From a virus (Duplodnaviria; Caudoviricetes), in IMG/VR virus record IMGVR_UViG_3300024259_000036, positions 1 to 58,587 of that record: a stretch of DNA of 58,587 nt. One strand, written 5' to 3'. A model generated the notes under the pieces. It was not told the origin of the DNA and searched no databases. It saw only the letters and a program-made list of their open reading frames with translations. Below, piece after piece: positions 1 through 58,587 of this stretch; positions within the stretch are counted from its first letter, which is position 1; every line of letters starts with the position of its first letter. Position numbers and translations under genes: made by a program.

Positions 1-54
1 GTAACCACCTTCATGTCCTAATGTAATATTATATGCTATTTTAAAATCTGCCAT
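1..54 (-). CDS. Partial (5' end) glycoside hydrolase family 108 endolysin
   Basis: Minus strand reads MADFKIAYNITLGHEGGY, the typical GH108 N-terminal EGGY motif; AGGAG RBS upstream; runs off the window. Confidence 0.7.
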   Translation of the reverse strand, partial: MADFKIAYNITLGHEGGY

Positions 55-274
55 ATTTATTTTTTATATTGTTTACTTCTCCTTTAAATGTGTTATAATA
101 GATTTATCGTCACGCAGCGGGGAGCAAGCAGCAAATAGAGCAGTATATTCCTCCTCCATATATTTCCTCCTCCAGAGAATATTTCCTCCAATATAAGAAT
201 TCCTCCATTAAAGGATTTCCTCTACCATATTTATATTATTTATATAAAGAATAAGAAAATTATAAGAAAGCAAT

Positions 275-313
275 AAAAAATCCCTATACCAAAATAAGCT
301 TGGTATAAGGATT
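275..313 (-). terminator. Intrinsic terminator after Ro60 gene
   Basis: Minus strand ATCCTTATACCAA..TTGGTATAGGGAT followed by a T-run. Confidence 0.7.
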
Positions 314-349
314 AATATTTGGATGAAGAAAAGAAGAGGAAGAATCACA

Positions 350-1942
350 TTACAGTTTTATTTCTTTAATTTCATCCAAGGAAGAACCACCTTGTTCAAT
401 ATTACTCATTACATTAAAGATTTTTTCACTCCACCCTGAGATTAAATGAACATTATTATCCCTCATGTCCAATGGTGAACCACCATACCCACTTAAATCA
501 AACAAATATAACTTAGTCTTAGGTGAAATACTTCTATACCTATACCATAATCTGTTAATAGAATTTTTATCCCTACTATTAGAATTCCACATTTGACAGT
601 CAGTGAATATCATAATACGATCATATTTTGTCTTGGTTTTTAAACACCAATCCAAGACCTTCCAGCCATTAGTTGAATAACCTACTTCACCCTCCCGTTT
701 ATGAACTTCATTAGTTGCTTCCAGTATGTTATTAGAAGGTAAATCATCCAATACTTTCCATGTATCACCAAACATACCGACAGTTGCGTTGGCGCATCTG
801 TTTTGTAGTAACATTGCTAATAGTGTACCAATATCAAACAATTGTGTGGTTCCTCTTTCTGAAAAGGTATGTTGCATTGAACCAGATACATCAGTTGCTA
901 TCAACACATCCTCACCTGTGAACATTGGGATATTTTCCACAGAAATACATACTGCTTTTTCTAATGCTCTCAGCAGAGCCGGATGACAATTTTCATTTTC
1001 ACTAGTAGCATAATCATTCTCACCCCAATACATATTTCTAGCAGGATTTTGTCCCAATGCTCTATAAGCAGATAAGAATCTGAAAGGTAATTGTTTGGAT
1101 CTTTTTACTTGTTCATAATCTGACAACCTTTCAGCAACTTTATAGATATGTTCATTAGAAATTCCTTCCTTAACAAAATTTCTAAGGTTACGCAACATAG
1201 CCATATAACCCATCTTACCTGAATCAATCATATTTTCCCATACTTCTTTTTTACTTCCTTTGATCTCACCAGCCATTGACATTTCCACTTCCCAAGTATA
1301 AGGAATATCCAGATCATTATTTGCTAACTTATTAAACAGATCCTTTTGTTCTTGATTTTGTGGTTTAGGATGTGAAAGAAACAAAGCATCACGCAACTTA
1401 ATTTCAGTTTTCCTATTATACTTAGCAAGTTGATATTCATTGAACTTACCTGATTCAAATAAATCTTTAATACCTTTATTCATTTGATTGGATAGACCAT
1501 GAATAGTCTTGTAAGTAGTATGGTTACCTTTAGTTTTAATAACCTTAGGTTCTTTTTTATTAGCTTTAACATAATAGGATAACAATTCAGTGATTTCATC
1601 TGCACGTTGGACAACTCTTTTAGTTAAACGTCTAATAAGATCATCATTACCTTTATATATTTTAGTCAATTCAACTGCTAACACTAAAGGAATTGATCTC
1701 AAATACATCTTTTCCCTTGCATATACAGCCAATTGTGCAGCAAATAAAGGATCTACATTGCGTAAAGCAGTTTTGATCTTATTTAATTGGTCATTGGTAT
1801 TTGGAACATAGAACTTAGGTTGTAACGCAGAAGTGCAAACCATAGAATAGAGTTCCATTTCAGGTGTCAATTTGTATGAAGAGTCACCTTCGTGGTTTAT
1901 ATCTAAATACTTTTTTGATGCGGATACATTGAATCTTGCCAT
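350..1942 (-). CDS. rsr: Ro60/Rsr TROVE-domain RNA-binding protein with C-terminal vWA domain
   Basis: TROVE motifs (YAREKMYLRSIP, YQLAKY, LRDALFLSHPKP, TWE, GYMAMLRNLRN, SKQLPFRFLSAY) and vWA MIDAS DVSGSM..FTD. Confidence 0.93.
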   Translation of the reverse strand: MARFNVSASKKYLDINHEGDSSYKLTPEMELYSMVCTSALQPKFYVPNTNDQLNKIKTALRNVDPLFAAQLAVYAREKMYLRSIPLVLAVELTKIYKGNDDLIRRLTKRVVQRADEITELLSYYVKANKKEPKVIKTKGNHTTYKTIHGLSNQMNKGIKDLFESGKFNEYQLAKYNRKTEIKLRDALFLSHPKPQNQEQKDLFNKLANNDLDIPYTWEVEMSMAGEIKGSKKEVWENMIDSGKMGYMAMLRNLRNFVKEGISNEHIYKVAERLSDYEQVKRSKQLPFRFLSAYRALGQNPARNMYWGENDYATSENENCHPALLRALEKAVCISVENIPMFTGEDVLIATDVSGSMQHTFSERGTTQLFDIGTLLAMLLQNRCANATVGMFGDTWKVLDDLPSNNILEATNEVHKREGEVGYSTNGWKVLDWCLKTKTKYDRIMIFTDCQMWNSNSRDKNSINRLWYRYRSISPKTKLYLFDLSGYGGSPLDMRDNNVHLISGWSEKIFNVMSNIEQGGSSLDEIKEIKL

Positions 1943-2180
1943 AACATTTTACTCCTTAGAAAGCTAAAGGGGTTTAAAAATAATGTTAACCTTTTCTTGA
2001 AAACTACTTAGACGGGCAACTTAGTCATATTTCATCATCAAGAAAATACTTTAAGTTATATACATTATACAATCTGATATTGCCAAATCGTTGTATAACT
2101 TCAAACTTCTAAGTATTGAACCAAGGCTCTTAAACGATATAACCGTCATTATATCATTTTTCGGTTCAAGGGGATAAAAT

Positions 2181-2351
2181 GGGGGAGACAATAACCATCA
2201 AGAGTAATAAGTAAAGGGCATTTAAAAAGTCTGCCCCTGGACTTTGGCACAGTTACTATTACACTGATCGGCTAACGCTCCGAGTAAGCGGTTAAAGGTT
2301 TAAATGATATTCTATTTTATATGAAGTATCTCCTGATAACGGTACTCCCCC
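2181..2351 (-). ncRNA. Y RNA-like element A (171 nt)
   Basis: GGGGGAG/CTCCCCC terminal stem, internal loop TACCGT/GTTATTGT, second stem ATCAGGAG/CTCTTGAT, then TACTTCA; upstream of Ro60. Confidence 0.75.
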
Positions 2352-2359
2352 GTATAATT

Positions 2360-2472
2360 TAGGTTGTGAAATGAACAAAAATTCTGTTATTAGTGCCACC
2401 AGGCTTACACTGGGATCGAACCAGTACCATTCATTATCAGTTGAAGTAGGAATTTTTTACGTCAACAACCTA
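2360..2472 (-). ncRNA. yrlA: YrlA-like Y RNA with tRNA-like module
   Basis: TAGGTTGT/ACAACCTA stem, second stem, TACTTCA, T-arm ACTGG-TTCGATC-CCAGT followed by D-loop-like GCCTGGTGGC. Confidence 0.8.
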
Positions 2473-2486
2473 TATTTTTAAAATTG

Positions 2487-2562
2487 TAGGAGAAACAATT
2501 AACATTTAGAAAGTTTTTTCGTATCCAAGTATGAAGTATTTCTAAATTACAGTATTCTCCTA
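2487..2562 (-). ncRNA. Y RNA-like element C (minimal, 76 nt)
   Basis: TAGGAGAA/TTCTCCTA stem, TACTGT/GTTAATTGT loop, ATTTAGAAA/TTTCTAAAT stem, TACTTCA. Confidence 0.75.
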
Positions 2563-2567
2563 AGAAC

Positions 2568-2575
2568 TATTTATA
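2568..2575 (-). promoter_or_regulatory. T4-type late promoter for Y RNA/Ro60 locus
   Basis: TATAAATA on the minus strand 5 nt before element C. Confidence 0.6.
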
Positions 2576-2613
2576 TAGTAACATAAGTAAATAAAAAAGT
2601 AAACATATTATTT

Positions 2614-3405
2614 TTAAATTTGATGATCGTTTGCTTTTTCATCTACTTCCTTACCATCCTCATCCATAAACATACCTGATTCCTCTAAATATTTTAACTC
2701 CTCCTCTAATGTTCGTTCCTCATTAACATCCAGCATGTCCAGATAATCACCTTCACCATTCTCAAAGTAAAAATCTTCTGCGCCATATACACCACCATAA
2801 CCATAAGCGTTTTGTTTAAGATTACTCTTAGGGAACACTGATACAGCCTTCTTAATGTTTTCCTCAATTACTTTATTAAAGGCTTCCTTATCGTAATCAA
2901 CATCAATCTTCAATTTGACCACGGCTTTAACAATCTTCAATGAACCACATGGAGTTTTCCATCTCATTTGTCCATTAATTCCCTCATTGGAGATACAGAG
3001 GGAGATGTCATTGTTTTGATTAATCCAATTATCATCTGTTCCTGAAAATCCATTACCCATACCATGATGTGAATGAATTACTCCTATGATAGGCATCCTA
3101 TTACAAATAGAAGAATCAATATCTGTAACACTTCCAGCACTCACATGCTGTTTAGGAATATAAATATCTGTAATAGTAGTATCTTCACCTACCAGATAGG
3201 CTAACCATTCAATATTTTTAAACTTTTCCATAAGATATTCAATTTTATCCTTAGACAAAGGATTAATAAAAATATCAATAGTTTCAGGAGCCTTACTACA
3301 ATCAGAAATCATATCAATTTCAGTTTCCCAGCAAGTTTCCTTAGGTACAAAAACTTTAACTTCCTTTAATTTTCCTTTTTTATTTGTAGGTAGAAATCCC
3401 ATCAT
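2614..3405 (-). CDS. JAB/MPN+ metallopeptidase (deubiquitinase-like)
   Basis: IEWLAYL glutamate plus GVIHSHH..FSGTD (HxH-x7-S-x2-D); acidic C-terminal tail. Confidence 0.85.
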   Translation of the reverse strand: MMGFLPTNKKGKLKEVKVFVPKETCWETEIDMISDCSKAPETIDIFINPLSKDKIEYLMEKFKNIEWLAYLVGEDTTITDIYIPKQHVSAGSVTDIDSSICNRMPIIGVIHSHHGMGNGFSGTDDNWINQNNDISLCISNEGINGQMRWKTPCGSLKIVKAVVKLKIDVDYDKEAFNKVIEENIKKAVSVFPKSNLKQNAYGYGGVYGAEDFYFENGEGDYLDMLDVNEERTLEEELKYLEESGMFMDEDGKEVDEKANDHQI

Positions 3406-3477
3406 TTTTTATCCTTTCTTATTCATTTTTAATTTTATTATATCACAATTTTTTAATATGTAAACATAAATACCATT

Positions 3478-4149
3478 ATGTATGGATTAATATATAAAGC
3501 AACTAATATCCAAAATGGTATGTCCTATGTAGGACAGACAACTAAAACCTTACATAGAAGGAGAACCACACATATATGTAGTTCGAGAAAACCCAAAACA
3601 TACTTTCATAATGCCCTTCGTAAATATAATGAAAAAGAATTTGAATGGTCAATAATAAAAGAATGTAATAACCAAAATGAGTTAAATAATTCTGAAATAT
3701 ATTATATTAAAGAATATAACACTCTTGCTCCTAATGGGTATAATCTTACAGGTGGAGGATATAAAAGTCCTATGATAAATCCATCTAAGGAGACTATTAA
3801 AAAACATAAAAAAGCCTGTAAGAAAGCTAATCGAAAATTTAAAGGTAAAAATAATTGTATGAAAAAACCTGAAATCATACAAAAACATAAAAAGGCTGTT
3901 AATAACAAAGAAAAATGTCTAAAACAAAGTAAATTTATGAAAATTAATAATCCTAATAAAAACCCTCAAGTCATTAAAAATAAATGCAAACATGATATAT
4001 ACATATTATCACCTTTAGGTATTAAATATCATGTCACGAACCTTAAAAAATTCTGTAGAGATAATAACTTATGTTATGTAAGTATAAGGAATCGAATAAA
4101 TCATAAAATAAAGAAAATAGATTATAAAGGTTGGTTATTACAAGAATAA
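3478..4149 (+). mobile_element. GIY-YIG homing endonuclease
   Basis: GLIYKATN..YVGQT, FHNALRKY, E..YIKEYNT..PNGYNLTGGG. Confidence 0.9.
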
Positions 4150-4716
4150 ATCCTCTACATTACATCCCACTTCTTTGTTTTCATATTTCATAATCTTAGC
4201 GACTGCTAGTGCTGCTATAATACTTGCAGGAACTACCCAAGAGGGTGTAATTTGGTATCCATCCTCTGCTTCACCCCATTCAGCTACAACTTCATTTAAA
4301 GACATGCTAAGACCATCGTACCCAGCCTTGACATATCTGGCACCCATAGATTTTGCAATCTCTTGGTTATTAAGTTGGGATTCATAATTATCAGTGCAAT
4401 CAATGACCCAGTCTGTTTTGGCGGCATTAAACTTTTGATACTTAAAAGGTCTAGTAGTGATATTACAATTAGGTCTTAACATTTTCACTACCATACCAAC
4501 CATATCTGCTTTATTTTTTCCTATAAATTTCATAGGAATATCCAAACGATTAAGGTTGGATTCCTCAACTATATCATCGTCATAGACATAAATATCTTTG
4601 ATACCAGACATAGCCGCAAATTTACCTACCCAGAAGCCGATGCCACCTGCCCCGATAATTGAGATGCTCATATCTGTATTAAGGTCTAATTTCTCCTGCC
4701 TCTCATAGAATCCCAT
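4138..4716 (-). CDS. ThiF/E1-like adenylyltransferase (192 aa, start MGFYERQ)
   Basis: IIGAGGIG, DDDIVEESNLNR, GKNKA, DCTDN; ATG at 4716 directly after the upstream stop. Confidence 0.9.
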   Translation of the reverse strand: MGFYERQEKLDLNTDMSISIIGAGGIGFWVGKFAAMSGIKDIYVYDDDIVEESNLNRLDIPMKFIGKNKADMVGMVVKMLRPNCNITTRPFKYQKFNAAKTDWVIDCTDNYESQLNNQEIAKSMGARYVKAGYDGLSMSLNEVVAEWGEAEDGYQITPSWVVPASIIAALAVAKIMKYENKEVGCNVEDLFL

Positions 4717-4717
4717 T

Positions 4718-5578
4718 TTATGTGCTCCAAATATTATCTCGTTGAAAGTTATCGTTAATACCAATGGCATCTGACTTCTTATTAGAGGTACTGAACAAAT
4801 CCACATCATCTTGTTTTTTAGCTTCACTATGTTTTTCTAATGTGGATGCTCTCATCAATCCTCTAGGTGACTGACTTGCCAATGAACCCATATTAACTGT
4901 TTCCAAAACAATCTCTGCTTGCTTTGCTATGTCAATGATATCATCAGGTGTTTCCCATTTTTTAGGCCAAACCCATCCACCCCAACAGTTATGATGATAA
5001 TGTTGAAAATGATCTAATCCAATAGGTTTCTTAACAGTAACATTCATTACCTTATCACCCATTGTTTCGACACAAATAAGAACATGATGAATCAATCTCC
5101 TTGAATATTTAGGATCAATAATCCTATCATTGATATACTTAGGCCAATATACTGCTTGCATCAGCCACAACAATCTTCCATCATCATATCCTTTGGAAAG
5201 TGATAATCCTTGTTTTGTGTGCTGATAAGTAATGTCAGGCATCAAGTTAGCAGAGTTCAATTTTCTATCCAGATCCACTTTTTTTGATTCATATTCATTC
5301 TTAACAGTGGATACAAAATCGGACATTTCATCAAGTTTTTGTTTTACAGTCTTACCGATTTGCATTAATCTTTTAGAAAGTTTTTCTTTCAATTCTGCTC
5401 TAATATCATCTTCAATATTACAGTCAATTTCCTCTTGAACGGTGAATTTCAGGATTTTACTTCCACTTCTGACCTGAAATCCATCAACCTTTAGATCATC
5501 AATATCAACACTATTAAGTTTATTCAGAACACTTTCCATAGTATCGTTAATTTTATCTTCTGTTTTAATCATTATCAT
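4718..5578 (-). CDS. Putative prokaryotic E2-like protein with N-terminal coiled coil
   Basis: HYHHNCWG resembles the E2 HPx..CxG active-site region; lies between Ubl and E1. Confidence 0.55.
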   Translation of the reverse strand: MIMIKTEDKINDTMESVLNKLNSVDIDDLKVDGFQVRSGSKILKFTVQEEIDCNIEDDIRAELKEKLSKRLMQIGKTVKQKLDEMSDFVSTVKNEYESKKVDLDRKLNSANLMPDITYQHTKQGLSLSKGYDDGRLLWLMQAVYWPKYINDRIIDPKYSRRLIHHVLICVETMGDKVMNVTVKKPIGLDHFQHYHHNCWGGWVWPKKWETPDDIIDIAKQAEIVLETVNMGSLASQSPRGLMRASTLEKHSEAKKQDDVDLFSTSNKKSDAIGINDNFQRDNIWST

Positions 5579-5680
5579 ATACCTTTATATTAAGTGTTGC
5601 TCCCCCACCGTAGCAACAATCCCTGTGAACCTAATTCAACTATTTGGATTAGAGTTCTTAACACCAAAAACTTTTAAAGG

Positions 5681-5959
5681 TTAACCTGCAATGTCATACT
5701 TCAACAGCTCAATCTTATCACCTTCGGCCACAAGTTCAGGTGCATCTGATGGCAGGATTTCCTCACCATTCAATACAACACGAAATTTACCCAAACCGGC
5801 TTCCTGTGCGATACCACCGATTGCACTTCTGAAACTGGTACCAGCATCAACATCAATTCTGGAACCATTAACAAACACAAATGGATCTGATCCTTCAACC
5901 TCATCCACTTCCAATCTCGCATCTTCATCTGGACTATTGTCCCAATATTCTTCACTCAT
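5681..5959 (-). CDS. Ubiquitin-like beta-grasp protein ending in Gly
   Basis: FVFVNG..FRVVLNGEEI..GDKIELLKYDIAG*; first gene of the Ubl-E2-E1-JAB run. Confidence 0.8.
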   Translation of the reverse strand: MSEEYWDNSPDEDARLEVDEVEGSDPFVFVNGSRIDVDAGTSFRSAIGGIAQEAGLGKFRVVLNGEEILPSDAPELVAEGDKIELLKYDIAG

Positions 5960-6026
5960 TTTTTGTTCCTCCCTTTTGATTTTTCCTTATTATACATTGA
6001 TAATAAGAGATTGTAAACTATTTATT

Positions 6027-6776
6027 TTATAAATTTTCTTCCATCATTCTACTCATTAGGTAATATTTTTCTTCATCTTCCTTCTCGGCGAGTAATATAC
6101 CCATATCTTGTTTCCTCATATAGGAAAAACTCATTTGGAACTCATCTGCGTTTCCATTCACAACTGCCATCAGATCCAGAAAGTTTTTATAATCGAACCT
6201 CAAGGATAGATCATCAACATCCTTGATATCAACCAGATCCAATTTCAATCCATTTGAAAATCTATTGGTTCTATCGGTTGTTTCAATATTAAAGACATTC
6301 TTTTCCACATTGAAATATACATCTCCGAACTTTGAACCGATCTTCTTAATCTTCATAAAGGCATTGACGAAATCATCATCCACATCAAGTGTAATGAACC
6401 TTTCAGTTTCTTTAGCATCTGTTTCAAACACACTTACAATTTCAGGTGAACAGAAATGGATATTGGATCGTTGTCTTCCACTTGATATGATTATCTTATT
6501 CTCTTTGAATGTAACATTTGCTTCATCTTCATCAATGAGATTAAGAAAAGGCATAAGCTGCTGTAATGGTTGACTAAAGTTCATTTCAATTTCTTCTGCT
6601 TTTTTCAAATTCATCATATCGTTTGGAATGTTAAGTCCTACAACGGCATCCCGTCTTTCAGATATCATATTTGAATTAATTGTATCTTTTGTAAAATCCA
6701 ATCTCACAGAATCAATGCTAAAATTAAGTGTTGCTTTTTTTAACACCTTTTTAAATTCTTCCACATTAAACTTCAT
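6027..6776 (-). CDS. Sliding clamp (gp45-like)
   Basis: 249 aa acidic beta-rich protein ending KYYLM.., downstream of clamp loader subunits. Confidence 0.7.
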   Translation of the reverse strand: MKFNVEEFKKVLKKATLNFSIDSVRLDFTKDTINSNMISERRDAVVGLNIPNDMMNLKKAEEIEMNFSQPLQQLMPFLNLIDEDEANVTFKENKIIISSGRQRSNIHFCSPEIVSVFETDAKETERFITLDVDDDFVNAFMKIKKIGSKFGDVYFNVEKNVFNIETTDRTNRFSNGLKLDLVDIKDVDDLSLRFDYKNFLDLMAVVNGNADEFQMSFSYMRKQDMGILLAEKEDEEKYYLMSRMMEENL

Positions 6777-7138
6777 TAACTATTCCTCCTTATTTGTTTT
6801 ACCAACATCATTGCTTCTCTTTTGGACAGACCCCGTTCAGCCATTTCAGTTTTAATATCTTTATCAAATTGTTTATCCTTAGGGGACTGTTTGGGCCACT
6901 TCAAATATCTTTTCCCTTTAGGTACTTTATCCATATAATACTTGTATATTATATCATCATCCAGACCAAATTGTAAACCATTTATATTATTAACTATATC
7001 AATCAAATTACTGTCCAAAGATAAAAACATAGATAACATATAAGCATTTGCAGCCTTCTTATCATAATCATATTTTTTTGTTTTGAATTTAATCTGATTA
7101 AGTATATCAAACAGATTAACCTTTTTAGTCTCTGACAT
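6776..7138 (-). CDS. Clamp loader small subunit (gp62-like)
   Basis: NLFDILNQI..YMLSMFLS..IVNNIN..YKYY..VPKGKRYLKWPK pattern. Confidence 0.75.
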   Translation of the reverse strand: MSETKKVNLFDILNQIKFKTKKYDYDKKAANAYMLSMFLSLDSNLIDIVNNINGLQFGLDDDIIYKYYMDKVPKGKRYLKWPKQSPKDKQFDKDIKTEMAERGLSKREAMMLVKQIRRNS

Positions 7139-7547
7139 TGATTATATCCCTTGTTGATAGTGCTACCAGACCAAATCCCTCTTTGATCCAAGCCTGTATA
7201 ACATCGTTAGATATTACAAGTTCCATATTCATAGGATTATTCCAATACTTCATCATCTTATTAAAATTATTTCCTTTGATATACTTGTCTACGATCATTT
7301 TACCTTTTAAAGGACGTTCTAAATAATCTCTAATTAAATGAAGTCTTCCTGCCTTTTCAGCATCATAACCCCACATACCTTTTATACATTCTAATCCATA
7401 AGTATTGTGTCTAAATGTTCTATGATAATCATTAAAAAAACTTATAGAAAATAATTTCGCATATTCATCTAACCATCTATGAACCTTCACATGCGGTTCA
7501 CCTATAAGGTTCATACAATCTTCTATATGCTGTTCAATCATTGCCAT
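7125..7547 (-). CDS. Hypothetical protein (His-rich, VHRWLD..HRTFRH)
   Basis: ORF in operon context. Confidence 0.6.
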   Translation of the reverse strand: MAMIEQHIEDCMNLIGEPHVKVHRWLDEYAKLFSISFFNDYHRTFRHNTYGLECIKGMWGYDAEKAGRLHLIRDYLERPLKGKMIVDKYIKGNNFNKMMKYWNNPMNMELVISNDVIQAWIKEGFGLVALSTRDIINVRD

Positions 7548-7709
7548 TTTTTACTTCCCAATATTTTTTAAAGATTTCTCTCTTTGTTAGAAGGTCTAGT
7601 CTCAGTCGTTCTTTCTCTTCGATACTCCAACCATCATAATTCATAAAACTTTCAAATTCAACTCTTGTGAATTCAAGTTCCTCTTTGAGATATCCTTCTG
7701 GCCATACTT

Positions 7710-8606
7710 TCATATCATTCTACCCTTCATCATCTTAATGACCATATGAATAAAATTAATCTCTTTGATTGCCATACTATCATTACGATAAAGATGTTCA
7801 CCTATTTCTATAATAGCATCTCCAGGTGAACTAAAATCTCCCACATTTTCAAATAGAAACTCATACAACCCAGCATAATCAATGACATTAGACTTTAAAG
7901 TTTTTCTTAATCCTTCAAGATTACTACCTTTCAACTGCTCCAGAATAATTTTGAAAGTATCCTCTGATTTGGATATAACATCACCTTTAAGAACACCATC
8001 AATGGTATTCTCTTGGAGACTCCATACAGTCTTTCTAATATCAGGATGACATTTTTTAACAATACTCATTAAGGTTTGTTTGTTATACTTGACTCTCTCA
8101 GATTTCAGAATATTTTCACAAAACTTGAAAATCTCAACTCCAGGTGGGTTTGCCATCTCCATTACTTGACAACGGGATTTAATTTCAGGAATAAATAGAT
8201 GTTCATAATTGGCGAGTAGAATAAAACGGGTAATCTTTTGAACATCTTCCATCAACTGTCTTAACATCTTTTGGGCACCTTGTGGACCAGATGATAGACT
8301 ATCCGCTTCATTTAATACAACAATTTTTAATGGTGTTACACCCATTGAGGTTGCAAAGGATTTGATTTTATCCCTCATAACATCAATACCAGTCTCATCT
8401 GAGGCGTTAACCCACAGATAATCCATTTTTGTTTCTCTTAAAAGAATATGGGCAAATGTTCCTTTACCCACACCTGGCTTACCATAGAGTAACAGATTAG
8501 GAACTTCTTTAAAGGCTTTTTTCAGTTTAGGTCTGATATCTTTATTAAGTATAAGATTATCAAAGGTTTTGGGTTCATGAATAAATGTCCAGATATCACT
8601 ATTCAT
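7710..8606 (-). CDS. Clamp loader AAA+ subunit (gp44/RFC-like)
   Basis: GKPGVGKGT Walker A, NASDETGID, NEAD, SRC, PDIRK. Confidence 0.93.
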   Translation of the reverse strand: MNSDIWTFIHEPKTFDNLILNKDIRPKLKKAFKEVPNLLLYGKPGVGKGTFAHILLRETKMDYLWVNASDETGIDVMRDKIKSFATSMGVTPLKIVVLNEADSLSSGPQGAQKMLRQLMEDVQKITRFILLANYEHLFIPEIKSRCQVMEMANPPGVEIFKFCENILKSERVKYNKQTLMSIVKKCHPDIRKTVWSLQENTIDGVLKGDVISKSEDTFKIILEQLKGSNLEGLRKTLKSNVIDYAGLYEFLFENVGDFSSPGDAIIEIGEHLYRNDSMAIKEINFIHMVIKMMKGRMI

Positions 8607-8833
8607 TATTCATCCTCCAACAGTTCCTTCTTATAATCATCAATACCATACAGACTATCATCAACGAAATTCTGTAATTCAGTATCCAAATCTTCCAGAA
8701 TAATATCCAGATCGACATGGAAGTTACCATCATAATCGTTAATATATTTCATTAAGAAATCATCGCTTACCTCACTAGCATCCTTAATTCTTTTGATCAC
8801 TTTTTCTTTAATTGTATCAAACAGTTCATCCAT
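8606..8833 (-). CDS. Small acidic hypothetical protein
   Basis: ORF with AGGAG RBS, coupled to the clamp loader gene. Confidence 0.6.
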   Translation of the reverse strand: MDELFDTIKEKVIKRIKDASEVSDDFLMKYINDYDGNFHVDLDIILEDLDTELQNFVDDSLYGIDDYKKELLEDE

Positions 8834-8941
8834 ATCAAATTGTCTCCTACAAATTTATTTCCTATATTATACAACAATTTCATAGGTTTGTAAACAAAAA
8901 AATACCAGGGAGAATAATTCTTCCTGGTATTTTAATCAGGA

Positions 8942-9238
8942 TTATTCCTGATTTGCTTTTGCTGCGGCATCAACAGACTCTTTCAAGCCCTTGGATGCTT
9001 TGAACTTCGGAACAGTCTTAGCCGGGATTTGCAGCTCATCACCGGTCTTAGGGTTACGCCCCTTACGAGCTGCCCGATCTACCGTTGAAAAGGTTCCGAA
9101 CCCGACAAGGGTGACTTTTTCATCTTCAATCAAACCCTTTTCGATACCACTCACTACCACATTTACTGCAATCCGGGCATCTTTCTTAGTCATCCCAGTT
9201 TCCTCAGCCACAAAGTTGGTCAAATCTGCTTTATTCAT
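8942..9238 (-). CDS. hup: HU histone-like DNA-binding protein
   Basis: MNKADL..VGFGTF..RAARKGRNPKTG..IPAKTVPKFKASKGLKESV. Confidence 0.95.
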   Translation of the reverse strand: MNKADLTNFVAEETGMTKKDARIAVNVVVSGIEKGLIEDEKVTLVGFGTFSTVDRAARKGRNPKTGDELQIPAKTVPKFKASKGLKESVDAAAKANQE

Positions 9239-9892
9239 TTTACTTCCTCCCTTTAATTTTTAATTTCTCTTACAACCAAGATACTACACTATTTTTATTT
9301 TGTAAACTTTTTATTTTTTATCGTTTTTTCTGTCCCCCCTTCAAATCATTTGATTCCAGTATAAACCATTGGGATTACTATGTAAACTATTTATTTTCAA
9401 AATCTGAGAATAATTTCCTGAATAATGTGATATCGTCCCAATGTAAAGATATATTGATGTTATCGGAATTCTTTTTATCTATAAAAATATCAAGACCTTC
9501 TCCATTACTCCATTCAGTCATAATTGCTTCTGTGACATTCAAATGTTCTTCAAATTCTTCATAATTCCATTGTCTAACAGTACCTTCATTAACTTTCATT
9601 TTTCTCTCCTTCTTTCCTTGTTACATCCTTGAAATCATATTTTTCCTCAAAATCATCAACACATTCATTGTAACCGATGTTATAAAACTTTACTGCAACG
9701 GCTATAACTATTAAGGTCATAACTATCAATTCCAGTATCCATATCATAATACCTTCTTTCTACAAGAATATTTGTTGGTTTGTTTCTTTCTATCTCTATA
9801 AACAACCCTGGAAGTGGTTTGTCGCCACTCTTTAACAGGCTCCACCTTCATATCCTTAAAGATTTTATTCATTTGTTTTTTGTTTGCTTTCA

Positions 9893-10114
9893 TTACAACT
9901 CCAATTCAAATAATTTTTCTATATCATCATGTTCATTATATTCATCAAACCATTTGTCATTTATATTCCATCCATGGTATCCATAATAACGACCTTTTGC
10001 AGAAACTTCTCTAACGGTTTTACCATCAAAATAATGTTCCATATCTCCATTTATACTAGGAGTTTCATCCTTATTAAGGAATTCTAATTTCTTAAAGATT
10101 ACTCTCATATTCAT
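9893..10114 (-). CDS. Hypothetical protein, VIFKKL paralog family
   Basis: Shares VIFKKL..MEHYFDGKTVREV..WF with 28056 and 28763. Confidence 0.7.
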   Translation of the reverse strand: MNMRVIFKKLEFLNKDETPSINGDMEHYFDGKTVREVSAKGRYYGYHGWNINDKWFDEYNEHDDIEKLFELEL

Positions 10115-10421
10115 GTCCGTGTCTATGTTCCCACATATCTTTTAAAATTGTTTGTGCTCTTTCATTCAATTCATTCAATGCCCACCTGTCTGCTTCCTCT
10201 TCATCTATGATACCTGTCAGATGCGCCATTTCATGCGATATAACCACATTCACTTCATCAACTGTAAGACTATTAACAAAATCTTCTCTAAGGAGGATAA
10301 AACTCTCATCCTCAAGGATACAACAAAAAGCGTTCTTATCATATTCTATACCATGATTATCAAACATTTCAAGCAGTTGTTTAAATCGTTTATCTTCCAT
10401 CACTAAGATTTGCTCTTTCAT
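10092..10421 (-). CDS. Small HExxH zinc metallopeptidase-like protein
   Basis: VISHEMAH..EEEAD. Confidence 0.65.
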   Translation of the reverse strand: MKEQILVMEDKRFKQLLEMFDNHGIEYDKNAFCCILEDESFILLREDFVNSLTVDEVNVVISHEMAHLTGIIDEEEADRWALNELNERAQTILKDMWEHRHGHEYESNL

Positions 10422-10580
10422 TTCCTGTTCCTCTTACGGGCTTTCTTAGCGTTTTTATTTTTCTTCTTTTTCTTGTTCCTTTTCTTTACTATACTTGACA
10501 TATACTTATCAAATGCTTCCTGTTCATCAGGTGTCAATTCTAATTCTTTTAATTCTTCCTCAGTCCAGTTCATAATACTC

Positions 10581-10922
10581 CTAAGAGGATGCCATACCAC
10601 AAAAGATATATGCTCTTATTCCCCTCTTACCCTTACACCAGTTATTATATGACAGTTGTTTAATCTTTTTCAAATAAGACCTTTTAGCCTCTATACAAAA
10701 GGCTGGTCCCCACTTATCATTTTCTTCAATGATTTCACTGGCATACTTCTCTGGATCCTTTCTTGGAGGACATTCTTTCATAATAAAACCATCTTTCTCT
10801 GCGATGGTACCAGTGTATCCACCGTGTCCATGTGAATGTCTCGCACTTTCTACCAATTCATTAAAAGCATCCTCAGGTGATAATTTACCTACATAACCAT
10901 TAACAAAATCACATCCGCCCAT
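10581..10922 (-). CDS. Hypothetical phage protein
   Basis: ORF from MGGCDF with GHGGYTGTIAEK and KWGPA. Confidence 0.6.
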   Translation of the reverse strand: MGGCDFVNGYVGKLSPEDAFNELVESARHSHGHGGYTGTIAEKDGFIMKECPPRKDPEKYASEIIEENDKWGPAFCIEAKRSYLKKIKQLSYNNWCKGKRGIRAYIFCGMASS

Positions 10923-11204
10923 AATATATTTCCTTTCACTCCAGGGGTTTACTCTTGAACCAACATTCATAGTATAATAAATGTTGGGTTAAAAGTAAAC
11001 AATTTTAATGCATGTAGGTTTCCGTTGCAGTATTGTCAAAATGGGCACATATAAACAAACCCATTATACCCACTATAACACTGATTACAAAATATGTTAA
11101 TGTTGCTACTTCCGTTGCGGTTATAGCATCTACCCAAACAACTGCTAATATATCATACCAGAGGTCTATTGGCATCCTCAATAATCTCATATTCTTACCT
11201 CCTC

Positions 11205-11585
11205 TTATACAAGGTCAATGGTAAGTTCTTTATTACATTCGCCACAATATGTTACATAAATGCCATCATCATCAAACATACACATATCCACTTGTTCTGC
11301 AATATTACACTCTGGACAAGTATATTCAGCCAAAATAGCATCAGGTCTTACAATAACTGCCCGATTTTCCCGATCTGACAGTTCTTTCTCCAATTCATCA
11401 ACAGTAAAATCAGCCAAAATCTCCCGTTTTTCTTCATCCCAAGTCATATCTTCATTCTCCTCTATTGCTTTAAAATTAAATATCAAAGTTCCTTTACATG
11501 ATGGACAATATGTATCAGGATTAGCCCATTTCATCTCAAAAGCACTAATTACATTACAACATTTCGGACATTCATACATATTCAT
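11205..11585 (-). CDS. Zinc-ribbon protein
   Basis: Four CxxC pairs. Confidence 0.6.
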   Translation of the reverse strand: MNMYECPKCCNVISAFEMKWANPDTYCPSCKGTLIFNFKAIEENEDMTWDEEKREILADFTVDELEKELSDRENRAVIVRPDAILAEYTCPECNIAEQVDMCMFDDDGIYVTYCGECNKELTIDLV

Positions 11586-12239
11586 TTACCCCACTCTATT
11601 AGAAGTAGATTCCATCTTACACTCATTACAAATAAATGTCAACCTATCTTCTCCCTGCATTCCTTCACTTATATCCACGAATTCCGTGTCATCCTCATTA
11701 ATCCAGTCATTACAACCTTTACAATATACTCTAATAACCTTCTTAAAACTGTATCTAGGCATTATACCACCTTTCGTTTGAATATAACAGTAAAATTATC
11801 TCTCATAACAAGTTCCCATCCATCAGCACCCATTTCATTAAGTTTTTTAATATCAGTCAATACTATGAATGATTTCAACTTGTATTCCCACTTTTCCATC
11901 ATTACGCCTCTTTATTATATAACGGCCATATAGGTTCTATACGATTTAATACATCTTTTATGTTAATATAATCATTCGGCCACATGAATTTATCAGTATG
12001 TAAGTGTAACCTCAATTCCGACAAAACTTCCGCCATTTCCTTGTTTTCCTTCTCTAAACGCTTGATATAATTCATATTTTTTACTCTTCCTTCCCATACT
12101 TATCAATATACTCTTCAAAATACTGCCAACGGGTATTTCTGATATCCCGCAACCGATTTTCAAGTATATCAATCTCTTCCTTAAGGTCTAACATCATACT
12201 AATCAGTTTTTCTTTGTCTTCCATTATGATCTCCTTTAA

Positions 12240-12380
12240 TTAAACCCTTATACGGAGAAGGCAGTTACATAGGCAATTCCTATGCCCTGCGACACAAGTA
12301 TGTTTATGTTGGGTATAACATAACGCATACTTTCCATCAAACACTTACCCTTATGTTCTCATCTCCCTATAAAGGTTCAA
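12240..12380 (-). ncRNA. Candidate structured RNA immediately 3' of tRNA-Met
   Basis: About 19-bp closing stem with G-U pairs on the minus strand plus internal hairpins. Confidence 0.45.
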
Positions 12381-12381
12381 A

Positions 12382-12454
12382 TGGTGGCGGGTCAGGGATT
12401 TGAACCCTGCTTCCCAAGGTTATGAGCCTTAGTGGTTCACCAGAACTACCCGCT
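12382..12454 (-). tRNA. tRNA-Met(CAT), initiator-like, non-canonical cloverleaf
   Basis: A1:C72 mismatch, loop CT-CAT-AA, T-arm CAGGG-TTCAAAT-CCCTG, CCA. Confidence 0.8.
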
Positions 12455-12514
12455 ACATAGTGCAAAATCTACTCTATTTATCAACAAGTAGGGAAGATTT
12501 TGCACCTTTTTTAC

Positions 12515-12781
12515 TTATACAATCTCATCCAGAGATCCCCCTGCCAGGTAAGAATGAACAACCGGCATTATATCAGCCAGTTTTTCAACTTCCCCACCGG
12601 TCAAACGCCCGGCTTTACGAAACCCGTCCTCACCGTTTCGTTTCTGATAAACACGGGGGCCAATCTGCAACTTAGGCTCTCCGCCGTTGTAAGAATAAAC
12701 CGACACCTTCAAAGTGGTGTCATTCTCACCTTCAATATTCGCCATATACAACACTTTGTCCGCACTTTTATCGTATGCCAT
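12515..12781 (-). CDS. PC4-like ssDNA-binding/transcription coactivator protein
   Basis: VSVYSYNGGEPKLQIGPR..KAGRLT pattern. Confidence 0.65.
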   Translation of the reverse strand: MAYDKSADKVLYMANIEGENDTTLKVSVYSYNGGEPKLQIGPRVYQKRNGEDGFRKAGRLTGGEVEKLADIMPVVHSYLAGGSLDEIV

Positions 12782-12849
12782 TAAGATCCCCTTTCACATT
12801 TCAAAAAAGTTAATAATATAAACACTATACACTACAGTCAAAACTTTGT

Positions 12850-13013
12850 AAACTATTTATATGAGATATGATACCAGAGGCTATTTGATTTGGATGCAGT
12901 GCCAGGTTGTCCGCAACTACTTGACTAGTACAAGTAGGAGCCTTGTTTTTTTATCCTGTGTATGCCCAAGCCATCAGGGACAGTATAAATATCATACCTC
13001 ATATAAACAGTTT
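12850..13013 (-). ncRNA. Candidate structured RNA
   Basis: 24-bp closing stem, perfect with two G-U pairs on the minus strand; internal hairpins. Confidence 0.5.
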
Positions 13014-13193
13014 AAAATTCTTTGATTGCCTCCAGTCTATATTGGTACAGAGGCAACCAGCCCGTTAATAATACCCATCCACTCTACCCACGGACAAAGC
13101 AGTGGAATTTACGGTTCCAATTCAAACCCACGACATAGTTATACCCCTATATACAACGGGTTAATAAAGACATTCTCCCTACGAACTGAAATC

Positions 13194-13511
13194 ATCTTAC
13201 ATCATTTTGAATTTTCTGTAAACTGAAAAAATGCTTTCCGGAAAGACTTGGAAAAGGTTAACAGTTTCGTTGGCTTATGTATCATTAGTCAGGTGGTGCA
13301 CCACCCTTTCATAATACCTTCTGGGACGTCCAGATCTGCGATATAGTTTACGATTTATGTTTCCCGTGAAATTTCCCTCAACAACTGAAAACATCATATC
13401 AGATTCCCAGAAGTTCGTAAACATTAAAAATTCTGTAATCATTTCACACCGTTAGAAAAATCGTAATCATTTCAAACCCCTATCATAACATACGATCCCA
13501 GGATTGTAAAC
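13194..13511 (-). promoter_or_regulatory. Three leftward early promoters
   Basis: GTTTAC -35 at 13218, 13417, 13506 (minus strand) with TAAGAT/TATGAT -10 at matching spacing. Confidence 0.65.
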
Positions 13512-13538
13512 GAAAAAAATGACTGAATGGGATTCACC

Positions 13539-13950
13539 GTAACCACCTGAAATCATTGGGGCGGAGGATCGAGGAGGTGCTCAGCCAGAGTTCGGGTAGG
13601 TCATAGCCAGGCCCAAGTCTCGGAGATCGACCACCGTTGATCCTCCGGGTCTTCAGCGGGTATTCCTCCTCCTATAGGAGGGGATCTCCGGCCAGTAGGA
13701 CAGGGGCTCCCCTAAACCCCTAGAATTATTGAGATTTCCCTGAGAACCCGGAGGATTGAGGAGGTGCTCGGGGAGAGCTGGAGAAGGTCTAAGCCAGGCT
13801 CATGTCTCGGAGAACGATCCTCCTCGATCCTCCGGGTCGTCAGCCCCCATCTCCCTGTCCCTCAAATAATATCAGGGGGTTACCCGATTTTTCTCAGGAG
13901 CAGGAAGCCCAATATTTTCAGGGGCTTACTGTAACCCCGTAGAATTATTC
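13539..13950. repeat. Repeat/iteron cluster at the strand-switch point (candidate origin or terminus)
   Basis: Two about 95-nt direct repeats (13563-13657, 13750-13844), five copies of a 20-mer like GTAACCCCCTGAAATTATTG, 14-bp palindrome at 13668-13681. Confidence 0.75.
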
Positions 13951-14071
13951 AGAAAAAAATCTGGTTTACATATCTTTCTCCGCCTGTTATGCTTGTCATG
14001 ATTGATTTTGCGTTTTTCACTTGGAGGGATCATGTCATTTAAGGTAGTGAAATTGTTGAGAAACTTTTTTT

Positions 14072-14690
14072 GTTTACGGCTTCACGGAGAAATGATATGA
14101 TGTTTTCAGTTCGTAGGGAGTTCAACTTTTAAACATAACATTTTAACCGCTTACAGGTACGCCATAGACGATCTATGGGACGATCCGAGAACGCCACTGC
14201 AGGGGCTAAGTGTAGGATCGTTTTTAACCCTTTGATGTTAACCCCTTATCAAGTCTTTCCGGAAAGCACAGTTTCAAAACGTAACAATTTCAGATGATTA
14301 GCGAATATGAGAAAACATTTATCCTTTTGATCCATGACAATGTTTCCATAGAATTGCCACCAGAGGATCCGGTTTCCCCATATTCTCCAAGTGTCTGAAA
14401 CACTTGATGAAATAAAAAAGTTTACAGTTCGGAACGGTTGTTGTAAGATGGTTTCAGTCTTTGAGGGAAATGTTATGATAAAAATTTTTGATAAAACAGA
14501 TTTTGAAGATATGTTGGGAAGGGATATTGTAGAATTATTCCAAAAAAATGAAATTGACATTGTGGAATTGTTTGAATTTTTTGAAGAAAACGGAAGTGTA
14601 AATTTGGATTGGCATGACGTTAAATTTTTGTTGAAAAAAGTATTTACAACGGCAAACGGATGATATAAGATGGTTTCAGTCTTTGAGAGA
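14072..14690 (+). promoter_or_regulatory. Rightward early promoter battery
   Basis: (G/A)TTTAC at 14072, 14420, 14642 with TATGAT/TAAGAT -10 and shared TTTCAGT leader. Confidence 0.65.
14475..14663 (+). CDS. Small early hypothetical protein
   Basis: GAGGG RBS, ATG at 14475. Confidence 0.5.
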   Translation: MIKIFDKTDFEDMLGRDIVELFQKNEIDIVELFEFFEENGSVNLDWHDVKFLLKKVFTTANG

Positions 14691-14719
14691 AAAAAACTTT
14701 TTGAAAGGGAGATTATATT

Positions 14720-14890
14720 ATGAAAAAAGGAATCAAGTGTGTTGTGGCAAAGAATGGTCGTGTCCTGATGGCTAATGACCGTGTGGCCCGTAAGTTTGGT
14801 AGCAAATCCAAGGCGATGGCGTTTGTGCGGAACCTTAACAGGGTTTCCAAGGGCACCACTCTGAAATCCTTTGAGTTCATCGCTGTTTAA
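14720..14890 (+). CDS. Small basic early protein (56 aa, not in ORF track)
   Basis: AAGGGAG RBS; MKKGIKCVVAKNGRV..FEFIAV*. Confidence 0.65.
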   Translation: MKKGIKCVVAKNGRVLMANDRVARKFGSKSKAMAFVRNLNRVSKGTTLKSFEFIAV

Positions 14891-14996
14891 CGGCGTGATA
14901 ACCCTCAGATTTTTTGAGGGTTGACATAAGCCTTGTCTAATGATAAGGTTTATTTCAATCTTTGAGAAAAAAACAATTTGAAAGGGAGAATATATT

Positions 14997-15176
14997 ATGA
15001 GAAAAGCAGATGTTACTGTAGGTAAGGTTTACATTGTTAAGGTTTCTGGTAAACTTGCCAGAGTGAAATTGACCAATACTTGTCGGCAGGGCGGATGGAT
15101 GGGTGTGAATCTTGACACCAATCGGGAAGTTCGTATTAAGACTGGCGGAAAACTCCGCAGGGAGATCGTAGGCTAG
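14997..15176 (+). CDS. Small SH3-like early protein (59 aa, not in ORF track)
   Basis: AAGGGAG RBS; MRKADVTVGKVYIVKVSGK..GGW.GVNLDTNREVRIKT..KLR. Confidence 0.7.
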   Translation: MRKADVTVGKVYIVKVSGKLARVKLTNTCRQGGWMGVNLDTNREVRIKTGGKLRREIVG

Positions 15177-15199
15177 TAATAGTGCCCCAATAGGGGCAC

Positions 15200-15348
15200 A
15201 TCCTTAAAAGGTTAAAGAAACCCCTTGGCTCTGTGCCTTGGGTGGGTGCAAGCTAAAGACTTGCCTAGTGTATAGTAGCCCTCACCAAGTTACTTTTACA
15301 GCCCTGATCTGGGATGGTGACCTGTTGTTTCTTTAACTTTTTAAGGAT
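15200..15348 (+). ncRNA. Candidate structured RNA
   Basis: 22-bp closing stem with one G-U pair on the plus strand; internal multi-stem region. Confidence 0.5.
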
Positions 15349-15416
15349 TTTACTACTTGACTAAATTCTCATACTTGACGAAAAAATCAAACCGTGGTAT
15401 TTAGTCATAATTCAAC

Positions 15417-15523
15417 GGAGGATTGACGGAGGGCGTTTTTAAACGATTATGAGGGTCAAAGCGTGTGTTTCTGGGGATTGAGCACCTCCTTGATCCTCCA
15501 GGGTAATAAAATCAGGGGGTTAG
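15417..15523 (-). repeat. Third, inverted copy of the 13.56/13.75 kb repeat unit
   Basis: 20-mer + GGAGGATCAAGGAGGTGCTC + 50 nt + CCGTCAATCCTCC. Confidence 0.7.
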
Positions 15524-16144
15524 ATATGGAGAGGTCTGATGCTGAGATATTAGCGAAAGGATATTTGGAGAGATCGCATATAACGATGTCTTTGGAAGGA
15601 CAGGAAATATCAGAAGAGGAAAGAAAGAAAATGTTGGAAAAATGGATCAAAATCTTAATGGAGGATGATGTGGGGTGATATAATGAGAAAAATTGAAGTT
15701 GAAACGCAGTTAATACTTGAAGTTCCTGTAAAAGCTGAAAGTTGGGCTGGACATACAGAAGCGGAAGATAAAGTCCTTGAGATTCTTAATGATATTTTCA
15801 AGGAAGCGGTTGATAACTTCACTTATGAAGGTATTACAATTAATCATATTGAAGTGATGGGTACACAGGAAATATAAAGGGAGGAGTAAAAATGGGTAAA
15901 TTCAAATTTGTGGCAAATGGTACAAGAGTGTTGAAATGTCATTGTGAATCCAAATGGCAAGATGAAAAATACGGTAGGGGTAAGAGATTGCATAATGCAA
16001 CTACGAAAGGTTACCGTTGTACTGTATGTGGTCAAAGTAAAGAATAGTGTAGTATTACAAATGGGGTGTGAAATTTTTTGATTTACATACCCCATTTTTT
16101 ATGTTACACTAAGTTTTAATCGTTAATTGAGAGGGGGAATTAAT

Positions 16145-16864
16145 ATGTCGCCAGAACAAAATCTGTTTAGAGATATTGCGAAACAAGTGCACCCCGATCT
16201 TAACGGTGGAAGTGTAAATGCCAATGAAATGATGAAGGAAGTCATTAAAAATCGTAATAATGGCGATGTCCTGTTGAACCTGGCCCGCAAATGGGGTCTC
16301 AAATTGAACGGTTCCTTTGATGAAACAGCATTTGATAAGAGAAGCAACGGTTTTAATGAGAAAGTGTTCAAAGTGGTCGTGGGGGCAATTGTCAAGTATG
16401 GGTTTCGTTATAAGAGGGGTACCAAGCATGTAAGGGGTGTTATCACTAATATCCGTCCGATCACAAGGGGACATCTTAAAGGAGCAAAGGAATATACAAT
16501 TTATGACTTTGCCACCCAAGCGATCTGGAAACATAAGGATTACAACACTCCAGGGTACAATGTTGTTGGTATGGCTTCCAAGGATGATCTTCAATTGGGG
16601 CTTGATAGGCAACAATCCATTAAGGACAATAAGAAAGCACGGGAGATGCATAGAAAGGATGTGGCGAGATCCAAGTTTCAATCAATAGGTATAAGACCTA
16701 ATAAGACCTATGAGTTTTCTGATATGATGGTATTAGTGAACTATAAGACTGGACCATTATGGAGGAAATTGATCAGAACCACGGCAAAGTGTGTGTTTAT
16801 TGAAGAGTATAAATACATGAAACCTAGAATGGTGAAAATTAAAAGTGTTCTGGATGCGAGGTAA
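16145..16864 (+). CDS. J-domain (HPD) protein
   Basis: FRDIAKQVHPDLNGG at the N-terminus. Confidence 0.65.
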   Translation: MSPEQNLFRDIAKQVHPDLNGGSVNANEMMKEVIKNRNNGDVLLNLARKWGLKLNGSFDETAFDKRSNGFNEKVFKVVVGAIVKYGFRYKRGTKHVRGVITNIRPITRGHLKGAKEYTIYDFATQAIWKHKDYNTPGYNVVGMASKDDLQLGLDRQQSIKDNKKAREMHRKDVARSKFQSIGIRPNKTYEFSDMMVLVNYKTGPLWRKLIRTTAKCVFIEEYKYMKPRMVKIKSVLDAR

Positions 16865-17206
16865 ACTATGAAATTAAGAGACTATAGCACAGAAGCATTG
16901 GAAGCTGAAATTAAAATAAGAAAGCAGATTGAAATGATTCCTTATTCTCAAAGGAATTATACATATTTAGAGGAAGGTACAAGGAAATACCTTCAAGATT
17001 ATAACTATGGTGATAATGAATTGGATTTTGAGGGTTTTTTTATACTGGCAGCTAAGACTTTTTATGGTAATGACATTTTCAGGAAATTAATGGATAACCC
17101 TTTTTAGTAAGAGGGTAAGAGGGTTCGTAACTCTTAAAATTTTTTTGATTTACAATTTTTTGACTATATGTTACACTAAGTAAAACTTTTGAGGGGAAAA
17201 TAAAAA

Positions 17207-17386
17207 ATGAGTGGAAAAAAGAAAGAAATTAAGAGGGTTACAAATAATATGTTTTCTGCGGACGCTAACTTTGAACGTGCCTGTGAAAGGGCAGGAGTTG
17301 AAGCTACCAAAAGACAAGCATCAAAATTCCGACTTGGTAAGGGATCTGCATTTAAATATCGTAAACAGGTTAAGGAGGATAACTAA
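17207..17386 (+). CDS. Small basic protein (59 aa, not in ORF track)
   Basis: GAGGGG RBS; ..FERACERAGVEATKRQASKFRLGKG.. Confidence 0.65.
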   Translation: MSGKKKEIKRVTNNMFSADANFERACERAGVEATKRQASKFRLGKGSAFKYRKQVKEDN

Positions 17387-17387
17387 T

Positions 17388-18209
17388 ATGTATCAAGAGG
17401 AAAGAAACCCGTTCTTTGATGTGAGAAAGGAAACTATCTCCACTTCAAGTGGTATTGATATTCCTAAGGTAGCATTGATTAACGATGAAACAAACGATAT
17501 CGTTGGGTTAGTGTCTGAAAACTATGAATTGATTGATAATTTCTCAGTTAATTCCTTGTTTGATGAAGCTCTTGACGGATTGGAAATCGCAACTGTTACT
17601 GATCACCTGGACTCCACCACTCGTAGATGGCGCAGACGTATTCTGTTTGGAGAGGATGCCTTCAATTTTGAAGTTCTCCCTGGAGATGCTGTTGGACTGT
17701 TACTGGAAGTCTTTAACGGATATGACGCTAGAACATCGTTTGGGTTTGAATTGATGGGATACAGGAGCATCTGCTCAAACGGTCAGATCCTTGGTAAGAG
17801 ATCCTTGTTCCGTGAATCCTTTGCCCATTATGTGGAAAACCCTGAAAGATTAAGACTTTCAGTTGATGGGAAACTGGATGCTTTCAAGGAAAATGTTCTA
17901 ACCTGGACTGAATGGACTCAGATCCCTTTTAAACAAGAGGATTTCAATCTGTTTGTTGACAATCGAAAGTATCTTGGAGTAAAGGTCGCTGATTCCATTA
18001 AGGACGCATACGAACCTACCATGAATGAGCAAAAATTGAATGAAAACAAGTATGGTGCGTATAACGTGTTGACTTTCTTAGCAACTCACGAAACGAAAGC
18101 ACGTAATGGTAGTAACATTTTTTCAGCAAGACATAATACAATCAACAGAATGGCTGGTGATCTGTATGATTATGATGAAAGTGGCTTGGCTCTAGCAGTA
18201 AATGGATAA
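17388..18209 (+). CDS. DUF932-like phage protein
   Basis: VGLVSENYELIDN, NGYD..S, YRSICSNG, H, YGAYNVLT; AGGAGG RBS before MYQEE. Confidence 0.75.
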   Translation: MYQEERNPFFDVRKETISTSSGIDIPKVALINDETNDIVGLVSENYELIDNFSVNSLFDEALDGLEIATVTDHLDSTTRRWRRRILFGEDAFNFEVLPGDAVGLLLEVFNGYDARTSFGFELMGYRSICSNGQILGKRSLFRESFAHYVENPERLRLSVDGKLDAFKENVLTWTEWTQIPFKQEDFNLFVDNRKYLGVKVADSIKDAYEPTMNEQKLNENKYGAYNVLTFLATHETKARNGSNIFSARHNTINRMAGDLYDYDESGLALAVNG

Positions 18210-18439
18210 GATAATACTCCCTTCAGAAATGAGGGGAGAAAGGAAAGATAATGAATATTTACATTAATGGTGTGAAGGATAATGGTGAGATCAGTGAATG
18301 GACTGCCCCTGTTCCTAAATCAGTTTTTAGAAAGGACAGTAAAGGTAAGGATAACAGGGGGTGGGAGATTGATATTAAGGATATACCTAAGGATATTGAG
18401 AAAATTAGAATGGTTTTTGGTAAATAAAAGGAGTCTGAT

Positions 18440-18880
18440 ATGCAATTAAAGTATTCAGATCCTAGGAATGTGCCCTTTATAGAGTTTGAAGATGGAAGTA
18501 AGTTAATATTTTCAACTCTATTGGAGCACAGAATAAAAGGCTTTCATTATATGTCTTTTAGTGGGAGAAATACGACTAGTGTATGCGTTAGTGGTAAAGG
18601 CGCAAGAAAGAAAAAATATTATGATACAATTGAAGATGTAAGTTTTGTAACTGATATGAGTTTAACAAGTATTGATAAAAGGGTTAGAGGTAAGTCCGGT
18701 CCTTTGACCCCTATCACCCTGGGATTATTAAGAAAACTGTTTAAGAGATTGGTAAGTAAGGATGGATATATGAGTAGGAAATCATTGAATAAATTGGAGA
18801 GGATCTTTAATGAGTTAAACAATGTAAAGGAAGATACTTGGGATGATGATCCTACTGCAAATGGAGATGAATGGAGGTAG
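18440..18880 (+). CDS. Hypothetical protein
   Basis: ORF with AGGAG RBS. Confidence 0.6.
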   Translation: MQLKYSDPRNVPFIEFEDGSKLIFSTLLEHRIKGFHYMSFSGRNTTSVCVSGKGARKKKYYDTIEDVSFVTDMSLTSIDKRVRGKSGPLTPITLGLLRKLFKRLVSKDGYMSRKSLNKLERIFNELNNVKEDTWDDDPTANGDEWR

Positions 18881-19295
18881 TACTATGGGTTCGGATCTTA
18901 TAATAACAAAGAGTAACGGTGAGTATGTGGTGGATATTGGTAGAGCTTATAACTATCAAAATCTTTACAATGATATAGATATTGACCGTGAAACACTTGA
19001 ATATAATGCAAAAACCAATGATGAATATATGATTCAAATGTTACAGGACTTTAAAGCATTTGTGGATGGTAGAGAGGATGTCATTGTAGCATTGAAGAAA
19101 ATGGATATGATGGATGATGAATATATTGATAAACTCTCTAAGAGTGATGCACTTGATTTGATGTTTGATAATTTGGTTGAGGCTGTATATCAAACAGGTG
19201 AGGAAAATCTTCAAATTGGTAAAAAAATGTTGTTATCCCAGATACTTGAAGAGGAAACTTTGGCTTATAGAATTAGTGGGTAGAAAGGAAATAAA

Positions 19296-19550
19296 ATGAT
19301 TAAAAAGTTAATAAGTGGTGTTGTTTTAGCAACAAGCTTTTTATTTACTCCATCTATATCAATGTCTGAGGTAAGAACATTAGAAGGTCAATATTTACAA
19401 ATGGTTGAAAGAGATTATAAGGTTCTTGTTCAAAGGATTTGTATTAATGGTTATGAATATGTTGTAGTAAAAACAACTGAAAGTGTGAGTGTTACACAAT
19501 CTTTTGAAGTTGTGGCTGGAAGATATGCATTACCTAAAAAATGTGAATAA
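19296..19550 (+). CDS. Hypothetical secreted protein
   Basis: N-terminal signal-peptide-like segment. Confidence 0.55.
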   Translation: MIKKLISGVVLATSFLFTPSISMSEVRTLEGQYLQMVERDYKVLVQRICINGYEYVVVKTTESVSVTQSFEVVAGRYALPKKCE

Positions 19551-19562
19551 AAGGAGTATATT

Positions 19563-19910
19563 ATGGGGTATAATTTAGCTGTAATAATTAATTTTGGTGT
19601 TGCTTTCGATGAAGATCAAGAGTTTCCATGGAATGATGATTTTGAAGGATGGTGGTTTGATATTTGCGGATCTGAAAAACTTCCATGTCCTGTTGAAATT
19701 GATTATTATGGTATAGATGAAAGGTTATGTGTTTCATTATATGTCCCAGGAACAAAATCAAGTGGATATGATTATCCAATTGATGTAGAACAAAGTTTGA
19801 AGAAAAAGGTAAGTGAAGAAGATGTTACAAAGTTTGAAGTATTTTTAGAGAAATATGGATTGGATACAGAAGGTGATCCAGCATGGTTAGCTTATTCTGT
19901 ATATTTTTAA
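19563..19910 (+). CDS. Hypothetical protein
   Basis: ORF with AGGAG RBS. Confidence 0.6.
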   Translation: MGYNLAVIINFGVAFDEDQEFPWNDDFEGWWFDICGSEKLPCPVEIDYYGIDERLCVSLYVPGTKSSGYDYPIDVEQSLKKKVSEEDVTKFEVFLEKYGLDTEGDPAWLAYSVYF

Positions 19911-19916
19911 AAATAA

Positions 19917-19957
19917 GTTTACATTTTTTGGAAAATTTGATACAATAAGTATAAATA
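19917..19957 (+). promoter_or_regulatory. Early and late promoters for the tRNA array
   Basis: GTTTAC..TACAAT and TATAAATA (19950-19957). Confidence 0.65.
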
Positions 19958-19974
19958 GATTCAGGAGATAATAA

Positions 19975-20064
19975 ATGAATTTTCGACTTTTACAAAATTA
20001 TAAAAATACGGCGAGACCAGCATGGTCAGATTCCCATAGTATTGCTGGAGAAACACCTATGTAA
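19975..20064 (+). CDS. Leader peptide MNFRLLQNYKNTARPAWSDSHSIAGETPM
   Basis: AGGAG RBS; 29 codons, 26 distinct; stop codon abuts the antiterminator strand. Confidence 0.75.
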   Translation: MNFRLLQNYKNTARPAWSDSHSIAGETPM

Positions 20065-20066
20065 TC

Positions 20067-20129
20067 GGCAGAAATCCATAAAAGAAGTTAAACAAGGGTT
20101 TCTGCCAAAAAAGTAGAAACCCTTTTTTT
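20067..20129 (+). terminator. Attenuator: terminator with competing antiterminator
   Basis: Terminator AAGGGTTTCTGC/GTAGAAACCCTT + T-run; GGCAGAAATCC (20067-20077) pairs with GGGTTTCTGCC (20096-20106). Confidence 0.8.
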
Positions 20130-20138
20130 ATGAAATGT

Positions 20139-20210
20139 GCTCCTGAGCTGAGGCAGCTAAACAGGCTCCAACCCTGTTACAAGTGGGATCGTTACCTACC
20201 AGGAGTGCCA
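20139..20210 (+). tRNA. tRNA-Trp(CCA), non-canonical
   Basis: GCTCCTG/CAGGAGT, AACAGG-CT-CCA-AC-CCTGTT, CCA. Confidence 0.75.
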
Positions 20211-20218
20211 ACATATAA

Positions 20219-20296
20219 GTGCCTGTAACTCAGTGGAATTAGAGATTTCGGCTACGAACCGAAAAGTCGGGGGTCCGAATCCCTCCAGGCACTCCA
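20219..20296 (+). tRNA. tRNA-Arg(ACG)
   Basis: Cloverleaf, TTCGG-CT-ACG-AA-CCGAA, CCA. Confidence 0.9.
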
Positions 20297-20341
20297 AAAT
20301 TTAAAAGATTTACAAAAATAATTGAATGTGATATAGTAGTT

Positions 20342-20449
20342 TTAGTTTAACTCAAAACCCCGTGACCAATTAGTTTACTTGGGGAAGCACACAAGCAGGG
20401 TGTATAGGAAGGGGTATTCGTCTGTTAAAATCAGAAGGGGTTAAACTAA
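20342..20449 (+). ncRNA. Candidate small RNA inside the tRNA array
   Basis: TTAGTTTAACTC/GGGTTAAACTAA closing stem, own promoter-like sequence upstream. Confidence 0.4.
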
Positions 20450-20452
20450 TAT

Positions 20453-20526
20453 GGGGCCTTAGTCTAACGGGAGAACACTGTCCTTGCACGGCAGATATGA
20501 GGGTTCGATTCCCTCAGGCTCCACCA
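20453..20526 (+). tRNA. tRNA-Ala(TGC)
   Basis: Cloverleaf, G3:U70, CCA. Confidence 0.92.
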
Positions 20527-20531
20527 AATTT

Positions 20532-20620
20532 GGGTGAGTTGAACAGGTGGTGTGTTCAGCGGGCTGTAACCCCGTAGGCTGTAATGGTCATTGTAGGTTC
20601 GATTCCTTCCTCACCCACCA
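20532..20620 (+). tRNA. tRNA-Tyr(GTA)
   Basis: Cloverleaf with long variable arm, CCA. Confidence 0.88.
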
Positions 20621-20983
20621 AAACAAAAAAAAGAGGATTTACAAATGAAAGATAAATGTGTAGTATGTGGTAAAGAAACTGAATATGACAAAGATGAACA
20701 CATTGACTTCAGATTGTTTTATGTTGAAGGTGCAGGACAATTGTGTAAAGAATGTTTTAGTGAAATATGGAATAGACGATAAAGGGGTTTACAATGGCAT
20801 CAAAATCTGATGTGTTGAAAAAAGCAATTGAAGATTTTATATCAAGTGAAAGTAACGATCATGTTTCAGAATTTATGTTACTTTTTATTAGTTTTAATTC
20901 TGTAATGAAACAAGGTTCAGGTCTTTTGTGGACTCAGGTAGAGGATGTATTGAAAGAAGTATTTGAAGAAGAGTAAGATATAT

Positions 20984-21058
20984 GCTCCTATAGCTCAATC
21001 GGTAGAGCCGCGGATTTGTAACCCGCAGACGAGGGATCATAACCTTCTGGGAGCTCCA
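20984..21058 (+). tRNA. tRNA-Thr(TGT)
   Basis: Cloverleaf, TT-TGT-AA loop, CCA. Confidence 0.85.
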
Positions 21059-21069
21059 TTAAAAATTAT

Positions 21070-21144
21070 CGGGTATTAGGATAATGGCTATCCACTTGTT
21101 TTGGGAACAAGATCACCCAAGTTCGATTCTTGGATACCCGACCA
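21070..21144 (+). tRNA. tRNA-Pro(TGG)
   Basis: Cloverleaf, CCA. Confidence 0.9.
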
Positions 21145-21155
21145 TTAAAAAATAT

Positions 21156-21230
21156 AGTCCTGTAACTCAGTGGGAGAGTGTCACTTTTACACGGTGAAGG
21201 TCGCTGATTCAATCTCAGCCAGGACTACCA
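21156..21230 (+). tRNA. tRNA-Val(TAC)
   Basis: Cloverleaf, CCA. Confidence 0.88.
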
Positions 21231-21237
21231 AAATTAC

Positions 21238-21311
21238 GGTGGGATCTTCTAATGGTAAGAAAATCGCCCGATAAGCGATGAACGGAGGTTCGACTCCTCC
21301 TCTCACCACCA
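21238..21311 (+). tRNA. tRNA-Ile(GAT)
   Basis: Cloverleaf, CC-GAT-AA loop, CCA. Confidence 0.88.
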
Positions 21312-21316
21312 GAAAT

Positions 21317-21375
21317 CATACAAGTTTTTGTATAGATCCATACAAGAGCTTGTATATATTCATACAAGAAATTGT
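21317..21375. repeat. Three 22-bp-period palindromic repeats
   Basis: CATACAAG at 21317, 21339, 21361, each followed by TTGT. Confidence 0.7.
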
Positions 21376-21461
21376 TCTGGGATAGCATAACTGGTAATGC
21401 GGCGGGCTGTTAACCCGTGGATGAAAATCCTATGAAGGTTCAAATCCTTTTCCCAGAGCCA
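21376..21461 (+). tRNA. tRNA-Asn(GTT) with long variable arm
   Basis: GCGGG-CT-GTT-AA-CCCGT, variable arm GGAT-GAAA-ATCC, GCCA. Confidence 0.85.
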
Positions 21462-21471
21462 AAATTAACAT

Positions 21472-21545
21472 GGATTCGTAGTTCAATAGAGAATACCGGT
21501 CTTTTAAACCGGGAGATGAGGGTTTAAGTCCCTCCGAGTCCACCA
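21472..21545 (+). tRNA. tRNA-Lys(TTT)
   Basis: Cloverleaf, CCA. Confidence 0.88.
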
Positions 21546-21553
21546 AAAAATTC

Positions 21554-21627
21554 GGGATTATAGTTCAAGGAAGAACGGCAGTCTCTTAAACTGTAAAATG
21601 TGGGTTCAAATCCCACTAATCCCACCA
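21554..21627 (+). tRNA. tRNA-Lys(CTT)
   Basis: Cloverleaf, CCA. Confidence 0.9.
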
Positions 21628-21722
21628 AAAATAAAATAATTTGGAGTTATAGTGTCAAACTTGTATATTTTTTCCAAAAAAGTTTACTTTTTATATAAAT
21701 ATAATATAAAGGAGGTAAACAA

Positions 21723-22184
21723 ATGTCAAAGAGAAAATATACAAAAGAATTTTTGGAACCATTAGTAAAAGAAGCAAACTCTGTAAGAGATTTATTAAGA
21801 AAGATAAATGTTACTGATTCTGGAGGTTCTCACAAATTAATTTCTAAAAGGATAAAAGAATTTGAAATAAATACAAACCATTTTAAAGGTGGTCCAAGAG
21901 TACCACATAATAAATTAAGTTCAGATGATATATTAGTAGAAGATAGAACACCATATCATAAACAATTAAAAAGAGCATTAATAGAAATAGGAAGGTTATA
22001 TGAATGTGGTGAATGTAGTCAAGAATCTATATGGAATAATAAAGAATTAACATTACAAATAGATCATATTGATGGTAATAATAGAAATCAACTTAAAGAA
22101 AATTTAAGATTTTTATGTCCTAATTGTCATACCCAAACTAAAAATTGGGGTTTTAAAAATAAAATTCCACATAATAAAAAATAG
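21723..22184 (+). mobile_element. HNH homing endonuclease
   Basis: CGEC..LQIDHIDGNNRN..ENLRFLCPNCHTQT. Confidence 0.9.
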
Positions 22185-22189
22185 AATAT

Positions 22190-22268
22190 GGGGGTGTAGC
22201 ATAGTCCGGCTTAATGCAATACGTTGTCAGCGTAAAGATCGTGGGTTCAAATCCCATCACTCCCGCCA
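22190..22268 (+). tRNA. tRNA-Asp(GTC)
   Basis: Cloverleaf, GCCA. Confidence 0.85.
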
Positions 22269-22274
22269 AAATAT

Positions 22275-22349
22275 GATCCTGTCGTCTAAAAGTAAGGACA
22301 TGAGGCTTTCAACTTCAAAACCGGGGAGCGTTACCCCGTAGGATCACCA
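22275..22349 (+). tRNA. tRNA-Glu(TTC)
   Basis: Cloverleaf, variant T-loop AGCGTTA, CCA. Confidence 0.85.
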
Positions 22350-22356
22350 AAATTAT

Positions 22357-22433
22357 GTTGGATGGAGCCATACGGTTGAGGCAGCACCCTGTGAAGGTGT
22401 TTTTAGTGGGTTCGACTCCCACCATTCAACCCA
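22357..22433 (+). tRNA. tRNA-His(GTG)
   Basis: Cloverleaf with G-1:C73, CCA. Confidence 0.88.
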
Positions 22434-22717
22434 TTTTAAAAAGGAGATAATTATGTATTGTAATACTTGTGGTAGTAAAAAACTTGTAAGTATAGTATCA
22501 AAAACCTCTGATAGAAATAATATGTGGGTAGGTCATTTGAATTATGAGCATGATGGTTATGTATTACCAGACCTAGGTGTCGGTGAGGATGATTATATTG
22601 ACTTTACATATTGTCTATATTGTGGTAAGATACAAGGAAAGTTTCCTATTGAGGATAATGTTGTAAAGAATACATTAAGATTGAATGGATCAAATAGAGA
22701 TGGTAATTAATATATGT

Positions 22718-22803
22718 GGAGGGTACTGCTAAATGGCTGGCAACAAGGCTTGAACCCTTGGGCATCGTAACAGATGGGAGTTCGATTCTTCTACCCTCTT
22801 CCA
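22718..22803 (+). tRNA. tRNA-Ser(TGA)
   Basis: Long variable arm, CT-TGA-AC loop, CCA. Confidence 0.82.
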
Positions 22804-23151
22804 TAAAATAATTTATTTACATTTCAAATTAACTATAGTATAATAAGGGAAAAAGAAAGGATAAATCCAATGCATAAAATTGTTGATAAAATCGGTGGAA
22901 TAAATGTGTATGAGTATTGGTATCTCTACACTGACTATGAAACAAAGAAAGAGAAAACAGGATCAGGTACTTATATTAGATTCAGTGAGGTTCCAGAGGA
23001 ATGGAAGGAAGAGTTCGGTAAATGGCTGTATGGACAAACAATGCCTATCATTCCTGGTGATGAAACAAAAACAGATGGTGTGTATCCTTGGGATTGGGAA
23101 CGATGGTATGAATTAAAAACAAAAGGAACACCAACATATTTTGATTAAGAT

Positions 23152-23177
23152 GCGGGTATAGTTCAACTGGTAGAATA
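23152..23177 (+). pseudogene. Orphan 5' fragment of a tRNA-Gly-like gene
   Basis: GCGGGTA-TA-GTTC-AACTGGTA-GAAT with no anticodon or T arm following. Confidence 0.65.
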
Positions 23178-23250
23178 TTAGGATAAAAAATGATAAAAAT
23201 GAGAAATTTCTTGACTTCGGTATAAATATATATATTAGGAGGATAGAAAT

Positions 23251-23934
23251 ATGATAAAAAGAGAATGTAAATATTGTAATAAAGAATTGGAATTTGATAA
23301 TGGATATCAATTTGGCGCTCATATAAGAAATTGTAAGTATAGACCTGATATTAAAGAAATAAATGATAGAGCGAGAAAAAATCAAACAAAAAGGAAATTA
23401 CATGATATTCAATGTCAAAAATGTGATAAAATATACCAATTAAACCTTACAGACTATGAAATTAAAATTGGTAAGCATAGGAAATATTGTTCTCCTGAAT
23501 GTAGAAAAAAAGAAAAAGTAGAAAAAATATGTTTAAATTGTAAAAAAATATTAATAAAAGGTCAGAAAAAATATTGTAATCATACCTGTCAACATGAATA
23601 TAAATATAATGAATATATAAAAAGATGGAAAGAAGGTTTAGAAGAAGGTCTACATGGTGAAAATGGTGAAAATGTAAATAAGAAAATACGAAAATATTTG
23701 TTCAAAAAATATAATAATAAGTGTGAAAGATGTAAATGGTCAATAAAAAATGAATTTACTAATAAAATACCGTTGACTGTTCATCATAAAGATGGAAATT
23801 ATAAAAATAATAAAGAAGTAAATTTAGAGCTTTTGTGTCCTAATTGTCATTCACTTACAGATAATTATGGTAGTAGAAATAAATCATCAAGTAAAACAAA
23901 AAGAAGTGAATGGAGAAAAAAAGTGCAGGTGTAG
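23251..23934 (+). mobile_element. HNH homing endonuclease with zinc fingers
   Basis: PLTVHHKDGN..NLELLCPNCHSLT; stop codon lies inside tRNA-Gly. Confidence 0.9.
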
Positions 23935-23999
23935 TTTAATTGGTAAAATCTTTGGCTTCCACCCAGAATACGGGGGTTCAATTCCCCCCACCTGCTCCA
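23925..23999 (+). tRNA. tRNA-Gly(TCC)
   Basis: Cloverleaf, U73, CCA. Confidence 0.9.
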
Positions 24000-24009
24000 C
24001 AAAAATTAA

Positions 24010-24097
24010 GGAGAGTTGCCCCAATCAGGTAAGGGAGTTGGTTGCTAACCAATCAGGTGTAATAGCCTTATGGGTTCAAATCCCATACTCTCCTCCA
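24010..24097 (+). tRNA. tRNA-Ser(GCT)
   Basis: Long variable arm, CCA. Confidence 0.88.
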
Positions 24098-24323
24098 TTA
24101 AAGGAGTTAATATGTTATCAATAGTGAAAGAAAACTTTCGTGATGAGGATGGTAAATGGGAAAATGATGGTTTGTTATGCCATATTTGTGGATTTATATC
24201 AGAAGCATATATGGTATATCAAGTAAATGCTTACAATAAAGTCTATGTCTGTAAAGGTTGTTTGTCCAAAGGTATTGAAAGTATTAATAATCACTATCAA
24301 GCACATATGAAAGGCAAGGATTA

Positions 24324-24572
24324 ATGAATGTAATAAATTATAAAGTAAATGATAATGGAGAACGTGTGAAGGAGGTAAAGGTGTCCGTGAATAATGGTAT
24401 AAATTTAGGAGGTTTATTAGCAATTGTATTCATTATATTGAAACTGACACATGTTATTGCGTGGTCTTGGTGGTGGGTGTTAGCGCCATTATGGGTGGGA
24501 CCAGCATTGGGTATAGGTTTTGTTTTAATACTTATTATTGTAGGTGCTTCATTATCTTTTGTTGACAAGTAA
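24324..24572 (+). CDS. Small membrane protein
   Basis: FIILKLTHVIAWSWWWVLAPLW, two hydrophobic segments. Confidence 0.7.
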   Translation: MNVINYKVNDNGERVKEVKVSVNNGINLGGLLAIVFIILKLTHVIAWSWWWVLAPLWVGPALGIGFVLILIIVGASLSFVDK

Positions 24573-24573
24573 T

Positions 24574-24651
24574 GTTCCTCTGAAGGGAATTGGCATACCT
24601 TATTGATTCAAAATCAATAGTTTCTCGGTTCAACTCCGAGGGGGAACACCA
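24574..24651 (+). tRNA. tRNA-Leu(CAA) with short variable region
   Basis: ATTGA-TT-CAA-AA-TCAAT, A73, CCA. Confidence 0.8.
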
Positions 24652-24653
24652 TT

Positions 24654-24740
24654 GGGAGTGTGGCGTAACTGGCAGCCGCGTGAGACTTAAAATTTCATGG
24701 TCGTATGACCGTGGGGGTTCGATTCCCCCCATTCCCACCA
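24654..24740 (+). tRNA. tRNA-Leu(TAA)
   Basis: Cloverleaf with long variable arm, CCA. Confidence 0.92.
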
Positions 24741-24748
24741 AAAAATTC

Positions 24749-24834
24749 GCCACCGTGATGTAATTGGTAGCCGTGCTGGGTTTAGATTCCAGTGTCCTAT
24801 GGGCGTGGGGGTTCGACTCCCCCCGGTGGTACCA
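24749..24834 (+). tRNA. tRNA-Leu(TAG)
   Basis: Cloverleaf with long variable arm, CCA. Confidence 0.9.
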
Positions 24835-25261
24835 TTAATAAGAAAGGGAATAAAAATGGGTACTGTAAGAGATTTTGTGTGTGAGTATGATTTACCTTAT
24901 GATCCTATAGTTGAAATGTGTGGGTATTTTTATTTAGATACAGGTGATTTGATGAATGAACCTTTCACATTCATAAAATTTTATAATAGGGCTGTTAGAA
25001 ACGTAGATGAACACGCATATAAAGGTGTTGTATTAGAATATGAAAAAGATAGAAAAAACTAAAGAAAGGATTCCTAACGGTCCTTATTGTTATGGTGTGA
25101 ATGGGTATCTTTGTCCATTCTGGAAAATTAATGAAAATAAACCTCATCAATTGAATGGGTATTGTGAGTATCTTAAATTAGGAGATTGGATGCAAGGATA
25201 CTCTTCAGTTCTATGGGATCAGGTGAAAGAATGTGATATAAACGAAGATTGGTAAGACTAT

Positions 25262-25335
25262 GGGGGTGTGGTCTAATGGCAAGACAACAGGTTTTGGTCC
25301 TGTTGATCCCTGTTCAACCCAGGGCATCCCTTCCA
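25262..25335 (+). tRNA. tRNA-Gln(TTG)
   Basis: Cloverleaf, CCA. Confidence 0.87.
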
Positions 25336-25345
25336 TTTAAGAAAG

Positions 25346-26293
25346 GTGAATAATATGTTTCGTAGATATTTCTCAATTGAAGGTACCTGGCGTAACAAAG
25401 AGATTCAATGGTGGATTGAAAAATATCCAGAACTTGAATCCCTTACATATGTCCTACAGGAAAAGATACATGGTGCTAATATATCATGGGTATTTGCATC
25501 TGATGGTTCATTTGAAATAGGTAAGAGAACCACTGTATTGACAAATGAAGATAATTTCTATAACTTCAAAATTATGTATGAAAAGTATGCTGATGTTATA
25601 ATCTTGTTGAAAGAGTTTGCTATTGAGAATAAATGTAATCTAAATGTCTTTGGTGAATGGTTTGGTAAGGGTATTCAAAAGGGTGTTGATTATGGACCGG
25701 AGAAACAGTTACTTTTTTATGATGTGTTGGTAGATAATGTTTTGTTGTCTCCTTTTGAAATGGAGGATTTCTTCTCATTACTGGATATTGAAGATATGAT
25801 GGTTACTAATTTTGGTACAGTTGATACATTACAGGAAGCCATTGATTTTGATACATCTACAAAGATTACTAAAGTTTATCCAGAGGGTAAGTCCATTGTT
25901 GAAGGTGTGGTTATCAAACCTTATTATAACACTAAGAGAAGTGAGAATGGTAAGACCTTTTACTTGAAGAACAAAAATGAGGTGTTCAAAGAGATCCAAA
26001 AGAAAAGAAAAAAGAATAAACCTAGGGTTGAGTATCCTGAGCATGTTGCGAGGTTAAGGACAGCCTTTGATGAGTATGTAACTGAAGCTAGGTTGAACAA
26101 TGTATTTTCTAAACACGGGGAGATTGAATCTAGTGATGATATTGGGAAATACATCAAACTGTTTCTGGAAGATGCTCAGGAGGAGTTTACAAAGGATTGG
26201 AAGATTGATATAATGGATTGTGATAAAAAAGAGTTAAAGTATGTATATAATGTAAGTAAAGAGATTGTGAAGATGTTGAAGGAGAGAATGTGA
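25346..26293 (+). CDS. rnl2: RNA ligase 2 (Rnl2 family)
   Basis: QEKIHGAN, FGEWFG, FYDV, EGVVIKP, LKNKN..FKE, RLNNVFSK. Confidence 0.92.
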   Translation: MNNMFRRYFSIEGTWRNKEIQWWIEKYPELESLTYVLQEKIHGANISWVFASDGSFEIGKRTTVLTNEDNFYNFKIMYEKYADVIILLKEFAIENKCNLNVFGEWFGKGIQKGVDYGPEKQLLFYDVLVDNVLLSPFEMEDFFSLLDIEDMMVTNFGTVDTLQEAIDFDTSTKITKVYPEGKSIVEGVVIKPYYNTKRSENGKTFYLKNKNEVFKEIQKKRKKNKPRVEYPEHVARLRTAFDEYVTEARLNNVFSKHGEIESSDDIGKYIKLFLEDAQEEFTKDWKIDIMDCDKKELKYVYNVSKEIVKMLKERM

Positions 26294-27204
26294 TGTCTGA
26301 TATCAGAACAAAACAGGATCTATTAAATTATTTAACAAAGATGATAACAGAATATAATCCTAAATGTAATGACTCTATTAGACGAAATCATCATATGTTA
26401 AATCGTAGTAAGTTTGCAGCAAGTGTACCTGATACTGACATTGAGGATATTTTAACCGATTTTGTGAATTATGTTGGTACAAACCAAGGGCTTGATTGGG
26501 GTTTGTATGTTCATTATCTGGAAGGAGATGAGTAATGAAAAAAGACGGTGGAACAATAGATAACTGGCAAACACATACTTTAACACTTAAACAAGAGAGT
26601 ATTGATAAGGTATATCCTGATTCAAATGCCACAGCACAAGTGTTTACAGGTACAGTTATAGAAAGTGATTTACTTAAATACCAAGCAGGTAATCATATGC
26701 GTTCCTCTTTGATTGTGAAGATTGATAGAGAGAATGGTGTAATTGAAACCTTAAACACTGTATATAAGGTATTGAATGAGGGTAATGATGATGTAACTTT
26801 AAGAATGGGAGAAATGTTTGGTATAGATTCACCTGATATTGGTGATAAGGTAATGGGATTGTTCTATTAAACCGAACAGTGAAATTATGAGTATTTCCAG
26901 GAAATTAACCGAGCAGTGAAATGAGAACTGACAGCACATGTGAACATGAAAAAATTAAGAAAGGTATATGTAAATATGCTGTAAGAACAATGGTTTCGGA
27001 TGATTTACGCATAAATAGTGAATTGTATGTAACTTATAATTGTTCAATTGCGAGACCGGCAAGATGTCAAATGAACATATCCGATAGAGTTTTAAATTTT
27101 TCAATTTCTGATGCAGAGGAACTTGATAGGGAGTTAGAAAAAAGATTGGAGAAAAGAAAAAGTTTACAAAAAAGAACAATGATGTTATAATAATTATAGT
27201 TGAT

Positions 27205-27279
27205 GCGGGTTTGGTGTAATTGATAACATAACTGGCTACCCGCCGGTAGATCCAGGTTTAAATCCTGGCGCCCGCTCCA
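27205..27279 (+). tRNA. tRNA-Gly(ACC)
   Basis: GCGGG../CCCGC-T-CCA Gly-type acceptor; ACTGG-CT-ACC-CG-CCGGT. Confidence 0.75.
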
Positions 27280-27823
27280 TTTAAAAGGAGAATTATCATG
27301 TGTGGACCAAAGACAAAAGGTAAGAGAATGGAACGAAAGTGTAAGAGATACAAAAATGAAATGCGTAAAGAGAAAAATAAGGAGAAAAAGAAAATTAAGG
27401 AAGCTAAAAGACAAGAAAGGTTTGACAAATATAGGGCTAAAAGGTTGGCTAAGAAAGAAGGTTGATATTATGACGATGTTTCTTTTTAAGGATGATATTG
27501 ATGATATTCCAGATTGTGATAAATACTATTACGATGAGTTCAAAAAGTTATATGGCTATGATGGTGGTTCATATAACTTGAAAATAATTCTTATGTTGTT
27601 AAAGCAATATTATGAATGTGCTATTATAAGGGAGAAATGTCATGTCAGACGATGATTTCACAGTGGGGAAGATTACATTTGAAAAGAATAGTGCTTATAC
27701 AACTTTCCATTCTATGATGGAAGCAATGGGATGGACATTTGTTGGTACAAAGACTATAGAGGAAGATGATTATTATACTGAAGAAGAAAAGGATATAAAA
27801 AGAGGAATGTAATAACATAAAAA

Positions 27824-27856
27824 TTGCACGGTAACATTCTATATGTTACCGTGCAA
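27824..27856. other. Perfect 14-bp inverted repeat
   Basis: TTGCACGGTAACAT-tctat-ATGTTACCGTGCAA before tRNA-Arg. Confidence 0.6.
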
Positions 27857-27871
27857 AAATAGCGTTAGTAT

Positions 27872-27947
27872 CTCCCTGTAGCTCAGTGGATAGAGCATCT
27901 GCCTTCTAAGCAGAATGTCGCAGGTTTAAATCCTGCCAGGGAGGCCA
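27872..27947 (+). tRNA. tRNA-Arg(TCT)
   Basis: Cloverleaf, GCCA. Confidence 0.92.
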
Positions 27948-27950
27948 TTT

Positions 27951-28030
27951 ACCCCTGTATCCCCTTCGCCTCCTAAGTGATTGAAAGGGTAATTAGACAC
28001 ATGCAGGTGCAAGTCCTGTCAGGGGTTCCA
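27951..28030 (+). ncRNA. Rearranged tRNA-like RNA with CCT anticodon loop
   Basis: Acceptor ACCCCTG/CAGGGGT-T-CCA and T-arm present; no D-arm before the anticodon hairpin. Confidence 0.65.
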
Positions 28031-28055
28031 TATTAAGATAAAGGAAAACAAACTT

Positions 28056-28319
28056 GTGAAAGTTATATTTAAAAAACTTGATGATATACCTAGAGCAGAT
28101 AGAAGAAAAGATCCTGTATTAGTGGAAGCAATGGAACATTTGTTTGATGGTAAAACAATTAGAGTGGTTCGTCCAGATGATGAAAATAGTGAATGGTTTC
28201 TTTATGAGTATATTGGTGAAAGATATGATGATAGTTATTTTATTCATCAAACATGGTTTAAAGAATATAGAATTGATGAACACAAGGATGTAATGAATTT
28301 ATTTTCAATGGAGATATAA
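28056..28319 (+). CDS. Hypothetical protein, VIFKKL paralog family
   Basis: VIFKKL..MEHLFDGKTIRVV..WF. Confidence 0.7.
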   Translation: MKVIFKKLDDIPRADRRKDPVLVEAMEHLFDGKTIRVVRPDDENSEWFLYEYIGERYDDSYFIHQTWFKEYRIDEHKDVMNLFSMEI

Positions 28320-28762
28320 CTTATGGCGACATTTGATCAATGGCTTATAACAGAGGAATCTTATCCTGGGAATATTGGAATTATGGAGATTATTGCTTTC
28401 TATAAGAAAGCATCCAATAAAGAAGTTAAAGAGATGGAGAAGGTTGCAAAAAAGAAAGATTGGGAAGGATTTAAAAAGATCATTAAGGATGTTACAGGAG
28501 TTGACTTGGTATGAAAGTTAAAGAATACTTAACAGAGGCTACTGCTATGAAATGGACTGATAAGACACCTACTAAGAAAGGTCATTATTGGGTAAGGAAT
28601 GTTGATGGTAAAACTAAGAAGTTTATTGTATATTTTGATGGTAAGTATGTAGAAACAACATTAGGTAAAATGCTAATGAAGGATTTTTTGCCTGATAAAA
28701 GGGGATTTTCTGGTACTGAGCGTCAATGGGCTGGTCCACTTCCTGAACCGAAAGATTAAAAA

Positions 28763-29014
28763 ATGAAAGTTATTTTTAAAAAACTTAGAGAGATTAAAAA
28801 TAAGAGATATGATAGTGAGATAGTTCGTTTTTCTCTTAGTAAGGAAATGGAGTATTTGTTTGATGGTGTTACAGTAAGGGAAGTATGGAAAGAAAAAGAT
28901 TACTATAGATATACAGATAGAAATGATAAAGCAACTGAATGGTATATTGATGAAAGTTGGTTTAAAAAGGATGATTTTAGTGATATAGAAAGGATGTTCA
29001 ATATAGAATTATGA
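28763..29014 (+). CDS. Hypothetical protein, VIFKKL paralog family
   Basis: VIFKKL..MEYLFDGVTVREV..WF. Confidence 0.7.
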   Translation: MKVIFKKLREIKNKRYDSEIVRFSLSKEMEYLFDGVTVREVWKEKDYYRYTDRNDKATEWYIDESWFKKDDFSDIERMFNIEL

Positions 29015-29162
29015 ATGAAAAATGTGAACATGATATATTAGATGAAGATTATTTATATCAATATCAGTGTGAAACACCATACTGCACAGTAACAGAAGAA
29101 AAATGTTTACAATGTGGGTGTTTTATAGTATCATGTGGATGTGGATATAATAATGACGTTAG

Positions 29163-29238
29163 GGAGATTTAGCTTAATTGGGAAAGCTCTGGTGTGAAGT
29201 ACCAGGATGAATCCGTTCGATTCGGATAATCTCCACCA
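29163..29238 (+). tRNA. tRNA-Phe(GAA)
   Basis: Cloverleaf, CCA. Confidence 0.85.
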
Positions 29239-29241
29239 TTT

Positions 29242-29315
29242 CCTCCTGTAGCTCAAAAGTAGAGCGTAGTCCTTATAAGGCTGTGACGAAGGAGCGTTAC
29301 CTTCCAGGAGGACCA
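29242..29315 (+). tRNA. tRNA-Ile(TAT)
   Basis: TAGTC-CT-TAT-AA-GGCTG, A73, CCA. Confidence 0.82.
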
Positions 29316-29322
29316 AAATTAT

Positions 29323-29391
29323 GTCCCTACTCACTGGGGTGGATGATCGGCTGCAACCCGATTAATTAGGGTTCGATTCCCTATAGGGACT
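29323..29391 (+). tRNA. tRNA-Cys(GCA), non-canonical, no encoded CCA
   Basis: GTCCCTA/TAGGGAC-T, GATCGG-CT-GCA-AC-CCGATT. Confidence 0.75.
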
Positions 29392-29469
29392 AAATTCAGT
29401 TTTCATAAATATTGAACTTTTATATAAATAGGTATATAACAAATCTAATTTATAGGAGAGTTCGAGAAA

Positions 29470-30147
29470 ATGACGAAATATCTAGTATATAAAATAACCA
29501 ACAATATTAATAATAAAATCTATATAGGTGTTCACCAAACAAAAGATGTAAATGATGATTATATGGGTTCTGGTAAAGTATTAAAACGTGCTATTAATAA
29601 GTACGGTGTTAAATATTTTATCAAAGAAATACTATATGAATGTGAAACACAAGAGGAAATGTTACAAAGAGAAACGGATATTGTTAATAAGGAATTTGTA
29701 AGAAGGAAAGATACTTACAATATCAATTTAGGTGGTTATGGTGGATTTTACTGCCTTAATGATGGTAGTAAAGAACATATTGAAAGATGTACGAAAGGTG
29801 GTAAAAGAGGTGGTAAAACAAGTGGTAAAATACACGCTGAGAAATTAAAAAATGATAAAAAATACTTGAAAGAATTTTCTGAGAAATCGTCATTTTCAAT
29901 GAAAGAAAAGATAAAAAATGGTTTGATAAATCCTGGCTTGAATTTCAAAGGTTGTAAACATACAGATGAATCAAAAGCAAAGATAGGTAAGGCAAATTCC
30001 ATATATCAAACAGGTGAAGGCAATTCTCAATATGGTAAATGTTGGATATATTCAGAGGTAGAAAAGAGAAGTAAGTCAATTAAAAAGGAAGAATTAGATC
30101 AGTGGCTAGAACAAGAATGGTTGAAAGGTAGAAAGATGAAATGGTAA
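29470..30147 (+). mobile_element. GIY-YIG (Seg-like) homing endonuclease
   Basis: LVYKITN..IYIGVH..YMGSG..AINKYG..KEIL..YNINLGG. Confidence 0.9.
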
Positions 30148-30154
30148 AATTTGC

Positions 30155-30227
30155 CGCAGGTAGCTCTGGTGAGCCGCCGAGACTCATAATCTTGGAAAGC
30201 AGGGTTCAAATCCCTGACCTGCCTCCA
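30155..30227 (+). tRNA. tRNA-Met(CAT), initiator-like, non-canonical
   Basis: C1:C72 mismatch; paralog of the 12382-12454 tRNA. Confidence 0.8.
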
Positions 30228-30233
30228 AAATAT

Positions 30234-30306
30234 GGCAACACCTTATGGTAAGGACTTACGGCTCATATTCGTGATGTTCGGGGATCGTTACCCCGTGTTG
30301 CTTCCA
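30234..30306 (+). tRNA. tRNA-Met/Ile2(CAT), non-canonical
   Basis: GGCAACA/TGTTGCT, TTACGG-CT-CAT-AT-TCGTGA, CCA. Confidence 0.7.
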
Positions 30307-30318
30307 AAGGGGATAACA

Positions 30319-30624
30319 ATGAAAGTATATCTTGACGATGTAAGGATACCTTCCAGTGATTGGAAACTAGTTAAATGGCCCAATGAAGCAATCAAGTTAC
30401 TCAAGACAGGAAAGGTAACAGAAATAAGTCTTGATCATGATTTGGGTAATGATAGAAAAGGTACTGGTAATGATGTAATACTATGGATGGAAGAAAAGGT
30501 AATTAATTCAAGTTTTATACCTCCTAAGATTCATATACATACAGCCAATTCATCTGCCCGTAGTAAAATGGAAAAGGGAGTTAAAAGTATATTAAAACAT
30601 TATCATGAAGGCAATAAGAGGTAA
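30319..30624 (+). CDS. Cyclic-phosphate-processing receiver-domain protein
   Basis: MKVYLDDVR..ISLDHDLG..TG.DV..W..IHTAN..M. Confidence 0.8.
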   Translation: MKVYLDDVRIPSSDWKLVKWPNEAIKLLKTGKVTEISLDHDLGNDRKGTGNDVILWMEEKVINSSFIPPKIHIHTANSSARSKMEKGVKSILKHYHEGNKR

Positions 30625-31076
30625 CATTATGGATCCTGTAACTTCATTTTATGTGGTGTTAATTGTGTTAACCTTTGTAATCTGGTTAATCTTTACTAGT
30701 TGGAAATGAAATGAATAATATATTTGTGATGTCATGGGATTATAGGGCTTATTATGATTTCCTAAGAAATTTACCTTTAGAATATAAAACATCTGGATAT
30801 ATTTATGTATATCTTAATGATTTAGACGCTTTAAGGGGCATTTCACATGTTGATATTATTAAACTGAATGGTTGGGAAAATAATATAGCATATACAGATA
30901 AATTTTGTAAAGAGTTAGAACATTTTCATACACCCAATTATATCAATTGTATTTATCCCATACCTGATCCCATCCTAGAATTATTCTCCAAGCCTCTATA
31001 AAAGGCTCCACAATCTTTCAGTTTACAATTCTAAATATATATGATAAAATAATCCTATAAACTAAAAGGAGACCTA

Positions 31077-31793
31077 ATGGCAACACAAGAGGAAAGGGAA
31101 GAAAATATATATAAAGAGATTATTGACCCCGATTATCCTCTACTTGTAGAATTCAAAGAAAAGGCACCTGGCACCTACCGACACTGTAATAACATTCTGA
31201 CCTTCTGTGAATCTGTTGCTAAAGAATTGGATTTGAATGTAGACTTGATGAGGGCAGCAGCACTTTACCATGATATAGGTAAAATGAACAGTCCAAAAGT
31301 TTTCAGTGAGAATCAAAACGGTACAAACATACATGACTCACTGGAACCAAAGACTTCATATCATTTGATAACAAGACATGTGGGGGATGGTATATTGATA
31401 CTTCTTCAAATACCTGATATGACCATTGAATTGTTAAATGTCATATCCCAGCATCATGGTAACACCGTATTAAAATACTTCTATGATAAGGATGATGTGG
31501 ATGAAGATAAGTATAGATACAAGTCCTCTGCTCCAACCACCTTAGAATCATCTGTTATTATGATTGCTGATTCAGTGGAAGCAACTGCGAGATCACTATT
31601 CAACAATGGAAAAATGGGTGATTCCGAGGATAAGAAGAAAGTGGTTAGTAAAACAGTTGATAAATTAATTAACGATAATCAACTGGATGAATTGAAGGTT
31701 GGTGACTTGAAGAAAATTAAGAATGTGTTACATAAAGAACTCCAAACTATGTATCATAAAAGGGAAGATTACGAAAAGGAGGAAGATGAATAA
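31077..31793 (+). CDS. Stand-alone HD phosphohydrolase, PgpH/7TM-HD C-terminal type
   Basis: APGTYRH, YHDIGKM..F.ENQ, HD.L.P, QHHG, YRY, ADSVEA.ARSL. Confidence 0.85.
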   Translation: MATQEEREENIYKEIIDPDYPLLVEFKEKAPGTYRHCNNILTFCESVAKELDLNVDLMRAAALYHDIGKMNSPKVFSENQNGTNIHDSLEPKTSYHLITRHVGDGILILLQIPDMTIELLNVISQHHGNTVLKYFYDKDDVDEDKYRYKSSAPTTLESSVIMIADSVEATARSLFNNGKMGDSEDKKKVVSKTVDKLINDNQLDELKVGDLKKIKNVLHKELQTMYHKREDYEKEEDE

Positions 31794-32339
31794 TGATAGG
31801 TGCCATTTTGGATGCTTTAGTATATTCACTTTTGTTTTATTTTCATTTTTATCTTATTTCAATAACTGCAATCGTTTGTATATCAATGATCATAGCTGTA
31901 ATATCTGCAAATAAATGGGGGAATTAAAATGTTAGAGAAAAAGGTAGAGCAATCCAATACCCTTAATTATATAAAGGATTATAATTCTCATTGGGAAAAT
32001 ATGGTAAGTAAAATTGTGGAAGATATCTATGTAAGTGGACCAGCATTCAAAAGTGCTTATGCTTCCAATTCTAAAAAAGTTTTCAAGAGAATAAATAGTA
32101 AAATGAAGGTGTCTCCTATTGACTTGAAGGAGACTATACATGCTTTTTATATGAGAATGGTACCACAAATGACTCCAGATGATGGGCCTAGAAGAGGAGT
32201 AGCATAATGGAATACTATTGTGATAAATGTGATAACCCAATGGTTTATGTTTGTATGGAAGGGAAGAAATATAAACATGTTTGTATCAATTGTTATAAAA
32301 TAGAATATCTTGATAAAATGTATCCAGAAAGGAATCCAA

Positions 32340-34127
32340 ATGATAAACAAACTTAAAGAATATGATGCGGCATATTACAATGATGGTACTTCTTCCATGT
32401 CAGATAAAGAATATGATGATTTAAAGGATATAGCAAAAAAGGAATATCCTGATGATCCATATTTCTTAACAGTGGGTTCATCTGAAGGTAGCAAAGTTAA
32501 ATTACCTTATATACTAGGTAGTCTCAATAAGGTGAAACCCGAAAGTGTTGATAAATGGTTAGATAAATATCCCGAAGATTTTTGTGTAAGTCAAAAGTTA
32601 GATGGTGTAAGTATTTTTGTTAGATATAATAATGGTGGAGTGGAATTTGCCTGTACTAGAGGTGATGGAGAGTATGGTAAAGACATCACTAATAAGGCAA
32701 GAATATTCTGTAAACCTATTAAAAACAGAAGTCTTATGGAATTGCGTGGTGAAGCAATGCTCTTGGGTGATACATATAAAGACCTGGGATTTAAAACAGC
32801 AAGAAATGGTGTTGCTGGTATACTCAATAGAGATGAAACAGATGAAGTTAAACATATCACACCTTATTTTTATGAACTAATACAATATGCTGAATTAAGA
32901 ACGGTTAGTGAGTATGAAAGGTTTGTATTGATTGAGAGTTTGGGTTTAAAAGTTCCTGAATGGACAGTATTGAAAGAATTTGATAAAGATATTGTTATGT
33001 CTTTAATGAATACAACAGAATATGAGGTCGATGGTGTTGTATTAACAGTGAATGAAAATATAAGAGAAAATGTCAAATATCCTGATAATAAAGTAGCATA
33101 TAAAGTTCAAGGAAAGTCAATAAAATCAAGGGTTAAGGAAGTTAAATGGAATGTTGGCAGAACAGGACGAATTATACCTGTGGTTATCATAGATGAAGTT
33201 GAAATAGGTGGTGCCAAGATCAACAGAACAACAGGTTTTAATGCAAAATTCATTAATGATAATTATATAGTGAAAGGGACAGATATTGAAGTGGTTAGAA
33301 GTGGTGATGTTATACCTTATATAACAAAGGTTAACAATAAACCTTTACCAGACAGTAGGAATTTTCATATGCCACGAACTTGCCCCTCCTGTGGTGGATG
33401 TATAGAGTGGAAGGGTGTTGATCTTATATGTACCAATGATGCTTGTAATTCAAGGGTACTTAAAAAATTAGAATTCTTTTTAAGAAACTTGGGTGTTGAA
33501 AACATTACAACGGTGACATTGGAAAAACTTGGTGTGTTTTATATCGAGGATTTGTATGACCTTAATGAGTTTGAAATTGCTGAAATAGAAGGATTTGGTA
33601 TAAAAAGTGGTGAAATGATAGTCAATGAAATTAATAAAACTCTAAATACCACACAAGAGAAATTATTAGCATCATTTGGTATACCCGGTGTAGGTAAGAG
33701 AATGTCCAAGAACATTTTGAAATGTTTTGGAAGCATTGAGAAATTATTTGAAGTTAGTGAAATGGATTTACAAGAGTGTGATGGTGTGGGTCCTAAGATA
33801 GCACGTAATATTATGAAGAATATTATAAAGTGTTGGGATCTATATGACCATCTTGTTCATAATGTTGGGATGAAATTTATAAATGAGGAAAATAATATGT
33901 TACTGGAAAATAAAAAAATTACCCTTACAGGTAAAGGGGAAATGGGTAGAAAAGAACTTCAAGCAATGATTGAATTAGCAGGTGGTACTGTTAGTGGTAT
34001 AAGTAAAACAACTGATTATCTTGTAACCAATGATATTAATTCACAATCAGGTAAAATGAAAAAAGCTAGGGAATATGATATCCAGATTATATCCTATGAG
34101 GATTTAATGGATATATTGGAAAAATAA
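32340..34127 (+). CDS. ligA: NAD-dependent DNA ligase
   Basis: AYYN..SDKEYD, KLDG, TRGDG..G.DIT, OB fold, Zn finger, HhH, BRCT. Confidence 0.95.
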   Translation: MINKLKEYDAAYYNDGTSSMSDKEYDDLKDIAKKEYPDDPYFLTVGSSEGSKVKLPYILGSLNKVKPESVDKWLDKYPEDFCVSQKLDGVSIFVRYNNGGVEFACTRGDGEYGKDITNKARIFCKPIKNRSLMELRGEAMLLGDTYKDLGFKTARNGVAGILNRDETDEVKHITPYFYELIQYAELRTVSEYERFVLIESLGLKVPEWTVLKEFDKDIVMSLMNTTEYEVDGVVLTVNENIRENVKYPDNKVAYKVQGKSIKSRVKEVKWNVGRTGRIIPVVIIDEVEIGGAKINRTTGFNAKFINDNYIVKGTDIEVVRSGDVIPYITKVNNKPLPDSRNFHMPRTCPSCGGCIEWKGVDLICTNDACNSRVLKKLEFFLRNLGVENITTVTLEKLGVFYIEDLYDLNEFEIAEIEGFGIKSGEMIVNEINKTLNTTQEKLLASFGIPGVGKRMSKNILKCFGSIEKLFEVSEMDLQECDGVGPKIARNIMKNIIKCWDLYDHLVHNVGMKFINEENNMLLENKKITLTGKGEMGRKELQAMIELAGGTVSGISKTTDYLVTNDINSQSGKMKKAREYDIQIISYEDLMDILEK

Positions 34128-34191
34128 TGATCTATGTATAGAGCATAAAGCGGTCTTATGGGCTATATATAGATCACGAAAGGAGATACTT

Positions 34192-34782
34192 ATGAAATTT
34201 ACTGATTGGATGAAATATAAGGATATAAATGATTATAAAATATTAGAGAAAAGGATTCTTATAGATAATGAGAAGCATTGGTTTGCACCTAAATCTATAG
34301 ATGATAAGTTATGGTATGAAGGTGGTACTCTTTTACAGGAATATTATTCATTAAATGGTGAACTGTTAAAGGAAGGTGTATCACCAGATCAAATGGGTTT
34401 GGATAAGTTTAAAGGTGGTATCATAGTATTCTCAACAGATGTAAATGCTGTTAAAGTATCCAAATCCAAATTAGTGTCATGGTTTAAGAGTAAATATGAG
34501 ACATTTTATAATAGATTGATGAAGAATAAAAAACTTAGTAATATCATAACTTCTAAATTTTCAAAAGATATAGGTTCATTCACAATAGGTAATTTCTTTA
34601 AAGGTAGATATGTGGAGAATGGAAAAACTTTTGATGAGAAATCCACAAGTATTGAGATACTTGGTGTACCTTCAGAGGTATTGGTAAGACTAGCAACTGA
34701 AATAGCAAGAAATTTTAACCAATCAACTGTATTACTTAAAGATAAGAATACTAATAAAAATATATTAATAGATAAGAAATAA
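34192..34782 (+). CDS. Hypothetical protein; C-terminus reminiscent of phage SAM-lyase fold
   Basis: GRYVE..DEKS..LA..FNQSTVL. Confidence 0.4.
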   Translation: MKFTDWMKYKDINDYKILEKRILIDNEKHWFAPKSIDDKLWYEGGTLLQEYYSLNGELLKEGVSPDQMGLDKFKGGIIVFSTDVNAVKVSKSKLVSWFKSKYETFYNRLMKNKKLSNIITSKFSKDIGSFTIGNFFKGRYVENGKTFDEKSTSIEILGVPSEVLVRLATEIARNFNQSTVLLKDKNTNKNILIDKK

Positions 34783-35265
34783 GGAGATATATAATGGGAC
34801 TTTGCGAGCGTTGTCGTACCATACTACCAGCACATATAATGTTTATGACTGAAAAGGGTGAACAAATATGTGCTTATTGTAAAACAGGTAAGAGTATCAT
34901 AACATTAGAGGATGATGCTGGAAATACTAGGAAACTTGATAAACAAGAGGCAGCTGGAAAATATAAAGAGTTTATGGATAATGTTATGAAAGGTCCTGAA
35001 GCAAAGAAATTCTTGGTAAAGGATGATAAATTAATAACATGATAACAATAGAAGATGCTAAAGCTATATACTTAAAGGTTACAGATGGAACAGAGGTTAA
35101 TGATAATTATGTAACTACAAAAGAGTTTCCAGCAAAATGTCGTAGAACAATACATCAAGGTGGAGCAGTATATGGAGTATTAACAAGAGATGATAAAGAG
35201 CAATTAGATAGAATAGAAGCAATGTTAATACAATTAAAAGGATATATAGATTTTGATTAAGAAAG

Positions 35266-35781
35266 GTGATTACAATGCAAACAATATTACTAAATGCAGA
35301 TTATTCCTATTTAAGCAGTGTTAAGTGGGAAAAGGCAATTTGCTTAATGGTTAAGGGTAAGGTACAAGTATTGAAATATACTAAAAGGGTTATCAGTAAC
35401 TTTGATGGTTCTGTAACAATGAAAGTGCCTTCAGTTATTAAACTAGTTAAATTCATTAGAACCCTTTTCCGCACTAAGGTTCCGTTCAGTAAAAGGAATG
35501 TTATAATTCGGGATGAATTCAAGTGTGCTTATTGTGGTGAAAAGTCTAAGAAATTGACTATTGACCATGTTCTACCTAGATCAAAGGGTGGTAAATCTTC
35601 ATTTGAAAATTGTGTCGCATCTTGTAAAGCATGTAACTCCAGAAAAGGAAACAGATTGTGCAATGATATCAAAATGTTTCCTAAGGTAAAGACATACCAA
35701 CCAACAATTTCAGAGTTCTTAATGATGAAGTTGAAGAATCTTGGTATTGATCAAACCCTGAAAGACTTAGGAGTATTTTAA
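35266..35781 (+). CDS. HNH endonuclease (McrA-like)
   Basis: LLNADY, RDEFKCAYCG..TIDHVLPRSKGG..NCVASC..CN. Confidence 0.9.
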   Translation: MITMQTILLNADYSYLSSVKWEKAICLMVKGKVQVLKYTKRVISNFDGSVTMKVPSVIKLVKFIRTLFRTKVPFSKRNVIIRDEFKCAYCGEKSKKLTIDHVLPRSKGGKSSFENCVASCKACNSRKGNRLCNDIKMFPKVKTYQPTISEFLMMKLKNLGIDQTLKDLGVF

Positions 35782-35806
35782 AGAAAGGAGAAAAGGAGAA
35801 TAAAAT

Positions 35807-36913
35807 ATGTCAAAAAGTAAAAAGTTGTTACCTATCAAAACCCCCTCAAGAATTGGATTCCTTGCTTTCATAGGCGACCAAGGAGGTTGTGGAGTTCTAA
35901 GAACCATGACCCCTTATCTTCTTCTCAATTATTTGAACTTACCAGATGTACCTATACATTCTAGTTGGTTCTCTCAATATATTGGGGATGTTAATTTCTA
36001 TAAAAACTTTTCGTTCATTCAGTTTCAACGATCAGCAACAGAGAAGCACCTACAAATCCATAGAAACTTTCGTAAAACCATCCAAACACAGCATAAGATC
36101 CCTTTAGTATATGAAATTGATGACCTATTAATGGATATACCTAAGTGGAACTTTGCTCATTTATATTATAAAGATAATGTCCATCATATTGAAACTATGA
36201 TGAGGGAATCTGATGCTATTGTTGTATCAACCCATCCATTAAGAAAAGTTTATGAAAAATATAATAAGAATGTGAAGGTTATACCTAACCACCTAGCAAA
36301 GTTCATATGGGGTAATATACAAGCTAAGCATGAAGTATATAACGATGAAAAGGTAAGAATACTGTGGGCAGGAAGTCAAAATCATTTTAAACATCCTACT
36401 ATGAAGAATTCCCCTGATGGTGGTGATTTTGGTGTAAAGTTAATGGATTTTATTAAGAAAACTTCTGATATATATAAATGGGTGTTTATGGGTGCCTTAC
36501 CTATAGAATTGGAAGAGGTCAAAGATAAAATAGAGTTCCATACTTGGAAAAATACATTTGAATATCCAAATTATTTGAAATCCTTAAATGCTGATATAGG
36601 CATCGCTCCCTTAGAGAAAGGAATATTCAATGATTGTAAAAGTAATATAAAAGCATTAGAGTTTACAGCTAGTGGTATACCTGGTATATACAGTAATGTT
36701 GCTCCTTACAATACAATGACTATAAAATGCGATACAGAAGAATATATGATTAGTAAGATAGAGGAATTGGCAGGTGATGTGGAACTGAGGATGGAAACCT
36801 GGTATAAAGATTATAATACATTGAAGGATCAGTTATGGTGGGAGGACAATGATAACTTAAAGAAATATGTTAATACTTATCTATCATTGATGAATAGAAA
36901 GTTACCAAATTAA
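35807..36913 (+). CDS. GT-B glycosyltransferase
   Basis: GCG..R, YEIDD, VIPN, WAGS..H, DIGIAPL..FN.CKSNIK.LE. Confidence 0.8.
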   Translation: MSKSKKLLPIKTPSRIGFLAFIGDQGGCGVLRTMTPYLLLNYLNLPDVPIHSSWFSQYIGDVNFYKNFSFIQFQRSATEKHLQIHRNFRKTIQTQHKIPLVYEIDDLLMDIPKWNFAHLYYKDNVHHIETMMRESDAIVVSTHPLRKVYEKYNKNVKVIPNHLAKFIWGNIQAKHEVYNDEKVRILWAGSQNHFKHPTMKNSPDGGDFGVKLMDFIKKTSDIYKWVFMGALPIELEEVKDKIEFHTWKNTFEYPNYLKSLNADIGIAPLEKGIFNDCKSNIKALEFTASGIPGIYSNVAPYNTMTIKCDTEEYMISKIEELAGDVELRMETWYKDYNTLKDQLWWEDNDNLKKYVNTYLSLMNRKLPN

Positions 36914-37191
36914 TGTTTACAACCTGTAGAAATTATTATATAATGTAAGGAAAAAGGAGAAAAAATTATGGGATATGAAGGGAAAATAAGAGTAAATAAG
37001 AGTTATGAAGATATAGGTATTAGTGATAGATTGTATATTGCAGAGTTAGCCTTTCAACTGTTTAAGCATATAAAAACAAGATCATATAATGATTGTTATG
37101 ACACAATTGTTAGAAAAGTTATTAATGAAAGGGATATTCTACCAACTTGCGAACATAAACATACTTGTTGTAGACCTCACCACCATTAAAA

Positions 37192-37785
37192 ATGTATGAA
37201 CCTATTGACATATATATAGCATTTAGAAAAGCACAAGCAGATGCTTCCAATAGAGGATATAGGATTCCAAAGAATTTTGAGAAACACATGGAAACTAAAA
37301 TGTCCGCCAAAAACAGAGAAGCGTTACTGTTATCAACCAAATACTTTAACACTAAATGGAATAATATTAATATAGATAGATTCTTTGAATGTGGATTTGA
37401 AATCTTTAAGAGTTTCTCATATATGCAATTCTTTAATCAAAAGGTTCTGAACCTCTACAAGGTAAAGGATAAGAATCTTAAAAGGGAAATGGATGTGAAC
37501 AAGAAGGATTTATTGAAATCCTTTAAATGGGTTAAGCATTGGATATCAAAATATAATTATGAGGAGGAGATATTAGATTTAAGGGGTTATTGTAGGTTAA
37601 GGGATGGTAGTCGTAGTCAAGTTGTAGAACATTACTTACATAATCATATTGATAAATATTTTGTTGTTCAGATGATAGATAAAGGTTACCTAAAATTGAC
37701 AGATGAGGATAGGGCATTGGTACCATATATAGTAGAACAGTATAGGGAATGTTTATTCAAATTGGAGGAATTAAAATATGACTGA
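37192..37785 (+). CDS. Hypothetical protein, possibly helicase loader (gp59-like)
   Basis: Size, helical composition and position upstream of gp32; weak. Confidence 0.35.
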   Translation: MYEPIDIYIAFRKAQADASNRGYRIPKNFEKHMETKMSAKNREALLLSTKYFNTKWNNINIDRFFECGFEIFKSFSYMQFFNQKVLNLYKVKDKNLKREMDVNKKDLLKSFKWVKHWISKYNYEEEILDLRGYCRLRDGSRSQVVEHYLHNHIDKYFVVQMIDKGYLKLTDEDRALVPYIVEQYRECLFKLEELKYD

Positions 37786-38460
37786 TTATACGCATATACC
37801 CAATAATACTGACATTGATAAAGATGGAATACCAAAAAATACTGTTCCTATTATTTTAAGATTATGTGCTGATGCTAGAAGTGTTGATTGTCCATATACA
37901 GTTGAAATTAAAGTGGATACAGAATTTGTTAATTTTAAACAAATATTTTGTGGATATATGTATAAAAAGAAATAAAAAGAAATGAAAAGTAATTTATTAA
38001 CAAACAGTAGTATACCTACATGGTCAAATAACATACCAGTATTCAAATTCTGTTGCTTTTGTGGTAGAAGGTGGCAAACATTCTTTATTATAAAGGATGA
38101 TAATTATAAAGAATATTATGTTAATCAAGAACAATGTTTGCCATTTACAGATGATAAATGTCCTCTATGTACTGGTAGACTTGTTGATTATGAACCACCA
38201 GTGGATATGGAGTTAATAGTAAAATGAGTTGGCAATGGTATGAAAAGGACTTAGGTAATGGTAGTGTGGTTGGATGTTGGAGTACTGAACCTATAACACT
38301 TGGAATTAATAATGGTACAATAAGGATTGAGAGTGATAGTGATACTAATGTGTTGTATTTAAGTGGTTTAAGTAATATATATCTTATAGAAAGACCCATA
38401 GGTGATATAATATCAGCAGAAATTGAGGATTTAATTGAGGATTTATAAAGGAGGAATAAA

Positions 38461-39204
38461 ATGAGTGAATTTGGAGATTTGATTGTAAAGGAAGAAGAAC
38501 AAGATGATGATGTTATAACTACTAAAGATCCTACTGAACCTATTACTAATCATATAGCATTTGTAATGGATCATAGTGGTTCTATGTCTAATATGGCTGA
38601 TATTTCAAGAACAAATTTTAATGAACAATTGGCTCAGATTAGAAAGGATTCAAATGAACAGGAGAACTTTGTTACCCTTATTGAATTCGATACTGATATT
38701 AATATTAAATGTAGAAATAAACATATTGATGCTATTAAATATCTTAAAGAATACTGGATTGGTGGAATGACAGCACTTTATGATGCTACTATGCAAGCAA
38801 TATCGAGTATTGAGAGTGATATGCCTAAAGAGGGCAATCATGCAGCATTAGTTGTAATTGTTACAGATGGTTATGAGAATGCTTCAATAGAGAATGGTGG
38901 TGAGAAGGGTAGATTGAGATTGAAGGATAGAATTACAAAACTTCAAGATACAGGTAAATGGACATTTGTTTTTATGGGTTCAGATCAAGATGTCTTGGAG
39001 ACTGCTGTTGAGAATATGGGTATTCATGCTGGTAATACTATGGCATATGCTTCAACACAAGATGGTGTAAGAGAATCAAATGCAGCATATAAAATGTCAT
39101 TTGATAATTATAGTATGTCAAGGAAGTATTCAGGTACAACAGGAATGACTGGAACTAAAGGATTTTTTGGAACCACAGGAGAATCTGGTAAGAAAGATGA
39201 GTGA
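38461..39204 (+). CDS. vWA domain protein
   Basis: DHSGSM, GMTALYDA, VTDGYENAS. Confidence 0.9.
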   Translation: MSEFGDLIVKEEEQDDDVITTKDPTEPITNHIAFVMDHSGSMSNMADISRTNFNEQLAQIRKDSNEQENFVTLIEFDTDINIKCRNKHIDAIKYLKEYWIGGMTALYDATMQAISSIESDMPKEGNHAALVVIVTDGYENASIENGGEKGRLRLKDRITKLQDTGKWTFVFMGSDQDVLETAVENMGIHAGNTMAYASTQDGVRESNAAYKMSFDNYSMSRKYSGTTGMTGTKGFFGTTGESGKKDE

Positions 39205-39415
39205 TCCATTATATGTTCACATAGGTAGAAATTCAACTAAATTAATGGAAGAATGTGCTGAATTGATTAAAGCAGTATCAAAACTTGAAAGATTTGGTAA
39301 TACTTCCTATTATGATGTATCTAATTTAGAAATATTGGAGGCTGAATGGGAAGATGTAAAATATGCCTATGGACAATATATAAATGAATTAAATTTGGAG
39401 GAGGATGTAAAATGA
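39197..39415 (+). CDS. MazG-like nucleotide pyrophosphohydrolase
   Basis: EECAEL..SK..RFG..EWEDV. Confidence 0.6.
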   Translation: MSDPLYVHIGRNSTKLMEECAELIKAVSKLERFGNTSYYDVSNLEILEAEWEDVKYAYGQYINELNLEEDVK

Positions 39416-39810
39416 GCACTGAATATAAGGGTGAAGCGTTATGGAATGAACATAAATTGAAATATAGTTGTGGATGTGTTCAGGTTGTTGGTAAACTAGA
39501 ATGTCCTATACATCAAAAACCTATGAAAGAGCAGATGATATATGGTAATGATAAACTAGATAGTCTTAATGAGAAGGATAGGTATGAGAAGGAGAGGCTG
39601 AATGAGTAAATTAAAATAAAAAGTTTACAACCTATTAAAGTTGTTGTATAATACAAAAGAAAGGAGTCAATAAAATGAAAATTGACGAATTAAAAGAATT
39701 AGAGGATGGAAGTTGTGAATTGGACTGCGAGTTCACAGATGAAGAAATTAAAATACTATTAAATTACGCGGTCAATAACCTATTGAGAGAGAGAATGGAG
39801 GAATTAAAAG

Positions 39811-40788
39811 ATGGGAAGTAAATGGATTAACAATGATTTATTCGGTAAGTTCCAAGAACAGAAGAAAAATGAGAAAGATAAACCCACAGGTGGTACCGGA
39901 CTAAGACGTTCTGAATTAGCATGGAAGAACCCTGAGAAAGGTACTGTTGATAGAGCAAAGGTTTATGTGGGAAGATTTCTACCTGATCCTAAAGGACAAT
40001 TTTATAAGAAATATCACTATCATATGTTTAAGGTAGGGGAGCAATGGACATTTTTTATGTGTCCTAAAACCTTTCATTTTGATAACTTTTGCCCTTGGTG
40101 TTCTGCATCCAGTAAACTTTATACAGGTACTAAAGCAGACAAACAACAGGCATATCAATTCAAACGAAAAGAAAAGTTCCTTGGTAACTGGTTTGTTATG
40201 GATGATCCAAGAGATGCTGAAGCATCCGGTGATGAAGATAAAGTTAATAATACTGTAAGAGTATATGAATTCCCTGGAAAAATTGAAAAGAAAATTAAAG
40301 AGCAAATTACAGATGTTAATAATGGTTTGGGACCTTTGGTATTTGAACCAGGAGAAGAAGGATTTGATTTTATCTTAAAAGTTACTGCAACTATTAAAGA
40401 TAAGAGAGGTAAGGTATGGCCTGATTATGGTTTAAGTGAGTTTGGACGAAAACCACATGCTATTGCTGATACTGATAAAGAAATTCAAACAATTATGGAT
40501 TCAACAGTTGACCTTGATGAATATCTACAAGGAATGGAAAGAGATGATAATGATATTATAGAAGCATTGAAAACAATGATGGTATGGGACTTGGTTGGTG
40601 CTGAATGGAATAAGGCTAAAGGTGCCCAAAAGGCAGTAGCAAAGGAGCCTGAGGATGATATTCCTAACTTTGAGGATATTCCAGCACAGGAACCTAGTGT
40701 TACTGTAAAGGTTGAAGATACACCTCTGGCTGATGTGGAAGATGAATTGTCGGATGAAATGCTTATGAAAGAATTAGATTCCCTCTGA
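39811..40788 (+). CDS. Single-stranded DNA-binding protein (gp32-like)
   Basis: RFLP, H..CP..CPWC Zn site, G.DF.LK, PDY..SEF, acidic tail. Confidence 0.88.
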   Translation: MGSKWINNDLFGKFQEQKKNEKDKPTGGTGLRRSELAWKNPEKGTVDRAKVYVGRFLPDPKGQFYKKYHYHMFKVGEQWTFFMCPKTFHFDNFCPWCSASSKLYTGTKADKQQAYQFKRKEKFLGNWFVMDDPRDAEASGDEDKVNNTVRVYEFPGKIEKKIKEQITDVNNGLGPLVFEPGEEGFDFILKVTATIKDKRGKVWPDYGLSEFGRKPHAIADTDKEIQTIMDSTVDLDEYLQGMERDDNDIIEALKTMMVWDLVGAEWNKAKGAQKAVAKEPEDDIPNFEDIPAQEPSVTVKVEDTPLADVEDELSDEMLMKELDSL

Positions 40789-40809
40789 TGGACGAGTTAG
40801 AAAAACTAT

Positions 40810-40851
40810 AAAATACCTCCTAAAGTATAAATACCATTTAGGAGGTATTTT
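40810..40851 (+). promoter_or_regulatory. RBS-sequestering hairpin with late promoter in the loop
   Basis: AAATACCTCCTAAA-g-TATAAATA-cca-TTTAGGAGGTATTT. Confidence 0.8.
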
Positions 40852-40852
40852 T

Positions 40853-41647
40853 ATGATAATTTATAAAGTAACAAATAAAACTGATGGTAAATGTTATATA
40901 GGTCAAACTTCTAAAAATTTAAATGAAAGAAAGGGTGACCATTTTTGTATAAGAAGAAAAAAATCTTGTCCATATTTCCATAATGCTATACATAAGTATG
41001 GTAGAGATAATTTTGAGTGGGAAATTATTGAAGAATGTTCATCCAAGGAAGAAATGGATGAAATGGAGTTCCATTACATAAAGCAATATAATAGTTTTGT
41101 TCCTAATGGATATAATCTTACTATGGGTGGAGGTGGTGTATTAAGCTTTAAACTTTCAGAGGAAACAAAAAGAAAAATAAGTAAGGCTAATAAAGGCAAA
41201 ATAAAAACAAAGGAACATAGGGAAAAATTAGGGAAAGCTAGGGAAAAATTATGGAAAGATCCTAATAGTGTATATAATACAAAGGAACATAGGGAAAAAA
41301 TGAGTGAAGTCCAAAGAGGTGAATGTAATGGAATGTATGGAAAAAAACATACAGAAGGGACAAAAAGAAAAATAAGTGAAAAGGCTAAATTAAGAATAGG
41401 TGAAAAAAATAGTATGTGGGGAAGAAGAGGTGATAAATCGCCAAATTTTAATAAAGATAATTTATATAAACAATGGATAATAACATTACCAGATGGAAAA
41501 GAAATAATAACAAAAAACTTAACTAAATTTGGCAGAGAATATGAAGAAAAAACAGGAATAAAATTATATGTTAGTAATTTATCAAGTGTTTCCAAAGGTA
41601 TGTTAAAACACTATAAAGGATTAAAATGTAGAATGGAGAAAATGTAA
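40853..41647 (+). mobile_element. GIY-YIG homing endonuclease with NUMOD3 repeats
   Basis: IIYKVTN..YIGQT, PNGYNLT.GG, HTEGTKRKIS. Confidence 0.9.
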
Positions 41648-41933
41648 TGAAAATTACTAAGATGTCAATGTTTAATGTCTCTGCAACATATGATAGTGAT
41701 TTTGATCGTATTTGTTGGGAGAAGTATTCAAAAGATATTATTAACATAGTTACAAAATATCAATATGAAACTTCTGATAAAGTAACATATAAGAAGATGG
41801 AAAATGATTTAAATGGGTTTATAAAGATGAAAAAAATAACCCATTTAGATGATAAGTTATTTGAACTTTAATACTTGACAAACATATTATAGTAATTATA
41901 TTATATAAAAATTAAACAAGGAGGAAGGAAAAT

Positions 41934-42332
41934 ATGGATTTTGGTTTAACCCCTTTTAGGAAGTATTATGTAACAGATAGAAATGAGAATGATGATAGTT
42001 TATATAAACAAACATGGAATTCTTTATGGTCTGGTATGGATACTTTCTTCGGGGATGCAAGATACAAAGATGATGATGGAAATACAATGTATGAGTTTGA
42101 AGTACCTGGCTTTAATAAGGATAATCTGAAAGTGGAAATTACTGATAATGTTCTTACTATATCAGGAAAAAGAGAAACTACAGATAAATCCCATGCAGGA
42201 GCTAGAGAAGTATTTAAGAGATTGAGTTTGGGTGTTTCTTCACCTAATATAGATGCAGAGATCAAGGATGGCATATTGTATTTGACTTTTGATAATCCAG
42301 AATGTGAAAAGAAAGAGATTGTATTGAAATAA
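41934..42332 (+). CDS. Small heat shock protein (Hsp20)
   Basis: EVPGFNKDNLKVEI..LTISG..AEIKDGILYL. Confidence 0.9.
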   Translation: MDFGLTPFRKYYVTDRNENDDSLYKQTWNSLWSGMDTFFGDARYKDDDGNTMYEFEVPGFNKDNLKVEITDNVLTISGKRETTDKSHAGAREVFKRLSLGVSSPNIDAEIKDGILYLTFDNPECEKKEIVLK

Positions 42333-42932
42333 ATAAGTTATAAAATTGTTGTATAATTTACCCTCATAATATAAATATGTTATGAGGGTATTTTTTGCTG
42401 TTTACATTCTATAATAAATAGATTATAATATAGGAGTCTGAATATGAAATTTTTTCAAAAAATTATGATTGATGATTTTCTTAATGAGGCACCTTTAAAT
42501 GCCAAAGGGTGGACAGAAAAAAGCGTTAAGAAATTTGAGAAAACAATTGGCAAGAAAGCAGATGCCCATGGATTCTTTGATGCATGTGTTGGAAGAATGG
42601 GAAAACATATGGGTGATCAAGCTAAAGGATTTTGTGCTGCTATGAAAGATAAGAAGTATGATAGCACATATTGGAGAGGAAAGGATAAGAGTAAAAAGGA
42701 GATAAAACAAAAAGTTAAAGATAATCCATACAAAGAAGGTAAAAAGAAATGAAAATAGATGAAAAGATTGGTAAATATTTAAAGGGAAAATTAACCTTTA
42801 AAAAAACAAGAGATAAATTAAAAAGTGATAAAGAAGAAAGGAAGGAAATTGATAAGGAAATTGAGAAAATCAATAAGGAAATTGAAAGACTTAGAAATAT
42901 TAGAAAGAAATTTGAATTAAAGAAGTAACTTT

Positions 42933-43300
42933 GGGGATGACTGGTTTCGACTGGCTAGTGTTTAGTGAAGGTTGCATCCAGTGTAATTGTGATTATTACA
43001 CTTTAAACTTTATCACAAACATAAAATAATCGCAGATGATTATGAATTACGGATGGCTGCTTAACCAGCTGTTCCATTCTCTTACTTGCCTTCCTGGGCG
43101 AGTAATGTAGGGTGCCGACTAAACAGGATGCGTTATACACCTTATCATGTCATGAGGTGTATAACTAAGGTATTGTGACATGATCAATAGGTAGTTTATA
43201 AAGTTTGGACCTATTGAGACTTACAAACTTTATAATGGATGTATATCAATCGTCAAGGAATATAGTTAGGACGAGGGTTCGACTCCCTCCATCTCCACCA
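42933..43300 (+). ncRNA. ssrA: tmRNA, tag (A)ADDYELRMAA
   Basis: GGGGATGA..TTCGAC 5' end; T-arm and CTCCACCA 3' end; tag ORF 43032-43064. Confidence 0.93.
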
Positions 43301-43313
43301 AAAGGAAAATAAT

Positions 43314-44009
43314 ATGTCTAAATGGGATGAATTCAATGGATGTATGTTGTTAAAAGTTAATGATATGATTGATTTCATATTATACTTAGAAAATAGTGAG
43401 AGAATGAAAACAGAAGAGGGTAAATTTCTTCATTATCAATATGTTAGAGAACTTAGATCACAACAAAGTATTGGTAATGGTAGATTACATCCTGAAAATG
43501 GTACCTTGAACTATTACAACATTGATAATCTCCAAGAAAAGTTAAAATGGATGAGAGAAAATCTTCGTAGATGGTCAAGAATGGCAATAACCCCTATGGA
43601 AAGATCCATTAATGTTGTTAAAAATATGTATAATGAAAATTGGTATAGTGAGACATATCTTAGTGATTTATATACTAATGAAACTATAGAAGGTGGGTTT
43701 AAGGGTATTGTTGATATACTTGTAGATAAAAAGATTGGACTATTGTTATCAAACCATGATATATTAAAGAAACAGTTTTCAGATGAAGTGTTTATAAAGA
43801 AAAATGGGAAAACATTAGCACCATCTGTATATGAATTACTTGCAGGTTGGTGTAATGATGATTACCAAGTAGATAATATATATGTATATCAAGCTACTGT
43901 ATTATCTCCATTATCTTTTAAGTTTGATTGGAAGGGATATAATACAGTAACAAAGCGAATAGAAGAAGGAAAATCAACTATAAACAGTATGCGGTGGTTA
44001 AACATATGA
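43314..44009 (+). CDS. Hypothetical protein
   Basis: 231-aa ORF with RBS. Confidence 0.6.
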   Translation: MSKWDEFNGCMLLKVNDMIDFILYLENSERMKTEEGKFLHYQYVRELRSQQSIGNGRLHPENGTLNYYNIDNLQEKLKWMRENLRRWSRMAITPMERSINVVKNMYNENWYSETYLSDLYTNETIEGGFKGIVDILVDKKIGLLLSNHDILKKQFSDEVFIKKNGKTLAPSVYELLAGWCNDDYQVDNIYVYQATVLSPLSFKFDWKGYNTVTKRIEEGKSTINSMRWLNI

Positions 44010-44524
44010 AATTCAACGACTATATAGATAAACATATCAATGAAGCATCAACAAAATCAGCATACTTCATTTCTCCAAGAGGTGAACTGGTTAGTACTGG
44101 TGCAGGATCAAAACATATTAATATGATTCTAAAAAATCCTAAGAAATTCGGACTTACTAAAGAATTCATTGAGGATACTTATGAAAAGTATGATGAACCC
44201 TTTGGTCTGGAAGGTAAGGCAAGAAATGAAATACTTATACTTCTTATTAAACAAGGGTGGATAAGGATTAGACTTTATCCTAATAAGTTTTGGACTGTTA
44301 ATATACCAAGAATGAACAAGAAAATGAAGGATTATCTCCAATCTTGGGCTGATAAGATGATAAATAAGTTTAATGCAGATAAGTTTATGATGGTTCGTAT
44401 AATGGATACTGGTAATTATGGTAAGCAAATGACTATTAGTGATATTGCCAAAGATAAATTATTTAATGAATCTATTACACATGAAAGGAGTGTATTGGTA
44501 GTAAAGAATATAGAGGATATTTAA
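44006..44524 (+). CDS. Hypothetical protein, possible internal head protein
   Basis: MKFNDYIDKHINE N-terminus; FISP.GE..H..GWIRIR. Confidence 0.55.
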   Translation: MKFNDYIDKHINEASTKSAYFISPRGELVSTGAGSKHINMILKNPKKFGLTKEFIEDTYEKYDEPFGLEGKARNEILILLIKQGWIRIRLYPNKFWTVNIPRMNKKMKDYLQSWADKMINKFNADKFMMVRIMDTGNYGKQMTISDIAKDKLFNESITHERSVLVVKNIEDI

Positions 44525-45042
44525 TGTCAAATGGTAGTAAAATCGGCTCAAGTTTTGAACGTGATGTTTCCAAGTTTTTAAGTAAATGGATTCAAGGTAC
44601 AGAGAAACCTTACCTTTTTTGGCGAATGCCCGCATCTGGGGGATTAGCGACCATTAGTGAAGAGAATGTTGACCTTTCAGGTGATATAAGATCATTATCT
44701 CCTAAATCTGAATGGTTCACAGAGAAATATAGTGTCGAATGTAAGAATGGATATAAGAAAACATCCTTTTGGCAACACTTTAAAAAAATCAAAGGTTTCA
44801 ATCTGGAACACTTTTGGAGACAATGTGTAGATGATGCAAGTAAAGGTGATAAAGAACCTATGCTCATTTATAGAAAGAAAGGACAAAAAGAATTGGTAGG
44901 ATTTGATCACTATTGGACAGGTTTGAACCTACCAAGTATAAGAATGTTGTTCAGTAAAGAGAAGAAATTACCACCCTTAGTATTCTATAATATGAAGGAT
45001 TTCTTTGAGAGAATAACACCAGAGGATATAATGAATGGCTAA
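44524..45042 (+). CDS. Holliday junction resolvase (PD-(D/E)xK)
   Basis: GSSFER, R.PASGG, GDI, VECKN, W.Q, PMLI. Confidence 0.85.
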   Translation: MSNGSKIGSSFERDVSKFLSKWIQGTEKPYLFWRMPASGGLATISEENVDLSGDIRSLSPKSEWFTEKYSVECKNGYKKTSFWQHFKKIKGFNLEHFWRQCVDDASKGDKEPMLIYRKKGQKELVGFDHYWTGLNLPSIRMLFSKEKKLPPLVFYNMKDFFERITPEDIMNG

Positions 45043-46032
45043 GATTAATGTTACACCTTCAGAATATGGTGATATAACAGTTGCTTTCCTATTGGATAAG
45101 TTATTACATCCAGATGAAGTGATACCTTATAATGAAGATTTTAATAAATATGCTAAGAAGATGGCTGGTAAAGGTATGAAGCCATTATCTTTGAACTACT
45201 ATTTGCGGATGGATGGTAATCTTAGGATATATTACAAAAGGATTAAGAAAGTATTTGAAGGTGATCAGAATCAATCTGCTATAATCTATATATGGCCTGA
45301 TAAAAAGGAAAAGGAAAAGGCATTAAAAAAGGATAATATATTGAAGAGAGCCATTAAGAAGTTATTAATGAAAGAGGATATAAATGAAGAGGAACGAACA
45401 TTGTTAATGGAGGAATATAAGGATGAAGATTGAAGAGAAGATGGATGAGTATTTGGATGAAAAGAGTTGGACTGATAATTTATCCAGTAAACAGTTGCAA
45501 TCCCTTTCCGGTCGAGGAGACAAAAAAGGAAAAACAATGTGGACAATAACTAGAATATGGCATGTAGAAGCTGATAAAAAAATAGAAGCTATAAAAATTT
45601 CTAAAAAAATAAAACATGATGAAATTATAATTAGGGAGGAGTAAAATGGGTGAAATAACAGGAGCAGAAAATGTAGATCAGCATCAAGCAGCCGCAGCAG
45701 CAGATGTTGCAGTTACAGGTGAACCAGGTAAAGTTGAAACTGATGTAAAGGGTGTATTTGCAGATGGAGAAAAACAAGGAGCACCAGTGTTTAATGTATC
45801 TCATGGAGAATTCTATTCAAATATGACACATGGTAGAAAACGATTAAGATTAAAGAACGGTACAGCAGGTTCTTCCTATATGCAACAAACTAAATATAAT
45901 CGTCCTTTTTGGATGTCATATAAGGATCCTTCCAATGGTGAAGTATGGACTAGGAAAGTTAAATAAATCTTTACAATTTTAGTTAAATAATATATAATAT
46001 GGATATCTAACTATGAAAGGAGATATCTTAAT

Positions 46033-46920
46033 ATGTCAGCAATCCTGTTTGACTTTAACAACCTCGCCTTTAGAACACTATTCGTAAAGGATGTAGGTAT
46101 TACAACTGAACAACCAGATTTTAAAATATGGAAATATATGATGATCAATTCAATCTATGAATCATTATATAAAGTTGATAAACCCTCAGAAGTTATACTA
46201 GCAATAGATGATACTAGAAGTTGGCGTTCCCTATATTTTCCAAGATATAAGGAACGAAGGAAAGTTCAGAGAGATAAACAAACCGATGTAGATTGGAAAC
46301 AACTGTTCGGAGTATTAAGAGAGTATTCCCAAGAATTACAAGAATACTTACCATTCAAAATCTTACAAACCCCAAAAGCAGAAGCGGATGATATAATTGG
46401 CGTCCTATGTCTGGATATTATTAAAGATAAAAAATATATAATATCCAATGATGAGGACTTCCTACAGTTATGCTCCAATGATACTATACTTTATAATCCA
46501 AGAAAGAAGCAATATGTTAAGCATCCTAACCCAGAAATGTTTATTATTGAGAAATCCCTTTTAGGTCAAGCTAAAGATGATATATTTAATGTAATCACAC
46601 CATCCGATTGGGGTAAAACACCCGAAACAGAAGGGAAAAGAAAGCCTGGATATGGACCAGCAGCATTGAAAAAGACAATGGCATATGGCTGGGAGAAATG
46701 GTTAAAGGATAAGGGTTTAGAGGAGAACTTTAAAAGAAATAGAGTATTAATGGATTTCAATTACATACCCAAATCAATAAGGAATAGTATAACGAATGAT
46801 TATAAGTCATATAAGTTACCTGATCCTGAAAACATTTATAAATTCTTTAATGATAATAAGTTTAGAAGTTTCTTGGAGGATTTCACTTTTGTTGAACGAA
46901 AACTAATGGAGTTATATTAG
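46033..46920 (+). CDS. rnh: RNase H / 5'-3' flap exonuclease (T4 rnh-like)
   Basis: DFNNL, D..SWR..YK..R, EADDIIG, SNDEDFLQL. Confidence 0.9.
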   Translation: MSAILFDFNNLAFRTLFVKDVGITTEQPDFKIWKYMMINSIYESLYKVDKPSEVILAIDDTRSWRSLYFPRYKERRKVQRDKQTDVDWKQLFGVLREYSQELQEYLPFKILQTPKAEADDIIGVLCLDIIKDKKYIISNDEDFLQLCSNDTILYNPRKKQYVKHPNPEMFIIEKSLLGQAKDDIFNVITPSDWGKTPETEGKRKPGYGPAALKKTMAYGWEKWLKDKGLEENFKRNRVLMDFNYIPKSIRNSITNDYKSYKLPDPENIYKFFNDNKFRSFLEDFTFVERKLMELY

Positions 46921-47254
46921 ATATGATGAAAGATAAGGAAATAAGTAGACAAATAGATATAGGCGCAAGACTTATAGGATCTGACATTGATGATGGTTTA
47001 GGACCATCCCATTTTGATAATGATAAATTTGGTGTATGTAGTGATTGTACACATTTAAGAGCTGCAATAACAAAATATAATAAGACTATAGCACAATGTT
47101 ATGAATTTGAAATATTATTAAATGGTGTGGATCCTATGGTTAAATGTACTAAATATGATAAAAAGGGATCAATGAAACTTTGGGAAATGAAAGATATTGC
47201 TATTATAATTGAACCTTGGAGAAAACAAGCAGGATTTATTACAGAGGATATTTA

Positions 47255-47653
47255 ATGGAAACAACAGTAGTTAATATAAAAGATGGCGGAAAATATGATG
47301 AATATATTGGTAGAGCTTCTCAATGGGGTAATCCATTTAAGATAGGCAGGGATGGTAATAGAGAACAAGTCATTGAAATGTATGAGAAATGGATTGTAGA
47401 TCAAGATTATCTCATGGAAGATATACCAGAATTGAAGGGTAAAATTTTAGGATGTCATTGTAAACCTCATGCTTGTCATGGTGATGTATTAGTAAGGTTA
47501 GCAGATGGCATTGAGGAGGAAGTGGATGAAACACCAGATGTATGGAAGGATAAGGGTGATTGGTATATAAAAACAATGGAAGGAATATCTATATGTACCA
47601 ATACAGAGGAATCAGCTAAAATGCTATTAAGACTATTGAAAAAGGAGAATTAA
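47255..47653 (+). CDS. DUF4326-like protein
   Basis: YIGR.S.WGNPF..R..I..Y..L.GK.LGC.C.P..CHGDVL. Confidence 0.85.
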   Translation: METTVVNIKDGGKYDEYIGRASQWGNPFKIGRDGNREQVIEMYEKWIVDQDYLMEDIPELKGKILGCHCKPHACHGDVLVRLADGIEEEVDETPDVWKDKGDWYIKTMEGISICTNTEESAKMLLRLLKKEN

Positions 47654-48552
47654 AATGGGACCTCGTTACATCATTGTAGATAAAGCGGAAAGAGATGAAT
47701 TTGAAATGAAATGGCAACTACCTTATGGTTATAATGGTTGTAGAATATTCAATGATGAAGTGAAAGCGATTGAATTTTATAAGGATAATATTCAAAAGTA
47801 TCATATTTATGATAGATATATACTTGAGAAATATGATAATGGTACCAAACAAACAATTAGTGAGGATATCACTTATGAACGAACATAAAGAGTATTTCAG
47901 ATGTGATTATTGTAAAGGTACTGCATTTTCAAAGGTATATGCCTTCAATGTTTCCTTTCGTGAGGTTAATTTTACTGAGAATTTAATATATAATGAAAAT
48001 GATATTGTGAAGTATGAATGTAAACAGTGTGGAGTATTAGTTACTGGTGAGACTATTAGAAATACTCTTAAAGAAGTTGTTAGAAAATATAAAGAAGATT
48101 ACTGGGAAAATGAATTAAGTGAGGATAAATAGTTATGTTTTTGGCATGGTTAATATTGGGATTTATTTTAGGATTCATGGTTGCGACTATTGCCATATCA
48201 TGGATTGCTATGGAAAAAGAATTGAAATATACTAATGAGAACACGAAATTAAAGGAATATGTTAAGAAAATGGAAGAAGAAATGTCAGGAGTATAATGAT
48301 ATATTTTCCAAAATTAAATACATATAGAAATGTAATATATGATATTCAAGATGGTATATATAGTGATATTCCTTTATGTTGTATATTATGGTACATAACA
48401 ATATGGCCATTATTTCTATTATTCAACTGGAATATGTTATATGTAAGACATTCATTGTATTTTAACTTTATACCTTGTCCTATTTGTTTAATAAGATATA
48501 GAAATGTCGGTAAATCATGTAATGCAAAACCTATAGAGGAAAGGGAAGAATA

Positions 48553-49308
48553 ATGAAATCTGTATTTGTTGAAGAAAAAACCATTGATAGTATGTGGTTC
48601 AAATTACTATCAGAAGTATATGATAAGGGTAGAGTAAATCATATTGATAATGGATCCTTCGCAGGTTCAAATAGACTTGAGTTTGATTTTGTTAGTGGTA
48701 CTATTCATTACCCAACAGTAAGACCATTGGCACCTATTGTTGATGCCAATCAACCATCTATAACAACTGATGAGGATATAGAAAAATATTTTGTAACTTA
48801 TTTGATGGATGGCTCATTAGAGGACAACGAGGAATATAAGTATGCGACTTTTATTAATGGTGGATATTATAAGATATTTTTAAGTGAAATGTTTGGTGGT
48901 AGAAATGAGATTACTGTGAAGGTTCCAAACCAAATTCAGTGGTGTATTGATCACTATAAAAAGAAAGGATTTGGTAATAATCATTGCGTAATTCAAATTG
49001 GTTATCCAGAATCAAATTTGGTATATGATAAACCCTATGAAACTGAAACTGAAAGGGGTACCTCACCTTGTTTAAGGTTGATTGATACGAAAATATTTGA
49101 CAATACTTTACATTTTCATATAATATTCAGGAGTTGGGATCTTTTTGGAGGATTTCCGGTCAATATGGGAGGATTTGTAATGTTAATGGAGTATATGGCT
49201 AATGAATTAGGTGTTGAAGTTGGTACACTTTCATTCAGTTGCTTGAAACTTCATTGTTACGATTTTCAACTAGAAGCTGTTGCTTCACGGTTAGGTAAAA
49301 TAGAATGA
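48553..49308 (+). CDS. thyA: Thymidylate synthase-family protein
   Basis: SPCLR.ID, FRSWD..GFPVN, LH.Y. Confidence 0.8.
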   Translation: MKSVFVEEKTIDSMWFKLLSEVYDKGRVNHIDNGSFAGSNRLEFDFVSGTIHYPTVRPLAPIVDANQPSITTDEDIEKYFVTYLMDGSLEDNEEYKYATFINGGYYKIFLSEMFGGRNEITVKVPNQIQWCIDHYKKKGFGNNHCVIQIGYPESNLVYDKPYETETERGTSPCLRLIDTKIFDNTLHFHIIFRSWDLFGGFPVNMGGFVMLMEYMANELGVEVGTLSFSCLKLHCYDFQLEAVASRLGKIE

Positions 49309-50219
49309 AACTCTGTTGGGATAATATAGAAAATATAAGACTTACTAAGAACAGTAATTTTCGTGATATAGTAAAAGAAAAAACATATTATTTGAAAGTA
49401 TGTAAGAAATGTGAAGAAGAATATTTTGGTTATAACAATAGTATGTCATGTTCCGCAAGTTGCTCAAGTAGAAGAAAACATACAAAAGAAGCAAAGAAAA
49501 AAATGAGTGAAATAAAAAAAGGTAAAAAGGCTTCTGATGAAACTAAATTAAAAATGAGTAAATCTCGTAGAGGTGAGAAAAATGGTTTCTTTGGTAAAAT
49601 ACATTCAAAGGAAACAAGAAAAAAATTGAGTAAGAAATTGAGCAATGAAAATTCTACTAATTGGAAAGGAGGGGTTACTAAAAAGAATATACCATTATAT
49701 GATACTTATGCTCCCCAACTTGAATGGACAGAGAAGATAAGACGAAACAAGGAAGACCAAAATGTACTAGAGGTGAAATGTTTTAAGTGTGGTAAGTGGT
49801 ATATACCTAAAAGGTCAAATGTAAAACATAGAATAAATTCATTAAATGGCAAAGAAGGACATCATAGATTTTATTGTTCTGATAATTGTAAGAACTCATG
49901 TTCAATATTTCACAAATCAGCAGATATATTAATGAAGGAGGATGCAATACGAGCTGGTAGACTGAAATGGTTAGAACTTAATAGAGAAGTTCAACCTGAA
50001 TTACGAAAAATGGTGCTGGAAAGAGATAAATATCAATGTGTTAAATGTGGTAGTATTGACAATTTACATTGTCACCACATATTACCAGTGTCAATTGAAC
50101 CACTATTGAGTACTGATATAGATAATTGTATGACTTTGTGTATTGATTGCCATAAGGAAGCACACCAAAAGGATGGATGCAGGTATGAACAATTAAAAAT
50201 GGAGTTATGTATAAAATAA
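49305..50219 (+). mobile_element. HNH homing endonuclease with NUMOD3
   Basis: ERD.YQCVKCG..LHCHHI.P..DNC.TLC..CH. Confidence 0.88.
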
Positions 50220-50846
50220 CAGGAGGATTTTGAGGATGACATTTAGAACTGAACTGGAGAATTTGATTAACGAGCATTGTATGGAGAATGGTTCAAATAC
50301 CCCTGATTATGTTTTAGCACAATTTATAGATAATATGTTAATGGCATTTGATATAGCAGTTAATAGTAGAGAAACCCATTTTGGAAGAGATAAAGTAAAG
50401 GATAAGTATGAGGTTCCTATTGACAAAGTATTTGATTTTTCAAACGATATAGAAGTTTAAATTGACAATTATAACCAATTAGTGTATAATAAGGATGATT
50501 AAAATGAAGGAAAAGATATGTAAATGGAAAGCTGAATGTACATGGGGTGATGGGCCTGATGTTTTATTGGTTCATGAGAAATATCCAGAATATCCAGAAC
50601 ATAATTCATATTATGACTTAAACATTAGGGAAGCCAAGATATTAGCCTGTGAACTAATGAATGCTGCCCATTATGCAGAAGAAATGAATAGATCAGTAAT
50701 AGATTATTTTAGTGAAGAAATAATAGATAAAGAAACTGTTGATATAATTAAAAAATTTCAAAATCAAGAAGATTTGGATCCTGAATATTCAGCAATTGTT
50801 GATAAACATTTTTGGGATTTAATTTAATAAGGAGGATTAATAATAA

Positions 50847-53051
50847 GTGAGTGAAATAGAATTGAGTGATAATGCAAAAAGAATATTTGAGAATTTATAT
50901 TCCTTTCAAGATGAATCAATAGATGAAACATTTAAAAGAGTTGCAAAGGAATTCGCCACTAATACACAAGAAGAGGAGATAGCATACAACCTCTTAAAAA
51001 ATAATATATGGCGTCCAAATACTCCTGTATTTCTTAATGCTAATACAAAACATAAAGTCTTTTCAGCATGTTATGTAGTGTCCCTAGAAGATAGCATGGA
51101 AAGCATATATGAAGTAGCAAATGTGGCAAGAAAAATATTCCAGTTTGGAAGTGGTATAGGTATACCTATAGGAAACCTTAGAGAATCTAATGCTTATATC
51201 TATGAAGGTGATAAATCAAAAGCACCAGAAGGGAAATCCTCCGGTCCAATTACCTTTATGAAACTATACGATGCAGTGGGTGAAACAACCAAATCAGGTG
51301 GAAGAGTTAGACGAGCAGCAATCCTCTGTGCCCTTCCCATTTGGCATCCTGATATAATGGAATTTATCAATTGTAAAGAGGAAGATGGTAGACTATCTAA
51401 TATGAATATATCCGTTTCCATTACTGATAAGTTTATGGAAGCATTGAATGATGATATATCATTTGATCTATTCTCCCCTTCAGATGGAAAGAAAGTAGGG
51501 GATATAGAAGCATATGAACTATGGGATAGACTAGCTTATATGAATTGGAAGTCAGCGGACCCAGGTATCTTATTCATTGATACCATTAATAAGTTTAACC
51601 CTTTAAAGAAGAAATTCCTTATTGAATCCCCTAACCCGTGCGGTGAGCAACCCTTAATCCCTTTCTCCTGTTGTAATCTATCTGCTTTAAACATTCAGAA
51701 GTTTATTAAAGATGGGGAGATGGATTGGGAAGGATTAAGAAAGGAATCTGAAACAATAACAATCTTGATGGATAACATAATAGATATAATGGATTATCCT
51801 GATGAAAAATTTGAAAAAAATAGTAAAGATTATAGACAGATAGGTGTTGGTATAATGGGCCTATCAGATGCTATGTTTGAATTGGATATTAAGTATGATA
51901 GTCCAAGAGGTAAAGAATTTGCTGGTAAAGTAATGGAGTATGTTACATTAGGTTCATTATATCAAAGTTCTTTATTGGCAAAAGAAAAAGGAGCATTCCA
52001 TGACTATGAAACCTTTAGAGAGGATATGCAAGAAGTTGTAGAATCCTTAATAGATGATAGTGATGTCATTGATCACATTAAAGAATATGGATTAAGAAAC
52101 TCCCAACATACTACTTGCCAACCTACAGGTACAACTGCCATATCATGTGATACTTCATATGGTATAGAGCCTTGTTTTGGTTTGGTATTTCAAAAGAACT
52201 TGATTGATGGTTCTACCATGTATTTTGTTAATAAGATTTTTGAGGAGAGATTTCAGAATGAACCATGGTATACTGATGATTTACTTGATAAAATCTTCAA
52301 TAATGGTGGCTCCCTTAAAAGTATTAGAGGTATACCTAAAGAGGTTAGAGAAGTATTTGTTACTGCACATGATATAAAACCTAAAGATAGAATAGATGTT
52401 CAATCATCATTACAAAAACATTGTAGTACAGCAATCAGTAGTACCATTAACTTACCTGAACAAACCACTAAAGAGGAAATTTCAGAGTTATACAAATATG
52501 CTTATGAAAAGGGTTTGAAGGGTATAACAGTTTATAGGGATGGAAGTAAGAAAAATCAACCTGTAACCTTTTCACCTAAAAAGGATCCAACTGAATTCAT
52601 AAGACCATCAAAGTTATCTGCTGATGTATTTAAGATTGGTACAGGTAATGGAACCTTATATACAACAGTTAGTTCATCTAATGGTAAGCCAATGGAATTA
52701 TTCCTTCAAATTGGTAAGTCTGGACAAGTGATGAACACTTTATCGGAGGCTGTGGGTAGATTAACCTCTGTTGCATTACAAGGTGGTGTACCTGTAAAAT
52801 CTATAGTAAAGACATTGATAGGTATTAATAGTGATAAACCTGTATGGAATAGAATAGATGAAAATGATTTAAAACCCACACAGATATTGAGTATTCCTGA
52901 TGGGTTGGCACAATTATTGGATAGGTATTATAGTGATAATGCTTTTAATGGTAAAAGTTCAGAAGCGGAGAAATGTCCTGAATGTGGTATGTCCATTATG
53001 ATGATAGAGGGGTGTAGCACTTGCACATGCGGGTATAGTAAATGTGGGTAA
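50847..53051 (+). CDS. nrdJ: Class II (B12-dependent) ribonucleotide reductase with TSCPD domain
   Basis: PNTP, SAC, NPCGE..CNL, PTGT, GIEP, KGITVYRDGS, C-terminal Zn ribbon. Confidence 0.93.
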   Translation: MSEIELSDNAKRIFENLYSFQDESIDETFKRVAKEFATNTQEEEIAYNLLKNNIWRPNTPVFLNANTKHKVFSACYVVSLEDSMESIYEVANVARKIFQFGSGIGIPIGNLRESNAYIYEGDKSKAPEGKSSGPITFMKLYDAVGETTKSGGRVRRAAILCALPIWHPDIMEFINCKEEDGRLSNMNISVSITDKFMEALNDDISFDLFSPSDGKKVGDIEAYELWDRLAYMNWKSADPGILFIDTINKFNPLKKKFLIESPNPCGEQPLIPFSCCNLSALNIQKFIKDGEMDWEGLRKESETITILMDNIIDIMDYPDEKFEKNSKDYRQIGVGIMGLSDAMFELDIKYDSPRGKEFAGKVMEYVTLGSLYQSSLLAKEKGAFHDYETFREDMQEVVESLIDDSDVIDHIKEYGLRNSQHTTCQPTGTTAISCDTSYGIEPCFGLVFQKNLIDGSTMYFVNKIFEERFQNEPWYTDDLLDKIFNNGGSLKSIRGIPKEVREVFVTAHDIKPKDRIDVQSSLQKHCSTAISSTINLPEQTTKEEISELYKYAYEKGLKGITVYRDGSKKNQPVTFSPKKDPTEFIRPSKLSADVFKIGTGNGTLYTTVSSSNGKPMELFLQIGKSGQVMNTLSEAVGRLTSVALQGGVPVKSIVKTLIGINSDKPVWNRIDENDLKPTQILSIPDGLAQLLDRYYSDNAFNGKSSEAEKCPECGMSIMMIEGCSTCTCGYSKCG

Positions 53052-53225
53052 TGATTGATGATAATTGTGAATTAGAAATTGTGAAGATAATAAATGTAAG
53101 TGGTGATACCTTAACTGATACAAGTAATAATAAATATAATATAGAAAAGGCTAAATATATATGGAAAAAAGGTGTACCTATGGATAATCCTGAGTATATC
53201 CAAAGACATTTATTGGAGGAAGAAA

Positions 53226-53561
53226 ATGGGAATTAGAAATTTTATTAAGGAAAGTGAACAACAAAATTATAATATCAAGCAACTAACTGAACAAAAAACT
53301 GGTGCGGAAATAGCAAGAGAACTTGGTATTACAAGACAAGCAGTATCAGGCGCATTAAAACGAGCAATGAAAAAAGTTTATAAGGAAACCAGAGCATTAG
53401 ATAAAACTTGGGGTCCTTTTGAAACTGCCACTGTTATGAGTATGATTTTTAATGTGGGTGATGATGATATGAGTAAATTCGTTAGATTGTTTCCACCTGA
53501 TATTAGAAAGGAAATTGAAGAAGATGGAAAAAAACTTATGGTTGGAAGACTTGGAAAATAA
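53226..53561 (+). CDS. HTH DNA-binding protein
   Basis: TGAEIARELGITRQAVS..LKRAM. Confidence 0.8.
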   Translation: MGIRNFIKESEQQNYNIKQLTEQKTGAEIARELGITRQAVSGALKRAMKKVYKETRALDKTWGPFETATVMSMIFNVGDDDMSKFVRLFPPDIRKEIEEDGKKLMVGRLGK

Positions 53562-53722
53562 CACTCCTTTATGTATTGATTGTTTCCAATGTAAAATAAA
53601 GAATAACAAAGTATTCTGCAAATATAAATATTTTACTGACATGAATTATAGAGATGTTTCATTATTCACCCCGTTTGATTTTGACTGCTGGAGAGGGTCT
53701 TTTTATGATGATGAATAAAAAA

Positions 53723-53800
53723 TAGGAGGACAGGGTTTGGCCACCTTGGTTAGTGCCGATACACTAACCTTACTCCTAACAAATAAACCTTATCGGAGGT
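53723..53800 (+). promoter_or_regulatory. Structured 5' leader with pseudoknot over the RBS
   Basis: Three-way junction; loop CCGATA complementary to TATCGG overlapping GGAGG. Confidence 0.6.
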
Positions 53801-53807
53801 AAAAGTT

Positions 53808-54605
53808 ATGAAGATATGTTGGGATAATTTAGAGAAGTTAAGGTATAATAAAGAAAAAGGTAAGTGGTATAATAAAAATGGTTCTTCTCATATTTATAAA
53901 GAATCGTGTGCAGTTTGTCACGAACCGTTTTTAACACAACCGAATAGTAAAGGTTATTATTGTTCTATTAATTGCGCAGGTGTAGGATATAATACAAAAG
54001 AAAGAAAACGAAAAAAATCTGAAAGTCAAAAGGGTGAGAATAATAGTAATTGGAAAGGAAAATTATGGGAAAAACATATACCCTTATATGATACATATGC
54101 ACCTCAGATAGAATGGTGTGAAGAAGTTAGAAGAGGTCCAATTGATAGAAATATACTAGAAGTAAAATGTTTTAAATGTGGTAGATGGTATATACCTAAA
54201 GATTATACAGTCAATAGTAGGTCACAATATCTCAAAGGTAATTATAATTATGAATCACATTTTTATTGTTCTAACGAATGTAAAGATTCCTGTTCTATAT
54301 ATGGCAAAACACCTGAACAAATAATGAAAGAAGATGCAGTAAGAGTAGGAAGATTACAATGGTTAAAACTAGACAGAGAAGTCCAACCCCAATTAAAAAA
54401 ATTAGTATTAGAAAGAGATAATTATCAATGTGTTAAATGTAATAATACTAATTCCCTCCACTGCCACCACATATATCCCGTATCAAGTAATCCAATAGAA
54501 TCAGCAGATATTGACAATTGTATAACTTTGTGTTATACTTGTCATAATGAAGTGCATAAAAAAGATGGATGTAGGTATGGTCAATTAAAAATGGAGATAT
54601 GTTAA
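53808..54605 (+). mobile_element. HNH homing endonuclease (paralog of 49305)
   Basis: MKICWDN, IPLYDTYAPQ, REVQP, LHCHHI, DNC.TLC..CH. Confidence 0.88.
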
Positions 54606-55627
54606 TGATAACTTTAGATGTGATGCATGAATTTTGTTATCAATATATGGAAGGTGTTAAATTATCCAAAAATAATTCCCATGTCTTGGCTAGATGTCCT
54701 CTATGCGGGGACTCCAAAAAATCTTTATCAAAGAAACGCTTCAATATGGATTTTAATTCCGGTCAACCAATATATCACTGCTGGAATTGTACCGAATCAG
54801 GTTCCTTTCTTACCCTTTACTCCAATCTCAAGGGTCTGTCCATATCCCAATCCCTCAAAGAACTGAACTCTTATGATCCTGATTACTTGATACAAAAACT
54901 TTCCAAGAAAAAGGAAGAAAAGATAATCCAGGAAATTGAGTATGAGTATCACGACTATATACTGAAAGACTGTATATCAGCAACAGAAACAGTTGATGGA
55001 TATATGAAGGCTATGTATCAGAAAGAACTAAAGAAATTCATAAGAGATAGAAAATTATCCATTAAAGTGTTTGTAGCCTATAAGGGAGAATACCAGAGAA
55101 GATTTATAATACCTATATATAATGATGGACATATAGTATATTTCCAAGCTAGAGCAATGATAGATGAAGTTCTTCCTAAGTATATGAACCCTACACTAAC
55201 TAAAGGTAATATAATATATAATAAGGATAATTTCCATAAGAATAAGCATATAGTTATATGTGAAGGATTGATAGATGCAGCAACAATAGGCAAGCAAGGT
55301 ACAGCATGCTTGGGTAGTGAGATATCTAAGGACTTTATAAATGAGGTGACACAACTAACTAATAAGGGGTTAATAATATGTTTGGATAATGATAAGGCTG
55401 GATTGAAATCTGTAATCAAGTTAATTGATAGTAATAATATACCTTCTAACACCAAGTTTTTTCTTTTCCCATATAAATACGGTAAATATAGTGATATTAA
55501 TGAATTTTTCGTGAATGAAAACATAAATAATATATATAATTTTGTGAAAGAGAATTCATACTCAAGTACCACTACTTATACTAAATTGAAGATGGATAAA
55601 TGGAGACAGAAAATATTAAATGTTTAA
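54605..55627 (+). CDS. DNA primase (gp61-like)
   Basis: RCPLCGDS..CWNC, IIP, FQAR, KY, EG.IDA, LDND.AG, DIN. Confidence 0.92.
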   Translation: MITLDVMHEFCYQYMEGVKLSKNNSHVLARCPLCGDSKKSLSKKRFNMDFNSGQPIYHCWNCTESGSFLTLYSNLKGLSISQSLKELNSYDPDYLIQKLSKKKEEKIIQEIEYEYHDYILKDCISATETVDGYMKAMYQKELKKFIRDRKLSIKVFVAYKGEYQRRFIIPIYNDGHIVYFQARAMIDEVLPKYMNPTLTKGNIIYNKDNFHKNKHIVICEGLIDAATIGKQGTACLGSEISKDFINEVTQLTNKGLIICLDNDKAGLKSVIKLIDSNNIPSNTKFFLFPYKYGKYSDINEFFVNENINNIYNFVKENSYSSTTTYTKLKMDKWRQKILNV

Positions 55628-55639
55628 AGGAGATTATTA

Positions 55640-56113
55640 ATGCGTATAACAGAAATAGGTTCAGATTTTATAACTATAACAGAAGATAATTTGTATGATG
55701 AAGATTTGAGAAGTATTCCAAGAGTTCATCTTATCAAGTTGGCATTTTTCAACCCTAATGAAGAGAAAGTCAAGAAGGTTCTATCCTTCTACCCTAAGAC
55801 TAATAGATTTATTATTAACGATAACATACGAACATATAACTATATACTTAAATGGACTAATAAGAAGTATTATATACAGAACAGAGAAGGTGTAGGTCTC
55901 ATATCCTTCTTCAGGAAAAATAATAAAGTTTTATTAGATTTCGCAAAGCTATCAGCCTATGAGGCTCATTTCGTGTTGAATTATTGTTTTGAGGATGTAT
56001 TAAAAAACCTGGAGGTTATTATTATCAATAAAAATATATTTGATGAAAAGGAAGAAATATTAAAACTTTGGAATGGTAATGTCATATTGAATAATGAGGG
56101 AAATGTTATCTAA
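55640..56113 (+). CDS. Hypothetical protein
   Basis: ORF with AGGAG RBS. Confidence 0.6.
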   Translation: MRITEIGSDFITITEDNLYDEDLRSIPRVHLIKLAFFNPNEEKVKKVLSFYPKTNRFIINDNIRTYNYILKWTNKKYYIQNREGVGLISFFRKNNKVLLDFAKLSAYEAHFVLNYCFEDVLKNLEVIIINKNIFDEKEEILKLWNGNVILNNEGNVI

Positions 56114-56922
56114 TGATATTAGTTTTTGGTCCTTATGTAGGTTCATTTGAGCAAGAAATACTCACCTTTAGACCATATATAACATGGATGCGCAAAGTCT
56201 TACACTATGACAAGACTTATGTTAATACCCATTTCAATAGGAAATTCCTATATGATGATATAAATGATAATGAATTACTCCCAATTTGGAAATATTTATC
56301 AAGGGATGAATTGGGACAGAAGGGTTATATACATAGTTCTTTAACATTAAAGGAATATGGTGGATACATTAAGGAATTGAAAACTACTATATCCGAACGG
56401 GAGAATTGTTCTAAAAAAAATATAGACATAAGGAATATCAATTATACCAAGTCAATCATACAATATCCTGTATATAATAAAATATTTGACAGTATAAGTA
56501 CAAAAAGTATAAATATACCAGATGAACTAAAAAACAGAAATATTTTCATACCTTATGGTACAGAGGATAGAACTGATTTTTATAAACATTTAAAGGATGA
56601 GTATGATTTCATTGTTATAGGTGATATGTCTACATCTTTAACAAGTGAGAATAAGATCCTTGAATATATTGATTATTTTGAAAATGGTTGGGAATATATA
56701 ATAGGTGCTATAACACATGCTAAAGTTGTAGTATGTCCTATAAGTTATTGGACTGCTGTATGTAATTTACAGAAGGTTCCTGTATTCTCATGGGGGGATA
56801 ACCCTGGTCAATACAGAAAAGGTGGAATATATTATTTTAATAATAAAAAGTCAATGATACTACCTGATATAAATGTAAAGCCTTTTTTACCTGACTTTTT
56901 AAATACTGTTGAAGGGGAGTGA
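56113..56922 (+). CDS. Hypothetical protein, possibly glycosyltransferase-like
   Basis: GPYVGSF..E N-terminus; S.W..CNL..VP.FSWG C-terminus. Confidence 0.4.
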   Translation: MILVFGPYVGSFEQEILTFRPYITWMRKVLHYDKTYVNTHFNRKFLYDDINDNELLPIWKYLSRDELGQKGYIHSSLTLKEYGGYIKELKTTISERENCSKKNIDIRNINYTKSIIQYPVYNKIFDSISTKSINIPDELKNRNIFIPYGTEDRTDFYKHLKDEYDFIVIGDMSTSLTSENKILEYIDYFENGWEYIIGAITHAKVVVCPISYWTAVCNLQKVPVFSWGDNPGQYRKGGIYYFNNKKSMILPDINVKPFLPDFLNTVEGE

Positions 56923-57165
56923 CATAATGAAATTCAAGGATTATTTAACTGAAATGACATGTAAATATACCCGTAAACAGAAAGAAAATCTATCACATGT
57001 TATACTTAATATATTGATGGACCCTAATGCTGCTAAACTATTAAAGAAAGTTAAGGCTACTGCTGATAAGGAGAATGTAATAATTACTAAACAAGAAGCT
57101 GAAGCAATGTTAAGTAATTTAAAGAAAATAAGGCAACTGGTTATAGATTTACCTATGGAAGAAGA

Positions 57166-57492
57166 ATGAAAGGATTAGAAGGTATAACTAAAATAATAAT
57201 AGGTGCTATTATAGTTGCCATGCTTAGTTGGGGTACATGGGTAACTGTTGGTGTATTCACTATAGAGGATATAACTGTTTGTGCTGCTGAGAACAAGGAA
57301 AAGATTGAAGTTAAATCTGGTGCTTTACAGAAGCAGATTAATACAAGAATGAACAAACAAGATGCAAAACTTGATGGTTTGAAGAGGGATATGAATACAA
57401 GGATGGATAAACAAGAAAAAAAGATGGACAAATCAGGTGATAAACTTGATAAGATTATGATAATGATTTTAGATTTACACAAGGAGAAATAA
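57166..57492 (+). CDS. Membrane-anchored coiled-coil protein
   Basis: N-terminal TM helix, repeated NTRM.KQ. Confidence 0.55.
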   Translation: MKGLEGITKIIIGAIIVAMLSWGTWVTVGVFTIEDITVCAAENKEKIEVKSGALQKQINTRMNKQDAKLDGLKRDMNTRMDKQEKKMDKSGDKLDKIMIMILDLHKEK

Positions 57493-57876
57493 TTATGCAA
57501 ACAGAAGATAAATTAAACAGTATTTATGAAGGAATGTTGAATGAAGCCCCAGGTAAAGGATTCACTCTTACTTGTAATAAATGCAATGCGGAAGTTCAAT
57601 TGATTAAAAAGAATAAAGTCACTGGTAAGGATATTGAGGTTTATGCGGAAGCGGAAGAACATGAAGATGGTTATTCTTTCGGTATTTTAACTATGAGATG
57701 TAAAAAATGTAAAAATTCTTGGGAATATGATGAATCATATGATTAAACTATTGATAATTATGTTATTGTGTGTTATAATGGTTGGATGTATTGAACATAA
57801 ACGACAAAGTGTTACTATACACAATCAAATTGAAATACCAGTTGATAATCAAGGAATATAAAGGAGGAAATTGTTA

Positions 57877-58146
57877 ATGCCGTTATTTGAATATAGATGC
57901 AACCTGTGTAATAATGTTGATGAACGACTAGAATTCGGAACAGAAATGGAAGCAGATCATTACTGTTCCTTATGCGAGGGGCTAGCTTCCCGAATAGTAT
58001 CCCAATGTAAGTTTGAATTGAAATATAATAATAAAACAGATTTATGTTCATGGGGGTCAGAGGGGTATGCTAGTTCTCACTATTGGGATGAATATAAAGC
58101 AGCAAGAGGAAGAGGGGAGAATGTTAAACCTGCTGGGGAGGATTGA
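57877..58146 (+). CDS. FmdB-family zinc ribbon protein
   Basis: MPLFEYRC..C..CSLC..RIVS. Confidence 0.75.
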   Translation: MPLFEYRCNLCNNVDERLEFGTEMEADHYCSLCEGLASRIVSQCKFELKYNNKTDLCSWGSEGYASSHYWDEYKAARGRGENVKPAGED

Positions 58147-58430
58147 TGAAATTACGATATTATTTAACTGAAAGTATGTCAAGGTATTGTGAGATATATC
58201 TGGCTAAGAATAAAAAGTGGTATTTGGAACTTGCTAATAATGAATATGGTGAACGAGAGGATGCGGTTACTTATGGTCCCTTTAAGAGTGAGGCTGCTGC
58301 GGAGGATTATATAGATAATTTTTCTAATCCTGGTGGCTGGGGTACTGATGATTCAGGTTTAACTGCTACACCTAAGAAAAGTCCTAATGGAAGTCCTATT
58401 CAAAGACCTAGTAAAAGGCGTGGATGGTAA
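58143..58430 (+). CDS. Hypothetical protein, possible internal head protein
   Basis: MKLRYYLTE N-terminus; YGPF..NPGG. Confidence 0.55.
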   Translation: MMKLRYYLTESMSRYCEIYLAKNKKWYLELANNEYGEREDAVTYGPFKSEAAAEDYIDNFSNPGGWGTDDSGLTATPKKSPNGSPIQRPSKRRGW

Positions 58431-58587
58431 GGAGGATTAAAATGGATATACAAGAAAAGATTGAAAAACATTTAGATGAGAAGAAGGGCGTTGCTCCAGA
58501 AGTAAATGAAAGAAAATTAAGTGTTTATTGTTTCATGAATTTAGAAGTTATAGTACCATATAACAGTAAAAGTCTTGAAACAATAAA

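What the first reader, a model, noticed from the sequence alone, without database searches (positions are those of the whole stretch)
19917..20210. Codon-sampling leader-peptide attenuator gating the phage tRNA array
Seen: promoters, then an RBS, a 29-codon ORF, a strong intrinsic terminator and the first tRNA. The ORF uses 26 distinct codons and 18 amino acids (no Cys or Val). Every repeated residue except Asn and Met uses different synonymous codons (Arg CGA/AGA, Leu CTT/TTA, Ala GCG/GCA/GCT, Ser TCA/TCC/AGT, Thr ACG/ACA, Pro CCA/CCT). Two nt after the stop, GGCAGAAATCC can pair over 11 bp with the terminator 5' arm. Established: trp/his-type attenuation logic. Inference: a ribosome reaching the stop masks the antiterminator, so transcription terminates. 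A stall at almost any codon, for example after host anticodon-nuclease cleavage, frees it and switches on the phage tRNAs. This would be a general tRNA-depletion sensor rather than a single-amino-acid sensor.
Basis: partly seen in the sequence, partly recalled or inferred. Interest (0 to 1): 0.92.

Follow-up and report, generated by a model that had tools for sequence, protein, structure and literature searches.

The report
Translation-sensing attenuator before phage tRNA genes
A tiny translated gene followed by a switchable transcription stop sits just before the first tRNA genes of an uncultured marine giant phage and one diverged relative, and it probably lets transcription run into those tRNA genes when ribosomes read the tiny gene too slowly.

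Summary
An early-type promoter (19918-19946), an AGGAG ribosome site, a 29-codon ORF (19975-20064), an 11-bp antiterminator (20067-20077 with 20096-20106) and a strong terminator (20094-20129) lie directly before a divergent tRNA-Trp-like gene (20139-20210) and tRNA-Arg(ACG).

- **Pairing:** the alternative pairing beats 0 of 1000 shuffles and 0 of 970 natural windows. The three other strong terminators in the window have none.
- **Conservation:** the unit recurs in one diverged relative, L017 (Rnl2 49% identical). Its ORF has 34 codons, in frame and 52% identical. The stop-to-antiterminator spacing is the same 2 nt, and the RNA switch is 91% identical across three sequences. One antiterminator pair reads C-G / U·G / U-A.
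- **Codon diversity:** it is unusual in both lineages (P about 0.002 to 0.035, depending on the null).
- **Switch logic:** no trp-like region 1 is supported, so an untranslated leader should read through.

Best reading (0.55): a ribosome-arrival-timed attenuator. It is a new variant of leader-peptide attenuation.

"Gating the array" is overstated, because internal promoters follow. The anticodon-nuclease link is untested, and nothing here is experimental. This scan has noted analogous units on other phage DNA, none alike in sequence.

The parts
19918..19946 (+). Early-type sigma-70 promoter: TTTACA, 17 nt, TACAAT, with a TG extension
   Evidence: 10 of 12 matches. Conserved in L017 at 1422-1450.
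19963..19967 (+). Shine-Dalgarno AGGAG, 7 nt before the ATG
   Evidence: L017 has AAGGA 8 nt before its ATG.
19975..20064 (+). Leader ORF: 29 codons plus TAA, 26 distinct codons, 18 amino acids. Rare codons are CGA (19984-19986), ACG and GCG (20008-20013). The single Trp codon TGG is at 20023-20025.
   Evidence: The homologue in L017 has 34 codons and is 52% identical.
20067..20077 (+). Antiterminator 5' arm GGCAGAAATCC, starting 2 nt after the stop codon
20078..20095 (+). Antiterminator loop / spacer. CATA(A/G)AAGAAGT is conserved between lineages.
20096..20106 (+). Antiterminator 3' arm GGGTTTCTGCC. It overlaps the terminator 5' arm (20094-20105).
20094..20129 (+). Intrinsic terminator: 12-bp stem (20094-20105 with 20113-20124), 7-nt loop, T7 tract 20123-20129
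20139..20210 (+). Divergent tRNA-Trp(CCA)-like cloverleaf. Anticodon at 20168-20170, T-loop AUCGUUA, 3' GCCA.
   Evidence: Missed. A canonical tRNA-Trp sits at the same place in L017. A strain variant changes only the variable loop.
20219..20296 (+). tRNA-Arg(ACG), the last gene before the next promoter
20309..20337 (+). Next early-type promoter (TTTACA, 17 nt, TATAGT). It bounds the part of the array that depends on read-through.
   Evidence: Equivalent site in L017 at 1919-1947.

Best explanation
This is a ribosome-dependent transcription attenuator. Transcripts from the early promoter, and from genes upstream, carry a 29-codon leader ORF.

As RNA polymerase moves on, the segment 2 nt after the stop codon pairs with the next G-rich segment. 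This antiterminator forms before the terminator's 3' arm exists.

- If a ribosome has already reached the stop codon, its footprint covers about 8 of the 11 antiterminator nucleotides. The terminator hairpin and U-tract then form, and transcription ends at about 20125-20129.
- If the ribosome is late, the antiterminator holds. Lateness could come from slow initiation or from slow decoding of any of the 26 different codons, including the conserved rare CGA and GCG and the single UGG. Polymerase then runs into the tRNA-Trp-like gene and tRNA-Arg(ACG), and possibly further.

The default state without translation is therefore read-through, unlike the trp leader.

Shown here: the sequence elements, their non-randomness, the energetics and order of folding, and conservation in a second lineage.

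Inferred: that the ORF is translated, that the terminator works, that ribosome position decides the outcome, and what the physiological signal is. My split of the 0.55 is about 0.35 for a general translation-speed or tRNA-pool sensor and about 0.2 for feedback through particular codons.
For: - Elements and geometry.
- Near-isoenergetic alternative hairpins: antiterminator -17.4, terminator -16.1 kcal/mol.
- In all three sequence variants the antiterminator is the minimum-energy fold before the 3' arm emerges (-17.2, -15.1, -15.2). The terminator is the fold once the 14 nt from the stop codon on are masked.
- The antiterminator duplex is reached by 0 of 1000 shuffles (two upstream lengths) and 0 of 970 natural windows. 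The three other strong terminators show nothing comparable.
- Only four strong terminators occur in 58.6 kb, and this one lies 9 nt before a tRNA-like gene with no room for a promoter.
- The homologous unit in L017 also sits directly before tRNA-Trp. Rnl2 is 49% identical and an upstream 146/144-aa gene 56% identical.
- Its ORF has a ribosome site, is open and in frame despite a 5-codon length difference, and is 52% identical, like the neighbouring proteins.
- The stop-to-arm spacing is the same 2 nt.
- The stretch from the last two ORF codons to the T-tract has 91% mean column identity.
- The antiterminator is paired in 33 of 33 cells, and one pair reads C-G / U.G / U-A. The terminator is paired in 36 of 36 cells.
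- Rare CGA and GCG codons (2.2 and 1.9 per 1000 in the window; 1.8 and 1.1 in L017) are kept at aligned positions.
- Codon diversity is unusual in both leaders.
Against: - There is no experimental datum. The one RNA-library contig laid on the stretch covers only 20209-20403 and says nothing about termination.
- Only two lineages plus one close variant are known. Covariation therefore rests on one pair and is not significant (327 of 500 shuffles reach it). The helices are conserved rather than covarying.
- There are no runs of regulatory codons and no supported pause or anti-antiterminator hairpin, so coupling of ribosome and polymerase is assumed.
- At equilibrium the L017 and L051 RNAs favour the terminator (P 0.997 and 0.983). 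The window RNA favours the antiterminator (P 0.937). The switch must therefore be kinetic.
- The peptide is as conserved as an ordinary protein, so it could have a function of its own.
- The tRNA-Trp-like gene escapes both tRNA finders and may not be a working tRNA.
Confidence: 0.55

Rival explanations
1. An ordinary small early gene with its own promoter and a plain, partly leaky terminator. The upstream complement is conserved for another reason, such as 3'-end stability or processing of the leader RNA or tRNA precursor. The tRNAs are made by constitutive read-through.
For: - The ORF carries the same expression signals as the window's other genes.
- It evolves at the same rate as neighbouring proteins: 52% identity against 56% and 51%.
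- Both peptides were called as genes in public collections.
- There are no regulatory codon runs and no significant covariation.
Against: - An 11-bp complement to the terminator arm, placed exactly 2 nt after the stop, is reached by no shuffle or natural window, and is absent from the other three strong terminators.
- That segment is far better conserved (91%) than the ORF or the neighbouring proteins.
- It would compete with the terminator in any case.
Confidence: 0.2
2. The same attenuator, but codon-specific. It would report decoding of the conserved rare CGA (read by tRNA-Arg ACG/ICG) and of UGG, giving negative feedback of the Trp and Arg(ACG) tRNA genes by their own products, rather than acting as a general sensor.
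For: - CGA, GCG and TGG are kept at aligned positions in both lineages, although CGA and GCG are 4-5% of their codon families.
- Both arrays start Trp, (Phe), Arg(ACG), then a promoter, then Ala(TGC).
Against: - There is one codon of each, with no tandem runs.
- With 18 of 20 amino acids present, some match is expected.
- The same-codon rate at conserved residues (6 of 9) is not clearly above that of neighbouring genes (19 of 39 and 32 of 72).
- The idea was formed after seeing the data.
Confidence: 0.15
3. A terminator/antiterminator switch set by a trans-acting factor rather than by the ribosome. The factor could be a phage or host RNA-binding antiterminator protein, a small RNA or a tRNA. 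The ORF would be a separate small protein gene.
For: - The alternative hairpins are real and conserved.
- The 18-20-nt antiterminator loop contains a conserved CATA(A/G)AAGAAGT that the ribosome model does not explain.
Against: - No Rfam family, riboswitch or T-box matches, even at E up to 10.
- The conserved 2-nt spacing of the stop codon and the arm, despite a 5-codon change in ORF length, is what a ribosome-masking design predicts.
Confidence: 0.1
4. A nascent-peptide arrest element. The conserved TA(R/S)PAWS core and the C-terminal Pro-Met-stop would stall the ribosome at the stop codon in response to a ligand, prolonging the masking of the antiterminator.
For: The peptide motifs T-A-x-P-A-W-S and P-M-stop are invariant between lineages at 52% overall identity.
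Against: - The Trp-to-C-terminus distance differs (W17 to M29 against W20 to M34).
- No match in PHROGs.
- Only the two peptides themselves turn up among 1.84 billion representatives.
- Part of the conservation may lie at the nucleotide level.
Confidence: 0.06

Closest known systems
Classical leader-peptide transcription attenuators of amino-acid operons (trpL, hisL, pheL and others). Their geometry is recalled from general knowledge. pheL was seen only in the listing and abstract start of PMC3082878.
   Same: - A short translated leader ORF with its own ribosome site.
- An intrinsic terminator before the regulated genes.
- An antiterminator that shares a strand with the terminator.
- A stop codon a few nucleotides before the antiterminator arm, so that a terminating ribosome favours termination.
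- About 65-70 nt from the stop to the end of the terminator.
   Different: - No run of cognate codons; the leader has 26 different codons.
- No supported region 1 or pause hairpin, so absence of translation should give read-through instead of super-attenuation.
- The regulated genes are tRNA genes of a virus, not biosynthetic genes.
Multipurpose or translation-stress-sensing uORFs. These include toiL of E. coli topAI-yjhQ (PMC12121999, abstract read) and ribosome-mediated attenuators before antibiotic-resistance ABCF genes (PMC8546547 and PMC10201436, listing only).
   Same: A uORF whose translation reports general translation stress. Ribosomes delayed at different positions change a downstream RNA structure and switch genes on.
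   Different: - toiL acts through occlusion of a ribosome-binding site and Rho-dependent termination, not through an intrinsic terminator.
- The known cases are cellular and respond to antibiotics.
- Here the output is phage tRNA genes, and the signal is unknown.
T-box riboswitches (recalled)
   Same: They couple tRNA status to an antiterminator/terminator choice.
   Different: They have no ORF and sense uncharged tRNA directly through Stem I and the T-box bulge. No such elements or Rfam match are found here.
TnaC-type arrest peptide (recalled)
   Same: A short leader with a conserved Trp and a Pro near the C terminus, whose ribosome at the stop codon decides termination downstream.
   Different: TnaC acts on Rho-dependent termination with a fixed Trp-Pro spacing. 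Here the spacing varies and the terminator is intrinsic.

Membership tests
Leader-peptide (ribosome-mediated) transcription attenuators | A short ORF with a ribosome-binding site in the 5' leader, kept open in relatives | tested here: met
   AGGAG, 7 nt, ATG, 29 codons. The L017 homologue has 34 codons, is in frame and is 52% identical. Translation itself was not measured.
Leader-peptide (ribosome-mediated) transcription attenuators | An intrinsic terminator between the leader ORF and the regulated genes | tested here: met
   A 12-bp stem and T7 tract at 20094-20129, 9 nt before the first tRNA-like gene. The stems are identical in L017.
Leader-peptide (ribosome-mediated) transcription attenuators | A mutually exclusive antiterminator that shares the terminator's 5' arm | tested here: met
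   An 11-bp helix of -17.4 kcal/mol. It is reached by 0 of 1000 shuffles and 0 of 970 natural windows, and is paired in 33 of 33 cells across three sequences.
Leader-peptide (ribosome-mediated) transcription attenuators | ORF end placed so that a ribosome at the stop codon occludes the antiterminator arm | tested here: met
   The arm starts 2 nt after the TAA in both lineages despite a 5-codon difference in ORF length. Masking 14 nt gives the terminator fold. The footprint size is recalled.
Leader-peptide (ribosome-mediated) transcription attenuators | Tandem or clustered regulatory codons cognate to the regulated pathway | tested here: not met
   One TGG and one CGA, with 26 distinct codons of 29.
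Leader-peptide (ribosome-mediated) transcription attenuators | An anti-antiterminator / pause hairpin (region 1:2) | tested here: not met
   The best ORF-to-arm duplex is reached by 495 of 1000 shuffles (window) and 165 of 1000 (L017). The antiterminator has P about 1.0 in the untranslated nascent leader. The RNAalifold helix is not supported by this test.
Leader-peptide (ribosome-mediated) transcription attenuators | Read-through that depends on translation of the leader | not testable with these tools
   Needs a reporter, in vitro transcription or Term-seq.
T-box riboswitch | Stem I specifier loop and a T-box antiterminator bulge; Rfam model match | tested here: not met
   No Rfam match in 19900-20218 at E up to 10.
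TnaC-type arrest peptides | Fixed spacing of the conserved Trp and the C-terminal Pro; Rho-dependent termination | tested here: not met
   W-to-P spacing is 11 against 13 residues. The terminator is intrinsic.
tRNA (for 20139-20210) | Cloverleaf with a 7-nt anticodon loop, a canonical T-loop, and recognition by tRNA models | tested here: inconclusive
   A perfect cloverleaf with loop CUCCAAC and 3' GCCA. The T-loop is AUCGUUA and neither ARAGORN nor Rfam matches it. Its position is that of tRNA-Trp in L017.

The most novel reading that the evidence does not exclude
The leader is a deliberately codon-diverse 'test message'. Because the switch is on by default and turned off only by a ribosome that arrives at the stop codon in time, it measures the cell's overall decoding capacity. 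It would raise transcription of the phage's own tRNA genes, and by read-through perhaps the tRNA-repair ligase further on, whenever host tRNAs are scarce or are being cut by defence nucleases. That would make it a virus-encoded pan-tRNA sensor.
Probability: 0.22. Interest if true: 0.9.

Novelty: new variant of a known kind. Interest (0 to 1): 0.7.

Why it matters
Phage tRNA arrays are now seen as counter-measures to tRNA-cleaving host defences (PMC10264068, abstract start in the listing plus a term search; PMC11555353, listing and abstract start). How phages control these arrays is barely studied.

A conserved, translation-timed attenuator in front of tRNA genes would show three things. Attenuation logic would extend to tRNA genes themselves. 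A virus would be monitoring the host's decoding capacity. And a leader without codon runs could serve as a general sensor.

The unit is about 215 nt long and self-contained, so the idea is directly testable with reporter fusions.

Five full-text searches and one paper term search found no description of leader-peptide attenuation of tRNA genes.

Tried and rejected
**Searches for relatives**
- The 115-aa upstream protein, the exact terminator and the single Rnl2 protein found nothing in viral contigs.
- The 115-aa protein has only itself among 5.8 billion proteins.
- The tRNA-Trp anticodon-arm pattern gave 10 loci, all tRNA-Trp genes of unrelated phages.
- A lineage-specific tRNA-Trp pattern found nothing in metagenome contigs.
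- The terminator pattern found only the L017 contig.
- The spacer pattern gave 4 stretches. One was the L017 contig and 3 were chance matches inside coding sequence.
- The tRNA-Arg pattern gave 5 metagenome loci: L048 (the same as L017 over the stretch shown), the variant L051, and three unrelated arrays without the leader.
- The same tRNA-Arg pattern gave 2 viral loci. L058 holds only a fragment.
- Both genome-contig scans were empty.
- Covariance model R1 found only the three known copies in 655,825 and 38,724 bases and in 4 whole records (L048's record is not held and was not searched). The best other hit, L013:8798-8875 at 23.5 bits, is an AT-rich stretch with no terminator hairpin and no likeness to the leader by eye.
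- The other Rnl2-bearing phages with tRNAs (L013, L014) show no comparable unit.

**Other searches**
- The peptide profile against 1.84 billion representatives gave only the two peptides and 4 long repetitive proteins.
- A peptide search with the search for homologous proteins could not run because the query is under 40 aa.
- Sequencing runs: the leader is covered only by contigs identical to the window. The one diverged contig starts at 20121. The RNA-library contig covers 20209-20403 only. So there is no evidence on transcript ends.
- PHROGs found nothing for the leader peptide or its neighbours.
- INPHARED holds no close relative by DNA.

**Ideas rejected**
- A trp-like region 1:2 helix proposed by RNAalifold is not beyond chance.
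- A PeSL-type repeated cassette (recalled concept): the terminator sequence is not repeated in the window.

Full report
**Setting.** The window is an IMG/VR virus record of 58,587 bases, estimated 24% complete, so it comes from a phage of roughly 240 kb. GC content is about 32%.
- It carries a tmRNA and 26 tRNA genes found by ARAGORN. Rfam adds one more tRNA, and I add two tRNA-like cloverleaves.
- It also encodes a Ro60/TROVE protein, an NAD-dependent DNA ligase, ribonucleotide reductase, a primase, a clamp loader, and an Rnl2 RNA ligase inside the tRNA array.
- Public runs that hold the stretch are all labelled seawater metagenomes: 24 of 24 listed, 8 of them with at least half of the sampled words.
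- The nearest cultured phages share only about 31-34% identity in the clamp loader and Rnl2.

**The observation.**
- Promoter: TTTACA, 17 nt, TACAAT, with a TG extension, at 19918-19946.
- Ribosome site: AGGAG, 7 nt before the ATG.
- ORF: 29 codons at 19975-20064.
- Terminator: a 12-bp stem and T7 tract at 20094-20129.
- Antiterminator arm: GGCAGAAATCC, starting 2 nt after the TAA. It pairs over 11 bp with 20096-20106, a segment that overlaps the terminator's 5' arm.
- Generic promoter-like and terminator-like matches are not enriched in the region as a whole. There are 74 promoter-like sites against 60.8 ± 7.8 in shuffles, and 6 terminator-like sites against 5.4 ± 2.9. The case therefore rests on the specific tests below.

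**Is it more than chance?**
- The antiterminator duplex scores -20.2 kcal/mol. That value is reached by 0 of 1000 dinucleotide shuffles of the upstream 40 nt, by 0 of 1000 shuffles of the upstream 120 nt, and by 0 of 970 natural 120-nt windows of the phage (the lowest natural value is -19.2).
- My own scan finds only four strong terminators in the window. The other three have no upstream complement; 293 to 972 of 1000 shuffles reach their values.
- As hairpins, the antiterminator (-17.4) and the terminator (-16.1) are nearly equal in energy.

**Folding order.**
- Before the terminator's 3' arm is transcribed, the antiterminator is the minimum-energy fold.
- If the 14 nt from the stop codon on are masked, as a terminating ribosome would do (the footprint size is recalled), the terminator is the fold.
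- A trp-like region 1 was suggested by RNAalifold but is not beyond chance; 495 and 165 of 1000 shuffles reach it. In an untranslated nascent leader the antiterminator has a probability of 1.000 in the window and 0.994 in L017.
- The design is therefore two hairpins plus ribosome masking. It is on by default and is turned off by a ribosome that reaches the stop codon in time.

**What lies downstream.**
- Nine nucleotides after the T-tract, 20139-20210 folds as a perfect cloverleaf with anticodon loop CUCCAAC and a 3' GCCA (-28.7 kcal/mol; 3 of 200 shuffles fold as well).
- ARAGORN and Rfam miss it even at E up to 10. Its T-loop is AUCGUUA.
- Its anticodon arm is identical to that of tRNA-Trp genes in 10 unrelated phage contigs.
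- A strain variant changes only its variable loop.
- tRNA-Arg(ACG) follows at 20219-20296, and then a new promoter at 20309-20337.
- There is no room for a promoter between the terminator and the cloverleaf, so these two genes need read-through.
- The rest of the array has promoter-like sites of the same TTTACA-N17 type of its own (20638, 22816, 26186, 27163, 29106). 'Gating the array' is therefore too broad.

**Relatives.** Most searches found nothing (see Tried and rejected).
- An alignment of Rnl2 relatives retrieved 35 viral loci.
- One of them, L017, has Rnl2 49% identical. Its syntenic array starts Trp(CCA), Phe, Arg(ACG), Ala(TGC).
- Directly before its tRNA-Trp lies the homologous unit. 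It has the TTTACA promoter, a ribosome site and a 34-codon ORF. After the TAA come 2 nt and then GGTAGAAATCC. The conserved spacer follows, and the terminator stems are identical to the window's. This is again the only strong + strand terminator in 16 kb.
- A tRNA-Arg pattern found the same unit on a 161-kb metagenome contig (L048), and a close variant, L051.
- Across the three sequences, the stretch from the last two ORF codons to the T-tract has 91% mean column identity.
- Neighbouring proteins are only 51-56% identical.
- All 33 antiterminator cells and all 36 terminator cells are paired.
- One antiterminator pair reads C-G (window), U.G (L017) and U-A (L051).
- With three sequences this is not statistically significant; 327 of 500 shuffles reach it.

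**The ORF.**
- The two peptides are 52% identical, with 15 invariant columns that include T-A-x-P-A-W-S and the final P-M.
- The length difference of 5 codons keeps the frame.
- Identity equals that of neighbouring real genes. The same codon is used at 6 of 9 conserved degenerate residues, against 19 of 39 and 32 of 72 in two real genes.
- Both peptides exist as called genes in public collections, the L017 form on 16 contigs. A variant of the window peptide with two substitutions is on record.
- I conclude that the frame is maintained, which fits translation.

**Codon diversity.**
- Window: 26 of 29 codons distinct. Natural 29-codon windows average 19.55 ± 2.14 and reach 26 in 0.29% of 2034. 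Off-frame stop-free windows reach it in 0.13% of 2241. Draws from genomic codon usage give P 0.0016. With the peptide held fixed, P is 0.051. Draws from the ORF's own base composition give P 0.035.
- L017: 29 of 34 codons distinct, again 18 amino acids without Cys or Val. Three of 496 natural windows reach it. P is 0.0016, 0.020 and 0.026 under the same three nulls.
- The two leaders are homologous, so these are not independent tests. The window's value was noticed before it was tested.
- The rare codons CGA and GCG are kept at aligned positions.
- This fits a general sensor, selection for slow codons, or feedback through the Arg(ACG) and Trp tRNAs. I cannot separate these three.

**Comparison with what is known.**
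- The unit works like a leader-peptide attenuator. It meets four structural criteria of that family. It fails two: there are no cognate codon runs and no region 1.
- In logic it is closer to uORFs that sense general translation stress, such as toiL (PMC12121999, abstract). That one acts through Rho.
- No Rfam family matches.
- Five full-text searches, and a term search inside PMC10264068, found no attenuation of tRNA genes in print.

**Earlier notes of this scan.** They describe 70 analogous findings in at least 65 other genomes. None is alike in sequence to this unit. These are unchecked leads, and I did not examine their DNA.

**Verdict.** The best reading is a ribosome-arrival-timed attenuator controlling the first two tRNA genes (confidence 0.55). 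It is a new variant of a known kind. All evidence is computational and rests on two lineages.

Noticed in passing
window 20139-20210, 22275-22346, 30234-30305: Three tRNA-like cloverleaves carry unusual T-loops with A at position 54 and U at position 58: Trp(CCA)-like (AUCGUUA), Glu(UUC) (AGCGUUA, found by Rfam only) and a CAU-anticodon one (AUCGUUA). The last overlaps ORF 30232-30624. ATCGTTA occurs 13 times in the window against 4.6 expected.
   Followed up: partly
window 20338-20452: An ORF-free stretch lies between the promoter at 20309-20337 and tRNA-Ala. It folds at -28.3 kcal/mol (z -1.9). An RNA-library contig covers 20209-20403. In L017 the same position holds a small Cys-rich ORF.
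   Followed up: partly
window 350-1942 (-): A phage-encoded Ro60/TROVE protein with a vWA domain. No Y RNA was found by Rfam at gathering scores.
   Followed up: no
window 25346-26293; 21723-22184; 23251-23934: An Rnl2-type RNA ligase and two HNH endonuclease genes are embedded in the tRNA array. A third HNH/NUMOD3 gene lies at 49305-50219.
   Followed up: partly
window 42933-43300: A phage tmRNA with tag peptide ADDYELRMAA. A terminator-plus-early-promoter cassette lies at 42359-42420, upstream of the preceding gene.
   Followed up: no
window ~12800-14250: An ORF-poor stretch richer in GC (about 0.42 against 0.32) lies where the coding strand switches, next to a lone minus-strand tRNA-Met at 12382-12454.
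   Followed up: no
window 27824-27856: A 14-bp hairpin lies 15 nt before tRNA-Arg(TCT). It scores as a terminator only on the minus strand; on the plus strand it is followed by AAAATAG.
   Followed up: no
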